Source of the DNA: Escherichia coli
GTDB taxonomy: Bacteria > Pseudomonadota > Gammaproteobacteria > Enterobacterales > Enterobacteriaceae
Assembly (NCBI RefSeq): GCF_003790525.1
Contig: NZ_CP033635.1
Length of the DNA: 64,000 bases
Strand: one strand, 5' to 3'
How positions within the stretch are numbered: position 1 is the first letter of the stretch; each line of letters begins with the position of its first letter. Shown here piece after piece: positions 1 to 64,000 of the stretch. The translations under genes were made by a program, and so were the position numbers. Under the pieces are notes generated by a model that made no database searches, was not told the DNA's origin, and worked only from the letters and a program-made list of their open reading frames with translations.

Positions 1-363
1 CTGTTTATCCTGCAACCCGCCTGGCAGCGCATTGATTCACGGTTAATTTTGATTGCGCAAACACTGGGCTGGTCGCGGTCCAAAATCTTCTTTTACGTGA
101 AATGTCCGCTTATGCTACGCCCTACGCTGATTGCCTTCGCGGTGGGATTTTCAGTCAGTATTGCGCAGTTTATGCCGACGCTGTGGCTGGGCGCGGGGCG
201 TTTTCCGACGCTCACCACTGAGGCGGTGGCATTAAGCAGCGGCGGCAGCAACGGTATTCTTGCCGCCCAGGCTTTATGGCAACTGCTATTACCGCTTATT
301 ATTTTTGCCCTGACCGCGTTAGTCGCAAAATGGGTAGGTTATGTCAGACAAGGACTCCGCTAA
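1..363 (+). CDS. ynjC: ABC transporter permease, 3' portion (gene continues upstream of window)
   Basis: Frame open from base 1 with no upstream stop; hydrophobic C-terminus; TAA stop shares a base with the ATG of the next gene (coupled ABC operon). Confidence 0.8.
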   Translation: MFILQPAWQRIDSRLILIAQTLGWSRSKIFFYVKCPLMLRPTLIAFAVGFSVSIAQFMPTLWLGAGRFPTLTTEAVALSSGGSNGILAAQALWQLLLPLIIFALTALVAKWVGYVRQGLR

Positions 364-1016
364 TGCTCTGCGTGAAAGATGTTTCGCTACGTTTACCAGA
401 AAGCCGCTTGCTGACAAACGTTAACTTTACGGTGGATAAAGGTGACATTGTCACGTTAATGGGGCCGTCTGGCTGTGGAAAATCCACTCTGTTTTCATGG
501 ATGATTGGTGCGCTGGCCGGACAGTTTTCTTGTACAGGGGAGCTATGGCTTAATGAGCAACGGATTGACATGCTACCCACCGCACAGCGTCAGATTGGCA
601 TTCTTTTCCAGGATGCACTGTTATTTGATCAGTTCAGCGTCGGGCAAAATTTACTGCTGGCGCTACCGGCGACACTTAAGGGTAATGCCCGACGTAATGC
701 CGTGAATGATGCACTTGAGCGTTCAGGCCTTGACGGAGCTTTCCATCAGGATCCTGCCACTTTGTCTGGCGGTCAGCGAGCGCGCGTTGCTCTGCTACGC
801 GCCCTTCTCGCTCAGCCAAAAGCGTTGCTACTGGATGAGCCATTCAGCCGTCTTGATGTGGCCCTGCGCGATAATTTTCGCCATTGGGTGTTCAGCGAAG
901 TTCGCGCCCAGGCGATCCCCGTCGTTCAGGTAACGCACGATCTCCAGGATGTTCCTGCTGATAGTTCTGTTCTGGATATGGCGCAGTGGTCAGAAAATTA
1001 CAACAAACTGCGATAA
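363..1016 (+). CDS. ynjD: ABC transporter ATP-binding protein
   Basis: 217 aa from ATG at 363; Walker A GPSGCGKST and ABC signature LSGGQRARVAL in translation; ORF-track N-terminal extension lies inside ynjC and is rejected. Confidence 0.88.
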   Translation: MLCVKDVSLRLPESRLLTNVNFTVDKGDIVTLMGPSGCGKSTLFSWMIGALAGQFSCTGELWLNEQRIDMLPTAQRQIGILFQDALLFDQFSVGQNLLLALPATLKGNARRNAVNDALERSGLDGAFHQDPATLSGGQRARVALLRALLAQPKALLLDEPFSRLDVALRDNFRHWVFSEVRAQAIPVVQVTHDLQDVPADSSVLDMAQWSENYNKLR

Positions 1017-1082
1017 CGCAAAGTTTTTCTCAATGCGTCAGTTCAGAATGGCGCACTCAAAACTACAATGTCGGGATTTTCG

Positions 1083-2390
1083 ATGAAACGTGTTTCTCAA
1101 ATGACCGCGCTGGCAATGGCTTTAGGGCTGGCTTGCGCTTCTTCGTGGGCCGCTGAACTGGCGAAGCCTCTTACACTTGACCAGCTTCAACAACAAAATG
1201 GCAAAGCGATAGATACTCGCCCCAGCGCGTTTTATAACGGCTGGCCACAAACCTTAAATGGCCCTTCTGGTCATGAACCTGCCGCCTTAAACCTCTCTGC
1301 CAGCTGGCTCGACAAAATGAGCACCGAACAGCTCAACGCGTGGATCAAGCAACATAACCTGAAAGCCGATGCTCCGGTGGCGCTGTACGGTAATGACAAA
1401 GATGTCGACGCCGTCAAAACGCGACTGCAAAAAGCAGGTTTTACGCATATCTCCATTCTGAGTGACGCGCTAAGCGAACCTTCCCGTCTGCAAAAACTGC
1501 CGCATTTTGAGCAGCTGGTTTATCCGCAATGGCTGCACGACCTGCAACAAGGTAAAGAGGTTACGGCGAAACCTGCCGGTGACTGGAAAGTCATTGAAGC
1601 GGCCTGGGGCGCTCCTAAGCTTTACCTTATCAGCCATATTCCCGGCGCTGACTACATCGATACCAACGAAGTGGAAAGCGAACCGCTGTGGAACAAAGTT
1701 TCTGATGAACAACTGAAAGCGATGCTGGCAAAACACGGCATTCGCCATGACACCACGGTCATTCTGTACGGGCGTGACGTATACGCTGCAGCGCGTGTGG
1801 CACAAATTATGCTCTACGCTGGCGTGAAAGATGTCCGCCTGCTGGACGGCGGCTGGCAAACCTGGTCCGACGCGGGACTGCCCGTTGAGCGCGGAACGCC
1901 ACCGAAAGTGAAAACGGAACCGGATTTCGGCGTGAAGATCCCGGCACAACCGCAACTGATGCTTGATATGGAACAGGCGCGTGGACTGCTGCATCGCCAG
2001 GACGCCTCGCTGGTGAGTATTCGTTCGTGGCCGGAGTTTATCGGTACGACCAGTGGTTACAGCTATATTAAACCAAAAGGTGAAATAGCCGGAGCACGTT
2101 GGGGACACGCTGGTAGCGACTCGACGCATATGGAAGATTTCCATAACCCGGATGGCACCATGCGCAGCGCCGATGATATTACGGCTATGTGGAAAGCATG
2201 GAATATCAGACCAGATCAGCAAGTTTCATTCTACTGCGGCACCGGCTGGCGCGCGTCCGAAACCTTTATGTACGCACGAGCAATGGGCTGGAATAACGTC
2301 TCCGTTTACGACGGCGGCTGGTACGAATGGAGCAGCGATCCAAAAAATCCGGTAGCAACCGGTGAACGCGGCCCGGACAGCAGCAAATAA
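1083..2390 (+). CDS. ynjE: periplasmic thiosulfate sulfurtransferase (tandem rhodanese domains)
   Basis: 435 aa from second in-frame ATG; signal peptide MKRVSQMTALAMALGLACASSWA; rhodanese Cys loop CGTGWRAS. Confidence 0.88.
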   Translation: MKRVSQMTALAMALGLACASSWAAELAKPLTLDQLQQQNGKAIDTRPSAFYNGWPQTLNGPSGHEPAALNLSASWLDKMSTEQLNAWIKQHNLKADAPVALYGNDKDVDAVKTRLQKAGFTHISILSDALSEPSRLQKLPHFEQLVYPQWLHDLQQGKEVTAKPAGDWKVIEAAWGAPKLYLISHIPGADYIDTNEVESEPLWNKVSDEQLKAMLAKHGIRHDTTVILYGRDVYAAARVAQIMLYAGVKDVRLLDGGWQTWSDAGLPVERGTPPKVKTEPDFGVKIPAQPQLMLDMEQARGLLHRQDASLVSIRSWPEFIGTTSGYSYIKPKGEIAGARWGHAGSDSTHMEDFHNPDGTMRSADDITAMWKAWNIRPDQQVSFYCGTGWRASETFMYARAMGWNNVSVYDGGWYEWSSDPKNPVATGERGPDSSK

Positions 2391-2398
2391 CATTGCAA

Positions 2399-3019
2399 TT
2401 ACTGACGCTGGAGCGACTTCAGCGTCAGATACCCACTCCACACCCGCGTAAAGGTCGTCATCCAGCACAACGCACCAAATACCCACGCAAACCACGGAAA
2501 ACAGGCCGGAAAGAGGCAACTCAGAACAAACAGCAAAATCGTCTCGCTGCCTTCGGTTAACCCGCCCAGATAATAAAACGATTTATGCGCATAACCAGGA
2601 TTATCAATCTGATGTTTCGCCGCCAGCGCAGCAAAAGCGAGAAAACTGCTGCCCGTGCCGATAAACGCAAACAGCAGCCAGCCGCCTGCCAGCGCATTTT
2701 GCTCCGGTGCAGCAAGAATAAAACCAAACGGCACCAGCGCGTAAAAGAGAAAATCGAGAGAAATATCGAGAAAGCCGCCCGCGTCGGTAAGCCCTCTGCG
2801 CCGCGCCAGCGCACCGTCCAGACCATCAAGCAGCCTGTTCAACAAAATGGCGACTAGCGCCGCCAGATACCAGCCCAGCGCCAGAAAAGGCAGTGCCAGC
2901 ACGCCGATGGCAAATCCCACTAATGTTAAACCATCTGGCGTAATGCCCGGTTTATCAAGAACCCGCACGCACTGATGCAACAACGGTTTAATCCGGGGAT
3001 GAAGATGGCGGTCTAGCAC
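2399..3019 (-). CDS. ynjF: CDP-alcohol phosphatidyltransferase family inner membrane protein
   Basis: Hydrophobic ORF; second in-frame GTG has AAGGAG 5 nt upstream, giving 206 aa; ORF track starts 2 codons earlier. Confidence 0.8.
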   Translation of the reverse strand: MLDRHLHPRIKPLLHQCVRVLDKPGITPDGLTLVGFAIGVLALPFLALGWYLAALVAILLNRLLDGLDGALARRRGLTDAGGFLDISLDFLFYALVPFGFILAAPEQNALAGGWLLFAFIGTGSSFLAFAALAAKHQIDNPGYAHKSFYYLGGLTEGSETILLFVLSCLFPACFPWFAWVFGALCWMTTFTRVWSGYLTLKSLQRQ

Positions 3020-3105
3020 AGGCACTCCTTAAATATAAAGCCTTTCTGATTGAGCAACAGTGCGGATATTATGGCATTTTTCGCTTATCTGCCCGTGTGT
3101 AATTT

Positions 3106-3513
3106 ATGAAAATGATTGAAGTTGTTGCCGCCATCATCGAACGTGATGGCAAAATTTTACTCGCGCAACGCCCCGCCCATAGCGATCAGGCGGGATTATG
3201 GGAGTTTGCCGGTGGTAAAGTCGAGCCGGATGAAAGCCAGCGGCAGGCGCTGGTGCGTGAGTTACGCGAAGAACTGGGCATCGAAGCAGCTGTGGGTGAA
3301 TATGTTGCCAGCCATCAGCGAGAAGTTTCGGGGCGGATTATCCATCTTCATGCCTGGCACGTACCCGACTTCCACGGGACGTTACAGGCACATGAACATC
3401 AGGCGCTGGTCTGGTGCTCACCTGAAGAGGCGCTGCAATATCCGCTGGCCCCTGCTGACATTCCACTATTAGAGGCGTTTATGGCTTTACGCGCCGCCAG
3501 ACCAGCGGATTAG
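3106..3513 (+). CDS. nudG: Nudix hydrolase (CTP/dCTP pyrophosphohydrolase)
   Basis: 135 aa; Nudix box GGKVEPDESQRQALVRELREELGIE. Confidence 0.9.
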   Translation: MKMIEVVAAIIERDGKILLAQRPAHSDQAGLWEFAGGKVEPDESQRQALVRELREELGIEAAVGEYVASHQREVSGRIIHLHAWHVPDFHGTLQAHEHQALVWCSPEEALQYPLAPADIPLLEAFMALRAARPAD

Positions 3514-3751
3514 TGCTAAGGGTTTTGTCATCACGCTGGCATTGCAGCAGTATTCCTTCGGCTTTAATTACCGCCCCTTCAGAATAATTTTGATCCTGAT
3601 AAACGCAGCACTGAGTACAGGGCTGCGCTGACTGCCCGCCTGAACTGAACACTTCTGGCGGTACGTTTACCTCCACGTCCGGATGATAATGCGGGTTAGC
3701 CAGTGCAATTAATGGAAATGCTAATACTACGGCGAACAATGCTCGACTCAC
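3479..3751 (-). CDS. ynjH: DUF1496 secreted protein
   Basis: 90 aa ORF with N-terminal signal peptide; 3' end overlaps nudG 3' end by 35 bp on the opposite strand. Confidence 0.8.
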   Translation of the reverse strand: MSRALFAVVLAFPLIALANPHYHPDVEVNVPPEVFSSGGQSAQPCTQCCVYQDQNYSEGAVIKAEGILLQCQRDDKTLSTNPLVWRRVKP

Positions 3752-3986
3752 AGGGAACTCCTTAACGTTATTGTCTCTGCTACTGATAACGGTAGCCGGG
3801 TGGCAAAACTTTAGCGTCTGAGTTATCGCATTTGGTTATGAGATTACTCTCGTTATTAATTTGCTTTCCTGGGTCATTTTTTTCTTGCTTACCGTCACAT
3901 TCTTGATGGTATAGTCGAAAACTGCAAAAGCACATGACATAAACAACATAAGCACAATCGTATTAATATATAAGGGTTTTATATCT

Positions 3987-5330
3987 ATGGATCAGACATA
4001 TTCTCTGGAGTCATTCCTCAACCATGTCCAAAAGCGCGACCCGAATCAAACCGAGTTCGCGCAAGCCGTTCGTGAAGTAATGACCACACTCTGGCCTTTT
4101 CTTGAACAAAATCCAAAATATCGCCAGATGTCATTACTGGAGCGTCTGGTTGAACCGGAGCGCGTGATCCAGTTTCGCGTGGTATGGGTTGATGATCGCA
4201 ACCAGGTACAGGTCAACCGTGCATGGCGTGTGCAGTTCAGTTCTGCCATCGGCCCGTACAAAGGCGGTATGCGCTTCCATCCGTCAGTTAACCTTTCCAT
4301 TCTCAAATTCCTCGGCTTCGAACAAACCTTCAAAAATGCCCTGACTACTCTGCCGATGGGCGGTGGTAAAGGCGGCAGCGATTTCGATCCGAAAGGAAAA
4401 AGCGAAGGTGAAGTGATGCGTTTTTGCCAGGCGCTGATGACTGAACTGTATCGCCACCTGGGCGCGGATACCGACGTTCCGGCAGGTGATATCGGGGTTG
4501 GTGGTCGTGAAGTCGGCTTTATGGCGGGGATGATGAAAAAGCTCTCCAACAATACCGCCTGCGTCTTCACCGGTAAGGGCCTTTCATTTGGCGGCAGTCT
4601 TATTCGCCCGGAAGCTACCGGATACGGTCTGGTTTATTTCACAGAAGCAATGCTAAAACGCCACGGTATGGGTTTTGAAGGAATGCGCGTTTCCGTTTCT
4701 GGCTCCGGCAACGTCGCCCAGTACGCTATCGAAAAAGCGATGGAATTTGGTGCTCGTGTGATCACTGCGTCAGACTCCAGTGGCACTGTAGTTGATGAAA
4801 GCGGATTCACGAAAGAGAAACTGGCACGTCTTATCGAAATCAAAGCCAGCCGCGATGGTCGAGTGGCAGATTACGCCAAAGAATTTGGTCTGGTCTATCT
4901 CGAAGGCCAACAACCGTGGTCTGTACCGGTTGATATCGCCCTGCCTTGCGCCACCCAGAACGAACTGGATGTTGACGCCGCGCATCAGCTTATCGCCAAT
5001 GGCGTTAAAGCCGTCGCCGAAGGGGCAAATATGCCGACCACCATCGAAGCGACTGAACTGTTCCAACAGGCAGGCGTACTGTTTGCACCGGGTAAAGCGG
5101 CTAATGCTGGCGGTGTAGCAACATCGGGCCTGGAAATGGCGCAAAACGCTGCGCGCCTGGGCTGGAAAGCCGAGAAAGTTGACGCACGTTTGCATCACAT
5201 CATGCTGGATATCCACCATGCCTGTGTTGAGCATGGTGGTGAAGGTGAGCAAACCAACTACGTGCAGGGCGCGAACATTGCCGGTTTTGTGAAGGTTGCG
5301 GATGCGATGTTAAGCCAGGGCGTGATTTAA
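3987..5330 (+). CDS. gdhA: NADP-specific glutamate dehydrogenase
   Basis: 447 aa; GGGKGGSDFDPKGKS nucleotide/active-site motif; strong codon bias. Confidence 0.95.
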   Translation: MDQTYSLESFLNHVQKRDPNQTEFAQAVREVMTTLWPFLEQNPKYRQMSLLERLVEPERVIQFRVVWVDDRNQVQVNRAWRVQFSSAIGPYKGGMRFHPSVNLSILKFLGFEQTFKNALTTLPMGGGKGGSDFDPKGKSEGEVMRFCQALMTELYRHLGADTDVPAGDIGVGGREVGFMAGMMKKLSNNTACVFTGKGLSFGGSLIRPEATGYGLVYFTEAMLKRHGMGFEGMRVSVSGSGNVAQYAIEKAMEFGARVITASDSSGTVVDESGFTKEKLARLIEIKASRDGRVADYAKEFGLVYLEGQQPWSVPVDIALPCATQNELDVDAAHQLIANGVKAVAEGANMPTTIEATELFQQAGVLFAPGKAANAGGVATSGLEMAQNAARLGWKAEKVDARLHHIMLDIHHACVEHGGEGEQTNYVQGANIAGFVKVADAMLSQGVI

Positions 5331-5338
5331 GACAATTG

Positions 5339-5372
5339 TGCCGGATACAGCGCAAACGCCTTATCCGGCCAT
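5339..5372. repeat. REP-like palindromic unit (CCGGATA...GCCTTATCCGGCC)
   Basis: Imperfect palindrome of the enterobacterial REP type located 10 bp after the gdhA stop. Confidence 0.6.
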
Positions 5373-5406
5373 AAAAATCTTCAGTATCAGATGGTTGAAA
5401 GAACCT

Positions 5407-7362
5407 TTATATTATCACTCCATTGCCCGCCTCTTCTGATGACGGGCTTTTTTTCGGCGCTCTCTTGCGTGGCGAATCCTTTTTCTTCCCTTCTCCACCG
5501 CCGGGAGCCATTATTCCCCGAAACTGCCTTACCGACGTGCGCTTTGCCTGATCAATCAACTGGTACAATGTCCCCACCAGCGGCTGCATAAAGTCCTGAT
5601 AGCGACACTGCTTTTCACTGATTTGCGTCAGCACCGATTCCCAGTGCGCGGTCATGTCCGGTCGCGTCGCCATTTCTGGCAGCGAATGGAATAGCGCTTT
5701 TCCGGCGTCGGTGGAGTGGATATAGCGCCCTTTTTTGGTCAGGAAACCACGCTTGAACAACAGTTCAATAATCCCGGCACGGGTTGCTTCTGTCCCCAGA
5801 CCATCGGTCGCACGAAGGATCTTTTTCAGATCTTTGTCCTGCACAAAGCGTGCGATCCCGGTCATCGCCGAAAGCAGTGTTGCATCGGTAAAATGGCGCG
5901 GCGGCTGGGTTTGCCGCTCTACCACTTCACCTTTTTCGCACAACAATTCATCGCCTTTCGCCACCACAGGCAGCGGCATGCCGTCGTTTTCTTCATCGCG
6001 CTCTTTGCTGCCTAACAGCGTGCGCCAGCCTGCTTCAGCAAGAAAACGGGCTTTAGCGACAAATTTGCCTTTGGCAATGTCCAGTTCGATAACACACTTG
6101 CGGAACACCGCATCCGGGCAGAACTGCATCAAGTACTGACGGGCAATCAGGTTATAGACCTTCGCTTCGTTCTCCGTCAGGTTGATCGCAGAACTCCGTG
6201 CGGTCGGAATGATGGCGTGGTGCGCATCGACCTTTTTGTCATCCCAACAGCGGTTGCGTATATCTGGATCTACCACTGGCTGCGGCAACAGATCCGGTGC
6301 ATGAACGCTGATAGCATTCATCACCGCGTGGCGTCCGGCAAAATGTTCTTCTGGCAAATAGCGGCAATCGGAACGCGGATAAGTGATTAGCTTGTGCGTT
6401 TCGTACAGCTTCTGGCAGATATCAAGCACGTTCTGCGCGCTCAGACCAAAACGTTTAGCCGCTTCAATCTGCAACGCCGAAAGCGAAAAAGGAAGCGGCG
6501 CGGATTCTGATTCCCGTTTATCGTTATAGCTGGTGACAATAGCTGGTTGACCACTAATGCGGTTAACCACATGCTCCGCCAGTGGACGATGTAACAAGCG
6601 CCCTTCTTCATCCTGGTACGGTTCACACGCTTCGCTCGGTTGCCAGATAGCGGTAAACCGCTCATCGGCAGGTGTCACGATATGTGCTTTGACTTCAAAG
6701 AAATCTTTCGCCACGAAGTTTTCAATCTCTTCGTCGCGGCGCACCACCAGTCCGAGTACGGGCGTCTGCACGCGTCCCACGGAAAGTACGCCCTGATAAC
6801 CGGCATTGCGACCGAGAATGGTGTAAGCGCGGGTCATATTGATGCCGTACAGCCAGTCAGCTCGGGCTCGCGCCAGTGCAGAAACGCACAGCGGTACAAA
6901 CTCGCTATTGGAGCGAAGACGATCGATCGCCCGCTCAACCGCCTGCGGGTTCAGGTCGTTTATCAAACAACGCTGTACCTGCTGGCGCTTTTCCGGTGCC
7001 AGTTGCAGGTAGTCCAGCACTTCATCCACCAGCAGTTGCCCTTCGCGATCCGGGTCTCCGGCGTGAACGATTTCGCTGGCTTCATGCAGGAAGCGTTTGA
7101 TGACATTAAGTTGTTTAGTCACGGAGGGTCGGGGCTGTAATTGCCACTTTTCCGGGACAATTGGCAAATCCGCAAGATTCCAGCGCGCATAGCGGCTGTC
7201 GTAGGCGTCTGGCTGCGCCTGCTCAAGCAGGTGACCGATACACCAGGTCACCACCTGACCATTACCGCACTCGATAAAGCCATCGCCTTTCCGGTGCGGT
7301 TTAGGCAGGACATCAGCAATGGCGCGCGCCAGACTCGGTTTTTCGGCAATAAACAACCGCAT
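5407..7362 (-). CDS. topB: DNA topoisomerase III
   Basis: Starts [19 protein letters not shown] (Toprim N-terminus); 651 aa from this ATG; ORF-track 19-codon extension would run into selD. Confidence 0.9.
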
Positions 7363-7366
7363 TGAA

Positions 7367-8410
7367 TTAACGGATCTCAACCATGGCACGACCGCCGCGC
7401 GCTGGCACCAGTTCGCCAATCGCCGTCAGTTCAATGCCAAACTCGGCGGCTGTAGCTTTGACCTCATTTTCTGCTTCCGGAATGACCGCCAGCAGCAAAC
7501 CGCCAGAAGTTTGCGGATCGCACAGCAGATCGCGCACTTCACGCGGCATTTCACCCATCAGATGACCGTAGCTGGCAAAGTTACGTTCGGTGCCGCCAGG
7601 CACTGCGCCCAACTTAATGTACTCTTCAACCCCAGGCAATTTCGGGATCGCGTCATAGTCGACGCGCGCCTGCACACCTGCGCCCTGACACATTTCGCTT
7701 AAATGCCCCAGCAAACCAAAACCCGTAACGTCTGTCATCGCTTTTACGCCTTCGATGTTGGCAAAGGACGCGCCTGCGATGTTCATCCGGCACATCACTT
7801 CCGTCGCCAATCCCTGATGTTCTGGTTTAAGCAGTGATTTTTTCTCAGCCGTGGTAAGAACGCCAATCCCCAGCGGTTTCGTCAGGAACAGTTTGCATCC
7901 GGCTTGTGCGGTACTGTTTTTCTTCACCCGCTCGGTCGGTACGATCCCCGTTACCGCCAGACCAAAAATCGGCTCCGGCGCATCGATGGAGTGACCGCCA
8001 GCCAGCGCAATACCCGCCTGACGGCATGCATAGCGTCCACCTTCGGTCACTTCGCGGGCAATTTCCGGGGAAAGTTTGTTAATCGGCCAGCCGAGGATCG
8101 CAATCGCCATAATCGGTTTGCCGCCCATTGCGAAGATATCGCTGATGGCGTTAGTCGCCGCAATGCGGCCAAAATCGAAAGGATTATCAACGATCGGCAT
8201 AAAGAAGTCGGTGGTACTGATAACGCTGGTGCCATTGCCCAGATCGTACACCGCCGCATCGTCGCGGGTTTCATTACCCACAAGCAAATTCGGATCAACA
8301 AACTTCGCCTGCTCACTGTGCAGGATGGTTTCCAACACTTTTGGGGAAATTTTACAGCCGCAACCAGCGCCGTGGCTGTATTGGGTCAAACGAATCGAGT
8401 TCTCGCTCAT
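7367..8410 (-). CDS. selD: selenide, water dikinase (selenophosphate synthetase)
   Basis: 347 aa starting [23 protein letters not shown]; stop lies 4 nt upstream of topB start (co-transcription likely). Confidence 0.92.
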
Positions 8411-8526
8411 GGACATCTCCTGTCAATGCAATCCGGGTATGGTAACCCTCATTCCATGAAGTGATAAGTGAGAGTGTCTGAATTCCTGCGCCTTTGCTCA
8501 CAATCCAGACAGTTTCGCGACAATTA

Positions 8527-9078
8527 TCAGAAATAAGTCACAAACGGCGTCGGGTCCGGGACGTTTATCGACGTAGATGCTTTCAACTGCGGCGTACCGA
8601 GGTAGAGAAAACCGACAATTTTATCCTGCTCACGGCAACCGAATGCTTCACGCACTACCGGACTTTCAGTTAATGCACCACTGCGCCAGATGCCGCCAAA
8701 CCCCTGGGCAACTGCTGCCATTTGCATCGCCATGACCGCGCATCCCGCAGACATTTCCTGTTCCCAGCGCGGGACTTTATGATTCTCTTCGCATTTTGCC
8801 ACCACCGTTATGATGAGCGGTGCGCGGAACGGCGCATTACGCGCTTTGTCGATGGCTTTGTTATCACTACCGGCAGCAATCGCCCCCTGCTCCAGTACGG
8901 CGCTGAAACGCTCGCGCCCTTCCCCTTCAATCACAAAGAAATGCCACGGTTGCATGGACTTATGGTCCGGCGCACGCATACCCGCACGCAGGATGTTTTG
9001 CAGTTGTTCACCCGTTGGCGCGGGTTCAGCCAGGCGGGAGGCGCTACGGCGATTGATCAATAGTTCGAGTGCATCCAT
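8527..9078 (-). CDS. ydjA: NAD(P)H nitroreductase family protein
   Basis: 183 aa from [14 protein letters not shown]; nitroreductase-like composition. Confidence 0.85.
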
Positions 9079-9238
9079 TTGATTAACTCCTGTCATGATA
9101 TTTATTCACAAAATTAACACGAGAGTGGATTTTGTTACAGCCCAGTCCGCAATTCCTGCTGACAAGTGCCGGTTGGGTCATTACGATAACCACATCTATT
9201 GCGCCTGAAAAAGGTGTGACCTTAAGTTGGGAGAATAC

Positions 9239-11095
9239 ATGCGAACCCTTTGGCGATTTATTGCCGGATTTTTTAAATGGACGTGGCGTCTGCTGAATTT
9301 CGTCCGTGAAATGGTACTTAACCTGTTCTTTATTTTTCTCGTGCTGGTTGGTGTGGGGATCTGGATGCAGGTCAGTGGTGGTGATTCGAAAGAAACGGCC
9401 AGTCGTGGCGCACTGCTGCTGGACATTTCTGGTGTGATCGTCGATAAACCCGACAGTTCTCAGCGGTTTAGTAAATTAAGCCGCCAGCTGCTTGGTGCCA
9501 GTTCCGATCGTCTGCAGGAAAACTCACTGTTTGATATCGTCAACACCATTCGCCAGGCGAAGGACGACCGCAATATCACCGGTATCGTGATGGATCTGAA
9601 AAACTTCGCAGGCGGCGACCAGCCGTCTATGCAGTACATCGGCAAAGCCCTGAAAGAGTTTCGTGACAGCGGGAAACCGGTTTATGCCGTTGGCGAGAAC
9701 TACAGCCAGGGGCAATATTATCTCGCCAGTTTCGCCAATAAAATTTGGCTGTCACCGCAAGGCGTGGTGGATCTGCACGGTTTTGCCACCAACGGTCTGT
9801 ACTACAAATCGTTACTGGATAAGCTGAAAGTTTCCACCCATGTGTTCCGCGTGGGTACGTATAAATCTGCCGTTGAACCGTTTATTCGTGATGATATGTC
9901 ACCGGCAGCCCGCGAAGCTGACAGCCGCTGGATTGGTGAGCTGTGGCAAAACTATCTGAATACTGTTGCCGCTAACCGGCAGATCCCTGCTCAGCAGGTA
10001 TTCCCTGGCGCGCAAGGGTTGCTTGAGGGTTTAACCAAAACCGGTGGCGATACCGCGAAATATGCGCTGGAAAACAAGCTGGTCGATGCACTGGCATCGA
10101 GTGCCGAAATCGAAAAAGCTCTGACCAAAGAGTTCGGCTGGAGTAAGACTGATAAAAATTATCGCGCCATCAGTTATTACGATTACGCATTGAAAACGCC
10201 GGCAGATACCGGTGACAGCATCGGAGTCGTCTTCGCTAATGGCGCAATTATGGATGGCGAGGAAACTCAGGGGAATGTTGGCGGTGATACCACTGCGGCA
10301 CAAATCCGCGACGCTCGCCTTGACCCGAAAGTGAAAGCGATTGTTCTGCGTGTTAATAGTCCCGGCGGCAGCGTTACTGCGTCTGAAGTGATTCGCGCTG
10401 AACTGGCAGCAGCCCGGGCAGCGGGTAAGCCTGTGGTTGTGTCGATGGGCGGTATGGCGGCATCTGGTGGTTACTGGATTTCCACACCAGCTAATTACAT
10501 TGTGGCTAACCCCAGCACCCTGACCGGTTCTATCGGTATCTTCGGCGTGATCACCACCGTAGAAAATAGTCTGGATTCGATTGGTGTTCATACTGATGGT
10601 GTCTCAACTTCACCGCTGGCGGATGTTTCTATCACCAGGGCACTGCCGCCGGAAGCACAGCAGATGATGCAGTTAAGCATTGAGAATGGCTATAAACGCT
10701 TTATCACGCTGGTTGCTGATGCGCGTCATTCAACGCCAGAGCAGATTGATAAAATCGCCCAGGGCCACGTCTGGACCGGCCAGGATGCAAAAGCTAACGG
10801 GCTGGTCGATAGTCTCGGGGATTTCGATGATGCGGTCGCCAAAGCAGCAGAGCTGGCAAAAGTGAAACAGTGGCATCTGGAATACTACGTTGATGAACCG
10901 ACCTTCTTCGACAAAGTGATGGACAACATGTCTGGTTCTGTCCGGGCAATGTTGCCAGATGCGTTCCAGGCCATGTTACCTGCACCGCTGGCCTCGGTAG
11001 CCTCTACCGTTAAAAGTGAAAACGACAAGCTGGCCGCGTTTAACGACCCACAAAACCGTTATGCGTTTTGCCTGACCTGCGCCAACGTGCGTTAA
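9239..11095 (+). CDS. sppA: signal peptide peptidase A (protease IV)
   Basis: 618 aa from [14 protein letters not shown]; N-terminal membrane anchor, duplicated peptidase S49 domains. Confidence 0.92.
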
Positions 11096-11107
11096 GTCAT
11101 GTACTAA

Positions 11108-11140
11108 GTGGCCGACAGATCGTCGGCCACATTACTTTTT
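11108..11140 (+). terminator. rho-independent terminator after sppA
   Basis: 9-bp stem GTGGCCGAC / GTCGGCCAC with 5-nt loop followed by a T-rich run. Confidence 0.7.
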
Positions 11141-11261
11141 ACGTCGACGAATCCTCTTCCCGCTGTCTCGCCCCATATTTCCTTATCCGCATAGTATCAG
11201 GTGCGCTCCCCCTGCCTCACGTATATACTTTTGCTCTTTCGATATCATTCATATCAATATC

Positions 11262-12278
11262 ATGCAAAAGAAATCAATTTACGTCGCCTACACGGGCGGG
11301 ACCATCGGGATGCAGCGTTCCGAGCAGGGTTATATTCCGGTGTCAGGTCATCTACAGCGCCAACTGGCGCTGATGCCGGAATTCCATCGCCCGGAGATGC
11401 CAGATTTCACCATTCATGAATATACGCCGCTGATGGACTCTTCAGATATGACGCCAGAAGACTGGCAGCATATTGCTGAAGATATTAAAGCGCATTATGA
11501 CGACTATGATGGTTTTGTCATTCTGCACGGCACCGACACGATGGCGTATACCGCCTCTGCACTGTCGTTCATGCTCGAGAATCTCGGTAAACCGGTTATT
11601 GTGACAGGGTCACAAATCCCGCTAGCTGAGTTACGCTCTGACGGACAAATTAATCTGCTGAATGCGTTGTACGTTGCGGCGAATTATCCTATCAACGAAG
11701 TAACTCTCTTTTTTAATAATCGACTTTATCGTGGCAACCGTACCACCAAAGCCCATGCCGATGGTTTTGATGCGTTTGCCTCTCCAAACCTTCCTCCGTT
11801 ACTGGAAGCAGGTATCCATATTCGTCGTTTGAATACGCCACCCGCCCCGCACGGTGAAGGGGAATTGATCGTTCATCCAATCACCCCACAACCGATTGGC
11901 GTAGTGACGATTTATCCGGGGATTTCTGCTGACGTCGTGCGCAATTTTCTGCGCCAACCGGTGAAAGCATTGATTCTGCGCTCATATGGCGTGGGTAATG
12001 CGCCACAAAACAAAGCCTTCCTGCAAGAATTACAAGAAGCCAGCGATCGCGGAATTGTGGTAGTCAACCTGACACAATGTATGTCCGGTAAAGTGAACAT
12101 GGGGGGTTATGCCACCGGTAACGCCCTCGCCCATGCCGGCGTCATTGGCGGTGCAGATATGACTGTAGAAGCCACACTAACCAAACTGCATTACCTGCTT
12201 AGCCAGGAACTGGATACTGAAACCATTCGCAAGGCCATGAGCCAAAACCTGCGTGGCGAACTGACGCCGGATGATTAA
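11262..12278 (+). CDS. ansA: cytoplasmic L-asparaginase I
   Basis: 338 aa; asparaginase N-terminal signature YTGGTIGM. Confidence 0.93.
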   Translation: MQKKSIYVAYTGGTIGMQRSEQGYIPVSGHLQRQLALMPEFHRPEMPDFTIHEYTPLMDSSDMTPEDWQHIAEDIKAHYDDYDGFVILHGTDTMAYTASALSFMLENLGKPVIVTGSQIPLAELRSDGQINLLNALYVAANYPINEVTLFFNNRLYRGNRTTKAHADGFDAFASPNLPPLLEAGIHIRRLNTPPAPHGEGELIVHPITPQPIGVVTIYPGISADVVRNFLRQPVKALILRSYGVGNAPQNKAFLQELQEASDRGIVVVNLTQCMSGKVNMGGYATGNALAHAGVIGGADMTVEATLTKLHYLLSQELDTETIRKAMSQNLRGELTPDD

Positions 12279-12288
12279 GGAGACTGCA

Positions 12289-12930
12289 ATGCCCCCTCGC
12301 GCCCTGTTACTGGTCGATTTACAAAATGATTTCTGTGCTGGTGGCGCGCTCGCCGTGCCGGAAGGTGACAGTACGGTGGATGTCGCTAACCGCCTGATTG
12401 ACTGGTGCCAGTCGCGCGGTGAAGCGGTTATCGCCAGTCAGGACTGGCATCCGGCGAATCACGGCAGTTTTGCCAGTCAGCACGGTGTAGAGCCTTATAC
12501 GCCAGGCCAACTCGACGGTTTGCCACAAACCTTCTGGCCCGATCACTGTGTGCAGAACAGTGAAGGTGCACAATTACATCCGTTACTGAAGCAAAAAGCG
12601 ATCGCAGCGGTGTTCCATAAAGGCGAAAATCCTTTAGTTGACAGTTACAGTGCCTTTTTTGATAACGGCCGTCGGCAGAAAACTGCGCTCGATGACTGGT
12701 TACGCGATCATGAAATCGATGAATTGATCATTATGGGCCTGGCTACTGACTATTGCGTGAAGTTTACCGTGCTGGACGCGTTACAGTTAGGCTATAAGGT
12801 GAACGTGATTACCGATGGTTGTCGTGGCGTAAATATCCAGCCACAGGACAGTGCGCACGCGTTTATGGAAATGTCAGCAGCTGGGGCAACGCTATATACG
12901 CTGGCAGACTGGGAAGAAACGCAGGAGTAA
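12289..12930 (+). CDS. pncA: nicotinamidase / pyrazinamidase
   Basis: 213 aa from MPPRALLLVDLQNDF; isochorismatase-fold protein; start 8 nt after ansA stop. Confidence 0.9.
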   Translation: MPPRALLLVDLQNDFCAGGALAVPEGDSTVDVANRLIDWCQSRGEAVIASQDWHPANHGSFASQHGVEPYTPGQLDGLPQTFWPDHCVQNSEGAQLHPLLKQKAIAAVFHKGENPLVDSYSAFFDNGRRQKTALDDWLRDHEIDELIIMGLATDYCVKFTVLDALQLGYKVNVITDGCRGVNIQPQDSAHAFMEMSAAGATLYTLADWEETQE

Positions 12931-12939
12931 TTTTACGCT

Positions 12940-12970
12940 GGCCTACAATTCTGTACTGGCATTGTAGGCC
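12940..12970. terminator. bidirectional hairpin between convergent pncA and ydjE
   Basis: Perfect 10-bp arms GGCCTACAAT / ATTGTAGGCC separated by 11 nt. Confidence 0.6.
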
Positions 12971-13022
12971 AGATAAAACACGTCAGTGGTACATCTGGCA
13001 ATTGATGCCATCAACGAAAGAT

Positions 13023-14381
13023 TTAATTCACCTCAGAAATCTCTTCCAGCGACACCTTCCGCGTTTCGATGCCAAAAATGGAGAGAACCAGCGCACAGAG
13101 CACTAACATGACACCAAGCACCATAAACACCGTAATCGACCCATAATGTGTTAATAATGCCGCAACGCCATAGGGCGTGAAGACTGCGACGATCCGTCCG
13201 ACGGCATTAACGAAACCCGAACCACGCAGGCGTAAATGCGTTGGCCAAAGTTCCGGGATATAAACCGCCGACGCGAAGCACACATACATGTATAAAAAGA
13301 AGATCATCACCAGGCCATAGATTAAAATCGCCCACTCTGTAGTTTGAATTGAATAGATATAGCCTAACACAGCAATAATAATAAGTAAGGCAGAGCCAAA
13401 TAATCGACGAGGAAAATGATCAATAATTAATGCCGCAATAAATATCCCTACCGGAGCGCCAATCATAATAACAGCGGTCATTAATATTGATTTATCAACA
13501 TCAATGCCGGAGTTAACAAATATGGTCGGTATCCATACGGTGATGGTATAAAGCGAAATGTTCATTGCAATTAACACAGTAATCGCGACTAATGTACGTC
13601 GTAACATTTCCCCTTTAAACAGGAGCCAGAAGGTACCCTTGATTACCTTAACCTTGCTGTTGCTCTGGTTCAAAGTAAGCGGGGGTAAACGAATACTCTT
13701 CTCTCTTTCAATTTGCTGCTCTACTTCACGAAGTTGGCTTTCTGCACCTGCGATTTGCCCTTTCCCTGCCAGCCATCGTGGCGACTCAATAAAGTATTTA
13801 CCTGAGAGAAACCAGGCTAACAGTATGCCAATACCGCCCAGCAGAAACATTATCCGCCAACTAAAAAAAGCGATAACCACCACGCCTATCGCCGCAGACA
13901 GCATGGGCGACCAGTTACCAACAAATGAGAGCCGCGCGGACCATTTTCCACGCACCGTCGCGGGGATAAACTCCGTAAATGAGGCATAGCCAACCATAAT
14001 CAGCGCCCCCATTCCTGTGCCCATCAGGAAGCGAAAGAAGATGAGCCAGTACATATCAGGGACAAAAGCGGCCCCTGTTGCCGCAATACCGACGATGAGA
14101 AGATTTATGCGAAAAGCCCTGCGCCGCCCAAAATAATCACCGATGAACCCACCGGTAAGAGAGCCGATGAAATAACCAAACATTAATGCCGAGGTAAAGG
14201 CGGCATTGAGGAAATTATTTGACCATCCATTGCTTACCAGCTTTGCTAAAACAACATTGCCTGAATAACTCAAAAAACCCGTTAATAACAGACTAAAGCT
14301 TATAATACCAAATATACGATAATGAAACCGGGCCAAAGGCAAGCGGTCCAGTCTTGCGCCAATTTGATCATATTGTTCCAT
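13023..14381 (-). CDS. ydjE: MFS transporter (sugar/metabolite porter type)
   Basis: 452 aa, multiple hydrophobic helices; ATG start verified. Confidence 0.88.
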   Translation of the reverse strand: MEQYDQIGARLDRLPLARFHYRIFGIISFSLLLTGFLSYSGNVVLAKLVSNGWSNNFLNAAFTSALMFGYFIGSLTGGFIGDYFGRRRAFRINLLIVGIAATGAAFVPDMYWLIFFRFLMGTGMGALIMVGYASFTEFIPATVRGKWSARLSFVGNWSPMLSAAIGVVVIAFFSWRIMFLLGGIGILLAWFLSGKYFIESPRWLAGKGQIAGAESQLREVEQQIEREKSIRLPPLTLNQSNSKVKVIKGTFWLLFKGEMLRRTLVAITVLIAMNISLYTITVWIPTIFVNSGIDVDKSILMTAVIMIGAPVGIFIAALIIDHFPRRLFGSALLIIIAVLGYIYSIQTTEWAILIYGLVMIFFLYMYVCFASAVYIPELWPTHLRLRGSGFVNAVGRIVAVFTPYGVAALLTHYGSITVFMVLGVMLVLCALVLSIFGIETRKVSLEEISEVN

Positions 14382-14497
14382 TAGGTGCCTCGGATTTGCT
14401 AAAAAGGTAGCAATTGCGGCAAATTCACTTGCCGCATCTTTATCATCATTTTATTTCCAGGCGCAGGAACAAATAATATTGACAACGTGTGCTAAAA

Positions 14498-15256
14498 TTA
14501 CCACACCAGCTGGATATTATTGTCTTTGCAAAATGCTATCCACTCTGCACCCGGTGATTTATCAGTTATTATGTAATTAATATGACTAAAGTCAGCTAAC
14601 TGGACAAAAGCTTTGCGATCAAACTTAGAGTGATCAACCAATAACGCAACTTCTGTCGCCTGACGGATCATTGTCTTTTTGATTTCAGCTTCCGCTTCGT
14701 TAGAGTCCAGCGCGCCGCTGTTAATATCAAGACCTTTACAACTCATTACCATGATATCGACATGGTAGCGGCTGATGATCTCTTTAGTAATTCTTCCTTG
14801 CAGGGAAAGTGTATTTTTGTTTAGTTCCCCACCCGTTGAAACGACTTTAATTTCTGACTGAGCCAGAACATGAATCGCTTCCGCCGAGTTGGTTAGCAAC
14901 GTCAGGTCACTACGGTCCTGTAACAATTTGAGCAATTCCATTACGGTACTACTGGAATCGGCTGCCATGGTGGTTTTATTGTCGACAAAGGGTAGTGCCT
15001 TGCGTGCAATAAGCTGCTTCTCTTCATAAAACGATGAAGCGCGCTTATAAAAATGGATATTCTCCGTCAACATCGCTGTATTTAAAACAGCACCACCATA
15101 GGTTCTGGTCAAAAAGCCTTCATCTTCCAGCTTCTCAAGATCGCGGCGAATGGTTTCTTCGGTTACCTGAAAAATCCCACTCAAATTTGAGACTGTCACC
15201 TTTTTATCGTTGGCAACCATTTGCTTAATTGCCTGAATCCTGTCTTTTGCCGCCAC
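14498..15256 (-). CDS. ydjF: DeoR-family transcriptional regulator
   Basis: 252 aa; N-terminal HTH and DeoR-type sugar-phosphate sensor domain; GTG start. Confidence 0.88.
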   Translation of the reverse strand: MAAKDRIQAIKQMVANDKKVTVSNLSGIFQVTEETIRRDLEKLEDEGFLTRTYGGAVLNTAMLTENIHFYKRASSFYEEKQLIARKALPFVDNKTTMAADSSSTVMELLKLLQDRSDLTLLTNSAEAIHVLAQSEIKVVSTGGELNKNTLSLQGRITKEIISRYHVDIMVMSCKGLDINSGALDSNEAEAEIKKTMIRQATEVALLVDHSKFDRKAFVQLADFSHINYIITDKSPGAEWIAFCKDNNIQLVW

Positions 15257-15392
15257 GATTACACCCCTGTATCTTTTTACATCACATTAGCGCGATTATC
15301 GCATAACCGATGTTTACTTTCAAAATAACCTGTTTGAATCACAGATTTTCATTACAGTTTTCACAGAAACAGAGGTGAATCGTGTTGAGTAT

Positions 15393-16373
15393 TTAACGCT
15401 CCAGGGCCTCTGCCATTTCCCTCATCAATGTTGCGTCTGCATCCGATAAGTTGATATTCAGTGCCGCGACATTTTCACGTACCTGTTCCGGTGCAGTAGC
15501 CCCACTAAGAATGGAGATTAAATCACTCTGTTTTAATATCCACGCCAGTGCCAGAGTGGGAATTGTGCACTGATAACGAGCACAGAGTGGCTGCCACTGT
15601 TCAAGCATATCAATCACTTTCAGCATGTTTTCACGCTGGAACCAGACTTTATTTGCCCGAGCGCCGCCCGGAACGTAATCACGCGTGATGGTACCGGTCA
15701 ACAATCCCTGCTCTAGCGGGGAATAAACCTGTACCACAATGCCATTATCACGACATAGCGGCAGCAGTTCGCTTTCCAATGCCCGGTCGAGGATACTGTA
15801 TTTCGCCTGAATAATATCCAGTTCACCATATTGCAGATACTCGCGGATATGGTCAGCATCGACGTTAGCAGCGCCTATAGCGCGAATTTTTCCTTCGGCC
15901 TTTAACTCATTGAGCACTGCGACAGTTTCAGCTATCGGCGTAAAAAATGGCGGCACCGACTGCCAGTGCGTCATGTAGATATCGATGTAATCAATATCCA
16001 GACGTTGCAAGCTGGCTTCTACCTCTTCGCGGATAGATTCCGGGGAAAGGTTTTTATACAACTGCCGATCGCCCACTTTGTTGAATAAACTCCCTTTTCG
16101 TTCCCAGACAATGCCGCATTTGGTTTCTACTACAACCTGTTCACGGGGCAGTTTTTTTAACGCCTGACCGACGATAACTTCACTATTGCCAAAGTTATAT
16201 CCTGGCGCAGTATCAATCAGATTAATGCCACAACGATGGGCTTCAAGAATCGTATCAATACATATTTGCCGATCGAGATCGCCATTCCATGCAGGACCGC
16301 CGCCAATGGCCCATGTCCCCAACCCCATTCGCGAAAGCGTAATATCCGTTGTGCCTAAAGGTATCTTTTTCAT
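15393..16373 (-). CDS. ydjG: aldo-keto reductase
   Basis: 326 aa AKR-family sequence. Confidence 0.88.
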   Translation of the reverse strand: MKKIPLGTTDITLSRMGLGTWAIGGGPAWNGDLDRQICIDTILEAHRCGINLIDTAPGYNFGNSEVIVGQALKKLPREQVVVETKCGIVWERKGSLFNKVGDRQLYKNLSPESIREEVEASLQRLDIDYIDIYMTHWQSVPPFFTPIAETVAVLNELKAEGKIRAIGAANVDADHIREYLQYGELDIIQAKYSILDRALESELLPLCRDNGIVVQVYSPLEQGLLTGTITRDYVPGGARANKVWFQRENMLKVIDMLEQWQPLCARYQCTIPTLALAWILKQSDLISILSGATAPEQVRENVAALNINLSDADATLMREMAEALER

Positions 16374-16382
16374 TTGCCTTCA

Positions 16383-17330
16383 TTATCCTTCGTATTCTTC
16401 CAGCAATTGTTCGACCAGTTTTCTGTTTTTTACACCGGTGGTGGCACCGACGCTCAAAACAGAGATAGCCGCCGTTGCATTGGCAAAGCGTGCGCATTCA
16501 CGCAGATTTTTGCCTTCTAACAGAGCCGCTATAAAGCCAGAAGCAAAGTTATCGCCTGCGCCAATAGTGTCGATGGCGGTTATTCCTGCGACCGCCGGCA
16601 CCTTCATCGTCATGTCACCACGCTTGATAAAGCAGCCGTCTTTACCCGTTTTAATCACCACCGTTTTTACGCCGCACGCAAGAAAGCAGTCAGCAATTTC
16701 ATCCAGTGTCTCTTTCCCGGTGAGTAATTTTGCCTCGGCAAAATTAGGAAACAGATAATCGACATAACTCAATGCTTCGCAAATATCATCCAGCGTTTCA
16801 TTCAACCGCGGTTTGATCATATCGGCACAGATAATCATCTGCCGGGCTTTAGCTTGCGTAAAAATTTCTGTTAGCGCTTTACCATCCAATAGAGGACTGT
16901 TGAAAATACTGGCCAGAGATAATAATTTCGCCTGAGAAAACCGCGAAAAATCAACATCGTCAATATTCAATTTCCACAGACTGCCGTTACGGTTTGTGAC
17001 AAACGTCCGCTCGCCATCCTCCGTCACCAGTCCAACGTTAATTGAGGTATCTATGCTGACGTCCTGCTTCAGGCTTTGAATATCAATATTCTCTTTGCGG
17101 CAATGGTCGAGAATAAATTGCCCGGCGGCATCTTTACCAATACGACTCATTAATGCTGTGCGATGGCCCAGACGAGAAATAATTGTTGCTTCATTTATTG
17201 CATCACCCCCGGTGGTCATTGCGATTCTTTCAAGAGGATAAGAATCCACATCAAAGATATTTTTACTGACCGGTTGCAATGGAATATCAACAATAGCGGC
17301 ACCTATACAAATAACGTCGAGATTATCCAT
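16383..17330 (-). CDS. ydjH: PfkB-family sugar (acid) kinase
   Basis: 315 aa from MDNLDVICIGAAIVD; PfkB signature DTIGAGDNFASGF; the ORF-track start would overlap ydjI. Confidence 0.85.
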   Translation of the reverse strand: MDNLDVICIGAAIVDIPLQPVSKNIFDVDSYPLERIAMTTGGDAINEATIISRLGHRTALMSRIGKDAAGQFILDHCRKENIDIQSLKQDVSIDTSINVGLVTEDGERTFVTNRNGSLWKLNIDDVDFSRFSQAKLLSLASIFNSPLLDGKALTEIFTQAKARQMIICADMIKPRLNETLDDICEALSYVDYLFPNFAEAKLLTGKETLDEIADCFLACGVKTVVIKTGKDGCFIKRGDMTMKVPAVAGITAIDTIGAGDNFASGFIAALLEGKNLRECARFANATAAISVLSVGATTGVKNRKLVEQLLEEYEG

Positions 17331-17334
17331 ATCA

Positions 17335-18171
17335 TTATTCCGCTTTGCCATCAGAACCGAACAGTTTAATTTTTTCCAATGCCCGTTCTTTTACAGCTTT
17401 ACGTACTTCACGTTCTAAATGCAGGAAAGGCTGATCCTGGTTTTCTTTCACTGCTACCATTGCGGCCTGACAGAGCTCCGTATGAATGTTGATTTTCGCA
17501 ATACCCAACGAAATTGCAGTTTTAATGTCGGCATCACTGATCCCCGATGCGCCGTGCAAAACCAGCGGAACAGAAACAGCATCGCGTACGCGTTTGACGA
17601 CCTCAAAGTTCAATTGTGGCTCTGACGTATAAACCCCATGCTGGTTGCCGATGGCGACAGCCAATGAGTCACAGCCCGTACGTTCAACAAATTCAGCCGC
17701 CTGGTCAGGATCGGTATAGTGATAGCCCGCCAGCGCTTCCTCATAAACGGTTTCATTACCGACATGCCCTAATTCCGCCTCTACCGGAATACCCAGCGGA
17801 TGGAAGAAATCAACAGCCTCTTTGGTTAAACGAATATTTTCTTCGAAATCAAATGCGGAAGCATCACGCATTAATGAATTCATACCATGAGTCCAGGCGT
17901 TATGAATAATTTCCATACTCCGACCATGATCCCAATGAGTTATTACCGGCACCGTTGCTTTTTTTGCCATTGATACCATCATGTGAGAGAAATCTTCAAA
18001 TGAGGTGTTCCCGACAAAACCTGTACCAAAAGAAATAATAACCGGTGATTTCGCTTCTTCGGCTGCGTCGATAACGCCCATCAACATTTCTGCATTCCAT
18101 ACGTTAAAATGGGCAATTGCATAATGTTTATTTGTGGCATCGTTTTCCCAATATCTGATATCTGCGAGCAT
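17335..18171 (-). CDS. ydjI: class II (metal-dependent) aldolase
   Basis: 278 aa; fructose/tagatose-bisphosphate aldolase class II-like sequence. Confidence 0.88.
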   Translation of the reverse strand: MLADIRYWENDATNKHYAIAHFNVWNAEMLMGVIDAAEEAKSPVIISFGTGFVGNTSFEDFSHMMVSMAKKATVPVITHWDHGRSMEIIHNAWTHGMNSLMRDASAFDFEENIRLTKEAVDFFHPLGIPVEAELGHVGNETVYEEALAGYHYTDPDQAAEFVERTGCDSLAVAIGNQHGVYTSEPQLNFEVVKRVRDAVSVPLVLHGASGISDADIKTAISLGIAKINIHTELCQAAMVAVKENQDQPFLHLEREVRKAVKERALEKIKLFGSDGKAE

Positions 18172-18191
18172 ATTCTGTTCTCCCGTATTAA

Positions 18192-19235
18192 TTAATCGCT
18201 AATTTTAATAACGCCTTTAATAATGTCGCGTTTGTTGTTAACTGACTCTTCAAATGCCTGTTGTACATCCCGATAATCGTAAATATGCGTCACCATCGAT
18301 TTCACATCGAATCGCCCTGAAGAAATAGCTTCAATCGTGACCGGATAACGATTGGCATAGCGGAATACCGTCTGGATAGTGACTTCGCGATTGATTTTGA
18401 GGAAATTGATTGCCGAATCGCCCGGTACAGTACCAACAATCATAATTTTACCGCCGCGCATTACCAGATAAGGTGCCTGTTTAACGGTGACCGCAGAACC
18501 TGCTGTTTCGAAAACAATATCTGCGCCCATTTCTTCGGTAAATTGCTGACAGCGTGCAATAGTGTCTTCTTTTGCGCCGTTAATAACCACTGTCGCGCCG
18601 AGCTGTTCCGCCATTGTCAGACGTTTTTCCAGCACATCAACGACGGCAATATCCGTAGCTCCCAGGCATTTGCACGCTTGCAACGTCATCAAACCAATAC
18701 AACCTGCTCCCAGAATAATTATCTTCTTACCCGGTTTAACATCTGCCAGCATCGCGGCATGCATCCCGACTGCGGCAGGCTCCACCAGCGCCCCTTCCAT
18801 CGTGTCCATATTGTCTGGCAGTTTGTAAGTAAAGCTCTCCGGATGACACAGATAGTGCGTTAATGCGCCGCGGTAGTTGGGTTGTGTCGCCATAAAATCA
18901 ACGTCCGGGCAAATGTTATATTTGCCTTCCAGACAGTAACGACAGTGACCGCAAGGAACGCCAGGTTCGATATTTACCCGATCCCCCGGTTTAAATTTGC
19001 GCACGCGGCTTCCCACAGCCACAACCGTCCCGGCGCATTCATGACCCAGGCCAATTTCTTGATTTGGGTCTTTAGGCGGAATAAACGGGCCTGATTCAAA
19101 ACCATGTACATCTGAACCACAAATACCGACATATTCTACTTTAATCAAAACTTCATCTTCTTTAGGCACAGGCATTTCTGCTGAAATAATTTTCATTGTG
19201 CCCGGCACCTGCAATATTGCTTTTGAATTTTTCAT
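18192..19235 (-). CDS. ydjJ: Zn-dependent polyol/alcohol dehydrogenase
   Basis: 347 aa; Zn-ADH motif GHECAG and Cys-rich structural zinc site. Confidence 0.88.
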   Translation of the reverse strand: MKNSKAILQVPGTMKIISAEMPVPKEDEVLIKVEYVGICGSDVHGFESGPFIPPKDPNQEIGLGHECAGTVVAVGSRVRKFKPGDRVNIEPGVPCGHCRYCLEGKYNICPDVDFMATQPNYRGALTHYLCHPESFTYKLPDNMDTMEGALVEPAAVGMHAAMLADVKPGKKIIILGAGCIGLMTLQACKCLGATDIAVVDVLEKRLTMAEQLGATVVINGAKEDTIARCQQFTEEMGADIVFETAGSAVTVKQAPYLVMRGGKIMIVGTVPGDSAINFLKINREVTIQTVFRYANRYPVTIEAISSGRFDVKSMVTHIYDYRDVQQAFEESVNNKRDIIKGVIKISD

Positions 19236-19251
19236 TTTGAATCCACCAGTA

Positions 19252-20631
19252 TTATTTATTGACTACTGCATCAATACTTAAACTTTCAACGGAGACACCT
19301 TTGGTTTCAATTCCAATGGTGGCGATAGCAATTGCGACAATAATTGAAACCGCCCCCAGAAGAATAAAGACTCCCGTTACGCCATAACTACTGAGCAGCA
19401 CTGCAACGGCATAAGGTGCGGCAATACCACTGATTCGCCCTACTGCATTCGCCAGACCGGAGCCACGTAATTTTGCCTCTGTCGGCCAGATCTCAGGGAC
19501 ATACACTGCCGAGGCATAGCAAACGTACATATAGACGAAAGTAATCAGGAAGAAACCAATCAGCGTTATGAGCAACATACTGGTTTGCAGTGAATAGATA
19601 TATCCGAGCACCGCAATCAGGATTAATAGCCCCACACCCATTGTTTTACGCGGAATTTTATCCATCACCAGCATGGCAATAAATATACCAAATGGCGCAC
19701 CAAACATACTCATGGTATTTAAAACAATCGAGTCTTTTAAATTAATCCCCTGGGTCATGAATATTGTTGGCAACCAGTTAATTAGTGTGTACTGCACAAC
19801 GTTCATGGCAATCAGCACACAAGAACCTAATATCACGCGTTTCAGTAATACTCCTGTCAGTAAGGCTGAATACGGCACCGCTTGTGGCGCTTTACCGTCA
19901 TCAGCAATAACCACGGGCGGCAAAGGTTTTCCCGTCTGGCGTATGACGCCTTCTTCTATACTCCGCATGACTTTCTCGGCTTCCTGATACCGTCCGCGCG
20001 ATTCCAGCCAGCGCGGGGATTCAGGAAAGTAGCGCCAGGCCAGCGCCGTAGCGATAAGCGACAATATTGCAGGGATAAGCAGTTGTACTCGCCAGTTCCA
20101 CTCTGCACTAATCAGCGGCGTGAGTCCCATCGCAATCAATGAACAGAGCGGATATGACCAGTTGCCAATAAAAGAAACCCGACTGGACCACGTTCCGCGA
20201 TTTCTACCGGGCATATATTCGGTGAAACCAGCAAACAGCGTCACCAGTAAAGCTCCCAGCCCAACGCCCATCACAAAACGGCAGGCAATAAGGAAATCCA
20301 TATTCGGTGAAAAAGCACCGACCACCATCGAGGCAATATGAATGGCCTCATAGAGGATGAACGCATTTCTGCGACCGGTTTTGTCACCGATGATGCCGCC
20401 AACCAGCGCACCGAGAAACATTCCGGCGGTCGTGATTGCTGAGAATGTGGCAGTGGTGGAATTATCTGTCCAGCCCAACGCTTTCAGCTGCGCGAGGATC
20501 AAGCCACCAACGGCATTACTCCAGCAGACAAGCAAGCCAAACGCGACGATAGCAAACATTGACGAATGCCAGCGGCAATCCGGTAAGCGATCCAGCCGAG
20601 CACCACAATGCGGTTTTGTTATCTGTTCCAT
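19252..20631 (-). CDS. ydjK: MFS transporter
   Basis: 459 aa polytopic membrane protein, paralogous to ydjE. Confidence 0.88.
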   Translation of the reverse strand: MEQITKPHCGARLDRLPDCRWHSSMFAIVAFGLLVCWSNAVGGLILAQLKALGWTDNSTTATFSAITTAGMFLGALVGGIIGDKTGRRNAFILYEAIHIASMVVGAFSPNMDFLIACRFVMGVGLGALLVTLFAGFTEYMPGRNRGTWSSRVSFIGNWSYPLCSLIAMGLTPLISAEWNWRVQLLIPAILSLIATALAWRYFPESPRWLESRGRYQEAEKVMRSIEEGVIRQTGKPLPPVVIADDGKAPQAVPYSALLTGVLLKRVILGSCVLIAMNVVQYTLINWLPTIFMTQGINLKDSIVLNTMSMFGAPFGIFIAMLVMDKIPRKTMGVGLLILIAVLGYIYSLQTSMLLITLIGFFLITFVYMYVCYASAVYVPEIWPTEAKLRGSGLANAVGRISGIAAPYAVAVLLSSYGVTGVFILLGAVSIIVAIAIATIGIETKGVSVESLSIDAVVNK

Positions 20632-20657
20632 GCGATAACGCTCCTTCAGGAGAGTAG

Positions 20658-21734
20658 TTATTCATCAAAGTCGTAAGTCATGATCACTTTGATTGCGGTT
20701 TTATCGACCATCGCATCAAACCCTTCGCGCCATTGCGACAGGCCGATACGATGCGTGATCATCGGTTTGACTTTGATAGCGCCGCTGGCTAATAGCCTGA
20801 TAGCGTTACGCCATGAGGTGGAGTCATAGGCCATATGCCCAATGATGCTTTTGTTCCAGGCGGTAATGTCATTAATCGAGAAATCAAGAGGTTTGAAGCC
20901 CATTCCAACGCGTACCACTTCCCCATTCGGGCGGAGCATTTCGATGGCTTGTTTCAATGCGATATTGGCACCGGAGCATTCAATCACCAGCCCCAGATTG
21001 TCTTTGCCACAAATTTGCTGGCAGCGTGCCACCACATCTTCGGTAGAACCATTTACTACTGCCGTCGCACCCAGTTCTTTTGCAACCGGGAAGCGGACCG
21101 CCACATCTTCTTGTAGACCAACGACGACGATATTTACCGCCCCCATAATCCGCGCCATTTGTACGGAGAACAGTCCGAGTGGGCCAGTGCCGATGACGAC
21201 TACATCCTGACCAGGGAGGAATTTCGATTGCTGCGCGATGGATTTGTAGGCATTGCAGATAGGGTCAAGTACGGCTGCGTCCTCATAATCAACACCATCA
21301 GGGATTTCCCACAACGCATGACGATGAATTTTGAGAATTTCACCAGGAACCAGACAATATTTGGAAAAACCACCGCCCCAGGTATTGTTATCCAGACCAA
21401 GGTTTACTTTTTCTGTACAACACAGAAAATCACCTTGTTCACAGGCCGGACAAACGCCGCAGACGTGACCGCTGTTATCTGACACGACGCGTTGCCCCAC
21501 TTTCCAGTCTTTGACTTTTTCACCAACCTGCGCAATACAACCTGCGAACTCATGGCCGCGGATAGAGTTAAACTCATCAGAACCGCTATCGACATTGTAG
21601 TGCTTCATGTCTGCGCCGCAGATTGCCGCGGCTTTAATTTCAATCACGACATCTTCCGGGCCACAAATGGGTTGTGGCACATCGATCATCTTGTAGCCGC
21701 CAAAGGCTTTGCCAAACCGAGCCAGTGCTTTCAT
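20658..21734 (-). CDS. ydjL: Zn-dependent dehydrogenase
   Basis: 358 aa; GHEFAG catalytic zinc motif and CxxCxxC structural zinc motif. Confidence 0.88.
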   Translation of the reverse strand: MKALARFGKAFGGYKMIDVPQPICGPEDVVIEIKAAAICGADMKHYNVDSGSDEFNSIRGHEFAGCIAQVGEKVKDWKVGQRVVSDNSGHVCGVCPACEQGDFLCCTEKVNLGLDNNTWGGGFSKYCLVPGEILKIHRHALWEIPDGVDYEDAAVLDPICNAYKSIAQQSKFLPGQDVVVIGTGPLGLFSVQMARIMGAVNIVVVGLQEDVAVRFPVAKELGATAVVNGSTEDVVARCQQICGKDNLGLVIECSGANIALKQAIEMLRPNGEVVRVGMGFKPLDFSINDITAWNKSIIGHMAYDSTSWRNAIRLLASGAIKVKPMITHRIGLSQWREGFDAMVDKTAIKVIMTYDFDE

Positions 21735-21805
21735 TGCGTCATCCTCTGTGTTTTGTTTTGCTTAGATGGTCATCATACTTACCCACATGATTTTTGAGGT
21801 CAACA

Positions 21806-21856
21806 TTAAATCTGTAAAACACAGATAATGATCTGCGTTTTACAACTCAGATCACA
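21806..21856 (-). promoter_or_regulatory. candidate operator cluster upstream of ydjL (repeated CAGAT/ATCTG inverted repeats)
   Basis: ATCTG at 21810 and 21831, CAGAT at 21822 and 21848, forming overlapping inverted repeats 70-120 bp upstream of the ydjL start. Confidence 0.35.
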
Positions 21857-22103
21857 ATTACGCAGAAAATGGCTGGAGCTGTTACAGGTTGATGGAAGGC
21901 GGAACGCAAAATGAGCAAATTTGAGAGGGATTACCGGCCAAATAGGTCTGAGACTTAAGTTCAGGAGAAGTCATTCAGGCGTGAACGCGACTGCAAGAGA
22001 CCGGACTGGGGCTTTGCCTGGTCGTGACGAGATAATTGAGATGAGTCGTGGGGTTATTGTTGGCTATCCCCTTTATAACCGCGGCAAAAAGGGGACAAAC
22101 CAC

Positions 22104-22376
22104 TTACTTAAACATGGCAATTGGCTTTGCTGAGATACCAAAATCTTCTTTTAACTGTTGTTTGCTCTTCATGACCATCTGACCATTTGTGTCAATTGTC
22201 ATATGCTGTGCTTCGGTATTATGGCGGGCTTGCCACAGCATCACCAGTTGCAGGCAGTTCTCTTTTTGTTCCTCGGTCAACGCAACGCCATCAGGCCATT
22301 TCCCCAATTCAACGGCGGTCGACAAACGCTGGTATACCTCAGGCGTCATGCTGTTGATAATGTCATCAAGATTCAT
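22104..22376 (-). CDS. yeaC: DUF1315 family protein
   Basis: 90 aa from MNLDDIINSMTPEVYQ; the ORF-track 15-codon extension would overlap msrB. Confidence 0.8.
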   Translation of the reverse strand: MNLDDIINSMTPEVYQRLSTAVELGKWPDGVALTEEQKENCLQLVMLWQARHNTEAQHMTIDTNGQMVMKSKQQLKEDFGISAKPIAMFK

Positions 22377-22417
22377 AATTTTTCCGCTCCTGTGGAATAA
22401 GTTGCTGAATCGTTTTT

Positions 22418-22831
22418 TCAACCGTTGATTTCTTCGCCGTTTTCGCCATCGGTAAAGCGTAAAGAGGCAGAGTTAACACAATAACGTTCGCCCGTTGGCT
22501 GCGGCCCGTCGGGGAAGACATGCCCCAGATGGGCATCACAGTTACCGCAACGAATTTCTATGCGCTGCATTCCATGTGACAAGTCTTTGATATAACGAAT
22601 GGATTCTTCACTCACCGGTTCGTAGAAACTGGGCCAGCCACAGCCGGAATCATACTTGGTTTGGGAATGAAACAGCGGGGCATCGCAGATCAAACAGTGA
22701 TATACGCCGTCACGCTTGTTATGCAGTAAACGACCCGTAAATGGCGGCTCTGTCCCATGATTCTGCGTCACGTAGAACTGCATCTCGGACAAATTTTTTT
22801 TCAGTTCTTCTGCCGAAGGTTTATTAGCCAT
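22418..22831 (-). CDS. msrB: peptide methionine-R-sulfoxide reductase
   Basis: 137 aa; two CxxC zinc pairs and catalytic region CGWPSF. Confidence 0.9.
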
Positions 22832-24168
<1,337 letters not shown>

Positions 24169-24190
24169 GTTGAGATGACACTGTGATCTA

Positions 24191-24220
24191 AAAAGAGCGA
24201 CTTCGGTCGCTCTTTTTTTT
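24191..24220 (+). terminator. rho-independent terminator after gapA
   Basis: Stem AAAAGAGCGAC / GTCGCTCTTTT with TTCG tetraloop followed by a T run. Confidence 0.85.
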
Positions 24221-24251
24221 ACCTGATAAAATGAAGTTAAAGGACTGCGTC

Positions 24252-25136
24252 ATGATTAAGAAAATTTTTGCCCTTCCGGTCATCGAACAAATCTCCCCTG
24301 TCCTCTCCCGTCGTAAACTGGATGAACTGGACCTCATTGTGGTCGATCATCCCCAGGTAAAAGCCTCTTTTGCATTACAGGGCGCACACCTTCTCTCATG
24401 GAAACCTGCGGGTGAAGAAGAAGTTCTGTGGTTGAGCAATAACACACCGTTCAAAAATGGCGTCGCTATTCGCGGTGGCGTACCGGTTTGCTGGCCGTGG
24501 TTTGGTCCGGCTGCACAACAAGGTCTGCCTGCGCACGGTTTTGCCCGCAACCTGCCGTGGACGCTGAAATCACATCGTGAAGATGCTGATGGCGTAGCGC
24601 TGACTTTTGAATTGACACAAAGCGAAGAGACGAAAAAATTCTGGCTACACGACTTTACGCTATTAGCGCATTTCCGCGTGGGTAAAGCCTGTGAAATCGA
24701 TCTTGAAGCACACGGCGAATTTGAAACCACCTCTGCCCTGCATACCTACTTTAACGTGGGTGATATCACTAAGGTAAGCGTCAGTGGACTGGGCGATCGC
24801 TTCATTGATAAAGTGAATGACGCGAAAGAAGATGTACTGACCGACGGTATTCAGACCTTCCCTGACCGTACCGATCGCGTGTATCTGAATCCGCAAGATT
24901 GCAGCGTAATTAATGACGAAGCGCTGAATCGTATTATCGCCGTAGGCCACCAGCATCATCTGAACGTTGTAGGCTGGAACCCAGGACCGGCGCTTTCAGT
25001 TAGCATGGGCGATATGCCGGATGATGGCTACAAGACCTTTGTTTGTGTAGAAACAGCTTACGCCTCAGAAACGCAAAAAGTCACCAAAGAGAAACCTGCA
25101 CATCTGGCGCAATCCATTCGCGTTGCGAAACGTTAA
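24252..25136 (+). CDS. yeaD: glucose-6-phosphate 1-epimerase (aldose 1-epimerase family)
   Basis: 294 aa from MIKKIFALPVIEQ. Confidence 0.88.
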   Translation: MIKKIFALPVIEQISPVLSRRKLDELDLIVVDHPQVKASFALQGAHLLSWKPAGEEEVLWLSNNTPFKNGVAIRGGVPVCWPWFGPAAQQGLPAHGFARNLPWTLKSHREDADGVALTFELTQSEETKKFWLHDFTLLAHFRVGKACEIDLEAHGEFETTSALHTYFNVGDITKVSVSGLGDRFIDKVNDAKEDVLTDGIQTFPDRTDRVYLNPQDCSVINDEALNRIIAVGHQHHLNVVGWNPGPALSVSMGDMPDDGYKTFVCVETAYASETQKVTKEKPAHLAQSIRVAKR

Positions 25137-25186
25137 TTTGCGTTAATGTTGTGTGCCGGGTGCGATGCATCCGGCACGTATCAACA

Positions 25187-26041
25187 TCACACCATATCCA
25201 GCGCAGTTTTTCCTTTTGGTGCCGGATATGCCTTATCCAGCATAGCTAATTCCGCTGATGAAAGTTCGACCTCAAGCACAGCCGCATTTTGTTGGACATG
25301 GGCAATCGTGGCCGCTTTTGGAATCGCCATCACACCCTGATGACTGATCACCCACGCCAACAATACTTGTGCCGCGCTGATATTGTGAGCATGTGCAATT
25401 TCGTTGACTACCGCGTTTTTTAACAGCCCATTGCGCAACCGCCCGGCCTGGGCTAACGGACTGTAAGCCATCACCGGCATCTGCTGTTGCTGGCACCAGG
25501 GAAGTAGATCGTACTCAATCCCTCGTGAACCGAGATGGTAAAGCACCTGATTAGTGGCACACTGATTCCCCCCCGGCAGCTGCCAGAGTTCCTGCATATC
25601 GGCATAATCAAGGTTAGAAACGCCCCAGCGGCGGATTTTTCCCTGGGCGATCAATTTTTCCATCGCTGCGACAGTCTCTTCAAAAGCGAAACTGCCAGAC
25701 CAGTGTAATAAGTAGAGATCGAGATAATCAGTATTGAGACGGCGTAAACTGGCTTCGCATGCATTTATCGCTTTTTGCCCGCCAGCATTCCACGGATAGA
25801 CTTTAGAGACGAGAAAGACGTTCTCACGCAGGCCGGTTAATGCTTCCCCAACCACCATTTCGGCACCGCCATCGGCATACATTTCGGCGGTATCAATGAG
25901 GGTTAAACCGAGTTCAATGCCCGCGCGTAGTGCAGCAACTTCTGTTTTACGCTGACTGGCATCTTCGCCCATATACCATGTTCCCTGCCCTATGGCTGGC
26001 AGTGAGACATCGCCACTAAATTGAATCATTTTTTGTTGCAT
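25187..26041 (-). CDS. yeaE: aldo-keto reductase (methylglyoxal reductase type)
   Basis: 284 aa from MQQKMIQF with GGGAGGAAG Shine-Dalgarno upstream; ORF-track extension rejected. Confidence 0.88.
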   Translation of the reverse strand: MQQKMIQFSGDVSLPAIGQGTWYMGEDASQRKTEVAALRAGIELGLTLIDTAEMYADGGAEMVVGEALTGLRENVFLVSKVYPWNAGGQKAINACEASLRRLNTDYLDLYLLHWSGSFAFEETVAAMEKLIAQGKIRRWGVSNLDYADMQELWQLPGGNQCATNQVLYHLGSRGIEYDLLPWCQQQQMPVMAYSPLAQAGRLRNGLLKNAVVNEIAHAHNISAAQVLLAWVISHQGVMAIPKAATIAHVQQNAAVLEVELSSAELAMLDKAYPAPKGKTALDMV

Positions 26042-26074
26042 TGCTTCCTCCCAGGTATTGCACCACCGTAATGC

Positions 26075-26099
26075 AAAACAGGGCATGACGCCCTGTTTT
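26075..26099 (-). terminator. hairpin terminator downstream of mipA
   Basis: Stem ACAGGGC / GCCCTGT flanked by A and T runs, between the mipA stop and the yeaE start region. Confidence 0.6.
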
Positions 26100-26130
26100 T
26101 ATGCACAAAATGCCCTGGAAAGATGCATTA

Positions 26131-26877
26131 TCAGAATTTGTAGGTGATCCCGGTAGAAATCAGGCCAGTCCAGGATTTATCCACCATTGGGCTGTCAGTA
26201 ACTTCATCAGACAGACGGGTGTAGCGCGCGGTACCGTAAACACTCCAGTCGCCGAGGAAGTTGTAGCTGGCGCTCAGCTCCAGGTAAGGGCTCCAGCTGT
26301 CGTTCGGGTTATAGCCACGCAGACCGCTGCGAGCGGACTCTTTGCGCGATACGCCATAATAGTATTCGTTCTGGTTTTCGCTGTTCCACTGCACACCAAT
26401 ACCCGGAGTCACGGTCAGGCCGCCGTTGGTGTAACGATACAACCAGGCCATATCCCAGACAATGCCGTTGCTGTTATCCAGGGTATCGCCAGCCAGGGTG
26501 GTACGCAGGTAACCGTACTGGGTAAAGTGAGCATAAGACAGACCAGCCATCATGGTGCTCTTACGGTCATCCAGGTGACGCATTTGGTGATCGCCACTGT
26601 CTTTAGCTTTGAAGTAAAGCGGCGACCAGTAAGCGGTAATTGAAAGTTTGTCCGTTGCGTCATTCCACAGGTAGTAACCACCACCTAAGCCACGGAACCA
26701 GAAGTTATCGCCTTCATAGTTGATTACCGGTACTGGGTAAACATCGGTATCGTAATCTTTATATGGGTGTTCAACGACACCTACGCCTGCGCCCAGGGAA
26801 AATTTACCTTCAGCGTGCGCTACGCCTGCAGACGTTGCGATAAGCACTCCAAGTGCCAGAAGTTTGAGTTTGGTCAC
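26131..26877 (-). CDS. mipA: MltA-interacting outer membrane protein (OmpV/MipA family)
   Basis: 248 aa; signal peptide ending AHA; beta-barrel-like composition with C-terminal aromatic residue; GTG start. Confidence 0.9.
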   Translation of the reverse strand: MTKLKLLALGVLIATSAGVAHAEGKFSLGAGVGVVEHPYKDYDTDVYPVPVINYEGDNFWFRGLGGGYYLWNDATDKLSITAYWSPLYFKAKDSGDHQMRHLDDRKSTMMAGLSYAHFTQYGYLRTTLAGDTLDNSNGIVWDMAWLYRYTNGGLTVTPGIGVQWNSENQNEYYYGVSRKESARSGLRGYNPNDSWSPYLELSASYNFLGDWSVYGTARYTRLSDEVTDSPMVDKSWTGLISTGITYKF

Positions 26878-27192
26878 AATTAATCATTCCTTAAACAAAT
26901 GTTTAGCGGGCGACAAAGTTTACCCGTCAATACATCGAAACCCAACCTTTTTACGTTTTCATTTTTTAAAGTAACTGTTTAATTTTCCTGACGCAGATGA
27001 CACCACGCTTACAGCCAAATGAATTTAGCGTTACCGGCAAGCCTGGTCTTTACATTAATTATGCAAAATTTATGGATGAGTTGTTGATATGCCATTGAAA
27101 TTAAGAAAGCCGTGCAGGCAAGTTTTCCATTTGCCATCTACGCTTAATTTTGAAGGTGTATCACCGGGCACGTTGTTCTCATCGTCGATAAA

Positions 27193-27209
27193 ATGGCATG
27201 AGAGTTGCT
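27193..27209 (+). promoter_or_regulatory. sigma-54 (-24/-12) promoter element for yeaG
   Basis: TGGCAT-N5-TTGCT with GG at 27195-27196 and GC at 27207-27208 (correct -24/-12 spacing), about 105 bp upstream of the yeaG ATG. Confidence 0.6.
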
Positions 27210-27312
27210 GTGTTTTAGCAAGAGACGTCGTTCAGTTTACCTCTTCCGGGAGCCTCTACTATTCATATGAACGGCTCTTAACCTGTGCTAAAAAACGAAA
27301 GGACGGCATACC

Positions 27313-29247
27313 ATGAATATATTCGATCACTATCGCCAGCGATATGAAGCTGCCAAGGACGAAGAGTTCACACTGCAGGAGTTTCTTACCACTTGTCGGC
27401 AAGATCGCAGTGCTTATGCCAACGCGGCTGAGCGGCTATTGATGGCTATTGGTGAGCCTGTCATGGTCGATACAGCCCAGGAACCCAGACTTTCTCGACT
27501 CTTTTCTAACCGGGTCATTGCACGTTATCCGGCGTTTGAAGAGTTTTACGGCATGGAAGACGCGATTGAACAGATTGTCTCTTATCTGAAACACGCGGCT
27601 CAGGGGCTGGAAGAGAAGAAACAAATCCTGTATCTGCTGGGGCCTGTGGGTGGGGGTAAATCATCGCTTGCTGAGCGACTGAAATCATTAATGCAGCTCG
27701 TGCCGATCTATGTATTAAGCGCTAACGGTGAGCGGAGCCCGGTCAACGATCATCCGTTCTGTCTTTTCAATCCGCAGGAAGATGCGCAGATTCTGGAAAA
27801 AGAGTATGGCATTCCTCGCCGTTATCTCGGCACCATCATGTCGCCGTGGGCGGCAAAACGCCTGCATGAATTTGGTGGCGATATCACTAAGTTCCGGGTA
27901 GTGAAGGTCTGGCCGTCAATTCTGCAACAAATTGCTATCGCCAAAACGGAACCCGGTGATGAGAACAACCAGGACATCTCCGCCCTGGTAGGGAAAGTCG
28001 ATATTCGTAAACTCGAACACTACGCGCAGAATGACCCGGACGCCTACGGCTATTCCGGTGCGCTGTGCCGCGCCAATCAGGGGATCATGGAATTTGTCGA
28101 GATGTTTAAAGCACCGATAAAAGTGCTGCATCCCTTGTTAACCGCCACCCAGGAAGGTAACTACAACGGGACGGAAGGTATCTCCGCCCTGCCGTTCAAC
28201 GGGATTATTCTCGCGCACTCGAACGAATCCGAATGGGTCACTTTCCGTAATAACAAAAACAACGAAGCCTTCCTCGACCGTGTTTACATCGTGAAGGTGC
28301 CGTATTGCTTGCGCATTTCCGAAGAGATCAAAATCTACGAGAAATTGCTTAATCACAGTGAATTGACTCACGCCCCCTGCGCCCCTGGCACGCTGGAAAC
28401 GCTGTCACGTTTTTCTATTCTTTCGCGTCTGAAAGAGCCAGAAAACTCCAGCATTTATTCAAAGATGCGGGTTTATGATGGTGAAAGTTTGAAAGACACT
28501 GATCCCAAAGCCAAGTCGTATCAGGAATATCGTGACTACGCCGGTGTCGATGAAGGGATGAACGGTCTGTCGACGCGTTTTGCGTTTAAGATCCTCTCCC
28601 GCGTGTTCAACTTCGATCATGTAGAAGTGGCGGCAAACCCGGTCCATCTGTTCTACGTCCTGGAACAGCAGATCGAGCGCGAGCAGTTCCCACAAGAGCA
28701 GGCAGAACGCTATCTGGAGTTCCTGAAAGGTTATCTGATCCCGAAATATGCCGAGTTTATCGGCAAAGAGATCCAGACGGCCTACCTTGAATCCTATTCC
28801 GAATATGGGCAAAACATTTTCGACCGTTATGTTACCTACGCGGATTTCTGGATTCAGGATCAGGAGTATCGCGATCCGGATACCGGGCAGTTGTTTGACC
28901 GCGAGTCTCTTAACGCCGAGCTGGAGAAAATCGAGAAACCGGCGGGGATCAGTAATCCAAAAGATTTCCGCAACGAGATTGTTAACTTCGTACTGCGCGC
29001 CAGAGCGAATAACAGCGGACGCAATCCGAACTGGACCAGCTATGAAAAACTGCGCACGGTTATTGAGAAGAAAATGTTCTCCAATACCGAGGAGCTGTTG
29101 CCGGTTATTTCGTTTAACGCCAAAACGTCAACCGACGAGCAGAAGAAACATGACGACTTTGTCGACCGTATGATGGAAAAAGGCTACACCCGTAAACAGG
29201 TGCGTTTACTGTGCGAATGGTATTTGCGCGTACGTAAATCGTCTTAA
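27313..29247 (+). CDS. yeaG: PrkA-family serine protein kinase
   Basis: 644 aa; Walker A GPVGGGKSS; PrkA-like domain organisation. Confidence 0.92.
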   Translation: MNIFDHYRQRYEAAKDEEFTLQEFLTTCRQDRSAYANAAERLLMAIGEPVMVDTAQEPRLSRLFSNRVIARYPAFEEFYGMEDAIEQIVSYLKHAAQGLEEKKQILYLLGPVGGGKSSLAERLKSLMQLVPIYVLSANGERSPVNDHPFCLFNPQEDAQILEKEYGIPRRYLGTIMSPWAAKRLHEFGGDITKFRVVKVWPSILQQIAIAKTEPGDENNQDISALVGKVDIRKLEHYAQNDPDAYGYSGALCRANQGIMEFVEMFKAPIKVLHPLLTATQEGNYNGTEGISALPFNGIILAHSNESEWVTFRNNKNNEAFLDRVYIVKVPYCLRISEEIKIYEKLLNHSELTHAPCAPGTLETLSRFSILSRLKEPENSSIYSKMRVYDGESLKDTDPKAKSYQEYRDYAGVDEGMNGLSTRFAFKILSRVFNFDHVEVAANPVHLFYVLEQQIEREQFPQEQAERYLEFLKGYLIPKYAEFIGKEIQTAYLESYSEYGQNIFDRYVTYADFWIQDQEYRDPDTGQLFDRESLNAELEKIEKPAGISNPKDFRNEIVNFVLRARANNSGRNPNWTSYEKLRTVIEKKMFSNTEELLPVISFNAKTSTDEQKKHDDFVDRMMEKGYTRKQVRLLCEWYLRVRKSS

Positions 29248-29254
29248 CAACCCT

Positions 29255-29279
29255 GGCCCGGTACACATGCTACCGGGCC
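29255..29279 (+). other. stable hairpin in the yeaG-yeaH spacer
   Basis: 9-bp stem GGCCCGGTA / TACCGGGCC with 7-nt loop, no trailing U run. Confidence 0.5.
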
Positions 29280-29347
29280 TACAACGACAGCGAACCGTGG
29301 GCCAGAGAAGCGGCAACACAGGCGTAGCATACCGTTGGCAAATGTAG

Positions 29348-30643
<1,296 letters not shown>

Positions 30644-30789
30644 AACTGTCAGCCGGGTCATTATCGCCTGGCTGATTTTTAGCTCACTGTAAATTATCTC
30701 ATTTATTACATACATTAGCTTACAATCGCTTTAAATATGACAGCATAACCTTTACACAATTTAGTTCCAGAAAACAATCATTCGGAAAA

Positions 30790-32265
30790 ATGATTCGGTC
30801 AACACGTATTTCCCTGGGGTTATTCTTTAATTATTTTTTATCGTCAACGAAAATTGATCCTGGTCAAAACTATATATCTCTGCCATCAATAAAATCCAGC
30901 ACTCACATTGCTCTCCTTTTTATGGCTTCTATGGGTACACAAAAATTAAAAGCTCAAGGCTTTTTTGTTTTCAGCTTATTGCTGACGTTAATTTTATTTT
31001 GCATTACTACTTTATATAACGAAAACACGAATGTAAAACTCATCCCACAGATGAATTACCTGATGGTTGTTGTGGCTTTGTTTTTCCTTAACGCCGTCAT
31101 TTTTCTTTTCATGTTAATGAAGTATTTCACTAACAAACAAATTTTACCAACACTCATTTTAAGCCTTGCATTTTTAAGTGGCCTTATCTATTTAGTTGAA
31201 ACCATTGTAATTATCCATAAACCAATCAACGGCAGTACACTGATCCAGACAAAGTCGAATGATGTTTCTATTTTCTATATTTTCCGCCAACTCAGTTTCA
31301 TTTGTTTAACCTCGCTGGCGCTCTTTTGTTATGGGAAAGACAACATCCTTGACAACAATAAGAAAAAAACTGGCATTCTGTTGCTGGCGCTGATTCCTTT
31401 TTTAGTTTTTCCCCTTCTGGCACACAATCTGAGTAGTTATAACGCTGACTATTCTTTGTATGTCGTCGATTACTGTCCGGACAACCATACTGCGACCTGG
31501 GGAATCAACTATACAAAAATATTGGTTTGTTTGTGGGCATTTTTACTGTTCTTTATTATCATGCGTACACGATTAGCCAGCGAACTATGGCCGTTAATAG
31601 CATTATTATGTCTGGCATCGCTATGCTGCAACTTACTTCTACTGACTCTGGATGAGTATAATTACACCATCTGGTATATCAGTCGCGGGATTGAAGTTTC
31701 CAGTAAACTGTTTGTTGTGTCTTTTCTGATTTATAACATTTTTCAGGAACTGCAACTCTCCAGCAAACTGGCAGTTCATGATGTGCTGACCAATATTTAT
31801 AATCGGCGCTACTTTTTCAACAGCGTAGAGTCATTATTGTCGCGACCTGTTGTTAAGGACTTTTGTGTCATGCTGGTTGATATTAATCAGTTCAAACGCA
31901 TCAATGCCCAATGGGGACATCGTGTGGGTGATAAAGTGCTGGTATCAATTGTCGATATTATCCAGCAAAGCATCCGCCCCGATGATATTTTAGCGCGACT
32001 GGAGGGTGAGGTGTTTGGCTTGCTATTTACCGAACTCAATAGTGCCCAGGCAAAAATCATTGCGGAACGTATGCGTAAAAATGTCGAACTCCTGACCGGC
32101 TTTAGTAACAGATATGATGTTCCTGAACAAATGACCATCAGTATTGGCACGGTTTTTTCAACGGGTGACACGCATAATATCTCGCTTGTCATGACGGAAG
32201 CAGATAAAGCCTTACGCGAAGCGAAAAGCGAGGGGGGCAACAAAGTGATTATTCATCATATTTAA
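30790..32265 (+). CDS. cdgI: membrane protein with degenerate GGDEF domain (c-di-GMP binding, probably non-catalytic)
   Basis: 491 aa; multi-helix N-terminal membrane domain; GGDEF position reads EGEVF (K-12 yeaI). Confidence 0.85.
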   Translation: MIRSTRISLGLFFNYFLSSTKIDPGQNYISLPSIKSSTHIALLFMASMGTQKLKAQGFFVFSLLLTLILFCITTLYNENTNVKLIPQMNYLMVVVALFFLNAVIFLFMLMKYFTNKQILPTLILSLAFLSGLIYLVETIVIIHKPINGSTLIQTKSNDVSIFYIFRQLSFICLTSLALFCYGKDNILDNNKKKTGILLLALIPFLVFPLLAHNLSSYNADYSLYVVDYCPDNHTATWGINYTKILVCLWAFLLFFIIMRTRLASELWPLIALLCLASLCCNLLLLTLDEYNYTIWYISRGIEVSSKLFVVSFLIYNIFQELQLSSKLAVHDVLTNIYNRRYFFNSVESLLSRPVVKDFCVMLVDINQFKRINAQWGHRVGDKVLVSIVDIIQQSIRPDDILARLEGEVFGLLFTELNSAQAKIIAERMRKNVELLTGFSNRYDVPEQMTISIGTVFSTGDTHNISLVMTEADKALREAKSEGGNKVIIHHI

Positions 32266-32445
32266 GTGCAAAAATATTCAGAGCCATGCTTTTTGCGTGG
32301 CTTTTGCATACAATTTATTACTATTACCCCTAAATTTCCCCTCCCCAGCGGCGCAGAGATGAGTATAATTAGCGCCCCTGTGCCAGGCCGCAATCGAACT
32401 TTATCTGGTTTTCTCGTTTCACTAACCGAAGGAGTGCCATTTATC

Positions 32446-33936
32446 ATGAAATTGCACCATAGAATGCTCCGGCATTTTATCGCCGCAAGTGTCATTGTGC
32501 TGACATCTTCCTTCCTTATTTTTGAACTTGTCGCCAGTGACAGAGCAATGAGTGCCTATCTGCGCTATATCGTGCAGAGAGCAGACTCCTCCTTTCTTTA
32601 TGATAAGTATCAGAATCAGAGTATTGCCGCGCATGTGATGCGCGCTCTCGCTGCTGAGCAGTCGGAAGTGTCGCCAGAACAGCGGCGAGCCATCTGCGAG
32701 GCTTTTGAGTCTGCCAATAATACCCATGGCTTAAACCTGACTGCCCATAAATACCCTGGCTTACGCGGCACACTACAAACCGCATCCACTGACTGCGACA
32801 CAATTGTGGAAGCTGCTGCACTATTACCCGCTTTTGATCAGGCAGTGGAAGGCAACCGCCACCAGGATGATTACGGTTCAGGTCTTGGGATGGCCGAAGA
32901 GAAATTTCACTATTATCTCGATCTCAATGACCGCTATGTCTATTTTTATGAGCCGGTTAATGTTGAGTACTTTGCGATGAATAACTGGTCCTTCCTGCAG
33001 TCAGGAAGTATTGGCATCGATCGCAAAGATATTGAAAAGGTATTTACCGGGCGTACCGTATTATCGAGCATTTACCAGGATCAGCGTACTAAACAGAACG
33101 TGATGAGTTTGCTGACGCCGGTATATGTCGCAGGGCAGCTAAAAGGGATTGTGCTGCTGGATATTAACAAAAACAATCTGCGGAATATCTTTTACACTCA
33201 TGACCGCCCTCTCCTCTGGCGTTTTCTCAATGTCACGCTAACTGATACCGATTCGGGGCGCGACATTATCATCAACCAGAGCGAAGATAATCTGTTCCAG
33301 TATGTCAGTTACGTCCATGACTTACCGGGCGGCATTCGTGTCTCGTTATCCATTGATATTCTTTACTTTATCACGTCTTCGTGGAAAAGCGTTCTGTTCT
33401 GGATTTTGACGGCGTTAATTTTGCTGAATATGGTGCGGATGCACTTCCGTTTATACCAAAATGTGTCGCGAGAAAATATTAGTGATGCGATGACTGGACT
33501 CTATAATCGCAAAATTTTAACCCCTGAACTGGAGCAGCGGTTGCAGAAACTGGTGCAATCCGGTTCTTCGGTGATGTTTATTGCAATTGACATGGACAAG
33601 TTAAAGCAAATAAATGACACCCTTGGTCATCAGGAGGGGGATTTAGCGATTACGTTATTAGCTCAGGCGATTAAACAATCGATTCGTAAAAGTGATTATG
33701 CCATCCGACTCGGTGGCGATGAATTCTGCATCATTCTTGTCGATTCGACACCGCAAATTGCAGCACAACTGCCTGAACGTATCGAAAAACGTCTGCAACA
33801 TATCGCGCCGCAGAAAGAGATCGGCTTCTCTTCCGGTATTTACGCGATGAAAGAAAACGATACGTTACATGATGCGTATAAAGCTTCCGATGAGCGTTTA
33901 TATGTCAATAAGCAGAACAAAAACAGCCGTTCATGA
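32446..33936 (+). CDS. dgcJ: diguanylate cyclase with periplasmic sensor domain
   Basis: 496 aa from MKLHHRMLRHF with GGAG Shine-Dalgarno; canonical RLGGDEF (K-12 yeaJ); ORF-track 60-codon extension rejected. Confidence 0.88.
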   Translation: MKLHHRMLRHFIAASVIVLTSSFLIFELVASDRAMSAYLRYIVQRADSSFLYDKYQNQSIAAHVMRALAAEQSEVSPEQRRAICEAFESANNTHGLNLTAHKYPGLRGTLQTASTDCDTIVEAAALLPAFDQAVEGNRHQDDYGSGLGMAEEKFHYYLDLNDRYVYFYEPVNVEYFAMNNWSFLQSGSIGIDRKDIEKVFTGRTVLSSIYQDQRTKQNVMSLLTPVYVAGQLKGIVLLDINKNNLRNIFYTHDRPLLWRFLNVTLTDTDSGRDIIINQSEDNLFQYVSYVHDLPGGIRVSLSIDILYFITSSWKSVLFWILTALILLNMVRMHFRLYQNVSRENISDAMTGLYNRKILTPELEQRLQKLVQSGSSVMFIAIDMDKLKQINDTLGHQEGDLAITLLAQAIKQSIRKSDYAIRLGGDEFCIILVDSTPQIAAQLPERIEKRLQHIAPQKEIGFSSGIYAMKENDTLHDAYKASDERLYVNKQNKNSRS

Positions 33937-33978
33937 TAACCTTCTGTAGTTGTTTGCTTGTAATCTCAGGAGCATGAA

Positions 33979-34482
33979 ATGACTGAAATGGCTAAAGGAA
34001 GCGTGACGCATCAGCGGTTAATCGCTTTATTATCGCAAGAAGGTGCTAACTTCCGCGTCGTTACCCATGAAGCGGTAGGTAAATGTGAAGCGGTGTCAGA
34101 AATTCGTGGCACCGCTTTAGGCCAGGGGGCTAAGGCACTGGTATGTAAAGTCAAAGGCAATGGCGTAAATCAACATGTTCTGGCGATCCTCGCTGCCGAT
34201 CAACAGGCCGATCTGAGCCAACTCGCCAGCCATATAGGCGGATTACGCGCTTCGTTGGCCAGCCCAGCGGAAGTCGATGAACTCACAGGCTGTGTCTTCG
34301 GCGCGATCCCCCCTTTCAGCTTCCATCCAAAACTCAAACTGGTTGCCGACCCCCTACTCTTCGAACGATTTGATGAAATCGCCTTCAATGCAGGCATGCT
34401 GGATAAATCCGTTATTTTGAAAACCGCGGATTATTTGCGTATTGCGCAACCAGAACTGGTCAATTTCCGCCGCACTGCGTAA
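33979..34482 (+). CDS. yeaK: YbaK/ProX-type aminoacyl-tRNA deacylase
   Basis: 167 aa. Confidence 0.85.
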   Translation: MTEMAKGSVTHQRLIALLSQEGANFRVVTHEAVGKCEAVSEIRGTALGQGAKALVCKVKGNGVNQHVLAILAADQQADLSQLASHIGGLRASLASPAEVDELTGCVFGAIPPFSFHPKLKLVADPLLFERFDEIAFNAGMLDKSVILKTADYLRIAQPELVNFRRTA

Positions 34483-34587
34483 CTAGCCTGTCCGTTCAAT
34501 AAGCAGAACGGACAAAACCAGCACAGCAGCAATGGCAAAAAACGATGACGTGATAATCAGTGTCTCGACGAACATTTGATCGTTCAT
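34483..34587 (-). CDS. yoaI: small membrane protein (34 aa)
   Basis: Read by hand on the minus strand: [34 protein letters not shown]; below the ORF-track size cutoff; stop abuts the yeaK stop. Confidence 0.6.
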
Positions 34588-34756
34588 AGTATGCCCCCGG
34601 GAGATAGCTGTTTTCACGTTATTGTTAACGTACACAAATGGCAGTTTGATGACAGTTCGTCTGATTTTTTATGCAAAAAACGTAAAGATTTTCTACTTCC
34701 TGCCTGCAGCAAGCGTAAAGTAAGCAGGCTTATTATTTTTTGGCAAGGAAACCACG

Positions 34757-35203
34757 ATGTTTGATGTCACTTTGCTGATCCTGCTCGGGTTAGCTGCGCT
34801 GGGCTTTATCAGTCATAACACCACTGTCGCCGTTTCAATTCTGGTGTTGATCATTGTCCGCGTCACACCGTTAAGCACCTTTTTCCCGTGGATTGAAAAA
34901 CAGGGGCTAAGTATCGGGATAATCATTCTGACGATTGGCGTTATGGCTCCCATCGCCAGCGGGACGCTACCGCCCTCAACCCTGATTCACTCATTTCTGA
35001 ACTGGAAATCGCTGGTGGCAATTGCAGTCGGCGTTATTGTCTCCTGGCTGGGGGGGCGCGGCGTGACGTTAATGGGCAGCCAGCCGCAACTGGTCGCCGG
35101 GCTGCTGGTGGGCACTGTTTTAGGCGTGGCGCTGTTTCGCGGCGTACCGGTTGGCCCGCTTATTGCCGCGGGTCTGGTTTCGCTGATTGTGGGGAAACAG
35201 TAG
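34757..35203 (+). CDS. yeaL: UPF0756 inner membrane protein
   Basis: 148 aa, four predicted helices. Confidence 0.85.
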
Positions 35204-35981
35204 TTAATCCCGCAATATATCGGCCTGGCGTTTGCCCCAGGCCTTTCTTAAACATAGTAATAAAGGCCGTTGTTGAATCATACCCCAGCGTATGAGCAAC
35301 TTTCTGTACAGTATCGCCTTTCACTAATCCCTGAAGCGCCATAATCAGCTGTAACTGCTGACGCCACTGGCGAAAACTCAACCCCGTCTCTTTCACTATC
35401 AGCCGGGCAAGATTGCGTTCACTCATCGCAAAAAAGCCAGCCCATTGCCCCAATGAGCCCCACTCGACGGGCTCTTTCGCCATCATCTCCACCATCGTGC
35501 GGATTTTAGGATGAGAAGAAACGGGCAGGTGCAGCTGTTGTTGTGGCTGCTGAGGGAGTTCATCAAACAGGACCTGAATTAATCTGCGGGTCATCGGCTC
35601 AGCACGCTGAGTCGTCGTCCTGTTTGCCAGGGTTAAAATTAATTCCCGGCATAAGGGCGATATTTTCAATGTGCAACATGTTGTCGGCATTGTCACTGCG
35701 CTGGGCTCGATAAACAGAAAACAGAGTTCAGCGTTAGCTGTCACTTGATTGCTATGTTTCACCCCGCCCGGTATCCAAACCGCATATTGTGGCGGCACCA
35801 TCCACAAAGCATTTTCCACCGTACAGGTAATTGCACCATGTAGCGCCAGTATCAACTGCCCTTTGCGGTGCTGATGTACAGGACTGGTTAACTCATCCGT
35901 TCCGGCGTGAATACAAAATGCGACCGCGGCCTCATGGTGTCGGTCGGGTTCATAGCCATTGAGATTCAACCTGTGCATCAT
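35160..35981 (-). CDS. yeaM: AraC-family transcriptional regulator
   Basis: 273 aa; cupin-like N-terminus and C-terminal AraC HTH; 3' end overlaps yeaL by 44 bp. Confidence 0.85.
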
Positions 35982-36077
35982 TTTGTCCGAATTTAGCGAT
36001 AATTTGTCATTTTAGCTTGATTCAACATAACAATAAAAACGGTAAGGTACAGCCTCGTTTGTAACAATGAGAAGCAT

Positions 36078-37259
36078 ATGACCTGTTCAACTTCATTAAG
36101 CGGCAAAAACAGGATTGTCCTTATCGCTGGTATTCTGATGATTGCCACAACATTACGCGTCACCTTTACCGGCGCAGCACCGTTACTGGATACGATTCGT
36201 TCCGCTTACTCGCTGACGACAGCGCAAACCGGCTTATTGACCACCCTGCCATTATTGGCCTTTGCGCTAATCTCACCTTTGGCCGCCCCGGTGGCGCGAC
36301 GTTTTGGTATGGAACGTAGCCTGTTTGCCGCGTTACTTTTGATCTGTGCAGGTATCGCAATTCGCTCTCTCCCTTCGCCTTACTTATTATTTGGCGGTAC
36401 AGCGGTCATTGGCGGTGGGATTGCATTAGGTAATGTCTTACTGCCAGGATTAATTAAACGCGATTTCCCTCATTCCGTCGCCAGACTTACCGGCGCATAT
36501 TCCCTGACAATGGGAGCTGCGGCGGCACTGGGATCGGCTATGGTAGTGCCGCTGGCTTTGAACGGTTTTGGCTGGCGAGGCGCGTTGCTCATGCTGATGT
36601 GTTTTCCTCTGCTGGCTCTTTTTTTATGGCTGCCACAGTGGCGAAGTCAACAACATGCAAATTTGAGTACCTCACGCGCCTTACATACTCGGGGTATCTG
36701 GCGTTCGCCGCTTGCCTGGCAGGTAACATTGTTTCTTGGGATCAACTCACTCGTCTATTACGTGATTATTGGCTGGCTTCCGGCGATCCTCATCAGTCAC
36801 GGCTATAGCGAAGCACAGGCGGGTTCACTGCATGGTTTGCTGCAACTAGCCACAGCAGCTCCCGGTTTGCTGATCCCACTTTTCTTACATCATGTGAAAG
36901 ATCAGCGTGGTATTGCAGCGTTCGTTGCCTTGATGTGCGCAGTGGGCGCGGTTGGGCTCTGCTTTATGCCAGCACACGCGATCACCTGGACTCTGCTTTT
37001 CGGTTTTGGTTCCGGCGCAACAATGATACTGGGGTTGACGTTCATTGGTCTGCGGGCAAGTTCTGCGCATCAGGCGGCGGCACTCTCGGGGATGGCACAA
37101 TCCGTCGGGTATTTGCTGGCAGCCTGTGGGCCGCCGCTGATGGGTAAAATACACGATGCTAACGGTGACTGGTCCGTACCACTGATGGGTGTTGCAATAC
37201 TTTCACTACTGATGGCGATTTTCGGACTTTGCGCCGGGAGAGACAAAGAAATTCGCTAA
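36078..37259 (+). CDS. yeaN: MFS transporter (cyanate-permease-like efflux protein)
   Basis: 393 aa, 12 predicted helices. Confidence 0.85.
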   Translation: MTCSTSLSGKNRIVLIAGILMIATTLRVTFTGAAPLLDTIRSAYSLTTAQTGLLTTLPLLAFALISPLAAPVARRFGMERSLFAALLLICAGIAIRSLPSPYLLFGGTAVIGGGIALGNVLLPGLIKRDFPHSVARLTGAYSLTMGAAAALGSAMVVPLALNGFGWRGALLMLMCFPLLALFLWLPQWRSQQHANLSTSRALHTRGIWRSPLAWQVTLFLGINSLVYYVIIGWLPAILISHGYSEAQAGSLHGLLQLATAAPGLLIPLFLHHVKDQRGIAAFVALMCAVGAVGLCFMPAHAITWTLLFGFGSGATMILGLTFIGLRASSAHQAAALSGMAQSVGYLLAACGPPLMGKIHDANGDWSVPLMGVAILSLLMAIFGLCAGRDKEIR

Positions 37260-37313
37260 TATCCGGTGCTATAGTGACGTGACAAATCATGCGTGAAAGG
37301 GAGAACAAACACG

Positions 37314-37661
37314 ATGAATATTCAGTGCAAACGCGTTTATGATCCGGCTGAACAGAGCGATGGTTATCGCGTACTGGTCGACCGCCTCTGGCCGCGCGGT
37401 ATCAAAAAAACCGATTTAGCCCTTGATGAGTGGGATAAAGAAATCACGCCGTCAACGGAACTGCGCAAAGCCTTTCACGGCGAAGTCGTCGATTTTGCAA
37501 CCTTTCGCGAGCAATATCTTGCAGAACTGGCGCAACACGAGCAAGAAGGAAAGCGGCTGGCAAACATCGCCAAAAAACAGCCGCTGACCCTGCTCTACTC
37601 AGCAAAAAACACCACGCAGAACCATGCGCTGGTGCTGGCCGACTGGCTACGTAGCTTATGA
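37314..37661 (+). CDS. yeaO: DUF488 family protein
   Basis: 115 aa from MNIQCKRVYDP. Confidence 0.82.
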   Translation: MNIQCKRVYDPAEQSDGYRVLVDRLWPRGIKKTDLALDEWDKEITPSTELRKAFHGEVVDFATFREQYLAELAQHEQEGKRLANIAKKQPLTLLYSAKNTTQNHALVLADWLRSL

Positions 37662-37682
37662 TTTTAGTACAGCATCCGGCGG

Positions 37683-37937
37683 TTATTTTTCACCAGCCGG
37701 ATGATCCCGTCGCCACAATGCCCATTCATCAATCGTTTCACCGCCCGGTAATTTGCAATTGTTGCTGACCCCTTGCGCTGTCTGCACTGGAATGAGCGTC
37801 CCGCCCTTCTGCTGGCAATAGACCGACGCCGGATTTGCCATACCAATCTGCGGCGGTTTAGGTGCTTCTGGCTGAGAAGAGGTTGAACAACCAGCCAGAA
37901 CCAGCAAGCAAGGCAGAACAAAACTGATAATTTTCAT
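37683..37937 (-). CDS. yoaF: DUF333 lipoprotein
   Basis: 84 aa; lipobox LAGC at the signal peptide end. Confidence 0.82.
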   Translation of the reverse strand: MKIISFVLPCLLVLAGCSTSSQPEAPKPPQIGMANPASVYCQQKGGTLIPVQTAQGVSNNCKLPGGETIDEWALWRRDHPAGEK

Positions 37938-38119
37938 TTATTGATCTCACATATTTATCCAGGCTTAGAGTATCGCGGTATCGTTTTGTTTTGCAGCACT
38001 ATTTTTATTACATTCACTCAAATCATATTACGCCTTGTTTCATCTTTGTTGATGATGTTTTATCATGCCTGCAAAGATTAAATAATCAGCATTTACCCGC
38101 CGTATCCTGGAGTTGTTTC

Positions 38120-39145
38120 GTGTCAGATCAGATTATCGCCCGCGTCTCGCAATCCCTTGCCAAAGAACAGTCACTGGAAAGCCTGGTCCGACAGCTTCTG
38201 GAGATGCTGGAAATGGTCACTGATATGGAATCAACCTACCTGACCAAAGTGGATGTCGAAGCGCGCCTGCAGCATATAATGTTTGCCCGTAACAGCCAGA
38301 AAATGCACATCCCGGAGAATTTTACCGTCTCGTGGGATTATTCGTTATGCAAACGCGCCATTGATGAAAACTGCTTTTTCAGCGATGAAGTCCCCGACCG
38401 TTGGGGCGACTGTATTGCGGCACGCAATCTTGGCATCACCACATTTCTGAGCACGCCAATTCACTTACCGGATGGATCATTCTATGGCACGCTTTGCGCC
38501 GCCAGCAGTGAGAAGCGCCAGTGGAGTGAACGCGCGGAACAGGTTTTGCAGTTATTCGCCGGACTGATTGCACAATATATTCAAAAAGAGGCGCTGGTAG
38601 AACAGCTGCGCGAAGCCAATGCCGCACTGATAGCGCAATCGTATACCGACTCGTTAACCGGGCTACCGAATCGGCGGGCGATTTTTGAAAATCTGACGAC
38701 GCTGTTTTCTCTCGCCCGGCATCTTAACCATAAGATAATGATCGCGTTTATCGACCTGGATAACTTCAAATTAATCAACGATCGTTTTGGTCATAATAGT
38801 GGCGATCTGTTTCTCATTCAGGTTGGCGAGCGCCTTAATACGCTCCAGCAAAATGGCGAAGTTATTGGTCGTCTCGGCGGTGATGAGTTTTTGGTTGTTT
38901 CACTGAACAACGAGAATACGGATATTTCGTCGCTGCGAGAACGTATTCAACAGCAAATACGTGGAGAATATCACTTAGGTGATGTTGATTTGTATTATCC
39001 CGGTGCCAGTCTTGGCATAGTAGAAGTCGATCCTGAAACGACCGATGCAGACAGTGCCCTGCATGCTGCCGATATCGCGATGTATCAGGAGAAAAAACAC
39101 AAACAGAAAACACCTTTTGTCGCGCATCCAGCGCTACATTCCTGA
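38120..39145 (+). CDS. dgcP: GAF-domain diguanylate cyclase
   Basis: 341 aa from GTG (VSDQIIARV) with GGAG 7 nt upstream; canonical RLGGDEF (K-12 yeaP); the ORF-track extension has no support. Confidence 0.85.
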   Translation: MSDQIIARVSQSLAKEQSLESLVRQLLEMLEMVTDMESTYLTKVDVEARLQHIMFARNSQKMHIPENFTVSWDYSLCKRAIDENCFFSDEVPDRWGDCIAARNLGITTFLSTPIHLPDGSFYGTLCAASSEKRQWSERAEQVLQLFAGLIAQYIQKEALVEQLREANAALIAQSYTDSLTGLPNRRAIFENLTTLFSLARHLNHKIMIAFIDLDNFKLINDRFGHNSGDLFLIQVGERLNTLQQNGEVIGRLGGDEFLVVSLNNENTDISSLRERIQQQIRGEYHLGDVDLYYPGASLGIVEVDPETTDADSALHAADIAMYQEKKHKQKTPFVAHPALHS

Positions 39146-39177
39146 GGCGTATTCACATCCTTTTGATTGGTGATAAC

Positions 39178-39276
39178 ATGCGAATCGGTATTATTTTTCC
39201 GGTTGTAATCTTTATTACAGCGGTCGTATTTTTAGCATGGTTTTTTATTGGCGGCTATGCTGCCCCGGGAGCATAA
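39178..39276 (+). CDS. yoaK: small membrane protein (32 aa)
   Basis: Hand translation MRIGIIFPVVIFITAVVFLAWFFIGGYAAPGA; below ORF-track cutoff. Confidence 0.6.
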   Translation: MRIGIIFPVVIFITAVVFLAWFFIGGYAAPGA

Positions 39277-39278
39277 AG

Positions 39279-39353
39279 ATGAAAAAAACAACGATTATTA
39301 TGATGGGTGTGGCGATTATTGTCGTACTCGGCACTGAGCTGGGATGGTGGTAA
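39279..39353 (+). CDS. yoaJ: small membrane protein (24 aa)
   Basis: Hand translation MKKTTIIMMGVAIIVVLGTELGWW, starting 2 nt after the yoaK stop. Confidence 0.55.
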   Translation: MKKTTIIMMGVAIIVVLGTELGWW

Positions 39354-39411
39354 CGTCACATCTAGAAAATAGCAAAGGCTGCCTGTGTGCAGCCTTTGTG
39401 CAATTTACGCG

Positions 39412-39660
39412 TTAACTTTTAATCTTTCTGTAGATAAACAGCACGACAATCGCGCCAATAACGGCAACCACGAAGCTGCCAAAATTGAAGCCATCGACTT
39501 TACCAAAGCCAAACAGCGTGCTGATCCATCCGCCGACTACGGCACCGACTATCCCCAGCAGGATAGTCATAAAGAATCCACCACCATCTTTACCTGGCAT
39601 GATCCACTTCGCCAGAATACCGGCAATAAGCCCAAAAATAATCCATGACAGAATGCCCAT
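39412..39660 (-). CDS. yeaQ: GlsB/YeaQ/YmgE family stress-response membrane protein
   Basis: 82 aa, Gly-rich transmembrane helices. Confidence 0.85.
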   Translation of the reverse strand: MGILSWIIFGLIAGILAKWIMPGKDGGGFFMTILLGIVGAVVGGWISTLFGFGKVDGFNFGSFVVAVIGAIVVLFIYRKIKS

Positions 39661-39807
39661 TGTTTCCTCACTTATCTGTTTTGCATTAGCGGGTTAGTCG
39701 CTGATAAAAAGCATAGCACAACATCGGGAGGGCAAGATTTGTGACGAGCATCACGGAGGATTTTTTTGCGATGGCGCAGAAATTGCGCCATCAACGATCA
39801 GTGATAA

Positions 39808-39990
39808 TTACCAACCACAAACATCATGTTCGTTTTCCGTGTCATAAGAACGCACGGTATTCACCAGATCTTTTATCACTTCAGCCGCCACTTCTGGCAC
39901 CAGCAAAGTCATCGGCGTCTCTGTTTCATAATCGACAGAAACGCCATTGCTGTTATTGGTGACGGTCACGGTATACGTTGCTTTGCCCAT
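39808..39990 (-). CDS. yoaG: DUF1869 family protein
   Basis: 60 aa; directly downstream of yeaR (4-bp gap), same strand. Confidence 0.8.
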   Translation of the reverse strand: MGKATYTVTVTNNSNGVSVDYETETPMTLLVPEVAAEVIKDLVNTVRSYDTENEHDVCGW

Positions 39991-39993
39991 GAT

Positions 39994-40353
39994 TCATTTC
40001 CCGTTATGAATGACTTTCCGTTGTTGCGCACCTTCCATCAGGACTTCAGGGGCAACGAAGAAGTCAATGTTGAAATAAGTATCGTCAGTCATGGCTTCAA
40101 TGTTGTGCCACTTTTCTGGAGGGAACACCGCAAACTGCCCCGCTTCGATAAGGATCACTTGATCAGGCTCTGTACTGTGTTCATCAGCGTAGCCGAGATA
40201 TTTGACCGCCCCATGCATAACGGAAAGGCGTGGGTAAACCCCCGGGCGCGTTCCTTTATCAAGATGACGTTCGAATATTCCGGCAGGCGCAGTTTGTTTA
40301 TTCCAGAAAGGCGTTGAGCGCGTATGAATATAATTCTGTGGGATTTGCAGCAT
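39994..40353 (-). CDS. yeaR: DUF1971 family protein
   Basis: 119 aa. Confidence 0.85.
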   Translation of the reverse strand: MLQIPQNYIHTRSTPFWNKQTAPAGIFERHLDKGTRPGVYPRLSVMHGAVKYLGYADEHSTEPDQVILIEAGQFAVFPPEKWHNIEAMTDDTYFNIDFFVAPEVLMEGAQQRKVIHNGK

Positions 40354-40419
40354 CCTTTTCCCTCCTTCGGTGAATGCGCTGAAAACGGTTTATTTCAGCC
40401 GTTTCAGGGTACGCCTGAT

Positions 40420-40442
40420 AATTTGCATTTTAAATACCATTT
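40420..40442. promoter_or_regulatory. NsrR-like 11-1-11 inverted repeat upstream of yeaR
   Basis: AATTTGCATTT-T-AAATACCATTT resembles the NsrR consensus AAGATGCATTT-N-AAATGCATCTT (9 of 11 and 7 of 11 matches); 67-89 bp upstream of the yeaR start. Confidence 0.35.
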
Positions 40443-40525
40443 ATTGGTTACTATTTAGCACCGTATCAGAGAAAAATCAGGGAGGATTACAGATGGGAAG
40501 CCCGCGACAACGCGGGCTGAAAGCA

Positions 40526-41233
<708 letters not shown>

Positions 41234-41290
41234 TTAGAAAGGAGAAAATCAGGTTTTAACCCGATATCAACGCGATAATTGAATCATTAA

Positions 41291-42214
41291 TCAGGCATGC
41301 TCCAGTGAAAAATTCGGGTAGTGCTCGGCAAAATACTGGCGTAAAAATTCTACCGTTATCCGCACTTTCGCTGACGTCGCCAGCCTTGAAACATAAACGG
41401 CCCAGACGTTCGCTGGCTGGTAATATTCCGGTAGCACTTGCACTAAATGACCACTGGCAATGTTTTCGCTAACATCCCACCAGGAGCGCAGAGCAATCCC
41501 CTGCCCATCGAGACACCACTGATGGACAATTTCTCCATGATTAGACGACAGTGGGCCGGTAACTTTAATCGCATGGTGGCCTTCTTTATTGCGTAATTGC
41601 CAGACACCAAAAGGATGATCGCGCTCTTTAATGACCAGGCACGGCAATGCAGAAAGATCGGTTAAATGTTTCGGCGCGCCATGTTGCGCAATAAATTCCG
41701 GTGACGCGCAGAGAATGCGATAATTGGTCGCCAGTTTGCGGGCGATTAAATTAGGGGCGATATCATCGCCAATGCGAATATCGAGATCGACACCTTCATT
41801 GACCAAATCGACCAACCGGTCTTCCACATCAAAACGTAATTCCAGTTGCGGATACGCCTTCGCCAGCGCTGATAACGCCGGAGCCACCACCTGTCGTCCA
41901 AAACCAAAGCTGCTGATAATACGCAGCATCCCCTGTGGCACCTGACGCACGTCAGAAAGTTCGTCCATCATCTGACCGACATCCTGCAAAATCCGCTGCG
42001 CCCATTCATAAATCCGCTCTCCTTCTTCGGTAATGGTGACGCGGCGGGTGGTGCGGTGTAACAACACCACGTTTAGCGTTTGCTCCAGCAAGGCGATGCG
42101 CTTGCTGACGAACGCCGGAGAAACGCCCAATTCTTCTGCCACGGCGGCAAAACCAGCCCGGCGAGCCACCAGCATAAAGACGCGCAAATCGTTCAGCAGC
42201 GGTAAATTATTCAT
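41291..42214 (-). CDS. dmlR: LysR-family transcriptional regulator
   Basis: 307 aa from MNNLPLLNDLRVF; N-terminal HTH; divergent from dmlA. Confidence 0.88.
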   Translation of the reverse strand: MNNLPLLNDLRVFMLVARRAGFAAVAEELGVSPAFVSKRIALLEQTLNVVLLHRTTRRVTITEEGERIYEWAQRILQDVGQMMDELSDVRQVPQGMLRIISSFGFGRQVVAPALSALAKAYPQLELRFDVEDRLVDLVNEGVDLDIRIGDDIAPNLIARKLATNYRILCASPEFIAQHGAPKHLTDLSALPCLVIKERDHPFGVWQLRNKEGHHAIKVTGPLSSNHGEIVHQWCLDGQGIALRSWWDVSENIASGHLVQVLPEYYQPANVWAVYVSRLATSAKVRITVEFLRQYFAEHYPNFSLEHA

Positions 42215-42316
42215 GATTCGTGTTTTATGTTTCACCAGTTACAGGGATTAATTCCTTTTCAGTCAATTATAGGATGGTGATGTTGTCAATTTTGATGGTC
42301 AGGAAGTGAGAACCCA

Positions 42317-43402
42317 ATGATGAAAACGATCCGTATTGCTGCGATCCCGGGAGACGGGATTGGCAAAGAAGTCCTTCCTGAAGGGATTCGCGTGTTAAAG
42401 GCTGCCGCTGAGCGCTGGGGCTTCGCCTTGAGTTTTGAGCAAATGGAGTGGGCGAGCTGCGAGTATTACAGCCATCACGGTAAAATGATGCCGGACGACT
42501 GGCATGAGCAACTTAGCCGTTTCGACGCCATCTATTTTGGTGCCGTCGGCTGGCCGGATACCGTTCCGGACCATATTTCGTTGTGGGGTTCGCTGCTGAA
42601 ATTTCGTCGTGAGTTCGACCAGTACGTCAACCTGCGCCCGGTTCGTCTCTTTCCTGGCGTTCCCTGCCCGCTGGCGGGAAAACAGCCTGGCGACATCGAT
42701 TTTTACGTGGTCAGGGAAAACACCGAAGGAGAATATTCCTCGCTCGGCGGTAGAGTGAATGAAGGTACAGAGCATGAAGTCGTCATTCAGGAATCGGTAT
42801 TTACGCGTCGTGGTGTCGATCGCATTTTGCGTTATGCCTTTGAACTTGCACAAAGCCGCCCACGTAAGACGCTAACTTCTGCAACTAAATCGAACGGTTT
42901 AGCCATCAGCATGCCGTACTGGGATGAGCGAGTGGAAGCAATGGCCGAGAATTACCCGGAGATCTGCTGGGACAAGCAGCATATTGATATTCTCTGCGCG
43001 CGTTTTGTGATGCAGCCGGAACGCTTCGATGTGGTGGTGGCGTCCAATTTGTTTGGCGATATCCTTTCCGATCTTGGCCCGGCCTGCACCGGCACCATTG
43101 GCATTGCCCCATCCGCCAACCTGAATCCGGAACGCACTTTCCCGTCGCTCTTCGAGCCAGTCCACGGTTCCGCGCCGGATATCTACGGGAAAAACATTGC
43201 TAACCCTATCGCCACAATTTGGGCCGGTGCAATGATGCTCGATTTTCTCGGCAATGGCGATGAGCGTTTCCAGCAAGCGCATAACGGTATTCTGGCCGCG
43301 ATTGAAGAAGTGATTGCTCACGGGCCGAAAACACCTGATATGAAAGGCAATGCCACCACGCCACAGGTTGCCGACGCGATTTGCAAAATTATTTTGCGTT
43401 AA
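42317..43402 (+). CDS. dmlA: D-malate / tartrate dehydrogenase (decarboxylating), isocitrate-isopropylmalate dehydrogenase family
   Basis: 361 aa. Confidence 0.9.
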   Translation: MMKTIRIAAIPGDGIGKEVLPEGIRVLKAAAERWGFALSFEQMEWASCEYYSHHGKMMPDDWHEQLSRFDAIYFGAVGWPDTVPDHISLWGSLLKFRREFDQYVNLRPVRLFPGVPCPLAGKQPGDIDFYVVRENTEGEYSSLGGRVNEGTEHEVVIQESVFTRRGVDRILRYAFELAQSRPRKTLTSATKSNGLAISMPYWDERVEAMAENYPEICWDKQHIDILCARFVMQPERFDVVVASNLFGDILSDLGPACTGTIGIAPSANLNPERTFPSLFEPVHGSAPDIYGKNIANPIATIWAGAMMLDFLGNGDERFQQAHNGILAAIEEVIAHGPKTPDMKGNATTPQVADAICKIILR

Positions 43403-43421
43403 GGTCAAACCAGTTTATTTG

Positions 43422-43448
43422 AACCGCGTCACTGACGCGGTTTTTTTA
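43422..43448 (+). terminator. rho-independent terminator after dmlA
   Basis: Stem CCGCGT / ACGCGG followed by TTTTTTT. Confidence 0.7.
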
Positions 43449-43652
43449 TTCGTTCTTTGCAGTAAATAACCTGCGTCATTTCACCTTTTATTGTTTCCGT
43501 TTCGTGTTTTATGGCTTTCCGTATTCTTAATTGTTTAATTTATGTAACATGCAAATAATCAATTTGTTAATCACGACATACAACTCATTACCCTGCAAAT
43601 AATTACAACTGGCAAAAGCCAGAGACGGGCTTTTATGCCCAGGAGATGACTC

Positions 43653-45263
43653 ATGATGAGCAATGTTAAGAAAAAAGATGTGCCGCTGATAAGCATCAGT
43701 CTGGTGGCCATTCTTTTCATCGCAGCTGCATTAAGCCTTTTCCCACAACAATCGGCCGACGCGGCCAACGCTATATACACTTTTGTTACGCGTACGTTAG
43801 GTTCCGCCGTACAGGTATTGGTTTTGCTGGCAATGGGACTGGTGATTTATTTAGCCACCAGTAAATACGGCAATATTCGTCTTGGCGAAGGAAAACCGGA
43901 ATACAGCACGCTCTCCTGGCTGTTTATGTTTATTTGTGCCGGTTTAGGTTCTTCTACGCTTTATTGGGGGGTTGCTGAATGGGCCTATTATTATCAAACA
44001 CCTGGATTAAATATCGCACCGCGTTCACAACAGGCACTCGAATTTAGCGTCCCTTACTCCTTCTTCCACTGGGGCATCAGCGCCTGGGCAACTTATACGC
44101 TGGCCTCATTAATCATGGCTTATCACTTTCATGTGCGGAAAAACAAAGGTCTGAGTCTTTCCGGCATTATTGCCGCGATTACCGGCGTTCGCCCGCAAGG
44201 CCCGTGGGGAAAACTGGTCGATTTGATGTTCCTGATCGCCACTGTCGGCGCACTGACCATTTCCCTTGTTGTCACCGCAGCAACCTTTACCCGTGGGCTT
44301 TCCGCGCTGACCGGTTTACCCGATAATTTCACCGTGCAGGCATTTGTGATCCTGCTTTCCGGCGGCATTTTTTGCCTAAGCTCATGGATTGGTATCAACA
44401 ACGGTTTGCAACGTCTGAGCAAAATGGTTGGCTGGGGCGCGTTCCTGCTGCCATTACTGGTGCTCATTGTCGGCCCAACCGAATTTATTACCAACAGCAT
44501 CATCAATGCCATCGGCCTGACCACGCAAAACTTCCTGCAAATGAGCTTATTCACCGATCCGCTTGGCGATGGTTCATTTACCCGCAACTGGACCGTTTTC
44601 TACTGGCTGTGGTGGATCTCATACACCCCTGGCGTAGCAATGTTTGTCACCCGCGTTTCCCGCGGTCGTAAGATTAAAGAAGTTATCTGGGGACTGATCC
44701 TCGGCAGCACCGTCGGTTGCTGGTTCTTCTTCGGCGTAATGGAAAGCTATGCCATTCACCAGTTTATCAATGGCGTAATCAACGTCCCACAGGTGCTGGA
44801 AACACTGGGCGGCGAGACAGCTGTGCAGCAAGTTCTGATGTCGTTGCCAGCCGGTAAATTGTTCCTCGCCGCATACCTGGGCGTGATGATTATTTTCCTT
44901 GCCTCGCATATGGATGCAGTGGCCTACACCATGGCGGCGACCAGTACGCGTAATCTCCAGGAAGGTGACGATCCTGACCGTGGGCTGCGTCTTTTCTGGT
45001 GCGTGGTAATTACCCTGATCCCGCTTTCAATTCTTTTCACTGGCGCGTCGCTGGAAACGATGAAAACCACCGTCGTACTCACAGCCCTTCCGTTCCTCGT
45101 CATTTTACTGGTGAAAGTCGGCGGATTTATTCGCTGGCTGAAACAGGATTACGCCGACATTCCGGCTCATCAAGTTGAATATTATCTCCCGCAGACACCG
45201 GTTGAAGCCCTGGAAAAAACACCAGTGCTCCCTGCGGGAACCGTATTCAAAGGCGACAACTGA
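43653..45263 (+). CDS. yeaV: BCCT-family transporter (betaine/carnitine/choline type)
   Basis: ATG at 43653 preceded by AGGAG at 7-nt spacing; polytopic membrane protein; I recall the reference protein as shorter, so the start is uncertain. Confidence 0.8.
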
Positions 45264-45294
45264 GCGCCATCATCCTAACGATAAAGGTATCCCT

Positions 45295-46419
45295 ATGAGC
45301 AATCTGAGCCCTGACTTTGTACTACCCGAAAATTTTTGCGCTAACCCGCAAGAGGCGTGGACCATTCCTGCCCGTTTTTATACCGATCAGAACGCCTTTG
45401 AACACGAAAAAGAGAGCGTCTTCGCCAAAAGCTGGATTTGCGTCGCTCACAGCAGCGAACTGGCGAATGCCAATGATTATGTGACGCGTGAGATCATTGG
45501 CGAAAGCATTGTGCTGGTACGCGGTCGTGATAAGGTTTTGCGCGCGTTCTATAACGTGTGTCCGCACCGTGGTCATCAGTTGTTGAGCGGTGAAGGAAAA
45601 GCGAAAAATGTGATTACCTGCCCATATCACGCATGGGCATTCAAACTCGATGGCAACCTGGCCCATGCACGTAACTGCGAAAACGTCGCCAATTTCGATA
45701 GCGACAAAGCGCAACTGGTTCCGGTGCGTCTGGAAGAATATGCCGGATTCGTCTTCATCAACATGGACCCTAACGCCACCAGCGTAGAAGATCAGTTACC
45801 CGGTCTGGGGGCGAAAGTGCTGGAAGCCTGCCCGGAAGTCCACGACCTGAAACTGGCGGCCCGCTTTACCACCCGCACGCCTGCCAACTGGAAGAACATT
45901 GTCGATAACTATCTCGAGTGCTATCACTGTGGTCCGGCGCATCCAGGTTTCTCCGACTCCGTACAGGTTGATCGTTACTGGCACACCATGCACGGTAACT
46001 GGACGCTGCAATACGGTTTCGCCAAACCGTCCGAACAGTCTTTCAAATTCGAAGAGGGCACGGATGCGGCATTCCACGGTTTCTGGCTGTGGCCGTGCAC
46101 GATGCTGAACGTCACCCCAATCAAAGGGATGATGACGGCCATTTATGAATTCCCAGTGGATTCTGAAACTACCCTGCAAAACTACGATATTTACTTCACC
46201 AATGAAGAGTTAACCGACGAGCAAAAATCGCTGATTGAGTGGTATCGCGATGTGTTCCGTCCGGAAGATTTACGTCTGGTTGAAAGCGTACAGAAAGGGC
46301 TGAAATCGCGTGGCTATCGTGGTCAGGGGCGCATCATGGCCGACAGTAGCGGTAGCGGAATTTCCGAACATGGTATCGCCCATTTCCATAATCTGCTGGC
46401 GCAGGTGTTTAAGGACTAA
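45295..46419 (+). CDS. yeaW: Rieske-type [2Fe-2S] oxygenase subunit (carnitine monooxygenase type)
   Basis: 374 aa from MSNLSPDFVLPENF; Rieske motif CPHRGH...CPYHAW. Confidence 0.9.
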   Translation: MSNLSPDFVLPENFCANPQEAWTIPARFYTDQNAFEHEKESVFAKSWICVAHSSELANANDYVTREIIGESIVLVRGRDKVLRAFYNVCPHRGHQLLSGEGKAKNVITCPYHAWAFKLDGNLAHARNCENVANFDSDKAQLVPVRLEEYAGFVFINMDPNATSVEDQLPGLGAKVLEACPEVHDLKLAARFTTRTPANWKNIVDNYLECYHCGPAHPGFSDSVQVDRYWHTMHGNWTLQYGFAKPSEQSFKFEEGTDAAFHGFWLWPCTMLNVTPIKGMMTAIYEFPVDSETTLQNYDIYFTNEELTDEQKSLIEWYRDVFRPEDLRLVESVQKGLKSRGYRGQGRIMADSSGSGISEHGIAHFHNLLAQVFKD

Positions 46420-46474
46420 TGACATCAGCGGCGGTATTTTCCGCCGCTGGGCTGATTTTTGATGGAGTACAGCA

Positions 46475-47440
46475 ATGTCAGACTATCAAATGTTTGAAGT
46501 ACAGGTGAACCAAATTGAACCGCTTACCGAACAGGTGAAACGCTTCACGCTGGTGGCAACCGATGGCAAACCATTACCTGCGTTTACCGGAGGAAGTCAC
46601 GTCATTGTGCAGATGAGCGATGGTGATAACGAGTACAGCAATGCGTATTCACTACTGAGTTCGCCGCATGACACCTCTTGTTATCAGATTGCCGTTCGGC
46701 TGGAGGAAAACTCGCGCGGCGGTTCCCGCTTTTTGCATCAGCAGGTAAAAGTGGGCGATCGGTTAACGATTTCAACGCCTAATAACCTGTTTGCGCTAAT
46801 TCCCTCGGCCAGAAAGCATCTGTTTATCGCGGGAGGCATTGGTATCACCCCTTTCCTGTCGCACCTGGCAGAGATGCAATACAGCGACGTCGACTGGCAG
46901 TTACATTACTGCTCACGAAATCCAGAAAGTTGCGCATTTCGTGATGAGCTAGTCCAGCATCCGCAGGCTGAGAAAGTTCATTTTCATCACTCATCAACCG
47001 GAACACGACTGGAATTAGCGCGATTATTGACGGATATCGAACCTGGCACACATGTTTATACCTGTGGCCCCGAGGCGCTAAATGAGGCGGTAAGAAGTGA
47101 AGCTGCGCGTCTGGACATCGCCGTCGATACGATGCACTTTGAACAATTTGCGATTGAAGACAAAACCGGCGATGCATTTACCCTGGTGCTTGCCCGTTCC
47201 GGTAAAGAGTTTGTGGTGCCGGAAGAGATGACTATTTTGCAGGTTATTGAAAATAATAAAGCAGCGAAAGTGGAATGTTTATGTCGTGAAGGGGTATGCG
47301 GAACCTGCGAAACGGCAATACTGGAAGGTGAAGCTGACCATCGGGATCAGTATTTTAGCGATGAAGAGCGTGCCAGCCAGCAAAGTATGTTGATCTGTTG
47401 TTCGCGCGCGAAGGGTAAACGCCTGGTGTTGGATTTGTAG
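46475..47440 (+). CDS. yeaX: oxygenase reductase subunit (flavin/NAD-binding domain plus plant-type 2Fe-2S ferredoxin)
   Basis: 321 aa; C-terminal CREGVCGTCE ferredoxin motif. Confidence 0.9.
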   Translation: MSDYQMFEVQVNQIEPLTEQVKRFTLVATDGKPLPAFTGGSHVIVQMSDGDNEYSNAYSLLSSPHDTSCYQIAVRLEENSRGGSRFLHQQVKVGDRLTISTPNNLFALIPSARKHLFIAGGIGITPFLSHLAEMQYSDVDWQLHYCSRNPESCAFRDELVQHPQAEKVHFHHSSTGTRLELARLLTDIEPGTHVYTCGPEALNEAVRSEAARLDIAVDTMHFEQFAIEDKTGDAFTLVLARSGKEFVVPEEMTILQVIENNKAAKVECLCREGVCGTCETAILEGEADHRDQYFSDEERASQQSMLICCSRAKGKRLVLDL

Positions 47441-47444
47441 TTTG

Positions 47445-47480
47445 CCGAAGCCGGACTGAGCGCGCTCAGTCCGGCTTCGG
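47445..47480. terminator. perfect 16-bp-stem hairpin between convergent yeaX and rnd
   Basis: CCGAAGCCGGACTGAG-CGCG-CTCAGTCCGGCTTCGG, perfectly complementary arms. Confidence 0.65.
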
Positions 47481-47486
47481 AAGATT

Positions 47487-48614
47487 TTACTGCGGATATT
47501 CCTGCAATAAATTGTGTAATGCTTCCGCCATCAGCTCACCACGCCAGCCGGAAATCAGCTCCGGCAAATTGTTCTGCGGTTTCAGTTTCCAGTGCCAGTT
47601 CAGCAGTTGGTTGATTTGCCGACGCGATGCCAGCAATTCGGCGCTGATCTTGTGCGTTTCGCTCACGTCAGTAATCAGCGACTTAATCGCTTTAAACGCT
47701 TTACGATAACCCGGCATGTCCATCAGGTTAAGCATCGGCTGCGGTAAGGCCTCTTCCGGCAATGTCTGCGCTTTTTCCACCAGCGCCAGCAGCGTTTTAC
47801 CGTGAAAGCGGATTTCGCTACCGGATAAACCCAGGCTGTCCAGTTCGCCTAAACTTCCCGGCATATAACGCGCTACAGACCACAAATGCTCTTCACGCAC
47901 GACAAAGTTCACTGCCAGATCGCGCTCCCGCGCCTTGCGCAGTCGCCAATCGGCTAACAGTTGCAGACAGGCCAGTTGGCGTGTGCGTAACTGCCAGGCA
48001 TTGGTGATATCACGCCAGGCATCTTCCGGCGCAACGACTTCCTGACGACGCATTTGCATCAGGCGGCATTCATCCAGCGCCGCAGGTAGCCAGCCGGAGG
48101 CCTCCGTTTCTACCATAAGCTTGGCGGTGATCGGTAACAAATACCAGACATCCGCCGCTGCGTATTCACACTGACGTTCGGTCAGCGGTCTGGCCAGCCA
48201 GTCGGTGCGCGATTCACTCTTGTCCAGCGTAACGCCGGAATACTCTTCCACCATGGAAGCAAAACCCCATGACATCGGGCGTCCGCAGAAGGCAGCAAGG
48301 ATTTGCGTGTCAATCAGGGGTTGTGGTAATTCGCCAAAGACATTGAGGAACACTTCCAGATCTTCACTGCCCGCATGGAGAAATTTTGTGATGGACGGAT
48401 CGCGCAGGATCGCTTTCAGTGGTGACCAGTCGGAGATCCCGAGAGGATCAATTAGCGCCAGATGCTCACCATCAAAAAGTTGAATTAGACCTAGCTGCGG
48501 GTAATAGGTGCGCGTACGAACAAATTCAGTATCCAGGGCTATCGCCGGAAAGGCACGGACGGCTTCACACAAAGAAGCCAGCGCATCGTCCGTGGTAATC
48601 ATTTGGTAATTCAA
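47487..48614 (-). CDS. rnd: ribonuclease D
   Basis: 375 aa; DEDD exonuclease motif ALDTEF; initiates at UUG (CAA on plus strand at 48612-48614). Confidence 0.9.
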   Translation of the reverse strand: MNYQMITTDDALASLCEAVRAFPAIALDTEFVRTRTYYPQLGLIQLFDGEHLALIDPLGISDWSPLKAILRDPSITKFLHAGSEDLEVFLNVFGELPQPLIDTQILAAFCGRPMSWGFASMVEEYSGVTLDKSESRTDWLARPLTERQCEYAAADVWYLLPITAKLMVETEASGWLPAALDECRLMQMRRQEVVAPEDAWRDITNAWQLRTRQLACLQLLADWRLRKARERDLAVNFVVREEHLWSVARYMPGSLGELDSLGLSGSEIRFHGKTLLALVEKAQTLPEEALPQPMLNLMDMPGYRKAFKAIKSLITDVSETHKISAELLASRRQINQLLNWHWKLKPQNNLPELISGWRGELMAEALHNLLQEYPQ

Positions 48615-48638
48615 ATTGTATTCTCTTTAGTGGGCGTC

Positions 48639-48664
48639 AAAAAAAACGCCGGATTAACCGGCGT
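48639..48664 (-). terminator. fadD terminator hairpin plus U8, also the element upstream of the rnd UUG start
   Basis: Stem ACGCCGG / CCGGCGT with 5-nt loop followed on the minus strand by eight U, 24 nt before the rnd UUG. Confidence 0.8.
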
Positions 48665-48683
48665 CTGACGACTGACTTAACGC

Positions 48684-50369
48684 TCAGGCTTTATTGTCCA
48701 CTTTGCCGCGCGCTTCGTCACGTAATTCTCGTCGCAAAATTTTTCCGACGTTAGATTTCGGTAACTCATCACGAAACTCCACCAGCTTCGGTACTTTGTA
48801 GCCCGTGAGCTGACGGCGGCAAAAAGTCACCAGTGACTCTTCGGTAAGCGATGGATCTTTTTTCACAACGAAGATTTTCACCGCTTCACCACTAGAGCCG
48901 GAAGGTACGCCAACAGCCGCGACTTCCTGTACGCCAGGATGCTGCATGACGACATCTTCAATCTCGTTGGGATAGACGTTAAAACCGGAAACCAGAATCA
49001 TGTCTTTTTTACGATCGACAATGCGCAGGAATCCTTCTTCATCCATCACCGCGATGTCGCCGGTGTGTAACCAGCCATTTTTGATGATTTCATCGGTAGC
49101 ATCCGGACGCTGCCAGTAACCCAGCATCACCTGCGGTCCTTTGACACAAAGCTCACCTGGTTGACCAGGTGGTACTTCATTATCATCATCATCCACCAGT
49201 TTGGCTTCCGTCGACGGCACCGGCAAACCGATGCTACCACTATGATAATCAATATCATACGGGTTAACGCTCACCAGCGGCGCACACTCGGTCAGGCCAT
49301 AACCTTCCAGCAGATACTGTCCAGTCAGTTTCACCCAACGTTCTGCCACCACTTGCTGAACAGGCATCCCTCCGCCTGCGGAAAGATGCAGACTGGAGAA
49401 ATCCAGCTGCTGGAACTCTTTATTGTTCAGCAACGCATTGAACAAGGTGTTAACGCCAGTGATAGCGGTAAACGGATATTTCGCTAACTCTTTTACCAAC
49501 CCTGGAATATCGCGCGGGTTAGTGATAAGCAGGTTCTGCCCCCCCAGTTCGATAAACAGCAGGCAGTTAATGGTCAGTGCAAAAATGTGATACAGCGGCA
49601 GCGCCGTCACCACCAGCTCTTTGCCCGGATGCAACAGCGGACCATAGGTCGCGTTAACCTGTTCCAGGTTCGCCAGCATATTGCGGTGAGTCAGCATCGC
49701 GCCTTTCGCCACACCAGTGGTACCGCCGGTGTATTGCAGGAAAGCTAAATCTTCCGGCACCAGTTCGGGTTTGACGTACTGCATCCGGTAGCCGTTGTGC
49801 AGGGCGCTACGAAATGAAATGGCATCTGGCAGATGGTATTTCGGCACCAGACGCTTGATGTATTTAACAACGAAATTGACTACCGTGCCTTTTGCCGTAG
49901 ATAGCTGATCGCCCATACGGGTCAGAATTACGTGCTGAACGGCGGTTTTATCAACCACTTTTTCCAGAGTGTGGGCAAAGTTAGACACGATAACAATCGC
50001 CGATGCGCCGCTATCGTTAAGCTGATGCTCAAGTTCACGCGGGGTATACAACGGGTTAACGTTTACGACAATCATCCCGGCACGCAAAATGCCAAACAGC
50101 GCCACCGGATATTGCAATAAATTAGGCATCATCAACGCAACGCGATCGCCTTTCTTCAGTCCCAACCCTTGTTGCAAATAAGCGGCAAACGCGCGACTGC
50201 GTTCTTCCAGTTTGCGGAAGGTCATCACCTCCCCCATATTCACAAACGCGGGTTGATCGGCGTAGCGCGCGACCGACTGCTCAAACATATCTACCAGAGA
50301 TTGATAACGGTCAGGGTTGATCTCCGTCGGAACGTCCGCGGGATAACGGTTAAGCCAAACCTTCTTCAA
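48684..50369 (-). CDS. fadD: long-chain-fatty-acid--CoA ligase
   Basis: 561 aa from TTG ([10 protein letters not shown] read as MKKVW) with GAGGTG Shine-Dalgarno; AMP-binding signature [18 protein letters not shown]. Confidence 0.9.
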
Positions 50370-50441
50370 TTCTTCACCTCTAAAATGCGTGTTCGTCGTC
50401 ATCGCAACCCCAAATGATATACATGCCGTTAACATAATATT

Positions 50442-50458
50442 AACTCATCATACCAGCT
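50442..50458 (-). promoter_or_regulatory. FadR-type operator 1 of fadD
   Basis: Minus-strand AGCTGGTATGATGAGTT versus consensus AACTGGTCNGACCTGTT; 73-89 nt upstream of the fadD start. Confidence 0.55.
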
Positions 50459-50527
50459 TGATAATTACCCAACGAAAAGGTTGCGAAGCGCGTCACTATT
50501 TATTTTTATCTTTACCGTAAGAATGCA

Positions 50528-50544
50528 GAAACAGCGGACCAGCC
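50528..50544 (-). promoter_or_regulatory. FadR-type operator 2 of fadD
   Basis: Minus-strand GGCTGGTCCGCTGTTTC, 86 bp upstream of operator 1. Confidence 0.5.
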
Positions 50545-50573
50545 GCTGTTTCTTTTTCTTTAAAAACAAGCAA

Positions 50574-51155
50574 TTATTCAGTTACAACAGTTTGTACTCT
50601 CGCGGGGCCGGGATTATACCAGCCCCATCCACCGTAGCCATAGGGCCAGCCACGACCGCCATAAAACCATGGATCAATCGGCTGAGGCGGCATAATCACC
50701 TGCTGGGTTAAATGCCAACGTTTGTAACCTGTTGCCTGCATCACCATAAATTTATAGGGCGTGTTGCCGATTTTTCCGTCAACCGTACCGGTGATTGGCC
50801 CGACAACTGTCACCAGCTGCCCACGGAAATCGACCGGATCAAGAAAACCATTCACATCGGCATAAATGCGACCGCGAGAAGGTTCTCCCAGCGTCGGTCT
50901 GGCTCCGCTGTCCAGTGGTACGGTGGCAATTTCCAGGCGGGTTTTCCCTTGCTGGTTTTGTACCGCAACCACTTTGCCACCAAAGCGTGCCTCCTGACCA
51001 ACGTACAGCTGCGGCGCACTCATCACCCGAACTAAATCTTGTTGCGGCGTGGGACTGCTGCCTTTAATGGCGTCCGGCACAGTAACACAACCGCTGAGCA
51101 TTAGCGCAAACGTACCTGCCAGTATGCCTTTGATAACTTTCTTTTGAACCGCCAT
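50574..51155 (-). CDS. yeaY: Slp-family outer membrane lipoprotein
   Basis: 193 aa; lipobox LSGC. Confidence 0.85.
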
Positions 51156-51193
51156 GATGCGACTCCTTTTTTCTCAGGGCATACTCTTAAGAT

Positions 51194-51889
51194 TCATTCT
51201 TTGCCCGGAAGTTTCTTCCATGCGACGTTGTTACGTAAATAAACCGGTTCGGCATGTTCCACCGCCACCGTTTTACCCTCGGCAAACATCTGACACGCAA
51301 TCGGCAGCATATCTTCGGCGGCAGGCAGTAACACATCGCCATCGCGCAGGGCCAACCCGCTCTCTTTACCGAGATCCGGCCAGGCTTGCCAGCCCGTACC
51401 CACGGTTACCCATTCGCCGGAAAGCTGTTGCAACCGTTCATGAACGAGTCCTGGTTTCAGTACGGCTTCTGTTTCTTCGCCGTGCCAGACGCCGTTTTCA
51501 TCGCGCTGATATTCGGCCCAGTAAACTTCCCCCATTCGCGCGTCAATGGCTGCCAGCACGCGGGTTGCGCCGTTTTTGCGCCACGCCCCTTGCGCCATGG
51601 TCATGAGCGTGGAAACGCCAATCATGGGCAGATCCGCGCCAAGCGCCAGCCCCTGCGCAATACCAATACCAATGCGCACGCCGGTAAAGCTACCGGGGCC
51701 GCGCCCGTATGCCAGAGCATTTATGTCAGTCAGGGAAGTTCCGCTGGTGGTCAGGATATCCTGCACCATCGGTAAAATTCGTTGAGTATGTTCACGAGGG
51801 CAAAGCTCAAAATGAGCGTTGACAGTACCGTCGTTCCACAGGGCGACAGAGCAGGCCTCTGTCGCGGTATCGATAGCCAGAATTCGCAT
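51194..51889 (-). CDS. tsaB: tRNA threonylcarbamoyladenosine biosynthesis protein TsaB
   Basis: 231 aa starting [17 protein letters not shown]. Confidence 0.9.
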
Positions 51890-51946
51890 GGGTCTTCGTG
51901 CTTAGATCAATAAAAAGGCGCGCATCATACCATACTCCGTAACAAA

Positions 51947-53857
51947 TTACCTGGAGGATGGTATCGCAAGGAAGCGAACCGCACGGGCAATGTCACGGGT
52001 GCGCGGCGCGGGCGGCAGACTGGCGAGAAACGTCGCGCCGTAAGGGCGCATCACCAGCCGATTGTCACAAATCACCAAAACCCCGCGATCGTCGGCGTCG
52101 CGAATCAGTCGCCCTACTCCCTGCTTGAGAGTAATCACCGCATCCGGTAGTTGTACTTCATCGAACGGGTCACCACCACGCAAACGGCAATCTTCCATGC
52201 GCGCTTTTAATAGTGGATCATCCGGTGAGGTAAACGGCAACTTGTCGATAATCACCAATGACAATGTATCGCCACGCACATCCACCCCTTCCCAGAAGCT
52301 GCTGGTTGCCACAAGAAGCGCGTTACCGGCGCTGACAAATTGCTGCAACAGTTGCCCTTTGCTGGTTTCCCCCTGCAACAAAACGGGAAGCGTCATGGTA
52401 GCGCGGAACTGCTCAGCCAGATCGCGCATCATGGCGTGCGAGGTACAAAGCATAAAACAACGACCGTTGTTAGCTTCGATGATCGGTCGCAACATTGCCG
52501 CCAGTTGCCGTGCGGAGCCCGGTTGATTGGTTTGCGGCAGGTTGCGCGGCACACAGAGTAACGCCTGGCGGCTGTAATCAAACGGGCTGGGTAACAGCAA
52601 CGACTCCGCCTGTTCGATGCCAAGCCGCGAGGTGAAATGATGCAGATCGTCGTTCACCGACAGCGTTGCTGAGGTAAAGATCCAGCTACCGGGTTTTTGC
52701 GCCATTAACTCTTTGAATTTATCCGCCACGCTGAGCGGCGTGAGTGCCAGAGTAAAATGGCGCGAAGTGCATTCGTACCAGTAGCTGTAGCCCGGCTGAT
52801 TGATCTCTTTTAGCCGTTTCAGCCGCGTGCGATACAACGTGGCGCGCTCAAATGCCGCATCCAGCAAAGCGGAACGCCCCAGCGACAGTTTCGCCACGTC
52901 ATAACAAAGTTCCAGGGTGTCATCGAGCAGTAAAAACGCCCGTTGAATTTGCGGATTAGCTAACAGTTCGCGCAGGTTGCCACGATAACCAGGCTCACCG
53001 AGTTGCAGACGAAAATCCTGCGCGCTCTGGGCAAGGCGGTCGGCGCACTTTTGTAACTGCTGGGTGTCTTTTAATTCGGTGCGGTAGGCGATGGTGATGT
53101 CTTTTGCCAGGTCGAGCAGTTGTCGACTGGAGAGTGACTGACCAAAATACTGGCTGGCAATGTCGGGCAGTTGGTGGGCTTCGTCGAAGATCATGACGTC
53201 AGCTTCCGGGATCAGTTCGCCAAATCCACTCTCTTTCACCACCATATCCGCCAGAAAGAGATGATGGTTTACCACCACCACATCGGCGTCCATCGCTTTT
53301 TTGCGTGCTTTGACCACAAAGCAATCTTTATACATCGGGCAGTCGCTGCCAAGGCAGTTATCGTTGGTGCTGGTGACCAGCGGCCACGCCTGTGAATCTT
53401 CCGCCACGCTGACGCAGGTGCTGATATCACCATCGACTGTTTGATTAGACCAGGAGCGCAGCAGGATCACATCGCTTAAGATTTGTACCGGCAGATCGCC
53501 CCCCGCCAGCGCCTGCTGTTCGAGACGTTCGAGGCAGAGGTAGTTTGAGCGCCCTTTCAGCAACGCCAGGTTGCCCGTGTATTTCAATGCCTTTGAGACC
53601 GTTGGCAAATCGCGGCTGTAGAGCTGATCCTGCAACGCTTTTGAACCGGTCGAGATAATGACTTTCTTTTTCGCCCGCAGCGCAGGGGCCAGGTAAGCGT
53701 AGGTTTTGCCCGTACCGGTTCCGGCTTCCACCACCAGCGGCTGGCCTTTTTCTATCGCCTGGGTGACGGCTACCGCCATCTGTCGCTGTGGTTCTCGCGG
53801 CTTAAAGCCTGGTATCGCTTTCGCCAGCTGACCGTCTGGTGCAAAATCGTCCGTCAC
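51947..53857 (-). CDS. yoaA: DinG-family ATP-dependent DNA helicase
   Basis: 636 aa; Walker A AGTGTGKT and DEAH box (FDEAHQL); GTG start with G-rich Shine-Dalgarno. Confidence 0.9.
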   Translation of the reverse strand: MTDDFAPDGQLAKAIPGFKPREPQRQMAVAVTQAIEKGQPLVVEAGTGTGKTYAYLAPALRAKKKVIISTGSKALQDQLYSRDLPTVSKALKYTGNLALLKGRSNYLCLERLEQQALAGGDLPVQILSDVILLRSWSNQTVDGDISTCVSVAEDSQAWPLVTSTNDNCLGSDCPMYKDCFVVKARKKAMDADVVVVNHHLFLADMVVKESGFGELIPEADVMIFDEAHQLPDIASQYFGQSLSSRQLLDLAKDITIAYRTELKDTQQLQKCADRLAQSAQDFRLQLGEPGYRGNLRELLANPQIQRAFLLLDDTLELCYDVAKLSLGRSALLDAAFERATLYRTRLKRLKEINQPGYSYWYECTSRHFTLALTPLSVADKFKELMAQKPGSWIFTSATLSVNDDLHHFTSRLGIEQAESLLLPSPFDYSRQALLCVPRNLPQTNQPGSARQLAAMLRPIIEANNGRCFMLCTSHAMMRDLAEQFRATMTLPVLLQGETSKGQLLQQFVSAGNALLVATSSFWEGVDVRGDTLSLVIIDKLPFTSPDDPLLKARMEDCRLRGGDPFDEVQLPDAVITLKQGVGRLIRDADDRGVLVICDNRLVMRPYGATFLASLPPAPRTRDIARAVRFLAIPSSR

Positions 53858-53988
53858 ACTACCCCCTGTTGATTTGAACAGGGATTATGTCAGGATGAGG
53901 GCGCTTTCGCCAGTTGAAGTGGTGACGGCGACCTCACATTGTGGCAGTCTTTGCAGCACGAAAATGGAAGGATAATGAGGACAAAATG

Positions 53989-54333
53989 ATGACTATCGTT
54001 CGTATCGATGCTGAAGCCCGCTGGTCTGATGTGGTGATCCACAACAACACGCTATACTACACTGGTGTACCGGAAAACCTCGACGCCGATGCTTTTGAGC
54101 AAACCGCCAACACGCTGGCGCAGATTGACGCCGTGCTGGAAAAACAGGGCAGCAATAAATCGAGCATTCTGGATGCCACCATTTTCCTGGCTGATAAAAA
54201 CGACTTCGCGGCGATGAATAAAGCGTGGGATGCCTGGGTTGTCGCTGGTCATGCGCCGGTGCGCTGCACGGTACAAGCGGGTTTGATGAACCCGAAGTAT
54301 AAAGTTGAAATTAAGATTGTGGCTGCAGTGTAA
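53989..54333 (+). CDS. yoaB: RidA/YjgF-family protein
   Basis: 114 aa from MTIVRIDAEARW. Confidence 0.82.
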   Translation: MTIVRIDAEARWSDVVIHNNTLYYTGVPENLDADAFEQTANTLAQIDAVLEKQGSNKSSILDATIFLADKNDFAAMNKAWDAWVVAGHAPVRCTVQAGLMNPKYKVEIKIVAAV

Positions 54334-54754
54334 GCTTTATCGAAGCATAATAAGTCAGACGATAATTTATCGATAATACTGGTCGGTTTTGCATAAATCG
54401 ACCAGAGATTAAGTTATTACTGTTGATGCTCCTGCTAATTCATTATTTATTTTTATAATTTCAATTTCATCTATAAAACTGGCTATATAAATAAACATAA
54501 CCATGCCGTTGTGTTCGCCCTCTGATTAGCAACTCTGGTTTTCTTTCTTAGCTGAACAATCTGGTTATAGCGTGAGAACTGACCGTTAATTTTCTCCCTC
54601 TTACTGGATAACACACCATGAGCTGCTACCTTTAAAACACCTGAATGTCAACAGGTTAACTCGTGCCATATCGTTATAATCCCTTTGATATTAGATGCAA
54701 ATTAAGGTCATATATAGCCTTATCGATAACATGGTTAATTTTAAGGATAAGAAT

Positions 54755-55054
54755 ATGCCTGCTGTAATAGATAAAGCCCTGGATTTCATTGGTGCCATGG
54801 ATGTATCAGCACCAACACCAAGTTCGATGAATGAAAGCACGGCGAAGGGAATCTTTAAATATTTGAAAGAACTGGGAGTACCCGCGAGTGCCGCTGATAT
54901 TACGGCGCGAGCTGACCAGGAAGGCTGGAACCCGGGGTTCACGGAAAAAATGGTTGGATGGGCAAAAAAAATGGAGTCTGGTGAACGCATTGTGATTAAA
55001 AATCCTGAATACTTTTCAACATATATGCAGGAAGAACTAAAAGCACTGGTCTAA
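54755..55054 (+). CDS. yoaC: DUF1889 family protein
   Basis: 99 aa from MPAVIDKALDFIG. Confidence 0.8.
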   Translation: MPAVIDKALDFIGAMDVSAPTPSSMNESTAKGIFKYLKELGVPASAADITARADQEGWNPGFTEKMVGWAKKMESGERIVIKNPEYFSTYMQEELKALV

Positions 55055-55083
55055 GTTAAATTTACATCAGCATAAATGGGTCA

Positions 55084-55119
55084 GGACGCTTTTAATCACA
55101 TATGAAAAGCGTCCTTTTT
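55084..55119. terminator. bidirectional terminator between convergent yoaC and yoaH
   Basis: 10-bp stem AGGACGCTTT / AAAGCGTCCT with 12-nt loop, followed by a T run. Confidence 0.7.
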
Positions 55120-55173
55120 CTCACAATCAAATAATCATCGGCTTCTATAACGAAAGCGATACGGGTTAGTGTG

Positions 55174-55353
55174 TTACTCGTCTTCATCCTCAAAACGCGC
55201 CACGATTCGCTCGCCGGAATGGTTGGCACGCAGCTCTTCTGCCATCAACGCGATTGCCTGGCCGCTGCTCATCCCTTGAGCCATCAGTTCCTGGATCCGC
55301 TCGACAGCTTTTTGCTGCTGTTCATGGGTGAGTGAAGGTAAACCTGCAAACAT
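55174..55353 (-). CDS. yoaH: UPF0181 small protein (59 aa)
   Basis: Hand translation [59 protein letters not shown]; below ORF-track cutoff. Confidence 0.7.
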
Positions 55354-55426
55354 TGTTAACTCCTGCTAAATTGTTGGCGCTAATTATTTCATGCTACCCG
55401 GCACATAGCCAGTAGAGTCAGGACTG

Positions 55427-56788
55427 ATGAAGACGTTATCTCCCGCTGTGATTACTTTACCCTGGCGTCAGGACGCCGCTGAATTTTATTTCTCACGCTT
55501 AAGCCACCTGCCGTGGGCGATGCTTTTACACTCCGGCTATGCCGATCATCCGTATAGCCGCTTTGATATTGTGGTCGCCGAGCCAATTTGCACTTTAACT
55601 ACTTTCGGTAAAGAAACCGTTATTAGTGAAAGCGATAAACGTACAACGACCACTGATGACCCGCTACAGGTGCTCCAGCAGGTGCTGGATCGCGCAGACA
55701 TTCACCCAACGCATAACGAAGATTTGCCATTTCAGGGCGGCGCGCTGGGGTTGTTTGGCTACGATCTGGGCCGCCGTTTTGAGTCACTGCCAGAAATTGC
55801 GCAGCAAGATATCGTTCTGCCGGATATGGCAGTGGGTATCTACGACTGGGCGCTGGTTGTTGACCACCAGCGTCAAACAGTTTCTTTGCTGAGTCATAAT
55901 GATGTCAATGCTCGTCGGGCCTGGCTGGAAAGCCAGCAATTCTCGCCGCAGGAAGATTTCACGCTCACTTCCGACTGGCAATCCAATATGACCCGCGAAC
56001 TGTACGGCGAAAAATTTCGCCAGGTACAGGAATATCTGCACAGCGGTGATTGCTATCAGGTGAATCTCGCCCAGCGTTTTCATGCGACCTATTCTGGCGA
56101 TGAATGGCAGGCATTCCTTCAGCTTAATCAGGCCAACCGCGCGCCGTTTAGCGCTTTTTTACGCCTTGAACAAGGCACGATTTTAAGCCTTTCGCCAGAG
56201 CGGTTTATCCTTTGTGATAACAGTGAAATCCAGACCCGCCCGATTAAAGGCACGCTACCACGCCTGCCCGATCCTCAGGAAGATAGCAAACAAGCAGAGA
56301 AACTGGCGAACTCAGCGAAAGATCGTGCCGAAAATCTGATGATTGTCGATTTAATGCGTAATGATATCGGTCGTGTTGCCGTAGCAGGTTCGGTAAAAGT
56401 ACCAGAGCTGTTCGTGGTGGAACCCTTCCCTGCCGTGCATCATCTGGTCAGCACCATAACGGCGCAACTACCAGAACAGTTACACGCCAGCGATCTGCTG
56501 CGCGCGGCTTTTCCTGGTGGCTCAATAACTGGGGCTCCGAAAGTACGGGCTATGGAAATTATCGACGAACTGGAACCGCAGCGACGCAATGCCTGGTGCG
56601 GCAGCATTGGCTATTTGAGCTTTTGCGGCAACATGGACACCAGCATTACTATCCGCACGCTGACTGCCATTAACGGACAAATTTACTGCTCTGCGGGGGG
56701 TGGAATTGTCGCCGATAGCCAGGAAGAAGCGGAATATCAGGAAACTTTTGATAAAGTTAATAAGATATTACGCCAACTGGAGAAGTAA
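55427..56788 (+). CDS. pabB: aminodeoxychorismate synthase component I
   Basis: 453 aa; chorismate-binding enzyme family. Confidence 0.92.
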   Translation: MKTLSPAVITLPWRQDAAEFYFSRLSHLPWAMLLHSGYADHPYSRFDIVVAEPICTLTTFGKETVISESDKRTTTTDDPLQVLQQVLDRADIHPTHNEDLPFQGGALGLFGYDLGRRFESLPEIAQQDIVLPDMAVGIYDWALVVDHQRQTVSLLSHNDVNARRAWLESQQFSPQEDFTLTSDWQSNMTRELYGEKFRQVQEYLHSGDCYQVNLAQRFHATYSGDEWQAFLQLNQANRAPFSAFLRLEQGTILSLSPERFILCDNSEIQTRPIKGTLPRLPDPQEDSKQAEKLANSAKDRAENLMIVDLMRNDIGRVAVAGSVKVPELFVVEPFPAVHHLVSTITAQLPEQLHASDLLRAAFPGGSITGAPKVRAMEIIDELEPQRRNAWCGSIGYLSFCGNMDTSITIRTLTAINGQIYCSAGGGIVADSQEEAEYQETFDKVNKILRQLEK

Positions 56789-56791
56789 GAC

Positions 56792-57370
56792 GTGGAATAC
56801 CGTAGCCTGACGCTTGATGATTTTTTATCGCGCTTTCAACTTTTGCGCCCGCAAATTAACCGGGAAACCCTAAATCATCGTCAGGCTGCCGTGTTAATCC
56901 CCATCGTCCGTCGACCGCAACCGGGGTTGTTGCTGACTCAGCGTTCGATTCATCTGCGCAAACACGCTGGACAAGTGGCATTCCCTGGAGGCGCAGTCGA
57001 TGACACGGACGCATCCGTTATCGCCGCTGCGCTGCGCGAAGCTGAAGAAGAGGTCGCTATACCGCCTTCCACCGTTGAAGTTATCGGCGTGCTGCCGCCC
57101 GTCGATAGCGTCACTGGCTACCAGGTAACCCCAGTGGTCGGCATTATCCCGCCCGATCTGCCGTATCGCGCCAGTGAAGATGAAGTCTCGGCGGTGTTTG
57201 AAATGCCGCTCGCCCAGGCATTACATCTGGGTCGTTATCATCCTTTAGATATCTACCGCCGTGGCGATTCACATCGGGTATGGCTGTCCTGGTACGAACA
57301 GTATTTTGTATGGGGAATGACCGCAGGCATAATTCGTGAACTGGCGCTGCAAATTGGTGTGAAACCCTGA
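56792..57370 (+). CDS. nudL: Nudix CoA pyrophosphatase
   Basis: 192 aa; Nudix box [25 protein letters not shown]; start 4 nt after pabB stop. Confidence 0.88.
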
Positions 57371-57553
57371 CTATACTTATCTTTACATCTACAAAACACT
57401 ACTTGAGACAATCATCGCAATATTAGTTAAATCGCGGTTTTTGATTAGTTTAATTCATGTGAATAGTTAAGCCAGTCGCCGCGTTCCCTCTTACACTATG
57501 CGCTGTTATTAGTTCGTTACTGGAAGTCCAGTCACCTTGTCAGGAGTATTATC

Positions 57554-58918
57554 GTGATTAGTCTATTCGACATGTTTAAGGTGGGGATTGGTCCCTCATC
57601 TTCCCATACCGTAGGGCCTATGAAGGCGGGTAAACAGTTCGTCGATGACCTGGTCGAAAAAGGCTTACTGGATAGCGTTACTCGCGTTGCCGTGGACGTT
57701 TATGGTTCACTGTCGCTGACGGGTAAAGGCCACCACACCGATATCGCCATTATTATGGGTCTTGCAGGTAACGAACCTGCCACCGTGGATATCGACAGTA
57801 TTCCCGGTTTTATTCGCGACGTAGAAGAGCGCGAACGTCTGCTGCTGGCACAGGGACGGCATGAAGTGGATTTCCCGCGCGACAACGGGATGCGTTTTCA
57901 TAACGGTAACCTGCCGCTGCATGAAAACGGTATGCAAATCCACGCCTATAACGGCGATGAAGTCGTCTACAGCAAAACTTATTATTCCATCGGCGGCGGT
58001 TTTATCGTCGATGAAGAACACTTTGGTCAGGATGCCGCCAACGAAGTGAGCGTGCCGTATCCGTTCAAATCTGCCACCGAACTGCTCGCGTACTGCAATG
58101 AAACCGGCTATTCGCTGTCTGGTCTCGCTATGCAGAATGAACTGGCGCTGCACAGCAAGAAAGAGATCGACGAGTATTTCGCGCATGTCTGGCAAACCAT
58201 GCAGGCATGTATCGATCGCGGGATGAACACCGAAGGCGTACTGCCAGGCCCGCTGCGCGTGCCGCGTCGTGCGTCTGCCCTGCGCCGGATGCTGGTTTCC
58301 AGCGATAAACTGTCTAACGATCCGATGAATGTCATTGACTGGGTAAACATGTTTGCGCTGGCAGTTAACGAAGAGAACGCCGCCGGTGGTCGCGTGGTAA
58401 CTGCGCCAACCAACGGTGCTTGTGGCATTGTTCCGGCAGTGCTGGCTTACTATGACCACTTTATTGAGTCCGTCAGCCCGGACATCTATACCCGCTACTT
58501 TATGGCAGCGGGTGCGATTGGTGCACTGTATAAAATGAACGCCTCTATTTCCGGTGCGGAAGTCGGTTGCCAGGGCGAAGTGGGTGTTGCCTGTTCAATG
58601 GCTGCTGCGGGCCTTGCCGAGCTGTTGGGCGGTAGCCCGGAACAGGTTTGTGTGGCGGCGGAAATTGGCATGGAGCACAACCTCGGTCTGACCTGCGACC
58701 CGGTTGCAGGGCAGGTTCAGGTGCCGTGCATTGAGCGTAATGCTATTGCCTCTGTGAAGGCGATTAACGCCGCACGGATGGCTCTGCGCCGCACCAGCGC
58801 ACCGCGCGTCTCGCTGGATAAGGTCATCGAAACGATGTACGAAACCGGTAAGGACATGAACGCCAAATACCGCGAAACCTCACGCGGTGGTCTGGCAATC
58901 AAAGTCCAGTGTGACTAA
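57554..58918 (+). CDS. sdaA: L-serine dehydratase 1 (Fe-S dependent)
   Basis: 454 aa starting [23 protein letters not shown]. Confidence 0.93.
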
Positions 58919-58929
58919 TACTTCTTACT

Positions 58930-58952
58930 CGCCCATCTGCAACGGATGGGCG
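58930..58952 (+). terminator. hairpin downstream of sdaA (weak terminator candidate)
   Basis: 8-bp stem CGCCCATC / GATGGGCG with 7-nt loop; no clear U run. Confidence 0.4.
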
Positions 58953-59048
58953 AATTTATCCCCGCTTTCTCGTCTGCTGTAATATTCCCCACTACACTTC
59001 CACTGTTGCGTCAGGCGTTTGTCGCCATACGCTTACAGGGTGGCCCGC

Positions 59049-60647
59049 ATGCAAAAAGCACAACGGATCATTAAAACCTATCGCCGTAATCGAATGATTG
59101 TTTGTACGATTTGCGCCCTCGTTACGCTCGCTTCGACCCTGAGCGTGCGATTTATTTCACAGCGTAACTTAAATCAACAACGGGTAGTACAATTCGCCAA
59201 TCACGCTGTAGAGGAATTAGATAAAGTACTGCTTCCCCTACAGGCAGGTAGCGAAGTCTTGCTTCCGCTGATTGGTCTGCCCTGCTCTGTCGCCCATTTG
59301 CCATTACGTAAACAGGCGGCAAAACTCCAAACTGTGCGATCCATTGGCCTGGTGCAAGACGGCACACTTTATTGCTCCAGCATTTTTGGTTATCGCAATG
59401 TGCCCGTCGTGGACATTCTGGCTGAACTTCCTGCACCGCAACCACTTTTACGCCTGACGATCGACCGTGCCCTGATTAAAGGCAGTCCGGTTTTGATTCA
59501 GTGGACGCCAGCAGCGGGCAGTAGCAAAGCTGGGGTCATGGAGATGATTAACATCGACTTACTGGCGGCAATGCTGCTTGAGCCACAACTGCCGCAAATC
59601 AGTAGCGCCAGCCTGACGGTGGACGATCGGCATTTGCTCTATGGTAATGGGCTGGTAGATTCCCTTCCGCAACCTGAAAACAATGAAAACTACCAGGTTT
59701 CTTCGCAACGCTTTCCTTTTACCATTAACGTTAATGGTCCGGGGGCTACGGCGCTGGCATGGCACTATCTTCCAACACAATTACCGCTGGCGGTGCTGCT
59801 AAGTTTACTGGTGGGCTACATCGCCTGGCTGGCGACCGCTTACCGGATGAGCTTTTCCCGCGAAATCAATCTGGGCCTGGCGCAACATGAGTTCGAATTG
59901 TTCTGTCAGCCTTTGCTTAATGCGCGCAGCCAGCAATGTATTGGTGTAGAGATTTTGCTTCGCTGGAACAATCCGCGTCAGGGCTGGATTTCACCGGATG
60001 TGTTTATTCCTATCGCGGAAGAACATCATTTAATTGTGCCACTGACCCGCTATGTGATGGCAGAAACCATTCGTCAGCGCCATGTTTTCCCGATGAGTAG
60101 TCAGTTTCATGTTGGCATTAACGTCGCACCCAGCCATTTTCGCCGTGGTGTGCTGATAAAAGATCTCAATCAGTACTGGTTTAGCGCTCACCCGATTCAG
60201 CAACTGATCCTCGAAATCACCGAACGCGATGCCTTACTGGATGTTGATTATCGGATTGCCCGCGAGCTACATCGTAAAAACGTCAAACTGGCGATTGATG
60301 ACTTCGGCACCGGCAACAGTTCATTTTCCTGGCTTGAAACATTACGTCCTGACGTGCTGAAAATTGATAAGTCATTTACCGCAGCTATAGGTTCTGACGC
60401 GGTTAACTCGACGGTGACCGATATCATCATCGCTCTGGGGCAAAGACTGAATATTGAACTGGTGGCGGAGGGTGTGGAAACACAAGAACAGGCGAAGTAT
60501 TTGCGCCGTCATGGGGTGCATATTTTGCAAGGGTATTTGTACGCACAGCCGATGCCGCTACGTGATTTTCCCAAATGGCTGGCGGGCAGCCAACCGCCGC
60601 CCGCCCGGCATAATGGACATATCACGCCCGTTATGCCGTTACGTTAA
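59049..60647 (+). CDS. pdeD: c-di-GMP phosphodiesterase (membrane sensor domain plus EAL domain)
   Basis: 532 aa from MQKAQRIIKTYRRN; EAL-domain motifs (EIL variant, DDFGTG) (K-12 yoaD). Confidence 0.88.
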   Translation: MQKAQRIIKTYRRNRMIVCTICALVTLASTLSVRFISQRNLNQQRVVQFANHAVEELDKVLLPLQAGSEVLLPLIGLPCSVAHLPLRKQAAKLQTVRSIGLVQDGTLYCSSIFGYRNVPVVDILAELPAPQPLLRLTIDRALIKGSPVLIQWTPAAGSSKAGVMEMINIDLLAAMLLEPQLPQISSASLTVDDRHLLYGNGLVDSLPQPENNENYQVSSQRFPFTINVNGPGATALAWHYLPTQLPLAVLLSLLVGYIAWLATAYRMSFSREINLGLAQHEFELFCQPLLNARSQQCIGVEILLRWNNPRQGWISPDVFIPIAEEHHLIVPLTRYVMAETIRQRHVFPMSSQFHVGINVAPSHFRRGVLIKDLNQYWFSAHPIQQLILEITERDALLDVDYRIARELHRKNVKLAIDDFGTGNSSFSWLETLRPDVLKIDKSFTAAIGSDAVNSTVTDIIIALGQRLNIELVAEGVETQEQAKYLRRHGVHILQGYLYAQPMPLRDFPKWLAGSQPPPARHNGHITPVMPLR

Positions 60648-60650
60648 CAC

Positions 60651-62207
60651 TTACTCATCTTCATCGTGCGCCGGTTGCTCTTTAACAATGCGAACCAGAT
60701 CAACACGATAATCATTGGCTTCAATGATGGTGATATGCAGTGGCCCTACATCAATCACATCGCCCACACGGGGAATGTGACCATTTGCCGAGATCACGAG
60801 GCCCGCGACCGTCGCGATATCATCGTCATCGGCAAGGTGCTCAACATCAAGCGCCTGCTGCAAGGCATGCAAATCTGTACCGCCTTTTACCAGCCAGCCG
60901 TCACCGTCGGTAATGATTTCCGGCGTTTCGTCAGCGTCCGGGAATTCACCCGCAATGGCTTCCAGCACATCCAGCGGCGTGACCAGACCTTGTACCACAC
61001 CAAACTCGTTGGTCACGATAACAAAGCTCCCGCGAGCACGACGCAGTACGCCCAGCAGGTTGATCGGATCGAGGGTTTCCGGGACGATAATCGCCGGAGA
61101 CGCCGAAGCAATCGCCGCCACATCAACGCCCTCTTCCAGCGCCACCAGCAGTTCTTTAGCACGTACGATACCGATGATTTCATCCAGTTCACCGCGACAT
61201 ACCGGGAACAGACTGTGCGGTGAAGAGAGCAGTTGCTCGCGGATTTCATCGACCCCGAGATTAGCGTCAACCCAGCTTATTTCACCGCGCGGCGTCATGA
61301 TCCCGCGCAGAGAACGCGACGCCAGCGTCAGTACGCCGTTAATCATGTAACGTTCTTCTTCGGCAAATGCACCTTCCGGGATCGGCATCGGCATCGGGTT
61401 ATCGGCATCGTGCTGGACATTGGCCTGACGTTTCCCGCCCATCAAACGCAGGATGGCATCGGCAGTACGCGCTCGCAGCGGCAAAGTCGACTGGTGACGA
61501 ATAAAGTTGCGACGCGCAATTTGGTTAAACACTTCGATGATGATCGAGAAGCCAATCGCGGCATACAGGTAACCTTTCGGAATGTGGAAACCGAAACCTT
61601 CTGCCACCAGACTCAGACCTATCATTAACAGGAAGCTCAGACAGAGCACCACCACCGTTGGATGCTGGTTAACAAATCGCGTCAGCGGTTTCGATGCCAG
61701 CAGCATAACCGCCATCGCAATCACTACCGCCGCCATCATCACTGGCAGATGGTTAACCATCCCTACTGCCGTAATTACCGCATCCAACGAGAAGACGGCG
61801 TCAAGGATGACGATCTGTGTGACGACCACCCAGAAACTGGCGTAGCCTTTACCGTGGCCGGAATCATGATCGCGGTTTTCCAGCCGTTCATGCAGTTCGG
61901 TTGTTGCTTTGAACAGCAAGAATATCCCCCCGAACAACATAATCAGGTCGCGTCCGGAGAAGGAGAAATCCATGACGGTAAATAGCGGTTTGGTCAGCGT
62001 GACCATCCATGAAATCAGCGACAGCAGCCCCAGACGCATAATCAGCGCCAGTGATAATCCCAGCAAACGCGCTTTATCGCGTTGTTTTGGCGGCAGTTTG
62101 TCAGCAAGAATGGCGATGAAGACCAGGTTATCGATACCCAGCACAATTTCGAGAACAACAAGCGTGAGTAGCCCCGCCCAAATCGAGGGGTCCATTAAGA
62201 ATTCCAT
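60651..62207 (-). CDS. yoaE: TerC-family membrane protein with CBS pair and CorC domains
   Basis: 518 aa; N-terminal TerC helices, C-terminal CBS/CorC region. Confidence 0.9.
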
Positions 62208-62399
62208 GACAAGCTCCTGCTTAAGGAATAGCTATTCGACGCCAGAAATAATGCAGGCGTAACGACAAAATGCAAACGAAAGGTGCGGCATAAAGTGCCA
62301 GAAAGGCAGGCGTTAAAAGGCCTGATGCTGAAATGACGTCGGTGACGATCCATACTGCGGGCTACTGCCCTATACTCCATGGTTGTTAAACAGGAGTTA

Positions 62400-62669
62400 A
62401 ACATATCAGAGACACATCTGATTTGGCAAAGATTTACCTTCCTTTGCAAACGAATGTGACAAGGATATTTTACCTTTCGAAATTTCTGCTAATCGAAAGT
62501 TAAATTACGGATCTTCATCACATAAAATAATTTTTTCGATATCTAAAATAAATCGCGAAACGCAGGGGTTTTTGGTTGTAGCCCTTATCTGAATCGATTC
62601 GATTGTGGACGACGATTCAAAAATACATCTGGCACGTTGAGGTGTTAACGATAATAAAGGAGGTAGCAA
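62400..62669 (+). promoter_or_regulatory. manXYZ promoter/operator region (candidate CRP and Mlc-type sites)
   Basis: TGTGA half-site at 62455; inverted repeats ATCAGA-N6-TCTGAT (62405-62422) and CTTTCGA-N12-TCGAAAG (62474-62499); AAGGAGG Shine-Dalgarno before the GTG start. Confidence 0.5.
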
Positions 62670-63641
62670 GTGACCATTGCTATTGTTATAGGCACACATG
62701 GTTGGGCTGCAGAGCAGTTGCTTAAAACCGCAGAAATGCTGTTAGGCGAGCAGGAAAACGTCGGCTGGATCGATTTCGTTCCAGGTGAAAATGCCGAAAC
62801 GCTGATTGAAAAGTACAACGCTCAGTTGGCAAAACTCGACACCACTAAAGGCGTGCTGTTTCTCGTTGATACATGGGGAGGCAGCCCATTCAATGCTGCC
62901 AGCCGCATTGTCGTCGACAAAGAGCATTATGAAGTCATTGCAGGCGTTAACATTCCAATGCTCGTGGAAACGTTAATGGCCCGTGATGATGACCCAAGCT
63001 TTGATGAACTGGTTGCGCTGGCAGTAGAAACAGGCCGTGAAGGCGTGAAAGCTCTGAAAGCCAAACCGGTTGAAAAAGCCGCGCCAGCACCCGCTGCCGC
63101 AGCACCAAAAGCGGCTCCAACTCCGGCAAAACCAATGGGACCAAACGACTACATGGTTATTGGCCTTGCGCGTATCGACGACCGTCTGATTCACGGTCAG
63201 GTCGCCACCCGCTGGACCAAAGAAACCAATGTCTCCCGTATTATTGTTGTTAGTGATGAAGTGGCTGCGGATACCGTTCGTAAGACACTGCTCACCCAGG
63301 TTGCACCTCCGGGCGTAACAGCACACGTAGTTGATGTTGCCAAAATGATTCGCGTCTACAACAACCCGAAATATGCTGGCGAACGCGTAATGCTGTTATT
63401 TACCAACCCAACAGATGTAGAGCGTCTCGTTGAAGGCGGCGTGAAAATCACCTCTGTTAACGTCGGTGGTATGGCATTCCGTCAGGGTAAAACCCAGGTG
63501 AATAACGCGGTTTCGGTTGATGAAAAAGATATCGAGGCGTTCAAGAAACTGAATGCGCGCGGTATTGAGCTGGAAGTCCGTAAGGTTTCCACCGATCCGA
63601 AACTGAAAATGATGGATCTGATCAGCAAAATCGATAAGTAA
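62670..63641 (+). CDS. manX: PTS mannose-specific EIIAB component
   Basis: 323 aa; GTG start; Ala/Pro-rich interdomain linker. Confidence 0.93.
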   Translation: MTIAIVIGTHGWAAEQLLKTAEMLLGEQENVGWIDFVPGENAETLIEKYNAQLAKLDTTKGVLFLVDTWGGSPFNAASRIVVDKEHYEVIAGVNIPMLVETLMARDDDPSFDELVALAVETGREGVKALKAKPVEKAAPAPAAAAPKAAPTPAKPMGPNDYMVIGLARIDDRLIHGQVATRWTKETNVSRIIVVSDEVAADTVRKTLLTQVAPPGVTAHVVDVAKMIRVYNNPKYAGERVMLLFTNPTDVERLVEGGVKITSVNVGGMAFRQGKTQVNNAVSVDEKDIEAFKKLNARGIELEVRKVSTDPKLKMMDLISKIDK

Positions 63642-63703
63642 CGTATTGTGTTGATTATCACTCAGTTTTCACACTTAAGTCTTACGTAAACAGGAGAAGT
63701 ACA

Positions 63704-64000
63704 ATGGAGATTACCACTCTTCAAATTGTGCTGGTATTTATCGTAGCCTGTATCGCAGGTATGGGATCAATCCTCGATGAATTTCAGTTTCACCGTCCGC
63801 TAATCGCGTGTACCCTGGTGGGTATCGTTCTTGGGGATATGAAAACCGGTATTATTATCGGTGGTACGCTGGAAATGATCGCGCTGGGCTGGATGAACAT
63901 CGGTGCTGCAGTTGCGCCTGACGCCGCTCTGGCTTCCATCATTTCTACTATTCTGGTTATCGCAGGTCATCAGAGCATTGGTGCAGGTATCGCACTGGCA
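63704..64000 (+). CDS. manY: PTS mannose-specific EIIC component, 5' portion (continues past window end)
   Basis: ATG at 63704 with GGAG upstream; hydrophobic MEITTLQIVLVFIVACIAG. Confidence 0.88.
   Translation, partial: MEITTLQIVLVFIVACIAGMGSILDEFQFHRPLIACTLVGIVLGDMKTGIIIGGTLEMIALGWMNIGAAVAPDAALASIISTILVIAGHQSIGAGIALA

Follow-up and report, generated by a model that had tools for sequence, protein, structure and literature searches.

The convergent and mutually unrelated genes nudG and ynjH of Escherichia coli share the last 35 bp of their coding sequences. This overlap is genuine and long conserved, and it is probably a passive product of spacer loss that has since been locked in, with the constraint on ynjH dominating and no dedicated device behind it. 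The overlap itself is already known, being present in the reference annotation and having been published as an example of overlapping genes.

The nudG-ynjH pair in Escherichia coli

All positions refer to the window, the whole stretch of 64,000 nucleotides that was analysed, which matched E. coli SMS-3-5 at 100%. The coding features at the junction are as follows.

3106..3513, + strand: nudG coding sequence, 135 aa, TAG stop at 3511-3513 (ORF listing)
3479..3751, - strand: ynjH coding sequence, 90 aa, GTG start at 3751, TAA stop at 3481-3479 (ORF listing)
3479..3513, both strands: stretch shared by nudG and ynjH, 35 bp including both stop codons
3511..3513, + strand: nudG stop codon TAG, a T-N-G triplet whose N pairs with the wobble base of ynjH Thr80 (ACT)
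K-12 MG1655 equivalents: nudG = b1759, 1841490..1841897; ynjH = b1760, 1841863..1842135

Read from the sequence, the 3′ end of nudG is TTT ATG GCT TTA CGC GCC GCC AGA CCA GCG GAT TAG and that of ynjH is ACT AAT CCG CTG GTC TGG CGG CGC GTA AAG CCA TAA, the ynjH stop appearing as TTA on the + strand at 3479-3481. On the nudG side the 35 bp comprise 2 nt of F125, codons M126-D135 and the stop; on the ynjH side they comprise the stop, codons P90-N81 and 2 nt of T80. In each gene, then, ten complete sense codons and the stop lie in the overlap, together with two bases of the sense codon before them. The first-pass annotation, made from the sequence alone, had placed a 35-bp overlap of the two 3′ ends at 3479-3513, and both the ORF listing and RefSeq bear out these coordinates. 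Its description of the shared part as the last 11 codons of each gene is right provided that the stop codon is counted. It had also named an earlier alternative stop in either gene as evidence that would speak against the overlap; there is none, each ORF ending at its first in-frame stop.

Both products are recognisable proteins. NudG is annotated by RefSeq as a Nudix hydrolase, a CTP / 5-hydroxy-CTP pyrophosphohydrolase. It matches the Pfam NUDIX domain (PF00293, E 6.7e-23) over residues 4-125, and the Nudix box GX5EX7REUXEEXGU can be read from its translation (G37-KVEPD-E-SQRQALV-RELREELGI). The structure of the K-12 protein covers all 135 residues (PDB 2RRK). YnjH matches Pfam DUF1496 (E 2.3e-24) over residues 33-89 of 90 and, as judged by eye from its sequence, has a signal-peptide-like N-terminus; no solved structure was detectable for it by sequence. 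RefSeq annotates the identical 35-bp overlap in E. coli SMS-3-5 and K-12 MG1655, between which NudG differs at two residues (98.5% identity) and YnjH at one. Moreover, 5417 of the 5426 complete E. coli genomes carry the locus at full length. The pair is a genuine convergent (3′-3′) overlapping protein-coding pair, kept in related genomes and no accident of a single strain.

Two publications have featured the pair. GWIPS-viz (2018) uses the 'overlapping genes nudG and ynjH' as an example, with strand-specific Ribo-seq tracks (Fig. 1A-B). ExcludonFinder (NAR 2025, PMC12288877) lists nudG-ynjH in its Table 1 among 165 convergent excludons of MG1655, calls drawn from RNA-seq coverage in 50% or more of 58 MG1655 samples. 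According to the same study, validation of double-stranded RNA with p19 is not feasible for convergent pairs, and gene order is kept more often in excludon pairs than in other neighbours.

Close convergent junctions recur in this part of the chromosome. Two of the 12 annotated convergent pairs in the 64-kb window overlap (35 bp in nudG/ynjH, 44 bp in nimR/yeaL), a further four lie 0-21 bp apart, and six of the 12 appear on the published MG1655 excludome list. Since about 62% of random 10-codon stretches contain no stop ((61/64)^10, our own calculation), the length of the nudG-ynjH overlap is unremarkable. The second coding overlap, nimR/yeaL, lies at window ~35160..35203 (NC_010498.1 1385512..1385555) and is also on the excludome list.

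Conservation and constraint at the junction

One genome per species was compared, giving 80 loci with a NudG relative. The convergent pair was found in 77 of these, the other three having no ynjH match. In 61 Enterobacteriaceae species loci, including Escherichia, Citrobacter, Salmonella, Kosakonia, Kluyvera, Enterobacter, Buttiauxella and Mangrovibacter, the ynjH stop falls at the same nudG codon (125/126). The overlaps in these loci measure 23-44 bp, depending solely on where nudG stops. The geometry is free of insertions and deletions in 60 of the 61, with a 3-nt shift in the remaining locus (L034). In Serratia, Yersinia and Erwinia the two genes either stand 4-100 bp apart or share 8-12 bp, and a DNA alignment shows the Enterobacteriaceae to be 24-38 nt shorter at the junction than Yersinia and Serratia. 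We infer that an ancestral loss of spacer in the Enterobacteriaceae removed the original stop of nudG; the direction of the event, a deletion in this family as opposed to an insertion elsewhere, is that given by parsimony over a few outgroup families.

Several individual loci deserve mention. A Pluralibacter MAG without ynjH (L050:3001..4641) carries a convergent ORF of 404 aa 27 bp downstream of nudG, and its NudG ends in an unrelated tail (..AFIRQQHQV). In the 'Citrobacter sp.' MAG HRGM_Genome_0066, nudG occurs on two contigs (L003, L014), one resembling E. coli (99% identity) and the other Citrobacter (80%), and a record titled Chryseobacterium sp. 18061 (L040) holds a typical Enterobacteriaceae nudG-ynjH locus. 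These last two cases bear signs of assembly contamination or mislabelling.

The coordinates fix the phase of the two frames: first codon positions are paired with each other, the second position of a nudG codon lies opposite the third of a ynjH codon, and the third opposite the second, so that a wobble position never faces a wobble position. In the aligned Enterobacteriaceae loci, entropy is highest at the third position of nudG codons in the stretch upstream of the overlap (1.66 bits vs 0.36-0.52). From the ynjH stop onward the peak lies at ynjH codon position 3 (1.03 vs 0.48-0.55 bits), where it also lies in the region that belongs to ynjH only (1.46). Within the overlap, pairwise amino-acid identity averages 0.88 in YnjH and 0.58 in NudG, against 0.75 in the flanks of each. 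The C-terminal motif (S/G)TNPL(V/I)W.R of YnjH is kept throughout, both in lineages that have the overlap and in those that lack it, and reads TNPLVWRRVKP in the DUF1496 protein of E. coli. NudG is conserved as far as ...LAPADIPLLEAF(M/I) (..IPLLEAF[MI]), and the tail beyond differs between lineages. These comparisons show that selection inside the 35 bp acts on YnjH; NudG takes what the complement encodes. In the AlphaFold2 model of NudG (pLDDT 93), the C-terminal helix spans residues 116-130 and residues 133-135 score <50. The overlap is accordingly modelled as encoding the end of the NudG helix and a floppy tail.

The clearest trace of this dependence is at the nudG stop. The variable T-N-G site was read as nudG codon 136 and has an entropy of 1.92 bits at position 3512. 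Across the 61 species, an ACT codon for Thr80 of ynjH yields a nudG stop (20 species), ACG yields Ser (23), ACC yields Trp (10) or Gly (1) and ACA yields Leu (7). Because codon 136 follows the wobble base of ynjH Thr80, it is a synonymous site in the neighbouring gene that decides between a NudG of 135 aa and one of 137 aa.

These observations suggest the following course of events. Some 24-38 bp between the convergent genes would have been lost in the ancestor of the Enterobacteriaceae, placing the ynjH stop at nudG codon 125/126 and deleting the old stop of nudG. From then on nudG would have read the complement of the last ten codons of ynjH until a stop happened to appear, and the last turns of the C-terminal helix of NudG, with its disordered tail of 3-5 residues, would be whatever that complement encodes. 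An insertion or deletion in the overlap would shift the frame of both proteins, and the geometry may therefore have been frozen without any function of its own. Interference between the two transcripts would, on the same account, be a minor and conditional side effect.

Transcription across the junction and alternative readings

The following features bear on transcription.

3076, + strand: start of nudG transcription, 30 nt before the ATG (K-12 1841460, SMRT-Cappable-seq Suppl. Data 2)
3514..3986, + strand: stretch crossed by nudG read-through, antisense ynjH and then the ynjH-gdhA spacer
3779..3812, - strand: ynjH sigma-28 (FliA) promoter (RegulonDB ynjHp in Fitzgerald 2014 Table S3)
3987..5330, + strand: gdhA coding sequence, reached by nudG read-through

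The K-12 start of nudG carries over to position 3076, the K-12 sequence showing no difference from the window over 3020-3110. In the SMRT-Cappable-seq data (PMC6131387 Suppl. Data 2) this start gives rise to two units, 'b1759' and the novel 'b1759|b1761', the latter running from nudG across the whole of antisense ynjH into gdhA. The same data list no termination site between nudG and gdhA. The consensus scan of 2900..4100 found no terminator-like sites, and a relaxed scan for a hairpin plus U-tract found nothing within ~100 nt of either the nudG or the ynjH stop. On the - strand the strongest hairpin candidate, at 3204..3160, is some 275 nt inside nudG and has no U-tract next to it. With a read-through unit on record and no terminator found, the overlap at the RNA level can be much longer than 35 bp. 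On the other strand, ynjH transcription must enter the 3′ end of nudG, because the ynjH stop lies inside that gene. Neither nudG nor ynjH is mentioned in the Term-seq supplements of Adams 2021, and no family was matched in an Rfam scan of 2500..4500 at E<=1. Folding was no better than that of shuffled sequence on either strand (z -0.67 and +0.29). Termination of both transcripts is probably Rho-dependent or diffuse.

Some features of the surrounding transcription are worth recording. Transcription of gdhA may partly originate upstream of its own promoter (start ~3922), via the nudG start site. The ynjF start (K-12 1841445, reverse; window 3061) is 15 bp from the nudG start at 3076, giving a back-to-back pair of divergent promoters within an 86-bp spacer. 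Moreover, ynjE and ynjF converge with an 8-bp gap (2391..2398) and are also on the published excludome list, so that three tight junctions (ynjE/ynjF, ynjF/nudG and nudG/ynjH) follow one another.

As given by RegulonDB, the ynjH promoter has its -35 element (TAAAGTTT) at 3812..3805, a -10-like element (ACCGTTAT) at ~3792..3785 and its start site at 3779, all on the - strand. Compared with the pattern TAAAGTTT-(11-12 nt)-GCCGATAA, it matches at 8/8 positions of the -35 and 5/8 of the -10, with a spacer of 12 nt; the motif given in Table 2 of Fitzgerald 2014 is on the opposite strand. In RNA-seq, ynjH reached 29 normalised units in the wild type and 2 in delta-fliA, and a FliA ChIP-seq site was reported (PMC4183435). 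With FliA on, fliC stood at 2319 units against these 29, and deletion of ynjH caused no motility defect (PMC4183435). Sigma-28 control of ynjH is conserved in Salmonella (STM1300), and the sigma-28 motif upstream of the gene is kept in Escherichia, Citrobacter, Salmonella, Kosakonia and Kluyvera. The loci of Buttiauxella, Serratia, Yersinia and Erwinia had no sigma-28-like promoter upstream of ynjH; its regulation in these genera therefore probably differs from that in E. coli.

Two further observations concern this promoter region. The FliA motif for ynjH in Fitzgerald 2014 Table 2 (TAACGTTATTGTCTCTGCTACTGATAAC) is found on the + strand at 3763..3790, pointing toward gdhA. Two sigma-28-like -10 elements thus overlap on opposite strands around GATAAC/GTTATC (window 3763..3812), and the opposite-strand motif could be either a strand error of the motif caller or a bidirectional FliA site. 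In the Buttiauxella, Serratia, Yersinia and Erwinia loci (L035, L051, L053-L061, L063-L082), ynjH is directly preceded by what appears to be the Lys/Arg-rich end of an ORF on the same strand.

The first-pass annotation had held that the two transcripts must be mutually antisense at their 3′ ends and that this can cause transcriptional interference or RNase III processing. The structural part stands: the coding regions share 35 bp, and the mRNAs are therefore antisense there whenever both are made. Interference or RNase III processing at these ends is possible. As ynjH is dependent on sigma-28 and weakly expressed, any antisense effect on nudG would be conditional and probably small.

A stronger form of this idea would make the pair a working convergent excludon gated by sigma-28. 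When FliA is on, transcription of ynjH would lower nudG by collision of polymerases and/or cleavage of the duplex by RNase III; in non-motile cells, read-through from nudG would silence leaky ynjH and add to gdhA transcription. The pair's place on the published MG1655 excludome, the observed read-through from nudG across antisense ynjH into gdhA and the failure to find an insulating terminator between the genes all favour it, as do the 77/80 species loci that keep the arrangement, the FliA dependence of ynjH in Salmonella and the sigma-28 motif kept in several genera. However, ynjH is weak even with FliA on (29 units, against 2319 for fliC), and nudG is absent from the main text of Fitzgerald 2014 and from a portion of its supplementary material. 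Conservation is explained equally well by the double-frameshift lock, and in Serratia, Yersinia and Erwinia the pair persists with coding sequences that overlap barely or not at all. Nor is there a known functional link between a sanitiser of pyrimidine nucleotides and a secreted DUF1496 protein. We therefore regard such an excludon as unlikely. Less likely still is its fullest form, in which the frozen overlap would lie at the heart of an antisense switch gated by sigma-28: in motile cells FliA-driven ynjH transcription would lower the level of this enzyme that clears oxidised pyrimidine nucleotides, in non-motile cells nudG read-through would keep ynjH silent and provide a second, nudG-coupled route to gdhA, and the arrangement would have been conserved across the Enterobacteriaceae for the sake of that coupling and not only through the double-frameshift lock. 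If true, sigma-28-gated coupling would connect the flagellar regulon with both the sanitation of the nucleotide pool and the transcription of gdhA; no observation to date points that way.

Two other readings fare worse. A hidden bidirectional intrinsic terminator, shared by both genes and stopping each transcript inside the 3′ end of the other, would be in keeping with how common such terminators are between convergent E. coli genes (general knowledge; one example is in PMC6131387) and with the overlapping terminators that TransTermHP predicted for 146 of the 165 convergent excludons (ExcludonFinder, PMC12288877). Both terminator scans were negative here, though, the fold z-scores were unexceptional, and SMRT-Cappable-seq lists no termination site at this place. 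No GC-rich hairpin with an A- and a U-tract was found at the stops, and the proposal is largely refuted, leaving it very improbable. That one of the ORFs is unreal, or ends earlier than annotated, is the least credible reading. We found no support for it, ynjH being merely small and of unknown function, and it is opposed by the strong Pfam matches reaching the C-terminal regions of both proteins, by the conservation of both genes with codon-position periodicity across 60-80 species, by the full-length NudG structure and the FliA-dependent ynjH mRNA, and by the strand-specific Ribo-seq tracks for the pair (GWIPS-viz Fig. 1). An artefact or an earlier stop is rejected, apart from exotic recoding, as both ORFs end at the first in-frame stop.

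The preferred reading, a by-product of spacer loss, has its own difficulties. The frozen geometry and the persistence of the convergent pair across the Enterobacterales would also fit selection for regulatory coupling, and the tendency of excludon pairs to keep their gene order (ExcludonFinder, PMC12288877) counts against a mere by-product.

Relation to known overlapping pairs

The pair is of use chiefly as a teaching case: in a tail-to-tail overlap where wobble never faces wobble, the more constrained partner, here the YnjH C-terminus, dictates the sequence. Its value as a discovery is small, since the reference annotation, a published showcase and a published transcript list already cover the overlap. 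The K-12 pair (RefSeq; GWIPS-viz 2018) is the same locus, with the same genes and the same 35-bp overlap as in the window, and nothing material differs. The nimR/yeaL pair resembles it in being an annotated convergent coding overlap on the excludome list, although the genes are different.

The pair is like convergent excludons, as conceived in Listeria and catalogued in the MG1655 excludome, in that opposite-strand neighbours have transcripts overlapping at their 3′ ends, and it shares with excludons a partner controlled by a condition-specific sigma factor. Unlike those excludons that overlap only in 3′ untranslated regions, the coding sequences of nudG and ynjH themselves overlap. The regulatory meaning of the excludon concept is opposing expression and RNase III dependence; the likeness of nudG-ynjH to it is one of transcript geometry and sigma-factor control.

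Comparative genomics of bacteria describes tail-to-tail overlapping pairs that arise when a gene loses its stop codon and lengthens at its 3′ end into its neighbour. The nudG-ynjH pair is similar in that a poorly constrained nudG tail runs through the complement of the conserved end of ynjH, and in that the length of the overlap (23-44 bp) varies only with where a stop arises. However, it differs from many such pairs in being older and more stable, fixed as it is across 61 Enterobacteriaceae species, and in that part of the overlap (NudG 125-130) encodes a structured helix.

Follow-up and report, generated by a model that had tools for sequence, protein, structure and literature searches.

A probably ancestral gdhA-topB junction with a degenerate REP palindrome and without ynjI in Escherichia coli

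Binding and cleavage of REP elements (palindromic units) by TnpA-REP require a GTAG tetranucleotide (PMC3333891), and the insertion sequence IS1397 has been found experimentally to be REP-specific (Clement et al. 1999; Wilde et al. 2001, 2003; as cited in PMC1525189). REPs located <16 nt from a stop codon were reported to lower translation of the upstream gene and to stall terminating ribosomes (Liang, Rudd and Deutscher 2015, as cited in PMC12306157). The gene ynjI encodes an inner-membrane protein, is activated by BglJ-RcsB and is partly repressed by H-NS/StpA (PMC3950696); the basic C-terminal tails of type IA topoisomerases aid nucleic-acid binding (PMC7587558). The short stretch between gdhA and topB of one Escherichia coli strain is compared here with K-12, other E. 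coli genomes and enterobacterial outgroups.

The DNA analysed (64 kb at its full length, referred to as the window) was 100% identical to E. coli SMS-3-5 (NC_010498.1), in which the RefSeq annotation has gdhA and topB directly adjoining with nothing between them, in the gene order ynjE, ynjF, nudG, ynjH, gdhA, topB, selD, ydjA, sppA. The stop positions and the 76-bp spacer given in the original prediction agreed with both sequence and annotation: gdhA ends with TAA at 5328-5330, and the topB stop was seen as the complement TTA at 5407-5409, the open frame of topB being listed at 5407-7419 and its annotated start being the ATG given in Table 1. The spacer had also been described as free of ORFs, and the ORF listing confirmed this; the sole mechanical ORF touching the spacer, one of 66 aa at 5391-5591 on the + strand, runs antisense to topB, and none is listed within the spacer because it is too short. 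GC content at the junction showed an ordinary intergenic dip only.

Table 1. Coordinates of the features of the gdhA-topB junction (window positions unless another record is named).
Feature	Position	Strand	Description
gdhA	3987..5330	+	NADP-specific glutamate dehydrogenase, 447 aa; RefSeq WP_000373044.1 in SMS-3-5
gdhA 3' edge of polymorphic block	5310..5321	+	6 substitutions vs K-12 in last 21 nt
gdhA-topB spacer, gene-free	5331..5406		76 bp; counterpart ~6 kb in CFT073 and strain 16843, 1,284 bp in K-12
Single REP (palindromic unit)	5340..5369		arms 5340-5352 and 5357-5369, CAAA loop
GCAA	5352..5355	+	last stem base and loop of REP; 4-bp target duplicated in W13-16
topB	5407..7362	-	DNA topoisomerase III, 651 aa from ATG at 7362; CDS 1,956 nt
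topB tail part of block	5407..5569	-	last ~54 codons, Gly-/Lys-rich basic tail
Island allele	L094:12615-17125 (CFT073); L006:9064-14681 (strain 16843)		at the site of window 5331-5406

The palindrome that had been called REP-like (CCGGATACAGCGCAAACGCCTTATCCGGCC at 5341-5370) was recovered and lies wholly outside genes, between the two stop codons; it begins 9 nt past the gdhA stop, and 37 nt separate its end from the topB stop. The arms of 13 nt each have 85% complementarity and enclose a 4-nt loop, and a mismatch of 2 nt in the stem (CA at 5348-5349 opposite CT at 5360-5361) forms an internal loop in both folds. Fold energies were -18.7 kcal/mol (z-score -5.1) for the + strand and -20.6 kcal/mol (z-score -4.1) for the - strand; since 0/200 shuffles were as stable, the hairpin is not a product of chance. 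With a 38-nt query against 5,423 records, at least 40 REP-like copies per E. coli genome were found in unannotated or intergenic DNA. A looser half-site search of the 64-kb window returned one copy of this REP subtype only, and a search of the window with the strict REP consensus pattern gave no match, because the spacer REP deviates from it (ACAG; consensus AAGG or GCGG). Against Rfam, the element matched the REP-derived naRNA4 (RF02564) below threshold (32.8 bits, E = 6e-4).

At the foot of the REP (5370-5373) the window reads CATA in place of the conserved GTAG/CTAC tetranucleotide, and in the alignment its GGCCATA stands against GGCCTAC in the orthologous REPs of E. albertii and of a divergent Escherichia (L007). 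With the CTAC/GTAG lost, the spacer REP should escape binding and cutting by REP-associated transposases under the criteria of PMC3333891. The window REP and its 3' sequence align base for base with the REP that lies nearer to topB in E. albertii and L007. By descent and by sequence family the palindrome is classed as a REP, in a degenerate, non-canonical copy; the loss of CTAC marks a decaying copy, and this REP could be without selected function. The orthologous gdhA-topB REP of E. coli O139:H1 W13-16 has an IS1397-family element inserted exactly at its loop, with a duplication of GCAA, and the REP is recognised as a target by this element, the REP specificity of which is taken from the studies cited in PMC1525189.

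The junction was then placed in a census of 5,426 complete E. coli genomes, 5,425 of which gave a match. The empty, window-type junction was found in 1,515 genomes at 98-100% identity (hosts human, pig, whale and others), and ynjI was carried by 3,506 genomes, K-12, B, C and O157:H7 strains among them. A third state, an island with genes for Hsp70-family and J-domain proteins, was counted in 348 genomes at >= 95% identity, with an arithmetic remainder of ~404; empty, ynjI and island counts together cover about 99% of the genomes. With three states found, the site is multi-allelic, with at least three alleles, and is not a two-state indel. The original prediction of a strain-variable site within core synteny held in so far as empty and ynjI-bearing junctions are both common, and needs refinement as to the small indel that it had proposed, given the third allele and the diverged block (5310-5569) described below.

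The island allele (~5-6 kb, 42% GC) encodes an Hsp70-family protein (566 aa) and one or two ~650-aa proteins in which an N-terminal J-domain is combined with Sel1 repeats; CFT073 has in addition a 266-aa protein without a Pfam match. In strain 16843 a ~127-bp dispersed repeat is located between topB and the Hsp70 gene (L006:8757-8884), in place of the REP; almost all E. coli genomes have 1-6 matches to it at 90-92% identity, and in length and sequence it resembles an ERIC/IRU element. In ECE170 (L005:391-1806) the island J-domain gene is cut by IS1, gdhA and its upstream genes are missing and spy is adjacent, which is an IS-mediated deletion of gdhA in a clinical isolate. Two further ideas on the cargo genes were tried and discarded. 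As a remnant or homologue of the island J-domain proteins, ynjI gave nothing in BLASTP and has unrelated Pfam assignments (DUF1266 vs DnaJ and Sel1); as known anti-phage systems, ynjI and the island proteins gave no system-level match in PADLOC, with weak PtuA matches on the Sel1 repeats and a marginal Hsp70 match.

The statement in the original prediction that K-12 has ynjI between the two genes proved correct: in MG1655, gdhA (b1761) and topB (b1763) are separated by an interval of 1,284 bp with ynjI (b1762, - strand, 346 aa). Neither the same 76-bp junction in K-12 nor a location of ynjI elsewhere was seen, and either would have spoken against the prediction. K-12 YnjI matched Pfam DUF1266 (PF06889) at 1.8e-25, the GC content of its gene is 41.3% vs 53-55% in flanking gdhA and topB, and a database of 5.8 billion proteins held 8 clusters of YnjI homologues at E <= 1e-5. 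The REPs adjoining gdhA in K-12 are a y/z-type pair, unlike the REP of the window. The window had been predicted to represent the gene-less allele, and it does: with K-12 YnjI and two divergent variants as queries, tblastn found no ynjI in the 64-kb window, and neither alignment nor tblastn detected a ynjI remnant in the spacer. A weak match at 43911-44069 (E = 3e-4 to 0.4) falls inside an ORF for a 536-aa multi-pass membrane transporter and was discarded as transmembrane noise.

Among E. coli genomes two classes of ynjI were seen, with ~68% protein identity (L087:5001-6032 vs L002:5832-6872). Their divergent segment has 55-75% nucleotide identity over ~930 nt; identity is ~100% in the spacers on either side and in the first ~44 codons. 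This pattern looks like cassette-type allelic replacement and suggests, from the sequences, diversifying selection on the DUF1266 part.

The window aligns with K-12 at 96-99% identity as far as 5309 and from 5570 on, with dense differences between these positions; the mismatch map likewise has dense mismatches up to 5569 and sparse ones beyond. In sequence terms the difference between window and K-12 is a block replacement over 5310-5569, and not a clean indel. At the gdhA edge, five substitutions fall within six bases (5310-5315, CTGGCG to TTAAGC), giving A442S (LAQGVI to LSQGVI), and this cluster looks like one multi-nucleotide event at the edge of the block. The cluster is derived in the window type, since K-12, E. 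albertii and the divergent Escherichia (L007) share the other state, and the window haplotype is therefore not ancestral in every detail.

At the other edge the block covers the end of topB. The tail of the window is 68.7% identical to that of K-12, vs 96.7% in the rest of the gene, and 58.9% identical to that of the island allele, vs 98.8% in the gene body. Compared with E. albertii the values for the tail are 83.5% (window) and 76.4% (K-12), and the tail identities fit a window type that would be a vertically inherited Escherichia haplotype. TopB has 651 aa in the window, 653 aa in K-12 and 648 aa in the island allele; the comparison upheld the first two lengths, which had been predicted. 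Eight Lys/Arg residues are kept in every tail compared, despite the turnover of the sequence. In E. albertii NBRC 107761 an in-frame stop precedes the basic tail at the 3' end of topB (L008, ~7524-7620; ...APSSGE(stop)KKKASPRKR...); it would shorten TopB by ~30 residues and may be a true nonsense allele or else an error of the draft assembly.

Outgroups were collected by a GdhA-seeded scan with one genome per species, in which 12 enterobacterial loci with gdhA-topB synteny kept were among the matches listed; no Salmonella or E. fergusonii was among these matches, and the sample is thin. In 10 of the 12 loci listed, gdhA and topB adjoin without ynjI, separated by spacers of 29-179 bp that mostly have REP-type palindromes. 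These ten include E. albertii, the divergent Escherichia (a genome labelled 'E. coli', but with only 91.5% identity in the topB body), Pseudocitrobacter, two Citrobacter and Kluyvera. Other inserts between gdhA and topB were seen in Superficieibacter electus and in strain RIT691 (972 bp and ~4 kb; L013:7345-8316 and L016:7345-11376), which suggests that the junction is a hotspot beyond Escherichia.

On sequence comparison, and with this thin outgroup sample, the empty junction is ancestral and ynjI is acquired, because adjacency in the outgroups, the orthologous REP, the low GC content of ynjI, its regulation by H-NS and BglJ-RcsB and the small number of YnjI homologues all point the same way. 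By its homologues, ynjI appears nearly confined to E. coli. Since the REP of the window is orthologous to that of E. albertii and the REPs of K-12 are different, it is native to the spacer and not a scar of ynjI loss; the proposal that the REP marks the junction of an indel was accordingly abandoned. As a whole, the best explanation is an ancestral, cargo-free junction with an inherited, decayed REP, of which K-12 has a different haplotype and the island strains a third (rough probability 0.85). The window junction is the one carried by SMS-3-5 and ~28% of complete E. coli genomes, with a REP that probably came down from the Escherichia ancestor. The low-GC haplotype of K-12 (REP pair, ynjI with its promoter, topB tail) replaces the stretch 5310-5569 of the window; its most likely route of entry is homologous recombination via the core genes on either side.

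An alternative to horizontal import is that ynjI represents an ancient balanced or trans-specific polymorphism, and it is a Pseudocitrobacter-like gut-metagenome contig that speaks for it. On this contig a homologue of ynjI, with 80% aa identity to that of K-12, is located at the same site, between topB and gdhA (L092:4875-6141), so ynjI at this site would be old. P. faecalis DSM 27453 is without ynjI and has a 147-bp BIME spacer (L009:7345-7491), with flanks 98-99% identical to those of the metagenome contig; the presence and absence of ynjI in Pseudocitrobacter means that the same polymorphism exists in another genus. A recent import of the K-12 haplotype from Pseudocitrobacter or Citrobacter was considered and rejected: alike as the tail proteins look, nucleotide identity reaches just ~76%, which is no higher than with other Escherichia. 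The K-12 haplotype may stem from an older import or from an ancient polymorphism.

The distinct TopB tails invite a broader idea, namely that the stretch from the gdhA stop to ~54 codons inside topB is an old multi-allelic cassette maintained by selection, balancing or diversifying. No cargo, ynjI, and Hsp70 with J-domain/Sel1 proteins could then each travel with a Topo III basic tail of their own, and the two ynjI classes, ~68% identical between identical flanks, would belong to the same picture. This is unlikely; if it were true, the cargo may serve a conflict-related function, or the Topo III tails may be functionally tuned, as opposed to being a neutral by-product of recombination.

That the window allele is instead the derived one, left when a K-12-like ancestor lost ynjI, for example by REP-REP recombination with the REP as a scar, is quite improbable, although K-12 has REPs/BIMEs on the gdhA side of ynjI, REP-REP recombination is a known route of rearrangement (PMC1525189) and most E. 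coli genomes carry ynjI. The Pseudocitrobacter pair, in which ynjI is cleanly present or absent and a BIME abuts ynjI, would also agree with such a loss. Against these points, the REP of the window is of a type that differs from the y/z pair of K-12 and has its orthologues in E. albertii and L007, both free of ynjI; the diverged block extends into topB by 163 nt, and a deletion would leave no such block; and ynjI itself is of low GC content, almost restricted to E. coli, and has left no remnant that could be found.

Within the ancestral-junction reading, the REP hairpin may act on both convergent transcripts. No intrinsic-terminator-like or promoter-like site was called in 5200-5550, and since no intrinsic terminator lies between the convergent genes, neither the gdhA nor the topB transcript would have any strong structure in its 3' UTR other than this hairpin. 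By analogy with REPs at other loci the hairpin is probably a barrier to exonucleases at the 3' end and a stabiliser of the transcript, or an element that sets the transcript end. The distance to the gdhA stop (9 nt) falls within the <16-nt range and that to the topB stop (37 nt) outside it; because of this position after the gdhA stop, the REP may damp GdhA translation, as judged from REPs elsewhere.

A dedicated bidirectional intrinsic terminator of gdhA and topB, with a coincidental likeness to REPs, would also account for the presence, between convergent genes, of a GC-rich hairpin as stable as about -19 to -21 kcal/mol, and an A5 run lies on the 3' side of the hairpin on the + strand, with T5 on its 5' side for the - strand. 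For neither strand are these T/A runs on the side where a terminator would need them: past the stem the + strand reads ATAAAAA and the - strand ACAATTG (AUAAAAA and ACAAUUG in the respective transcripts), neither of which is a T-run. Together with the absence of a called terminator-like site in 5200-5550, the copy number of the sequence family (at least 40 per genome), its targeting by IS1397 and the partial naRNA4 match, this makes a terminator highly unlikely. That a single genome was misassembled or misannotated can be dismissed as a practically negligible possibility, given the same contiguous junction in 1,515 independent complete genomes from varied hosts.

For annotation, it follows from the ancestral-junction reading that K-12 should not be taken as the default at gdhA-topB and that the spacer of SMS-3-5 would be the native arrangement, with ynjI as an accessory, horizontally acquired gene that roughly one third of complete E. 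coli genomes are without. Primers or synteny annotation based on K-12 will go wrong over the last ~54 codons of topB, and the length and tail of TopB (648, 651 or 653 aa) can serve as an allele marker for the downstream content. The locus is a compact recombination hotspot flanked by core genes, with breakpoints that reach into a housekeeping gene. In kind this is ordinary accessory-gene polymorphism and already known biology; genome and annotation are public, REPs, IS1397 targeting and ynjI have all been described, and beyond correct annotation the importance is small.

Compared with the REP/PU/BIME elements of E. coli (Gilson, Bachellier; Ton-Hoang et al. 2012, PMC3333891), the element of the window is alike in being an imperfect, GC-rich palindrome of ~30 nt with a stem mismatch, in its extragenic position in the 3' UTR of convergent genes, in its many similar copies per genome, in being a target of IS1397 at the loop and in its orthology to canonical, CTAC-bearing REPs of sister species; it differs in being a single unit and not a BIME pair, and in the loss of GTAG/CTAC. 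Compared with described IS1397 insertions into palindromic units, the loop of the REP is likewise the point hit, with a 4-bp direct repeat in W13-16; the window itself is without the IS, and the W13-16 insertion informs on the target. The gdhA-ynjI-topB arrangement of K-12 shares flanks and synteny with the window (ynjE, ynjF, nudG, ynjH, gdhA ... topB, selD, ydjA, sppA) and, beyond the block, 96-99% identity; on the K-12 side stand the y/z REP pair, ynjI, a 127-bp promoter region and the 653-aa TopB with another tail. The CFT073-type island occupies the same site next to the same GdhA (WP_000373044.1) and a topB body 98.8% identical to that of the window, and it is flanked by hairpins with T-runs, terminator-like on reading the sequence, and by the ~127-bp repeat in place of the REP; it goes with the third TopB tail, that of the 648-aa protein.

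Follow-up and report, generated by a model that had tools for sequence, protein, structure and literature searches.

What compound does the ydj gene cluster of Escherichia coli act upon, and how is the cluster switched on? We examined it in a window of 64,000 nucleotides from contig NZ_CP033635.1 and compared it with related loci in Enterobacterales and other phyla. The initial annotation had seen here a likely hiding place for unassigned metabolism. As first noted, this observation adds nothing to published work as the cluster is already known: ydj is a recognised, partly characterised orphan with solved structures for YdjI, YdjH and YdjJ. Among the sugar pathways of E. coli that are still orphans, it is one of the better studied. 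The uncertainty over its physiological substrate and inducer does hold, as a full-text literature search, covering the enzymology through papers that describe it second-hand, turned up no assignment of either for the ydj cluster. To our knowledge, it has no known growth phenotype. We consider it probable that ydj is a catabolic operon, inducible and as a rule silent, whose sugar-like substrate is encountered in the guts of animals.

The ydj cluster occupies a variable island

Eight intact open reading frames lie on the minus strand at 13023–21734, exactly where the initial annotation placed them, with 100% identity to the RefSeq-annotated ydj genes of E. coli SMS-3-5 (NC_010498.1). These are ydjL (20658–21734, Zn-dependent MDR dehydrogenase), ydjK (19252–20631, MFS transporter, 459 aa), ydjJ (18192–19235, Zn-dependent dehydrogenase of the polyol (sorbitol) dehydrogenase type), ydjI (17335–18171, class II (Zn) DHAP-dependent aldolase), ydjH (16383–17330 from the RefSeq start, the longest frame extending to 17351; PfkB-family sugar kinase), ydjG (15393–16373, aldo-keto reductase), ydjF (14498–15256, DeoR/GlpR-family regulator, 252 aa, GTG start) and ydjE (13023–14381, MFS transporter, 452 aa). 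The six genes ydjLKJIHG are packed as in an operon, as had been claimed, with intergenic gaps of 26 (L–K), 16 (K–J), 20 (J–I), 4 (I–H) and 9 bp (H–G); the range is thus 4–26 bp and not the 4–20 bp first given, because of the L–K gap. A sequence scan predicted no internal terminator or strong promoter within ydjLKJIHG, and published work handles these genes as a single unit (PMC6561318, PMC8085971). The upstream spacers ascribed to ydjF and ydjE are also real, measuring 136 bp (G–F) and 116 bp (F–E).

The genes follow one another as ydjL-K-J-I-H-G-F-E, all on a single strand and flanked by pncA and yeaC, just as in E. coli K-12, which has the same genes at the same locus; the K-12 region is 97.9% identical and shows no difference of substance, the window carrying the SMS-3-5 allele. 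Cluster-less E. coli strains possess an unrelated 160-bp spacer at this position, hence the cluster can be bounded as a variable 9.2-kb “ydj island” (12932–22105, unstranded) between the stop codons of pncA and yeaC. Homology with O103:H2 str. 12009 stops at 12931 and restarts at 22106. The full region was found in 4264 of 5426 complete E. coli genomes (~80%), with 95–100% identity in 4254–4264 genomes, and ~20% were without the cluster; the matches listed at 23% coverage in this comparison were flanking genes only. No Rfam family matched positions 12500–22600 at the gathering threshold.

Absence from 20% of complete genomes, together with IS1, IS5 or IS3 insertions in the cluster of some strains, might indicate that E. 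coli ydj is a functionless, decaying remnant in the course of being lost. Silence of the ydjL promoter in laboratory culture (PMC6561318) and Rho-dependent termination early in ydjL (bioRxiv 10.1101/2020.07.18.207399) would fit such decay. We nevertheless regard it as very unlikely, given the eight intact reading frames and their high identity across genomes, the synteny with Citrobacter and Klebsiella, which implies long vertical retention, and apparent selection on the promoter, the candidate operators and even the synonymous sites of an intragenic candidate operator (described below). Furthermore, the same ydjL promoter is switched on in the mouse gut (PMC6561318). As the cluster is both present in 80% of strains and active in the mouse gut, learning what its substrate is would close a real gap in the understanding of gut physiology.

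Enzyme families and related pathways

Profile scores uphold the families first proposed for the eight products (two MFS transporters, two Zn dehydrogenases, a class II aldolase, a PfkB kinase, an aldo-keto reductase and a DeoR regulator). YdjI passed the cut-off of TIGR00167, a class II ketose-bisphosphate aldolase subfamily (325 vs 215.6 bits), but scored below those of FbaA/GatY/KbaY-type equivalogs (TIGR01859, 246.8 vs 343; GatY, 240 vs 383; KbaY, 186 vs 542), and it is a near-perfect match to PDB 6OFU (624 bits, E = 2e-187). YdjF has the DeoR-family fold and the helix-turn-helix (HTH) signature TEETIRRDL, and fell below every named equivalog of the family (GlpR, AgaR, SrlR, FucR, DeoR, UlaR), the best being halophile GlpR (170.6 vs 300). 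The galactitol and N-acetylgalactosamine systems (GatY/KbaY, GatR/AgaR) likewise have, in one operon, a DeoR-family repressor and a class II ketose aldolase from the subfamily to which YdjI belongs. They differ from ydj in that YdjI does not reach the GatY, KbaY or tagatose-aldolase cut-offs, ydj has neither a PTS nor a GatZ/KbaZ partner, and YdjF is below the AgaR cut-off (152 vs 260).

YdjH is a near-perfect match to PDB 3H49/3IN1 (685 bits, E = 7e-206). Its scores were below all named PfkB cut-offs (IolC, 141 vs 300; ribokinase, 132 vs 300; tagatose kinase, 74 vs 420), also those of the KdgK and fructokinase equivalogs, and on its profile it is placed in the PfkB family at superfamily level only. 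YdjJ corresponds to PDB 5VM2 (775 bits), followed by a ketose reductase and sorbitol dehydrogenases (225–254 bits). YdjL, for which a PDB search found no solved structure, is only 28% identical to YdjJ; YdjL and YdjJ respectively remained below the cut-offs for Tdh (217 and 204 vs 380), IolM (181 and 196 vs 450) and the L-idonate 5-dehydrogenase IdnD (117 and 174 vs 469). YdjK matched MFS_1 and Sugar_tr with equal scores, its top NCBIfam match being an aromatic-acid:H+ symporter subfamily, under cut-off, and YdjE is its paralogue (44% identity). YdjG exceeded the cut-off of equivalog NF049922 (627 vs 550 bits), the NADH-dependent methylglyoxal reductase YdjG; others have shown that YdjG reduces small aldehydes with NADH in vitro.

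In myo-inositol catabolism of Bacillus subtilis, the PfkB kinase IolC phosphorylates the hydroxymethyl beside the keto group of a keto-acid sugar, and the class II FBA-family aldolase IolJ then yields DHAP and an aldehyde-acid. The best NCBIfam match of YdjH is IolC, and YdjL and YdjJ have IolM among their best, but these scores are far under the cut-offs (IolC, 141 vs 300; IolM, 181–196 vs 450). Moreover, ydj lacks genes for an inositol dehydrogenase, dehydratase and hydrolase, and its preferred in-vitro substrates, as relayed in the passages cited in the pathway section, have eight carbons and not six. In the D-altritol/galactitol pathway of Agrobacterium tumefaciens, a PfkB tagatose kinase works alongside a pair of Zn dehydrogenases and an epimerase from the class II aldolase family. 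The same families occur in ydj and provide a lead only, with the tagatose kinase model weak on YdjH (74 vs 420) and with YdjI a true DHAP aldolase, unlike the GatZ-type epimerase.

A seven-gene core with exchanged transporters

Comparison of gene content shows that the conserved unit is ydjL-(K)-J-I-H-G with ydjF, a seven-gene core. The L-J-I-H-G set was complete in 21 of 22 enterobacterial loci, both Gilliamella loci and 52 of the 56 loci from other phyla. Core order was kept in nearly all loci of Enterobacterales, gut Firmicutes, Atopobiaceae and Gilliamella, the exceptions being an inverted G-H-J in Gilliamella and a swap of G and H in some loci. Median identity of the proteins from other phyla to those of E. 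coli was 83% for YdjL, 83% for YdjI and 75% for YdjJ; from Proteobacteria to Firmicutes, YdjL and YdjI thus keep ~83% identity. By its distribution (22/22 enterobacterial vs 3/56 other-phylum loci), ydjE is mostly an Enterobacterales-specific addition. The import, oxidation, phosphorylation and cleavage logic proposed in the initial annotation stands, but not as a single pathway of all eight genes, since ydjE is outside the unit conserved across phyla. The core offers a comparative handle that parts essential from accessory genes, and the candidate YdjF operator defined below offers another.

Transporters are interchangeable between lineages, as the loci variously contain the MFS protein YdjK, a symporter of the SDF family (PF00375), a Liv-type ABC system whose binding protein is of the Peripla_BP_6 type or, in four loci, a CUT1-type ABC system. 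Their indications are mixed: carboxylates or amino acids are suggested by the SDF and Liv-type families, neutral sugars by CUT1 and the Sugar_tr match. The soluble binding proteins of Firmicutes and the SDF transporter are direct screening handles for the transported ligand. A ydjK-less variant has a second kinase and aldolase pair, which, on the boldest reading given below, would finish a long carbon chain.

Twenty-nine Firmicute loci contain a D-allulose-6-phosphate-3-epimerase-like (AlsE-like) gene between ydjL and ydjK (242.6 bits vs a cut-off of 271). The E. coli cluster has none, hence lineages may use different versions of the pathway, or that of E. coli may be incomplete. Among the loci compared, no conserved glycoside hydrolases or lyases named a polymer source, and large neighbouring proteins were unrelated between loci. 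The module may have spread between gut-bacterial phyla with its transporter swapped en route. Cluster GC was below that of the flanks in 21 of 23 Enterobacterales-group loci compared, by 2.6 points on average, and roughly the same elsewhere; it follows host GC from 33% to 65%, so base composition is weak evidence on the direction of transfer.

Proposed pathway and its alternatives

The functions of the ydj enzymes are only partly determined (PMC9602453). In the passages of PMC9602453 and PMC11194214 that relay Huddleston and Raushel (2019), YdjH phosphorylates 2-keto sugars in vitro, and both YdjH and YdjI favour long-chain ones with a carboxylate end. There, the best in-vitro substrate of YdjH is an eight-carbon keto-uronate and that of YdjI is its 1-phosphate, which YdjI splits into DHAP and an aldehyde-acid (PMC9602453, PMC11194214). 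The top in-vitro substrate has no natural abundance (PMC9602453). We propose that YdjK, and perhaps also YdjE, would import the physiological substrate, which is probably an acidic polyol or ketose with at least seven carbons. The sorbitol-dehydrogenase-like YdjJ and YdjL would form or adjust the 2-keto group, YdjH would phosphorylate and YdjI would cleave the product, and YdjG would deal with an aldehyde or keto intermediate.

The substrate could instead be a neutral polyol or rare ketose (hexitol or heptitol) that is oxidised, phosphorylated, epimerised and cleaved, the octuluronate activity then being in-vitro promiscuity. Sorbitol, xylitol and arabinitol dehydrogenases come closest to YdjJ, and the epimerase-like gene of the 29 Firmicute loci, the CUT1 sugar transporter of four loci and the equal Sugar_tr match of YdjK agree with a neutral sugar. 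However, we judge it unlikely, as the preference relayed for YdjH and YdjI in those passages is for carboxylate-ended long-chain sugars, and the commonest alternative transporters are of the SDF and Liv types, known for carboxylate or amino-acid solutes, the SDF gene carrying the same upstream motif as ydjL. Furthermore, the cluster has one kinase only, while Gat/Kba-type class II ketose aldolases require a bisphosphate.

Several reports would suit a mainly protective role against stress or toxic compounds (methylglyoxal-type reactive aldehydes, acid or osmotic stress) in place of a nutrient pathway: besides the methylglyoxal reductase assignment of YdjG, ydj genes are enriched among E. coli resistant to lactic acid (PMC9602453) and YdjK overexpression is reported to aid growth in high salt (PMC6561318). 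The acid-resistance link, however, follows phylogroup as the cluster is scarce in B1 strains, and may hence be hitch-hiking (PMC9602453). The combination of transporter, two dehydrogenases, kinase, DHAP aldolase and DeoR repressor is a standard one for sugar catabolism and is retained as a block in different phyla, and the kinase and aldolase have no role in aldehyde detoxification; we hold a protective role to be highly improbable.

Catabolism of a gut compound remains our preferred reading. A bolder version, which we put forward as a long shot, is that the ydjL-(K)-J-I-H-G/ydjF unit is a gut module complete in itself, shared by horizontal transfer and equipped with a conserved operator of its own, feeding on an abundant, unrecognised acidic sugar of at least seven carbons from plants or microbes. 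An octulosonic or heptulosonic acid derivative from lipopolysaccharide or pectin would be an example. Should this be true, knowing the compound would establish a catabolic route that is both new and widespread among the gut microbiomes of animals.

A candidate YdjF operator

A 15-bp palindrome, TCTKTG-AAA-CAMAGA, occurs 7 nt upstream of the −35 element at both ydjL and ydjF. At ydjF, the candidate operator (15331–15345, minus strand, sense TCTGTGATTCAAACA) lies 7 nt from a promoter-like site (15295–15323, minus strand) composed of a −35 TTGAAA (15323–15318), a 17-nt spacer and a TG-extended −10 GATAAT (15300–15295). With 10/12 matches this site is the best of the region and is kept in Enterobacterales. 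At ydjL, candidate operator O1 (21811–21825, minus strand, sense TCTGTGTTTTACAGA) is 7 nt from the −35 of a probable promoter (21775–21803, minus strand; −35 TTGACC 21803–21798, 17-nt spacer, −10 AAGTAT 21780–21775) that was called by inspection, from sequence alone. The TTGAC block of this −35 is conserved from E. coli to Firmicutes, reading TTGACC, TTGACT or TTGATT within Enterobacterales. The centre of candidate operator O2 (21832–21846, minus strand, GTTGTAAAACGCAGA) is 21 bp from that of O1, and the two form a long inverted repeat with 15-bp arms. Within ydjL, a further palindrome covers codons 103–108 (21412–21426, minus strand, TTCTGTGTTGTACAGAA) and is a candidate auxiliary operator. 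It was present in 21 of 21 ydjL-containing Enterobacterales loci and absent in Firmicutes despite a similar peptide. No other six-codon window of ydjL is as strongly conserved at synonymous sites.

At up to two mismatches the window contained three motif matches, all within the cluster (0.44 expected; 0 of 100 shuffles reached three), the O1 match being circular as the motif was derived partly from O1. At three mismatches there was no enrichment in the window (6 matches vs 4.7 expected), so only matches with ≤2 mismatches were used. Across 80 loci (1.53 Mb) we counted 158 matches vs 5–13 in local shuffles; ydjL was preceded by 57 of them and contained 21, and a further 16 lay upstream of the SDF transporter gene and 11 upstream of ydjF. 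The motif precedes ydjL, ydjF and the accessory SDF-family transporter in Firmicutes. Several loci with a YdjF homologue had no motif at ≤2 mismatches. Judged solely by position, enrichment, conservation and co-occurrence, the palindrome is likely to be the YdjF operator. Conservation of the YdjF HTH was considered as further support and set aside: TEETIRRDL marks the DeoR family in general, and in Lachnospiraceae the HTH shows no higher identity than the rest of the protein, hence helix conservation is uninformative on the operator.

DeoR acts at the deo operon through several operators and DNA looping. The ydj arrangement would resemble this, with a DeoR-family repressor, promoter palindromes and a distant candidate auxiliary site ~400 bp downstream inside ydjL, but the candidate operator is unrelated in sequence to that of DeoR, and YdjF is below the DeoR cut-off (87.6 vs 244). 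We propose that YdjF would keep ydjLKJIHG and ydjF off by binding the palindromes upstream of both −35 elements, and also the site within ydjL, possibly by looping as DeoR does. Activation would come from CRP; published work predicts ydjLKJIHG to be a Crp-activated unit (PMC8085971). A block conserved in Enterobacterales (21845–21860, minus strand, TTGTGATCTGAG) contains a perfect CRP-type TGTGA half-site. A full CRP site upstream of ydjL was rejected: the left half is good and the right half matches at 1/5 positions, hence it is taken as a half-site only.

The promoter and terminator scan returned no more sites than in shuffles, and was therefore used only for the ydjF promoter and palindrome. 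No operator motif was found upstream of ydjE. The ydjF–ydjE spacer contains a conserved G+C-rich hairpin (14415–14436, minus strand), which could be a ydjF terminator or a 5' element of ydjE. Its stem persists in other Enterobacterales, where both strands have changed (e.g. GCGACAG...CTGTCGC in one locus).

Identity of the locus

ORFs were listed over window positions 11000–24000, and the segment 13023–21734 was compared by megablast with complete E. coli genomes. This segment holds eight consecutive, intact minus-strand ORFs and matches E. coli SMS-3-5 (NC_010498.1) at 100% identity; RefSeq names the genes there ydjE, ydjF, ydjG, ydjH, ydjI, ydjJ, ydjK and ydjL, with pncA flanking the ydjE end and yeaC-msrB-gapA the ydjL end. 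The position and gene content given by the initial annotation were thus borne out, and NCBIfam confirmed each of its family assignments. YdjI scored above the cut-off of a class II ketose-bisphosphate aldolase subfamily and YdjG above that of its own equivalog, “NADH-dependent methylglyoxal reductase”. YdjH was classed as PfkB-like, YdjL and YdjJ as Zn-dependent MDR dehydrogenases, YdjF as DeoR/GlpR-like, and YdjK and YdjE as MFS transporters, none of these exceeding the cut-off of any named-substrate family in NCBIfam. Intergenic gaps were 26 bp (ydjL-ydjK), 16 bp (ydjK-ydjJ), 20 bp (ydjJ-ydjI), 4 bp (ydjI-ydjH), 9 bp (ydjH-ydjG), 136 bp (ydjG-ydjF) and 116 bp (ydjF-ydjE), hence the range of 4–20 bp described previously for ydjL to ydjG holds from ydjK onwards, but not for ydjL-ydjK.

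The cluster is already known, and its presence would not surprise a specialist. PDB entries exist for YdjI (6OFU), YdjH (3H49, 3IN1) and YdjJ (5VM2), with no PDB structure for YdjL, whose closest solved relative is threonine dehydrogenase (150 bits). The enzymology of the operon has been described as “only partially determined” (PMC9602453), and our full-text literature search found no paper assigning a physiological substrate to the cluster, so the earlier description of substrate and inducer as uncertain remains valid. In proposing that unassigned metabolism may hide here, it points to a recognised open problem and not to a discovery. The observation is confirmed and its interpretation partly supported; ydj remains a genuine orphan pathway, and the comparative handles described here make it more testable.

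A seven-gene core is shared across phyla

Scanning a genome collection with YdjI yielded 80 loci (74–99% identity), on which the eight E. coli proteins were placed by tblastn and all neighbouring ORFs clustered. Escherichia, Citrobacter, Klebsiella, Raoultella, Yokenella and relatives carry all eight genes in unchanged order between unchanged flanks (pncA-ansA-sppA and yeaC-msrB-gapA), hence the cluster is old in their family, and loss is the simplest explanation for the E. coli that lack it. The order L-(K)-J-I-H-G-F is found again in Clostridium, Veillonella, Megamonas and Anaerococcus, in many Lachnospiraceae, and in Erysipelotrichaceae, Atopobiaceae and Synergistaceae; bee-gut Gilliamella possess the same genes with G-H-J inverted. 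Nearly all carriers are gut or host-associated organisms.

The L-J-I-H-G core was complete in 21 of 22 Enterobacterales loci, both Gilliamella loci and 52 of 56 loci from other phyla. The regulator ydjF was present in 22/22, 2/2 and 41/56 of these respectively, and ydjK in 20/22, 2/2 and 35/56, whereas ydjE was found in all 22 Enterobacterales but neither Gilliamella and only three of the 56 others. YdjE is also a paralogue of YdjK (44% identity). Gene conservation thus argues that the unit under shared selection is seven genes rather than eight.

Median identity to E. coli in other phyla was 83% for YdjL and YdjI, 75% for YdjJ, 66% for YdjH, 62% for YdjG, 54% for YdjK and 53% for YdjF, which is unusually high between phyla for peripheral catabolic enzymes, yet the GC content of the cluster follows that of its host (33% to 65%). 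Together these patterns point to horizontal spread that was not very recent and suggest that YdjL, YdjI and YdjJ are strongly constrained. In one Lachnospiraceae genome (locus L023, 107–4850), a second, distantly related mini-cluster lies directly upstream of the ydj cluster, with H-, G-, J- and L-like genes 29–51% identical to the E. coli proteins, which suggests that related pathways form a family.

Presence and absence in E. coli

The cluster was detected in 4335 of 5426 complete E. coli genomes (80%). When the query was widened to the flanks, 5425 genomes matched, only 4264 with most of the region; among the matches listed, low-coverage genomes retained the flanks only. E. coli O103:H2 str. 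12009 has 160 bp between pncA and yeaC, and its homology to the window ends at 12931 (pncA stop) and resumes at 22106 (yeaC stop), hence the variable unit is 12932–22105 and takes in the 369-bp ydjL-yeaC spacer. Published ydjI prevalence is ~30% in phylogroup B1 versus 97–100% in A, B2, D and E (PMC9602453).

The 160-bp spacer is unrelated to the window except for a 17-bp REP-like match. This 17-bp piece belongs to a REP-like palindrome, GGCCTACAATGCC...GAATTGTAGGCC, at 12940–12990 between the convergent ydjE and pncA, and is the sole sequence common to the 160-bp spacer of cluster-less strains. Outside the promoter and operator block, the ydjL-yeaC spacer (21735–22103) contained no ORF of ≥80 aa and no Rfam match; at this position Citrobacter and Klebsiella carry GH18 chitinase-like and HNH-endonuclease-like genes (ORF clusters c18 and c21). 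Some alleles are disrupted by insertion sequences: in HeN100 (locus L083), IS1 and IS5 copies break ydjE, and ydjK through ydjG are deleted, while O157:H7 6535NalR (genome match H39) has an IS3-family element within the region.

Candidate YdjF operators

Upstream of ydjL, a terminator scan detected an inverted repeat whose arms are 15 bp long. Alignment showed this region to be near-invariant in Enterobacterales, and in Firmicutes the same word stands ahead of a TTGACA hexamer in the ydjL leader. What these leaders share is a 6-3-6 palindrome, TCTKTG-AAA-CAMAGA. Allowing ≤2 mismatches, the pattern TCTKTRAAACACAGA occurs three times in the window, all within the cluster (0.44 expected; 0 of 100 shuffles reached three), although one match, 21811–21825, is circular as that site helped define the pattern. 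This site lies 7 nt from the conserved ydjL −35 hexamer TTGACC, with a weaker copy (21832–21846, three mismatches) centred 21 bp away. The second, 15331–15345, is 7 nt from the −35 TTGAAA of a strong promoter-like site of ydjF, and the third, 21412–21426, falls within ydjL. Over the 80 loci there were 158 sites, compared with 5–13 in locally shuffled sequence, placed chiefly upstream of ydjL (57), within ydjL (21), upstream of an SDF transporter gene (16) and upstream of ydjF (11).

The intragenic site spans ydjL codons 103–108 (F-L-C-C-T-E). Here TTTCTGTGTTGTACAGAA is kept in every Enterobacterales ydjL while the codons beside it vary freely; Firmicutes encode a near-identical peptide with other codons and have no palindrome at this site. 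Among 20 distinct enterobacterial sequences, these codons form the most synonymously conserved six-codon window in ydjL (entropy sum 0.90 versus an average of ~5.9; rank 1–2 of 252 windows).

We read the palindromes as candidate operators to which YdjF would bind. On this reading YdjF would regulate its own gene, and a loop joining promoter and ORF, as with DeoR, is possible. The motif search gave no close match in some loci with a YdjF homologue, and none upstream of ydjE in the window.

Farther upstream of the ydjL operators, a conserved TGTGA half-site (21852–21856) fits predicted Crp activation, ydjLKJIHG being a newly predicted Crp-activated unit (PMC8085971). Work by others shows gut-specific firing of the ydjL promoter, which was silent in culture and came on reproducibly once the bacteria had passed through the mouse gut; higher YdjG protein in the caecum is cited in the same study (PMC6561318). 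Rho-dependent termination has been mapped to the ydjL leader or early ORF (3′-end mapping preprint, bioRxiv 10.1101/2020.07.18.207399).

Accessory genes and the likely substrate

YdjH and YdjI favour long-chain monosaccharides with a carboxylate end, the best YdjI substrate being L-glycero-L-galacto-octuluronate (Huddleston and Raushel 2019, as summarised in PMC9602453), a compound that “has no natural abundance” (PMC9602453). Others have shown that the kinase and aldolase act on 2-keto sugars whose end group is anionic and that YdjG reduces methylglyoxal; the natural substrate would probably be long-chain and anionic, and the sequence of dehydrogenase and reductase steps is putative.

Transporters are interchangeable among the loci, and the accessory genes give a mixed hint at the substrate. 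A sodium:dicarboxylate symporter family transporter (Pfam SDF, 266 bits) lies 3′ of ydjF in 27 loci, and an ABC system of the Liv/Urt type, together with a Peripla_BP_6 binding protein, is found in 12, most of them without ydjK (L045 and L050 have this ABC system as well as ydjK). The known solutes of SDF and Liv-type systems are carboxylates or amino acids, in agreement with the carboxylate preference in vitro. In five or six ydjK-less loci the gene string extends into genes for an FGGY kinase resembling rhamnulokinase, a class II aldolase resembling FucA and a TIM-barrel enzyme. The added kinase and aldolase would allow phosphorylation and cleavage to take place again, which would fit a long carbon chain cleaved two times. 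The variant operon downstream of ydjF (L047, L048, L053, L056, L057, L068) runs ydjF, Liv-type ABC permeases and ATPases, FGGY kinase, FucA-like aldolase, TIM-barrel enzyme and Peripla_BP_6 protein.

A neutral polyol or ketose is also in play as substrate, as CUT1-type sugar ABC systems substitute in four loci, a D-allulose-6-phosphate-3-epimerase-like gene (242.6 bits; cut-off 271) sits between ydjL and ydjK in 29 Firmicute loci, and YdjJ resembles sorbitol dehydrogenase; the SDF and Liv-type transporters and the in vitro behaviour of the kinase and aldolase speak against it. Among neighbouring genes of the loci, no conserved glycoside hydrolase or lyase was found beside the cluster.

Other elements of the region

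An Rfam scan of the region gave no match. The ydjF-ydjE spacer contains a conserved 8-bp, G+C-rich hairpin at 14415–14436, TGCGGCAA...TTGCCGCA, which other Enterobacterales retain with both strands changed (e.g. GCGACAG/CTGTCGC in Enterobacterales locus L015) and which could be a ydjF terminator or a ydjE leader element; the fold z-score of the whole spacer is only −1.46. Lachnospiraceae ydjL leaders (L024, L029, L036, L037 and others) share CGTTTCCGGCCGGAAACG, a conserved hairpin that lies between promoter and ribosome-binding site, ~60–110 nt upstream of the ydjL start, and is absent in E. coli; it may be an attenuator or RNA-stability element. Among LexA ChIP-chip sites, PMC3542263 gives the degenerate CCCTGTATCTTTTTACATCA, assigned to “ydjF, ydjK”, and this sequence is also present in the window at 15265–15284, in the ydjF leader between the −10 hexamer and the start codon.

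Follow-up and report, generated by a model that had tools for sequence, protein, structure and literature searches.

The window analysed here, a 64-kb (64,000-nucleotide) stretch of Escherichia coli DNA, contains the ydjLKJIHGFE cluster, and a dense group of short inverted repeats was found in the spacer between ydjL and yeaC (Table 1). Direct reading of the sequence placed ATCTG at 21810-21814 and 21831-21835 and CAGAT at 21822-21826 and 21848-21852. The arrangement ATCTG-N7-CAGAT and CAGAT-N4-ATCTG described in the first-pass annotation was reproduced on re-reading at its exact positions, and the array, which had been put at 70-120 bp upstream of ydjL, measures 72-122 bp from the start codon (21734, minus strand). 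The two pentamers occur 157 times in total in the 64-kb window, and only at the ydjL array do four of them fall within 46 bp; this density was attained in one of 300 first-order Markov simulations, in each of which the whole window was simulated. The only other cluster of the pentamers, three copies at 29711-29780, falls within the coding part of yeaH and has the look of a chance arrangement.

Table 1. Features of the ydjL and ydjF regulatory regions, in coordinates of the window.
Feature	Position	Strand	Description
ydjL	20658-21734	-	first gene of the ydjLKJIHGFE cluster
yeaC	22104-22376	-	bounds the other end of the 369-bp spacer that holds the array
Box B	21810-21826	-	ATCTGT-GTTTT-ACAGAT, perfect 6-N5-6 palindrome; predicted primary operator
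Box A	21831-21847	-	AGTTGT-AAAAC-GCAGAT; 9/12 arm positions match; weaker, auxiliary
Box C	21843-21859	-	AATTGTGATCTGAGTTG; about -91 to -75; overlaps box A by 5 bp
Predicted ydjL -35, TTGACC	21798-21803	-	TTGA invariant in 22 Enterobacterales
Predicted ydjL -10, AAGTAT	21775-21780	-	A.TAT conserved at fixed 17-bp spacing; inferred
AAAACACAGAGGA in the ydjL 5' UTR	21742-21754	-	matches the right half-box perfectly; overlaps the Shine-Dalgarno sequence
Intragenic candidate operator	21411-21427	-	ydjL codons 103-108 (FLCCTE); TTCTGT-GTTGT-ACAGAA, perfect 6-N5-6 palindrome
ydjF	14498-15256	-	DeoR/GlpR-family regulator, predicted binder
Proximal box upstream of ydjF	15330-15346	-	ATCTGTGATTCAAACAG; 23 bp before the ydjF -35; rank-2 match
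Distal box upstream of ydjF	15352-15368	-	TTCTGTGAAAACTGTAA; 22 bp further up than the proximal box; weaker, 4.4-4.9 bits
ydjF promoter	15295-15323	-	TTGAAA-17-GATAAT, read from the sequence

The pentamers proved to be the arms or ends of 17-bp boxes of the type ATCTGT-N5-ACAGAT, in which most of the information resides in the outer TCT and AGA. The 5-mers proposed at first as overlapping inverted repeats are thus real, but the units to which they belong are 17 bp long and phased at 21 bp. Relative to box B, box A begins 21 bp further upstream, in the opposite orientation to the best reading of box B. The fourth pentamer (21848) belongs to box C and sits in a separate, invariant TGTGATC element (21850-21856). 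Box C may be either a half-box (ATTTGTGA) for YdjF, the regulator encoded in the cluster, or a CRP-like half-site.

In the direction of ydjL the region reads TAATTGTGATCTGAG TTGTAAAACGCAGAT CATT ATCTGTGTTTTACAGAT TTAATG TTGACC -17- AAGTAT. Box B starts 23 bp before the -35 hexamer; if the hexamers are the promoter, it spans about -58 to -42 and box A about -79 to -63, all such positions being counted from a transcription start inferred from the hexamers and predicted near 21767-21770. The array would then lie just upstream of the -35 (about -42 to -91) and leave the core promoter uncovered, so that its placement, which the first-pass annotation had considered typical of a repressor operator, is by itself no sign of a repressor. 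The AAAACACAGAGGA element in the 5' UTR is kept as AAACACAAAGGAA in Citrobacter and Klebsiella; it is possibly a half-site, a reading held at low confidence, its conservation being inseparable from the constraint on the ribosome-binding site.

For comparison, 58 loci with YdjL relatives were fetched, one genome per species, about 40 of which hold true orthologs with 76-99% amino-acid identity. Phylogenetic footprinting, proposed earlier as a check on the repeats, found them conserved upstream of ydjL in 22 Enterobacterales, an outcome clearly in favour of the operator reading. The invariant columns are TGTGA.C of box C (alignment columns T25, G26, T27, G28, A29 and C31, 22/22), TCT..TT..A.A.ATT of box B, TTGA of the -35 and one A of the -10; the same set keeps a spacer of 17 bp between the -35 and AAGTAT, AATTAT or AACTAT. 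Conservation between genera sets in exactly at box C and continues as far as the ATG, and the DNA further upstream is unrelated from genus to genus. Since the enteric sequences are related, this conservation was counted as a footprint and not as a set of independent sites.

The boxes are identical in SMS-3-5, K-12 MG1655 and CFT073. The O157:H7 lineage carries a 2-bp change in box B (ACAGAT to ACATGT), and in the cryptic Escherichia clades the yeaC-proximal half of the spacer is unalignable. Citrobacter and Klebsiella have an HNH gene and a chitinase gene between yeaC and ydjL, and in Enterobacillus and Budvicia the ydj cluster occupies a wholly different genomic neighbourhood; the array moves with the cluster across these differing settings. 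Box A is kept in Escherichia, Citrobacter, Klebsiella, Raoultella, Yokenella and Budvicia and is unrecognisable in Symbiopectobacterium, Enterobacillus and Serratia, where boxes B and C are retained.

Orthologs of ydjL with 77-85% identity are present in Firmicutes and Atopobiaceae, and there the upstream DNA is unalignable to that of E. coli. An expectation-maximization (EM) motif search, run on 12 Firmicutes/Actinobacteria ydjL upstream regions alone with widths 15 and 17, returned AATCTKTRAAACAAAGA, frequently as tandem repeats 20-21 bp apart. At width 12 the search converged on an A-rich low-complexity motif, which was discarded, and 7-mer enrichment of Firmicutes upstream regions against a coding background gave A/T-rich words only, the EM search being used in its place. 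In five Firmicutes species, by manual count, 24 bp separate the start of the copy nearest the promoter from a -35 of sequence TTGACT or TTGAAA.

The Firmicutes/Actinobacteria matrix was scanned over both strands of the 64-kb E. coli window, that is about 128,000 positions, and box B ranked first with 24.3 bits (match at 21809-21825). A box in the ydjG-ydjF spacer ranked second (17.2-18.4 bits, match at 15331-15347) and a site inside ydjL third (17.2 bits, match at 21410-21426); the top match outside the ydj cluster reached 13.6 bits, motif specificity being judged over these 64 kb and the fetched loci. Box A scored low with this matrix (0.6 bits). In the 21-kb locus of Klebsiella oxytoca the top matches fell at box B, upstream of ydjF and at the intragenic ydjL place, and the same three places were among the top matches in Enterobacillus and Budvicia. 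The reverse test was made with a matrix of box B from the 22 enteric orthologs: in 9 of 11 non-enteric loci, 4-21 kb long, its best match fell within the 300 bp that precede ydjL.

The third-ranking site, within ydjL, follows box B at a distance of 399 bp in E. coli, Klebsiella and Enterobacillus, and is itself a top match in Klebsiella, Enterobacillus and Budvicia. Synonymous variation was assessed in six-codon windows over 24 Enterobacterales ydjL orthologs, and the site coincides with the window of lowest third-codon-position entropy in the gene (0.20 versus a mean of 1.02, rank 1/353), with flanking codons that vary freely. The intragenic box is absent from the Firmicutes ydjL orthologs inspected.

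The second-ranking match belongs to the promoter of the regulator gene. The ydjG-ydjF spacer reads TTCTGTGAAAACTGTAA-5 bp-ATCTGTGATTCAAACAG-6 bp-TTGAAA-17-GATAAT, so that a box-21/22-box-23-(-35) geometry is common to the ydjL and ydjF promoters. The proximal ydjF box is conserved in Klebsiella and Budvicia, as is the TTCTGTG of the distal one; in Firmicutes and Atopobiaceae, whatever boxes precede ydjF are weak or unclear.

YdjF, described in the first-pass annotation as adjacent to the array, is in fact encoded about 6.5 kb from it, by a gene that is seventh in the cluster and has its own promoter. Its nomination there as the candidate binder fared better, given that the motif is conserved, recurs upstream of ydjF and is accompanied by a DeoR-family gene. 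The protein has HTH_DeoR (3e-17) and DeoRC (3.5e-49) domains in Pfam. A 252-aa DeoR-family gene follows ydjG in Faecalicatena, Atopobiaceae, Megamonas, Klebsiella, Enterobacillus and Budvicia, this co-occurrence referring to six fully examined clusters from three phyla and to 10-kb look-ups, as ydjF lies beyond 2.5-kb flanks.

The YdjF orthologs are 50-88% identical overall, and residues 31-44 (VTEETIRRDLEKLE, helix-turn-helix region) are identical in six aligned orthologs from three phyla, the recognition helix being invariant among them. Megamonas is the exception, with DLGKLA versus DLEKLE in the helix region. Its boxes, ATGTTT-ACAAC-AAACAT and ATGTTT-AAAAT-AAACAT, keep the 6-N5-6 design and the 21-bp spacing with changed arms, and sit downstream of the -10. 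Protein and site appear to have changed together here, a co-variation that rests on one genus. YdjF is listed as uncharacterised (PMC4797297, PMC6055005), and neither YdjF binding data nor a described ydj operator was found in the searched literature, curated regulon databases being outside the scope of the search.

The marks of a DeoR/GlpR operator array were found at this locus: a cluster-encoded DeoR-family regulator with HTH_DeoR and DeoRC domains, boxes phased by whole helical turns (20-22 bp across loci), a motif conserved in orthologous regulatory regions together with a co-occurring regulator, and a site upstream of the regulator's own gene (15330-15346). On this comparative basis YdjF is the most likely protein to bind the boxes, and the repeats are probably an operator array through which YdjF, as a repressor, would control the ydjLKJIHGFE cluster.

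Box C could be occupied by CRP or another host factor in place of YdjF, which would set catabolite control beside YdjF. The TGTGATCT in box C, a perfect left half of the CRP consensus, is invariant in the 22 Enterobacterales; box C is centred some 80 bp before the inferred start, close to class I positions, TGTGA is also contained in the boxes upstream of ydjF, and box C is devoid of the TCT/AGA ends of the YdjF box. When both half-sites were considered (TGTGA-N6-TCACA), however, the right half was missing, with TTGTA/TTGTG instead of TCACA, and was not conserved in the outgroup genera; by calculation, a 7/10 match to this pattern is expected hundreds of times per 64 kb. Genomic SELEX of CRP gave ydjF among its predicted targets, but ydjL is not on that list (PMC3105977). 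In Faecalicatena, moreover, a genus that lacks CRP, ATTTGTGA makes up the left half of a box. A host factor at box C may be held possible, though less likely than not.

The boxes might also be YdjF sites at which YdjF activates, bound at about -50 and -71 and recruiting RNA polymerase together with its effector. The whole array is upstream of the -35, at a distance fixed in enterics and in Firmicutes, and the E. coli ydjL -10 AAGTAT is weak, matching the consensus at 3/6 positions only, as would suit an activated promoter. The DeoR family includes an activator, FucR, although repressors are in the majority. The Megamonas boxes, downstream of the -10, occupy a position compatible with repression only, and the Firmicutes promoters are near-consensus, several with an extended -10. 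The ydjF promoter shares the box geometry of ydjL, and its hexamers as read here are those reported from genomic SELEX as a constitutive promoter, bound by RNA polymerase holoenzyme alone with no other factor (PMC3946193). The K-12 ydjL promoter was off in culture, which also fits activation, and on in the mouse gut, in work that describes the regulation of ydjLKJIHG as unknown (PMC6561318). From these promoter properties, the Megamonas layout and the switch between culture and gut we infer repression, and consider activation by YdjF unlikely.

As a third alternative, the inverted repeat could be no protein site but function in RNA, as a hairpin that attenuates or terminates transcripts from yeaC or from a start internal to it. 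A consensus scan gave an inverted repeat with 15-bp arms and a 4-nt loop at 21812-21845, called terminator-like on the ydjL strand (21845-21812), and a folding energy of -18.4 kcal/mol (z = -3.7) was computed for the RNA of the repeat formed by boxes A and B. The only ydjL start used in the literature is inside yeaC, at window position 22211, and was taken as the start of the ydjL 5' UTR in a Rho-termination study; furthermore, the common arm differences that are transitions are all G-U-compatible on the sense strand (4/4). Against this, the pairing is without covariation, since 447 of 500 shuffles pair equally well and a single compensatory cell was seen; the stem is A/T-rich (G-C pairs 4/15), its tail AUUUAAUGUU is a poor U-tract, Term-seq detected no 3' end at ydjL and an Rfam search gave no match, and on these grounds the element was not classed as an intrinsic terminator or structured RNA. 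Box A is lost in three genera where box B persists, the Firmicutes boxes are direct repeats, which makes a hairpin impossible there, and no read-in transcript is expected in Citrobacter and Klebsiella, given that ydjL has a divergent gene upstream there. An RNA hairpin is therefore a very improbable account of the repeats.

It is scarcely credible that the cluster is due to chance, ruled out by the simulations, the cross-phylum matrix ranking and the footprint in 22 Enterobacterales, or that it belongs to another known palindrome system, be it a LexA box or a switch by Dam methylation: CTGT...ACAG does resemble LexA half-sites, and a degenerate LexA site has been proposed near ydjF at window positions 15265-15284 (PMC3542263), but the spacing is N7 in box B and N12 in GATCTG...CAGATC versus the CTG-N10-CAG required, and two GATC sites do flank box A (21830 and 21850), but the proximal one is polymorphic, with CAGATT in ETEC4090 and O157, and is lost in several Citrobacter. 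GalR was set aside too, its sole link being an in-silico site inside ydjI, irrelevant to the ydjL array.

If the array is a YdjF operator, regulation could proceed as follows. Without inducer, YdjF oligomers would occupy box B, cooperatively with box A and perhaps with box C as an auxiliary site, and would thereby block sigma-4 and the alpha-CTD from the -35 and the region upstream of it. The same oligomers may also reach over to the intragenic box, so that the promoter is held in a loop, as with DeoR, GlpR and GalR, and YdjF would repress its own promoter likewise. The cluster encodes a PfkB kinase, YdjH, and by analogy with the family its phosphorylated product is the expected effector: on binding to the DeoRC domain, such an intermediate would set the repressor free, for instance in the gut. 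The kinase YdjH and the aldolase YdjI favour long-chain uronic sugars of unclear natural source (PMC9602453).

Several known systems resemble this layout. GlpR at glpD belongs to the same family, has a sugar-phosphate sensor domain and uses tandem operators about two helical turns apart beside the promoter; boxes A and B, 21 bp apart, and the intragenic box under synonymous constraint would be the YdjF counterpart. GlpR operators inside a structural gene, acting at a distance, are reportedly known from work of the Larson laboratory. Unlike at glpD, the strong copy of the YdjF box is upstream of the -35 and not over the -10, and the intragenic copy is found some 400 bp off; the sequence of the box also differs from that of GlpR, and both binding and effector of YdjF are predicted.

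At deo, loops between sites that lie hundreds of bp from one another (O1, O2 and OE) reinforce repression by DeoR, and the palindromic operators for an oligomer of the same family, in the form of the ydjL array and the site 399 bp from it, could loop in a similar way. The DeoR operator is a 16-bp palindrome (TGTTAGAA.TTCTAACA) overlapping -10 regions, whereas the YdjF boxes are of 6-N5-6 design with other arms and lie upstream of the -35. The gal operators of GalR, one at about -60 (OE) and one inside the first gene (OI), flank the promoter and repress by looping, a geometry similar to that of box B at about -50 and the intragenic box, although GalR is of the LacI family and the OE-OI distance is 113 bp versus 399 bp.

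The combination of a shared orthologous upstream motif, a cluster-encoded regulator and the regulator's own gene is also that of RegPrecise-style regulon predictions, and no existing YdjF regulog was found in the searched literature. In kind, the ydjL array is most likely an ordinary cluster-encoded DeoR-family operator array, and no YdjF site is described in the literature searched.

A more far-reaching reading, which we put forward tentatively and hold possible rather than probable, is that the ydj cluster may be a self-contained, horizontally transferable regulatory cassette made up of its regulator, a promoter-proximal array, an autoregulatory array of identical geometry and an enteric intragenic operator, with a YdjF loop of about 400 bp enclosing the promoter and with a partly disabled operator in O157:H7. 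If so, the operator in ydjL codons 103-108 would be held by selection on synonymous sites, and the ACATGT change of O157:H7 would alter the expression of a gut-induced pathway. The intragenic site offers a clean example of a regulatory element detectable from suppressed synonymous variation alone.

YdjF is one of the remaining uncharacterised transcription factors of E. coli K-12, and in a genome-wide promoter screen the ydjLKJIHG promoter was among the two most consistent gut-responsive sensors. The operator motif provides exact coordinates and mutations for reporter and EMSA work, which hold for K-12 too because its boxes are identical, as well as a means of screening for the inducer by the release of YdjF from DNA and a handle for engineering the ydjL promoter into a gut biosensor. 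With it, direct tests become feasible for a K-12 regulator that is still uncharacterised and for a gut-responsive promoter that has been validated.

A box of the predicted YdjF operator type, a perfect 6-N5-6 palindrome, was found inside the ydjL coding sequence, 399 bp from box B of the operator array located upstream of the gene. This internal box ranks third among the motif matches when the window is scanned with the matrix learned from Firmicutes and Actinobacteria, and it is where the ydjL genes of 24 Enterobacterales vary least at synonymous sites. It is regarded as a candidate intragenic operator. The region of Rho-dependent termination reported about 144 nt into ydjL (window ~21590) is placed between the ydjL promoter and the internal box. 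The second-densest cluster of the pentamers that make up the array, three copies within the yeaH coding sequence (29711-29780), gave no sign of anything beyond chance.

Features of the ydj region and their coordinates in the window
Feature	Coordinates	Location	Remarks
Perfect 6-N5-6 box, TTCTGT-GTTGT-ACAGAA	21411-21427	ydjL codons 103-108	motif match and low synonymous variation
Two boxes and the ydjF promoter, TTGAAA-17-GATAAT	15295-15368	ydjG-ydjF spacer	boxes upstream of the promoter
Whole ydj cluster	13023-21734		

Boxes also accompany the promoter of ydjF, the gene for the predicted DeoR/GlpR-family binder, and their spacing from the -35 element equals that at the ydjL promoter. The ydjF promoter agrees with a published promoter obtained by RNA polymerase SELEX (PMC3946193). 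CCCTGTATCTTTTTACATCA at 15265-15284, which immediately precedes the ydjF start codon and is separate from these boxes, was put forward as a degenerate LexA site in a ChIP-chip study (PMC3542263).

Around the array itself, the strictest conservation belongs to TGTGA.C (21850-21856), which is invariant in 22/22 Enterobacterales, more so than any part of box A (21831-21847), and is identical in sequence to a CRP left half-site, but lacks the corresponding right half. Upstream of the array, the block TTTTGCGTTCCGCCTTCCATCAAYCTGTAAC (21881-21912) is shared by E. coli with the cryptic clades of the genus despite the divergence of its surroundings, and it is recognisable in part in Citrobacter. In the ydjL 5' UTR, AAAACACAGAGGA (21742-21754) is a perfect match to the right half of box B, and other enterics keep it as well; it overlaps the Shine-Dalgarno sequence, and its conservation is inseparable from the constraint on the ribosome-binding site.

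A published fusion comprising the ydjL 5' UTR and ORF has its start point within yeaC, at window position 22211, and transcripts reading in from upstream would cross the operator array. The arms of the inverted repeat at 21812-21845 show five usual differences; four of these are transitions, and each of the four yields a G-U pair on the ydjL-sense strand. Such G-U compatibility, expected by chance about once in 16 and unexplained by the protein-site model, is a weak hint.

Box B (21810-21826) is altered in the O157 strain TW14588 (L072:676-692 of the comparison locus), where ACATGT stands in place of ACAGAT and the informative AGA end is thus removed; the GATC adjoining the box is likewise missing. 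Complete genomes with the exact 66-bp variant number 298, and the sampled ones were mostly O157:H7. In Megamonas sp. UBA1796 (L073:9940-10000) the box arms read ATGTTT-N5-AAACAT, in two copies with a spacing of 21 bp positioned downstream of the -10 element, and the helix of the YdjF-like protein is also altered (DLGKLA vs DLEKLE).

Last, among 5426 complete E. coli genomes the yeaC-ydjL spacer was found in only 4333, one match keeping just its yeaC-proximal part; the neighbourhoods of the ydj cluster differ in other genera, and the Firmicutes orthologs are ~80% identical. This distribution of the spacer, together with the varied neighbourhoods and the identity to Firmicutes, fits the ydj cluster being an accessory cassette that moves horizontally.

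Follow-up and report, generated by a model that had tools for sequence, protein, structure and literature searches.

The NtrC sites of glnA lie at about −140, −108, −89, −66 and −45, and relocated glnA enhancers are said to function at kilobase distance, a finding attributed to Reitzer and Magasanik in 1986. We know of no natural kilobase-range enhancer arrangement described for the Ntr regulon. The glnAp2 promoter resembles yeaGp, the promoter of the yeaG-yeaH operon, in having a −24/−12 core that phosphorylated NtrC activates when nitrogen is limiting, and each has a tandem partner promoter, which is of the sigma-S type at yeaG and of the sigma-70 type at glnA. However, the strong NtrC sites of glnAp2 are located 100–140 bp upstream, whereas yeaG has none recognisable in the nearest ~300 bp and the only good ones lie ~1.13 kb away, beyond the neighbouring mipA gene. 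The sigma-54 promoter of relA offers a second comparison. Like yeaG, relA is controlled by NtrC without belonging to the classical nitrogen-scavenging genes, and its NtrC site is distant, spanning −838 to −649 relative to the RelA start codon (PMC4066584). The relA site was demonstrated by EMSA and tied to its promoter experimentally (PMC4066584), whereas the link between yeaG and the remote sites described here is drawn entirely from comparative genomics.

The closest described systems are yeaGp of E. coli K-12 MG1655 (OS18) and the yeaG promoter of Salmonella Typhimurium LT2 (STM1285), which share the locus, the motif ATGGCATGAGAGTTGCT and its distance from yeaG with the DNA analysed here; nothing substantial differs, except that Salmonella has lost the cluster of NtrC-box-like sites. 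OS18 was reported by Bonocora et al. 2015 as a sigma-54 ChIP-seq site with the motif ATGGCATGAGAGTTGCT, 93 nt upstream of yeaG, and was flagged as previously predicted (PMC4591121). At Salmonella yeaG, Samuels et al. 2013 observed a sigma-54 ChIP-chip site, TGGCATGAGAGTTGCTTT; in the rpoS-defective strain LT2, yeaGH showed a 2.5-fold sigma-54-dependent rise with the constitutive, enhancer-independent activator DctD250, a microarray ratio below the authors' cut-off, and a yeaG promoter-lacZ fusion was as active in an rpoN mutant as in the wild type, owing to other promoters (PMC3844500). In nitrogen-starved E. coli, Brown et al. 2014 called an NtrC ChIP-seq peak at 1864821–1864901 at yeaGH (PMC4066584), and Figueira et al. 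2015 found that yeaG mRNA rises 36-fold within 20 min of nitrogen run-out (PMC4664914). Two adjacent promoters of yeaGH, dependent on E-sigma54 and E-sigma38, respectively, were described by Switzer et al. 2018 (PMC6299236; likewise PMC10954441). A gSELEX study with RpoN holoenzyme and NtrC never mentions yeaG (PMC8743547), and our literature search returned no direct E. coli yeaG expression data in rpoN or ntrC (glnG) mutants.

The window, by which we mean the whole 64-kb stretch of E. coli DNA that was analysed, carries at this locus the annotated genes msrB, gapA, yeaD, yeaE (minus strand), mipA (minus strand), yeaG (plus strand), yeaH (plus strand) and cdgI. The aldo/keto reductase gene yeaE (Pfam) occupies 25187–26041, and mipA (26131–26877; MipA in Pfam) starts at 26877 and ends with a stop codon at 26131–26133. 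On the opposite strand, yeaG (27313–29247, ATG at 27313) encodes a PrkA-family AAA+/Ser-Thr protein kinase of 644 aa with the Pfam domains AAA_PrkA and PrkA, and the second gene of the operon, yeaH (29360–30643), encodes a DUF444/YeaH-YhbH family protein of 427 aa (Pfam). Both the description of YeaG as a PrkA-type kinase paired with a DUF444 protein and the length of 435 bp given to the divergent mipA-yeaG spacer in the initial annotation agree with these assignments and coordinates. Around the motif, 1.3 kb of sequence matches E. coli SMS-3-5 with 100% identity and occurs in 5425 of 5426 complete genomes of E. coli.

The sigma-54 promoter core of yeaGH, TGGCATGAGAGTTGCT, is located at 27194–27209 on the plus strand, where the −24 element TGGCAT is followed by the 5-nt spacer GAGAG and the −12 element TTGCT. 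The initial annotation had placed it at 27193–27209; the sequence stands, whereas the start does not, position 27193 being the preceding A. The GG (27195–27196) and GC (27207–27208) dinucleotides are exactly 10 nt apart, which bears out the canonical GG-N10-GC spacing ascribed to the site. The core has the same orientation as yeaG and lies with its 3' end 103 nt and its 5' end 119 nt from the yeaG ATG, the former close to the ~105 bp originally estimated. It is identical to the 17-mer ATGGCATGAGAGTTGCT of OS18 and provides the only exact match to TGGCAY-N5-TTGCW on either strand of the window, which contains 613 instances of the bare GG-N10-GC. With 0.20 exact matches expected per window by chance and at least one present in 18 of 100 shuffles, the bare motif is only weakly improbable. 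It is nevertheless more than a chance match, because it resides in an intergenic spacer, is co-oriented with yeaG and is conserved at the orthologous position. Another sigma-54-like sequence, TGGCACTTGGAGTGCT, lies on the minus strand inside mipA (26843–26858); it was set aside, being absent from the published sigma-54 ChIP list and formed by non-conserved codons of the signal peptide.

The conservation of the promoter was followed through 80 yeaG loci, fetched from contigs with one genome per species, and through further loci added via MipA homologues. Among 28 Enterobacterales mipA-yeaG loci, 24 carry the sigma-54 motif 94–154 nt before the yeaG ATG (242 nt in Brenneria). The genera with an orthologous motif comprise Escherichia, Citrobacter, Pseudescherichia, Pluralibacter, Superficieibacter, Enterobacter and Kosakonia as well as Erwinia, Serratia, Brenneria, Rahnella, Pantoea, Dickeya and Tatumella, and Salmonella, C. 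koseri, Kluyvera and Scandinavium join them among the loci reached via MipA homologues; conservation spans about 25 Enterobacterales genera (more than 20). Within the alignment TGGCA and GTTGCT are invariant, whereas the 5-nt spacer between them drifts (GAGAG, AAGGG, ACGGG, ACAGG, AATGG); such a pattern, read from the aligned sequences, is what selection acting on the −24 and −12 elements leaves behind. Complete E. coli genomes retain the element in 5424 of 5426 cases. The motif is missing or degraded in Yersinia, Edwardsiella and one Pseudocitrobacter lineage, with GGGGAT present in Pseudocitrobacter and G50, and the −24 element of Leclercia bears a 1-bp deletion (CTGCAC). In the yeaG upstream regions of Vibrionaceae, Shewanella, Aeromonas and Alteromonadales, motif scores fall within the null distribution.

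At −24/−12 promoters, transcription starts 12 nt past the GC, which in the window would place the sigma-54 start at 27220 on the plus strand, 93 nt upstream of the yeaG ATG. This position agrees with the start near 27220 proposed in the initial annotation, with the distance of 93 nt given for OS18 (PMC4591121) and with the −93 end at which a published yeaG 5'UTR fusion began (PMC10954441); no mapped 5' end at 27220 was encountered in the literature search. The resulting 93-nt 5' UTR (27220–27312) contains the conserved blocks TTCCGGGAG, CCTCTACTATTCATATGAACGGCTCT and CCTGTGCT and the Shine-Dalgarno sequence AAAGGACGG, as seen in the alignment. The near-invariant CCTGTGCT (27282–27289), the most conserved block of the leader, coincides with the pairing site of the small RNA SdsR, CCTGTGCTAA (27282–27291), which extends from −31 to −22 relative to the AUG (PMC10954441). 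The published SdsR pairing explains this conserved block, and a structured RNA in the leader was rejected both on this ground and because an Rfam scan of 25900–27450 yielded no family at E≤1.

Upstream of the −24 element by ~55 bp, the plus strand carries TCTACGCTTAA (27137–27147), a sigma-S-type extended −10 and a candidate for the upstream promoter of a tandem pair. The sequence matches KCTAYRCTTAA, which we take to be the sigma-S extended −10 consensus. A start directed by this element would lie near 27151–27153, preceding the sigma-54 start by about 68 nt. Its core, CTACGCTTAA, is identical in 8 of 12 Enterobacteriaceae alignment rows and is replaced by CTACGCTTTA in Superficieibacter, Enterobacter MGH24, E. 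asburiae and Enterobacter sp. Ag1, and a sigma-S-type −10 is recognisable in the aligned sequences of Erwinia, Serratia and Dickeya. In Salmonella, yeaG is very strongly sigma-S-dependent and ranks with the genes that rely on sigma-S most, with 5730 reads in the wild type and 26 in the rpoS deletion strain (PMC4330354). From its position and its fit to the consensus, we infer that TCTACGCTTAA is probably the −10 element of the sigma-S member of the tandem promoters described in the literature. A further conserved block in the spacer, GAGTTRTTGATATGYCATTGAAA (27079–27101), overlaps a weak sigma-70-like −35 for mipA on the minus strand; comparison by eye with the consensus sequences of CRP, IHF and ArcA was unconvincing for all three.

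Taken as a whole, the feature is very probably yeaGp, the promoter through which sigma-54 (RpoN) and its activator NtrC drive the E. coli yeaG-yeaH operon. The sigma-54 promoter that the initial annotation assigned to yeaG-yeaH is the one found by ChIP-seq as OS18 (PMC4591121) and by ChIP-chip in Salmonella (PMC3844500), and the NtrC-type activator that it implied is matched by the NtrC enrichment at the yeaGH promoter (PMC4066584) and by the 36-fold induction on nitrogen run-out (PMC4664914). The motif, its control by sigma-54 and NtrC and its sigma-S partner are already published, and the promoter itself adds nothing new.

The placement of the NtrC sites is another matter. NtrC boxes were scored, out of 14, against the 17-bp dyad TGCACCA-N3-TGGTGCA. 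The initial annotation had located no enhancer sites upstream of the promoter and had suggested searching 26880–27190; our scan was run over the longer interval 26880–27320 and found nothing above 8/14, with weak matches at 27049 and 27113, such that no site of quality is present in the spacer. No NtrC box is recognisable within about 300 bp of the promoter, and across 24 related spacers and those of 5 further genera there is no positionally conserved match of at least 10/14. The weak matches were rejected as enhancers, as their position is not conserved, and the IHF consensus WATCAANNNNTTR does not occur in the mipA-yeaG spacer. The ChIP-seq peak of Brown et al. 2014, which maps to about 27202–27282 of the window, was likewise discarded as a guide to the enhancer, since in the same study the nac, astC and ddpX peaks, too, either overlie the sigma-54 motif or lie a short way downstream of it, and not upstream, where an enhancer is to be expected.

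Immediately beyond the end of mipA, a cluster of NtrC-box-like dyads occupies 26059–26127 and constitutes a candidate remote enhancer, with its site c 1135 bp upstream from the −24 element. Read on the minus strand, it begins four bases beyond the stop codon with site a, TGCATCTTTCCAGGGCA (26127–26111; 9/14), continues with half-site b, TGCATAAAAACAGGGCG (26105–26089; 8/14), and ends with site c, TGCATTACGGTGGTGCA (26075–26059), which at 12/14 is the best NtrC-box match in the 64-kb window. The sites wrap around the hairpin of the intrinsic mipA terminator, CAGGGC-GTCAT-GCCCTG followed by TTTT (26075–26095, minus strand), between half-site b and site c. The spacings within the cluster are fixed at 22 and 30 bp, also in genera that lack yeaE, and the distance from a to c, 51–53 bp or about five helical turns, is maintained in all genera with the cluster. 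With intervals of 22, 30 and 52 bp, or ~2, 3 and 5 turns of the helix, the dyads lie on the same helical face and are phased much as at glnAp2. In most Enterobacterales the layout consists of a full dyad, 5 bp, TGCA-A-tract-hairpin-T-tract and a second full dyad, with the half-sites kept across genera and the central bases variable. In the fetched DNA, matches of at least 10/14 arise at a background rate of 5.5e-4 per position, which amounts to 0.064 for each region; two or three such matches are present at many loci.

The cluster is conserved from Escherichia to Serratia and Dickeya, and is strongest in Serratia, where TGCACAATATTTGTGCA and TGCACATCTGTGGTGCA both score 12/14 and the boxes reach 12, 10 and 12 of 14. 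There yeaE is absent and the cluster resides between the convergent genes yeaD and mipA, without a gene to regulate, an arrangement shared by Enterobacter MGH24, C. koseri, RIT691, Ag1 and Tatumella. The cluster is found in 20 of 24 loci with a yeaG sigma-54 promoter, or 21 of 24 when Citrobacter FP75 is counted, in which it is displaced by 200 bp and abuts yeaE instead of mipA; it is found in none of the 4 loci without the promoter. This co-occurrence, among loci that are not phylogenetically independent, is at most suggestive. The two elements also occur apart: Salmonella, C. youngae, P. vulneris and Pantoea Mb-10 have the promoter without the cluster, and Leclercia has the cluster with the defective −24. 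In Salmonella, the cluster past mipA was lost after insertion of a radical-SAM gene, and a mipA paralogue away from yeaG has neither cluster nor sigma-54 promoter.

NtrC binding in this region has so far been attributed to yeaE. An NtrC gSELEX peak at MG1655 coordinate 1,863,654, which maps to about 26035 of the window and coincides with the cluster, was assigned to yeaE, a "yeaE" probe amplified with primers in the 3' end of mipA and the 5' end of yeaE, and so covering the cluster, was shifted by NtrC in EMSA, and yeaE rose 3.1-fold on nitrogen depletion in an rpoN- and ntrC-dependent manner (PMC8743547). A ChIP-exo and RNA-seq study also lists yeaE as a direct NtrC target, in this case as the sole gene down-regulated by NtrC, which implies that NtrC is bound in vivo at the yeaE site (PMC9853098). 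The sign of the NtrC effect on yeaE is opposite in the two reports. A sigma-54 promoter for yeaE is hard to place, because only 17 nt separate site c from the yeaE ATG, this gap contains no correctly spaced GG/GC (the nearest pairs are mis-spaced), and the published list of sigma-54 ChIP sites has none at mipA or yeaE; such a promoter was therefore rejected.

Doubt about the motif itself can largely be laid aside. That it should be a chance match to a short consensus, as the shuffled windows allow, has a negligible probability, being refuted by the retention of the motif at its orthologous place in over 20 genera and by in vivo sigma-54 occupancy published in two species (PMC4591121, PMC3844500). 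Far-fetched, albeit less so, is the idea of a silent sigma-54 binding site, with nitrogen induction passing wholly through the sigma-S promoter by an NtrC-relA-ppGpp-RpoS route. Many sigma-54 ChIP sites in E. coli are indeed non-productive, as the title and theme of PMC4591121 state, NtrC activates relA (PMC4664914), and both the sigma-S dependence of yeaG (5730 versus 26 reads; PMC4330354) and the rpoN-independent Salmonella reporter (PMC3844500) would fit such a route. Yet the motif lies in an intergenic spacer with the correct orientation and a typical distance to its gene, purifying selection has held −24/−12 across the whole order while the spacer drifted, induction reaches 36-fold within 20 min of nitrogen run-out (PMC4664914), the enhancer-independent activator raised yeaGH expression 2.5-fold in LT2, which is defective in rpoS (PMC3844500), and NtrC was cross-linked at the yeaG promoter (PMC4066584).

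Given that yeaGp is a genuine promoter, NtrC may reach it in two ways. It could act from nearby sites that are weak and depart from the consensus, or from solution when its concentration is high, with the cluster serving yeaE only, as a repressing operator or an activator site, and we put this at slightly under an even chance. NtrC ChIP-seq yielded a peak at the yeaG promoter and listed none at the cluster (PMC4066584), the 8/14 matches at 27049 and 27113 are present in the spacer, two papers credit the cluster to yeaE (PMC8743547, PMC9853098), the promoter is kept without the cluster in the four lineages headed by Salmonella, and in Citrobacter FP75 the cluster has stayed beside yeaE rather than mipA. 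Against this, the positions of the proximal matches are not conserved, the peaks of that study, to judge from where those for nac, astC and ddpX fall relative to the sigma-54 motif, are not enhancer locators, the cluster is best preserved in Serratia, which, like the five other lineages with this arrangement, lacks yeaE, the 17 nt before the yeaE ATG offer neither room nor a match for a sigma-54 promoter, and the two papers contradict each other on the sign of the yeaE effect. Alternatively, NtrC bound to the cluster ~1.13 kb upstream may activate the yeaG promoter across mipA, in place of a proximal enhancer; we advance this tentatively, as a possibility that falls somewhat short of an even chance. 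It is supported by the conservation of the cluster, its helical phasing, its independence from yeaE and its co-occurrence with the promoter, and is weakened by the four lineages that have the promoter but no cluster and by the lack of a reported ChIP-seq peak there.

For activation of yeaGp by NtrC, we envisage the following course of events. E-sigma54 would form a closed complex on the −24 TGGCAT and −12 TTGCT elements, which it would be unable to open alone. On nitrogen run-out, phosphorylated NtrC (GlnG) would assemble on the DNA into an ATP-hydrolysing oligomer and, reaching sigma-54 through DNA looping, would drive formation of the open complex. Transcription from ~27220 would then yield an mRNA with a 93-nt leader, the translation of which would later be damped by SdsR, and the sigma-S promoter ~68 bp upstream (−10 at 27137–27147) would add a general-stress input to yeaGH.

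The only good NtrC sites near yeaG, 1.1 kb away, have been credited in the literature to yeaE, with conflicting results. Should the remote cluster prove to be the activating site, it would represent a natural kilobase-range bacterial enhancer that acts across a gene, and would predict that Salmonella, having lost the cluster, no longer has yeaGH under direct NtrC control. Placing the NtrC site would clarify the wiring of one of the most strongly induced operons of the Ntr response, whose contribution to survival of prolonged nitrogen starvation is being actively investigated.

The highest-scoring match to the NtrC consensus in the entire window, TGCATTACGGTGGTGCA (12 of 14 positions of TGCACCA-N3-TGGTGCA), lies within a cluster of NtrC-box dyads at 26059-26127, immediately after the mipA stop codon and around the mipA terminator. 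Comparison of the loci reveals that the 22/30-bp spacing of this cluster is kept from Escherichia through Serratia and Dickeya, and that the cluster is also present in genera that lack yeaE. The cluster is the NtrC-bound 'yeaE' site of the literature, for which the two studies report effects of NtrC on yeaE of opposite sign (PMC8743547, PMC9853098). Lineage-specific changes were seen at this locus. Salmonella (L082, 3347-4939) has lost the cluster, and a radical-SAM/SPASM gene has been inserted there between mipA and yeaE. In the assembly of Leclercia adecarboxylata (L086), the cluster is retained and the -24 element carries a 1-bp deletion (CTGCAC).

The MG1655 coordinates of published NtrC ChIP-seq peaks (PMC4066584, Table 1) were compared with those of sigma-54 motifs (PMC4591121, Table). 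At yeaG, nac, astC, ddpX and argT, the peak windows fall on the sigma-54 motif or within ~40 bp of it, with four of the five located 12-41 bp downstream of the motif and that of argT 11 bp upstream. Since NtrC enhancers are expected to reside further upstream, the peak calls are a poor guide to where NtrC contacts the DNA.

Two further sigma-54-like elements were observed. The first, TGACACCACGCTTACA (26998-27013), is situated ~200 bp upstream of the yeaG sigma-54 promoter proper and bears GA and AC where GG and GC would be expected. The block that holds it is conserved among Enterobacteriaceae, and a canonical version of the element is found only in Kluyvera (L084), as TGGCAG-N5-TTGCA at -317 from the yeaG ATG. 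The other, TGGCACTTGGAGTGCT (26843-26858, minus strand), resides within the signal-peptide codons of mipA with the correct GG-N10-GC spacing and is not among the sigma-54 ChIP-seq sites published for E. coli.

A near-perfect sigma-S-type extended -10, TCTACGCTTAA (27137-27147), precedes the -24 element of the sigma-54 promoter by approximately 55 bp. It is conserved across Enterobacteriaceae and probably represents the published yeaGH sigma-S promoter. We found no mapped start site for that promoter in the literature. A strongly conserved block, GAGTTGTTGATATGCCATTGAAA (27079-27101), overlaps a weak sigma-70-like -35 (TCAACA) of mipA on the minus strand. Its core, GT.ATTGA.AT..C....AA, is retained as far as Serratia, Dickeya and Pantoea, and in most genera the block contains an ATTGA-N6-ATTGA direct repeat; by-eye comparison with the CRP, IHF and ArcA consensus sequences yielded no assignment of a regulator.

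In Scandinavium (L087, 2170-2200), the yeaG promoter and leader are intact, and phage-like genes replace yeaG from the start codon onwards. Within the yeaG leader, conservation is highest at CCTGTGCTAA (27282-27291), the site at which, according to published work, the sRNA SdsR pairs and lowers YeaG translation late in nitrogen starvation (PMC10954441).

Follow-up and report, generated by a model that had tools for sequence, protein, structure and literature searches.

The window analysed here is a stretch of 64,000 nucleotides of Escherichia coli DNA in which the gene yeaG (644 amino acids, positions 27313-29247, plus strand, stop codon TAA at 29245-29247) is followed on the same strand by yeaH (427 amino acids, 29360-30643). 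Both coding sequences appear in the list of open reading frames and in the RefSeq annotation, which names the product of the first, at an identical locus, 'protein kinase YeaG'. The assignment to E. coli is based on a 401-nt query around the hairpin described below, which matches 5424 of the 5426 complete E. coli genomes with at least 95% identity; the genes under the match are annotated as yeaG and yeaH. The end of the yeaG stop codon (29247) and the start of yeaH (29360) enclose a spacer of 112 nt, the length given in the initial annotation. No promoter-like site was found in this spacer by the promoter and terminator scan. At its yeaH end lie a Shine-Dalgarno-like GGGGGG (29351-29356) and the ATG (29360-29362), identified from the sequence and the list of open reading frames and conserved in alignments A2 and A4. 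The approximately 27 nt preceding the ATG, GTTGGCAAATG[C/T]AGTACGGGGGGCAT, are nearly invariant across the Enterobacteriaceae, and the rest of the spacer, upstream, is variable. A terminator-like hairpin 3' of yeaH (30648-30676, plus strand), with six T in the first 8 nt of its tail, was called by the terminator scan; it is also among the most stable folds of the window and likely represents the end of the yeaGH operon.

The yeaG end of the spacer is occupied by a hairpin (29255-29279) whose arms, GGCCCGGTA (29255-29263) and TACCGGGCC (29271-29279), form a perfect 9-bp stem around the 7-nt loop CACATGC (29264-29270). Seven of the nine pairs of this 25-nt palindrome are G-C. The stem had been placed 8 nt past the yeaG stop; 7 nt (CAACCCT, 29248-29254) intervene, and the eighth is the first paired base. 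Folded as a 36-nt segment the hairpin reaches -18.0 kcal/mol (z = -4.3), and none of 200 dinucleotide shuffles was equally stable, so that the stable GC-rich 9-bp hairpin reported in the initial annotation is real. The 112-nt spacer taken as a whole shows no unusual structure (z = -0.75). When all 31-nt windows on both strands of the 64-kb window were ranked, the hairpin was the seventh most stable locus, and its pattern occurs once in the window with up to 3 mismatches allowed, with an expectation of 0. The hairpin is more than a product of chance.

The hairpin is present in 5424 of the 5426 complete E. coli genomes, as a single copy per genome. Loop base 29270 is C in 2140 genomes (the allele of the window) and T in 2676 (the MG1655 variant); about 608 genomes carry other alleles. 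The 10 nt 3' of the stem (TACAACGACA) contain one T, and the terminator scan that detects 30648-30676 calls no terminator at the hairpin; the initial annotation had likewise noted that a trailing U run is missing. A search of positions 28900-29700 against Rfam 15 returned sub-threshold chance matches only (RydC, 19.7 versus 48 bits; CRISPR-DR9, 14.6 versus 45 bits). The MG1655 record (NC_000913.3, 1866000-1871500) contains coding sequences only, with no repeat or REP feature annotated in the spacer.

A REP origin of the hairpin was suspected because the reverse complement of its tail, ending in CCGGGCCTAC, starts with GTAG (minus strand, 29279-29282, CTAC on the plus strand). A GTAG head, in general form GT(A/G)G, is the defining tag of the REP superfamily (PMC2817692, PMC3733652). 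The hairpin together with this head, hereafter REP1, matches, outside its interior, the published Citrobacter/Klebsiella REP consensus GTAGGCCCGGTAAGCG..GCGCCACCGGGC. Table 1 of PMC2817692 lists two dimorphic REPs for C. koseri and K. pneumoniae, GTAGGCCcGgTAAGCGaaGCGCCaCCgGGC and GTAGGCCggatAAgGCG..CGCCatccGGC. Compared with the C. koseri REP GTAGGCCcGgTAAGCGaaGCGCCaCCgGGC, the minus strand of the hairpin, GTAGGCCCGGTAGCATGTGTACCGGGCC, is identical over the first 12 nt (GTAGGCCCGGTA) and agrees at 7 of the last 8 nt; in the interior, 10-11 nt of the consensus are replaced in the E. coli hairpin and shortened to a loop.

For comparison, 80 yeaG-yeaH loci were gathered across the Gammaproteobacteria and the spacer of each was extracted. 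An intact head-to-head pair of REPs occupies the same spacer position in five relatives (alignment A2), namely the 'E. coli' strain SCPM-O-B-8794, Pseudescherichia vulneris, Enterobacteriaceae RIT691, Leclercia and Pluralibacter gergoviae. The sequence CCGGGCCTAC is found in MG1655, which is identical to the window here, and at the loci of five relatives. The composite in the relatives consists of REP1, GCCCGG[C/T]GGCGC..GCTT[G/A]CCGGGCCTAC, a linker of 8-14 nt and the inverted REP2, GTAGGCCGGATAAGCG..GCGCATCCGGC; these orthologous REPs are the two dimorphic REPs of Table 1 in PMC2817692 and match the family consensus fully. In the window the two REP heads are separated by the 14-nt linker AACGACAGCGAACC (29283-29296, located from alignment A2), which is also found in E. 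albertii and, as a 13-nt version, in SCPM-O-B-8794. Beyond the linker lies a relic of REP2, GTGGGCCAGAGAAGCGGC (29297-29314), recognised by alignment with the intact REP2 copies of relatives and of the E. coli hpaF-hpaH spacer (alignments A2 and A3). Its head has changed from GTAG to GTGG and 13 nt of its interior are deleted; no palindrome is left and the relic does not fold. It is common to E. coli and E. albertii. Strain SCPM-O-B-8794 is an Escherichia genome that carries the label E. coli; its YeaH has diverged as far as the E. albertii protein.

The GCCCGG core of the REP1 hairpin begins 7-12 nt past the yeaG stop in 15 Enterobacteriaceae orthologues, which fits a single old insertion. 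In E. coli the consensus REP occupies a median of 3 places per genome, and REPs of the same class number tens of copies in C. koseri and K. pneumoniae (PMC2817692). One intact E. coli composite was found in the hpaF-hpaH spacer of strain CP53, where TGCCCGGTGGCGCTGCGCTTACCGGGCCTAC and GTAGGCCGGATAAGGCGCAGCCGCATCCGGC are separated by 20 nt.

In common with REPs, the yeaG hairpin has an adjoining GTAG head, is a GC-rich stem-loop palindrome within the usual length of about 20-40 nt and lies outside genes, just past a gene end; the repetition of REPs within a genome is not found for the exact sequence, which occurs once per E. coli genome. It is counted as a REP relic and not as an active family member because of this single copy and of the median of 3 places for the parent consensus. 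Judged by these sequence comparisons, the hairpin is very probably what remains of a head-to-head REP pair, of which one half, degenerate and now single-copy, has survived and the other has decayed. The REP would have entered the spacer as half of such a pair before Escherichia, Citrobacter, Enterobacter, Kluyvera, Leclercia and their relatives split, and the partner REP2 would then have decayed in E. coli and E. albertii.

The opposite end of the spacer carries a predicted pairing site for the small RNA SdsR, GTTGGCAAATGTAG (29334-29347, plus strand), which is supported by pairing energy, by RIL-seq chimeras and by its near-invariance in alignment A2. Nucleotides 18-33 of SdsR (CUGCAUUAAUGCCAAC) pair with this site through 14 bp with a 2-nt bulge at -21.9 kcal/mol, within the top 0.2% of the window. 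The calculation used the MG1655 sdsR sequence and compared the SdsR 5' region with short target windows; whole-molecule RNAduplex runs of SdsR against the spacer gave long duplexes that were no better than shuffles. Published RIL-seq data contain sdsR:::yeaG.yeaH.IGT chimeras in N- and N-24 samples (36-149 fragments per replicate, MG1655 1868803-1868944; supplements of PMC10954441). The hairpin itself was considered as an SdsR target and rejected, its pairing being poor (-14.3 kcal/mol). Since the hairpin is a poor target and the SdsR site maps to 29334-29347, the spacer has two separate modules: on the yeaG side the REP hairpin, and at the ribosome-binding region of yeaH the SdsR pairing site. 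Neither the SdsR site nor the REP ancestry had been recognised in the initial annotation.

Published Term-seq data (Adams et al., PMC7815308, supplementary files 1 and 3) contain two curated 'primary' 3' ends for yeaG, at MG1655 1868879(+) in LB at OD 2.0 (1211 reads) and at 1868880(+) in M63 (762 reads). A yeaG 3' end is missing from the LB OD 0.4 sheet, and the yeaG read counts are low in comparison with strong terminators in the same table (PMC7815308). Converted through locus L001, the two ends correspond to window positions 29284 and 29285, 5-6 nt beyond the last paired base of the hairpin. RNA-seq of nitrogen-starved cells (PMC10954441) gave apparent mean normalised counts of 5327.6 for yeaG and 1791.6 for yeaH, equivalent to 2.75 per nt (1935 nt) and 1.40 per nt (1284 nt), a ratio of approximately 2:1 in this one condition. 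The coverage and 3'-end comparison that had been proposed as a check thus places the ends behind the stem and gives a ratio that is the opposite of uniform read-through.

Stable stem-loops lacking a U tract set steady-state 3' ends in E. coli through trimming by PNPase and RNase II, and 24% of them are REPs (Dar and Sorek, PMC6061677). A role of REPs as mRNA stabilisers is long established according to the work cited in PMC12306157 and PMC6061677 (Newbury 1987 and others). By the proposed mechanism, the hairpin would fold in the yeaGH mRNA to a stem-loop of about -18 kcal/mol, 7 nt past the yeaG stop, which, like other intercistronic REPs, would halt 3'-to-5' exonucleases (PNPase, RNase II) entering from downstream cleavage or termination. 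An RNA species covering yeaG only, with a discrete end 5-6 nt behind the stem, would build up, and the yeaG message would outlast or outnumber the yeaH message. Lying within 15 nt of the stop codon, the stem may in addition get in the way of terminating ribosomes and so reduce YeaG synthesis a little. This reading as a whole, a decayed REP acting as a 3'-exonuclease barrier that yields a stable yeaG-only RNA and perhaps slightly damps YeaG, is considered reasonably probable. The 3' end and the 2:1 ratio are tied to the hairpin by correlation, and the ratio, taken from one condition, might have its origin in other decay patterns. A role of the stem in producing the 3' end by exonuclease blocking, the nucleases named, the way in which their entry site arises and any change of the protein ratio are inferred. 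The initial annotation had favoured an RNA-stabilising or processing element over a terminator. Canonical terminator features are lacking, and the functional guess, which is partly supported, agrees with the published 3'-end and RNA-seq data; the identity of the element as a REP had been missed.

The position of the hairpin was compared in 81 gammaproteobacterial yeaG-yeaH junctions, of which 57 have spacers of at least 40 nt and 24 have spacers of 13-39 nt. Of the 57 longer spacers, 43 have a hairpin of at most -12 kcal/mol that starts within 20 nt of the stop; two of these 43 have a T-rich tail. The 43 hairpins fall into 23 sequence clusters, and about 20 unrelated hairpins share this position. 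Control windows from the same loci replaced per-spacer shuffle tests, which are weak because GC-rich shuffles fold too. Stable hairpins were present in 88% of these spacers, compared with 12% of 70-nt windows lying 5' of yeaG and 28% of windows within the gene. None of the 24 junctions with short spacers has a strong hairpin (the spacer of Pectobacterium, for example, is 36 nt long), and many taxa are without one, which indicates that the operon works in its absence.

Within Escherichia, the REP1 stem is kept, either perfect or wobble-paired, in E. coli, E. albertii and the SCPM-O-B-8794 lineage, and the upper stem and loop differ in each of the three (TA/TA, GG/CT and TGGC/GCTG). The E. albertii fold contains four G-U pairs and is more stable on the transcribed strand (-15.8 kcal/mol) than on the opposite one (-5.7 kcal/mol). 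Six E. coli alleles have approximately 10 polymorphic sites, none of them in the lower 8 bp and one changing the top pair; about 2 changes were expected in those 8 bp, and this small sample gives no significant signal of selection. Covariation among the orthologues gives a weak signal, as the 6-bp core is invariant. For this analysis the arms were re-extracted in register and the interior was replaced by AAAA, since in the MAFFT alignment A2 the 5' arm is displaced by one column.

Three other explanations place the effect of the hairpin in transcription, in translation or at the DNA level. The 3' end would be a true termination product if the hairpin, alone or with Rho, stopped part of the RNA polymerases. 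An end 5-6 nt past a GC-rich stem and the approximately 2-fold fewer yeaH reads per nt fit such an attenuator, and REP/BIME-associated attenuation is documented, as far as the citations of Espeli et al. 2001 in PMC6061677 and PMC12306157 show. It is nevertheless quite unlikely here, since there is no U tract, the rut-like bias of C over G is lacking (C:G is 16:16 in 29280-29333 and below 1 nearer yeaH) and the untranslated RNA ahead of yeaH is only about 80 nt long. A published bicyclomycin read-through table does not list the site, but says little on this point because it covers exponential LB cells, where no yeaG 3' end is called. By analogy with REPs at 15 nt or less from a stop codon, reported by Liang, Rudd and Deutscher 2015 (after PMC12306157) to reduce translation of the gene before them, ribosomes finishing yeaG may stall at the stem, and mRNA cleavage and tmRNA would then lower the output, an effect that may coexist with stabilisation. 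The distances agree with this rule, 7 nt in the window and 7-12 nt to the GCCCGG core in the 15 orthologues, but the stem is shorter than a full REP and, judged from standard ribosome footprints, a ribosome with the stop codon in its A site would reach only the lowest 0-3 bp; translational damping of this kind is unlikely. A role at the DNA level or in binding, whether as a site for gyrase, IHF or the REP-associated transposase (RAYT) or, in the control of yeaH, as an operator or sRNA site, is very improbable. Proteins are known to bind REPs and BIMEs (PMC2817692, PMC12306157), the GTAG head has survived and the minus-strand hairpin is just as stable, yet the BIME composite is broken by the decay of REP2, the SdsR site lies elsewhere (29334-29347) and the spacer has no promoter-like site. 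The E. albertii fold relies on G-U pairs that form on the transcribed strand only, which favours a role at the RNA level.

Even with the hairpin as an exonuclease barrier, it may have been retained without selection. A decaying REP insertion with no selected role would stall exonucleases incidentally, with negligible effect on YeaG and YeaH. This accords with the decay of its partner, with the single copy and its departure from the consensus interior, with the many short-spacer taxa that have no strong hairpin, and with the non-significant stem conservation among E. coli strains and the weak covariation; long spacers may also merely be those that received palindromic insertions. A neutral relic is considered rather unlikely in view of the retention of the REP1 stem in three Escherichia lineages, where the upper stem and loop were rewritten three ways and REP2 was lost, of the approximately 20 unrelated hairpins found elsewhere at the same position, far above control regions, and of the defined yeaG 3' end detected in vivo. 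The converse proposal, which is advanced tentatively and with some doubt, is that selection has favoured in yeaGH a U-less stem-loop lying no more than about 20 nt from the yeaG stop, acquired by convergence and co-opted to uncouple the dosage of yeaG and yeaH. Some 20 unrelated palindromes (REPs, small repeats and lineage-specific hairpins) might on this proposal have been recruited in Enterobacterales, Vibrionaceae, Shewanella and Alteromonas, and in Escherichia compensatory and wobble changes might have preserved the REP1 stem during the decay of its partner. If true, a stable yeaG-only message would be provided at one end of the spacer, and at the other yeaH would be under the control of SdsR.

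The PrkA-type kinase YeaG works together with YeaH as a 'metabolic brake' when E. coli starves, and survival and recovery depend in part on the dosage of the two (PMC4664914, PMC10954441). Two post-transcriptional modules in one spacer offer a possible route to unequal and separately adjustable amounts of the two proteins. The locus is also an example of a REP that was overlooked by annotation because it has decayed, yet marks a transcript end.

The intercistronic REP stabilisers of malE-malF and hisJ-hisQ resemble the yeaG hairpin in being U-less stem-loops between genes of an operon, with an upstream RNA ending behind them and, for yeaGH in the one condition covered, more of the upstream message. 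Their effect was reportedly demonstrated by REP deletion, in work said to be that of Newbury et al. in 1987 and Higgins et al. in 1982. They consist of one or more full REPs, whereas the yeaG hairpin is a single short stem. The protective 3' stem-loops of Rho-dependent transcripts described by Dar and Sorek (PMC6061677) are alike in a terminator-like stem energy, the lack of a uridine tract and a 3' end directly downstream; they differ in that they stand at transcript ends and are followed by C-rich, G-poor rut regions, whereas the yeaG hairpin lies inside an operon and shows no such bias. Like an intrinsic terminator it is a GC-rich stem-loop with an RNA 3' end within a few nucleotides behind it, but the U tract is missing. 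The stop-proximal REPs of Liang et al. 2015, as far as they are described in PMC12306157, correspond to it in REP origin and in a position such as the 7 nt from the stop found here; the yeaG stem is shorter and degenerate.

Inverted REPs joined by a short linker, the arrangement of a BIME, are present in the relatives and in the hpaF-hpaH spacer, while the second REP of the window is a non-palindromic relic. The closest comparison is with the Citrobacter-Klebsiella REP class (GTAGGCCCGG[T/C]AAGCG..GCGCC[A/G]CCGGGC; 'GTAG-3' family), with which the hairpin has in common the outer stem GCCCGG/CCGGGC, the GTAG head, the GC-rich palindrome and the extragenic position after a stop codon. In place of the interior AAGCG..GCGCC of that class it has a short loop, and it is single-copy, has a decayed partner and is unannotated in MG1655. 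The hairpin is neither a locus-specific device nor an element of a new type; it is probably a common protective stem-loop of the REP type, a kind that is well known, which annotation has missed at this site.

The yeaG-yeaH spacer is best conserved at its yeaH-proximal end, where the alignment of spacers shows about 27 nt directly 5' of the yeaH ATG to be nearly invariant across the Enterobacteriaceae (GTTGGCAAATGTAGTACGGGGGGCAT, window 29334-29356). The sRNA SdsR is predicted by computed pairing to form a 14-bp duplex with a 2-nt bulge between its nt 18-33 and window 29334-29347, which matches published RIL-seq chimeras joining SdsR to the spacer between the two genes (PMC10954441). In Brenneria, Pectobacterium and Rahnella (fetched loci L023, L025, L028 and L031) the spacer is only 34-36 nt long and consists essentially of a TTGGCA/TGGCAA..GTT..GGGGG block with little else. 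Because these spacers are essentially that block alone, they suggest that it represents the ancestral yeaG-yeaH spacer, into which palindromes were inserted later. A sequence search of 5,426 complete E. coli genomes found no match to the junction in two; in two other genomes the locus lies on a plasmid-typed record.

Downstream of the REP1 hairpin, the window carries a relic of an inverted partner, REP2 (GTGGGCCAGAGAAGCGGC, 29297-29314), with an internal deletion of 13 nt. In the spacer alignment this relic is common to the E. coli of the window and E. albertii, and REP2 is undamaged in SCPM-O-B-8794, an Escherichia genome labelled E. coli; this distribution implies a complication here, either in the phylogeny or through gene conversion. 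The 202-nt spacers of two Citrobacter loci (L005, L007) contain a REP1-type hairpin and a second palindromic insert, GTGAATCCCAGGAGCGTACATAAGTACGTGACTGGGGTGAGCGA, about 90-140 nt after the stop, which we take to resemble an ERIC/IRU repeat. Three Yersinia spacers (L027, L032, L033) carry near-perfect palindromes of 43-45 nt, e.g. TCGCGTTGTGGCTGTGTTGGCAGCCAGCACAGCTACAGCGTGA, 37-44 nt after the yeaG stop; these fold at -28 to -34 kcal/mol, have no relation to REP1 and probably constitute a repeat family specific to Yersinia.

Elsewhere in the window, a second decayed head-to-head REP arrangement lies at 12940-13000 (GGCCTAC, 17 nt, GTAGGCCAGATAAAACACGTCAGTGGTACATCTGGC), with only the GGCCTAC end of the left REP remaining. 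A canonical-looking Y-type REP on the minus strand (GGCCGGATAAGGCGTTTGCGCTGTATCCGGC, 5340-5370) ranks among the most stable folds of the window in the local fold scan. The joint most stable, at -24.1 kcal/mol, is a perfect 36-nt palindrome (CCGAAGCCGGACTGAGCGCGCTCAGTCCGGCTTCGG, 47445-47480); the two ORFs on either side of it, 46475-47440 on the plus strand and 47487-48614 on the minus strand, converge and are 46 nt apart. A GC-rich hairpin without a U tract (GTGCCGGGTGCGATGCATCCGGCAC, 25153-25183) is, besides the yeaG hairpin, a further hairpin-defined 3' end within the window; its MG1655 counterpart adjoins strong minus-strand Term-seq 3' ends at 1864735 and 1864740, which are classed as primary ends of yeaE and as antisense with respect to yeaD (PMC7815308).

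An intact copy of the REP1-linker-REP2 composite was found in E. coli CP53 (L083, 350-435). It sits inside the hpa operon, in the hpaF-hpaH spacer, and begins about 12 nt 3' of the stop of the upstream gene. It would provide a natural comparator, the intact element versus the decayed one of yeaG-yeaH.
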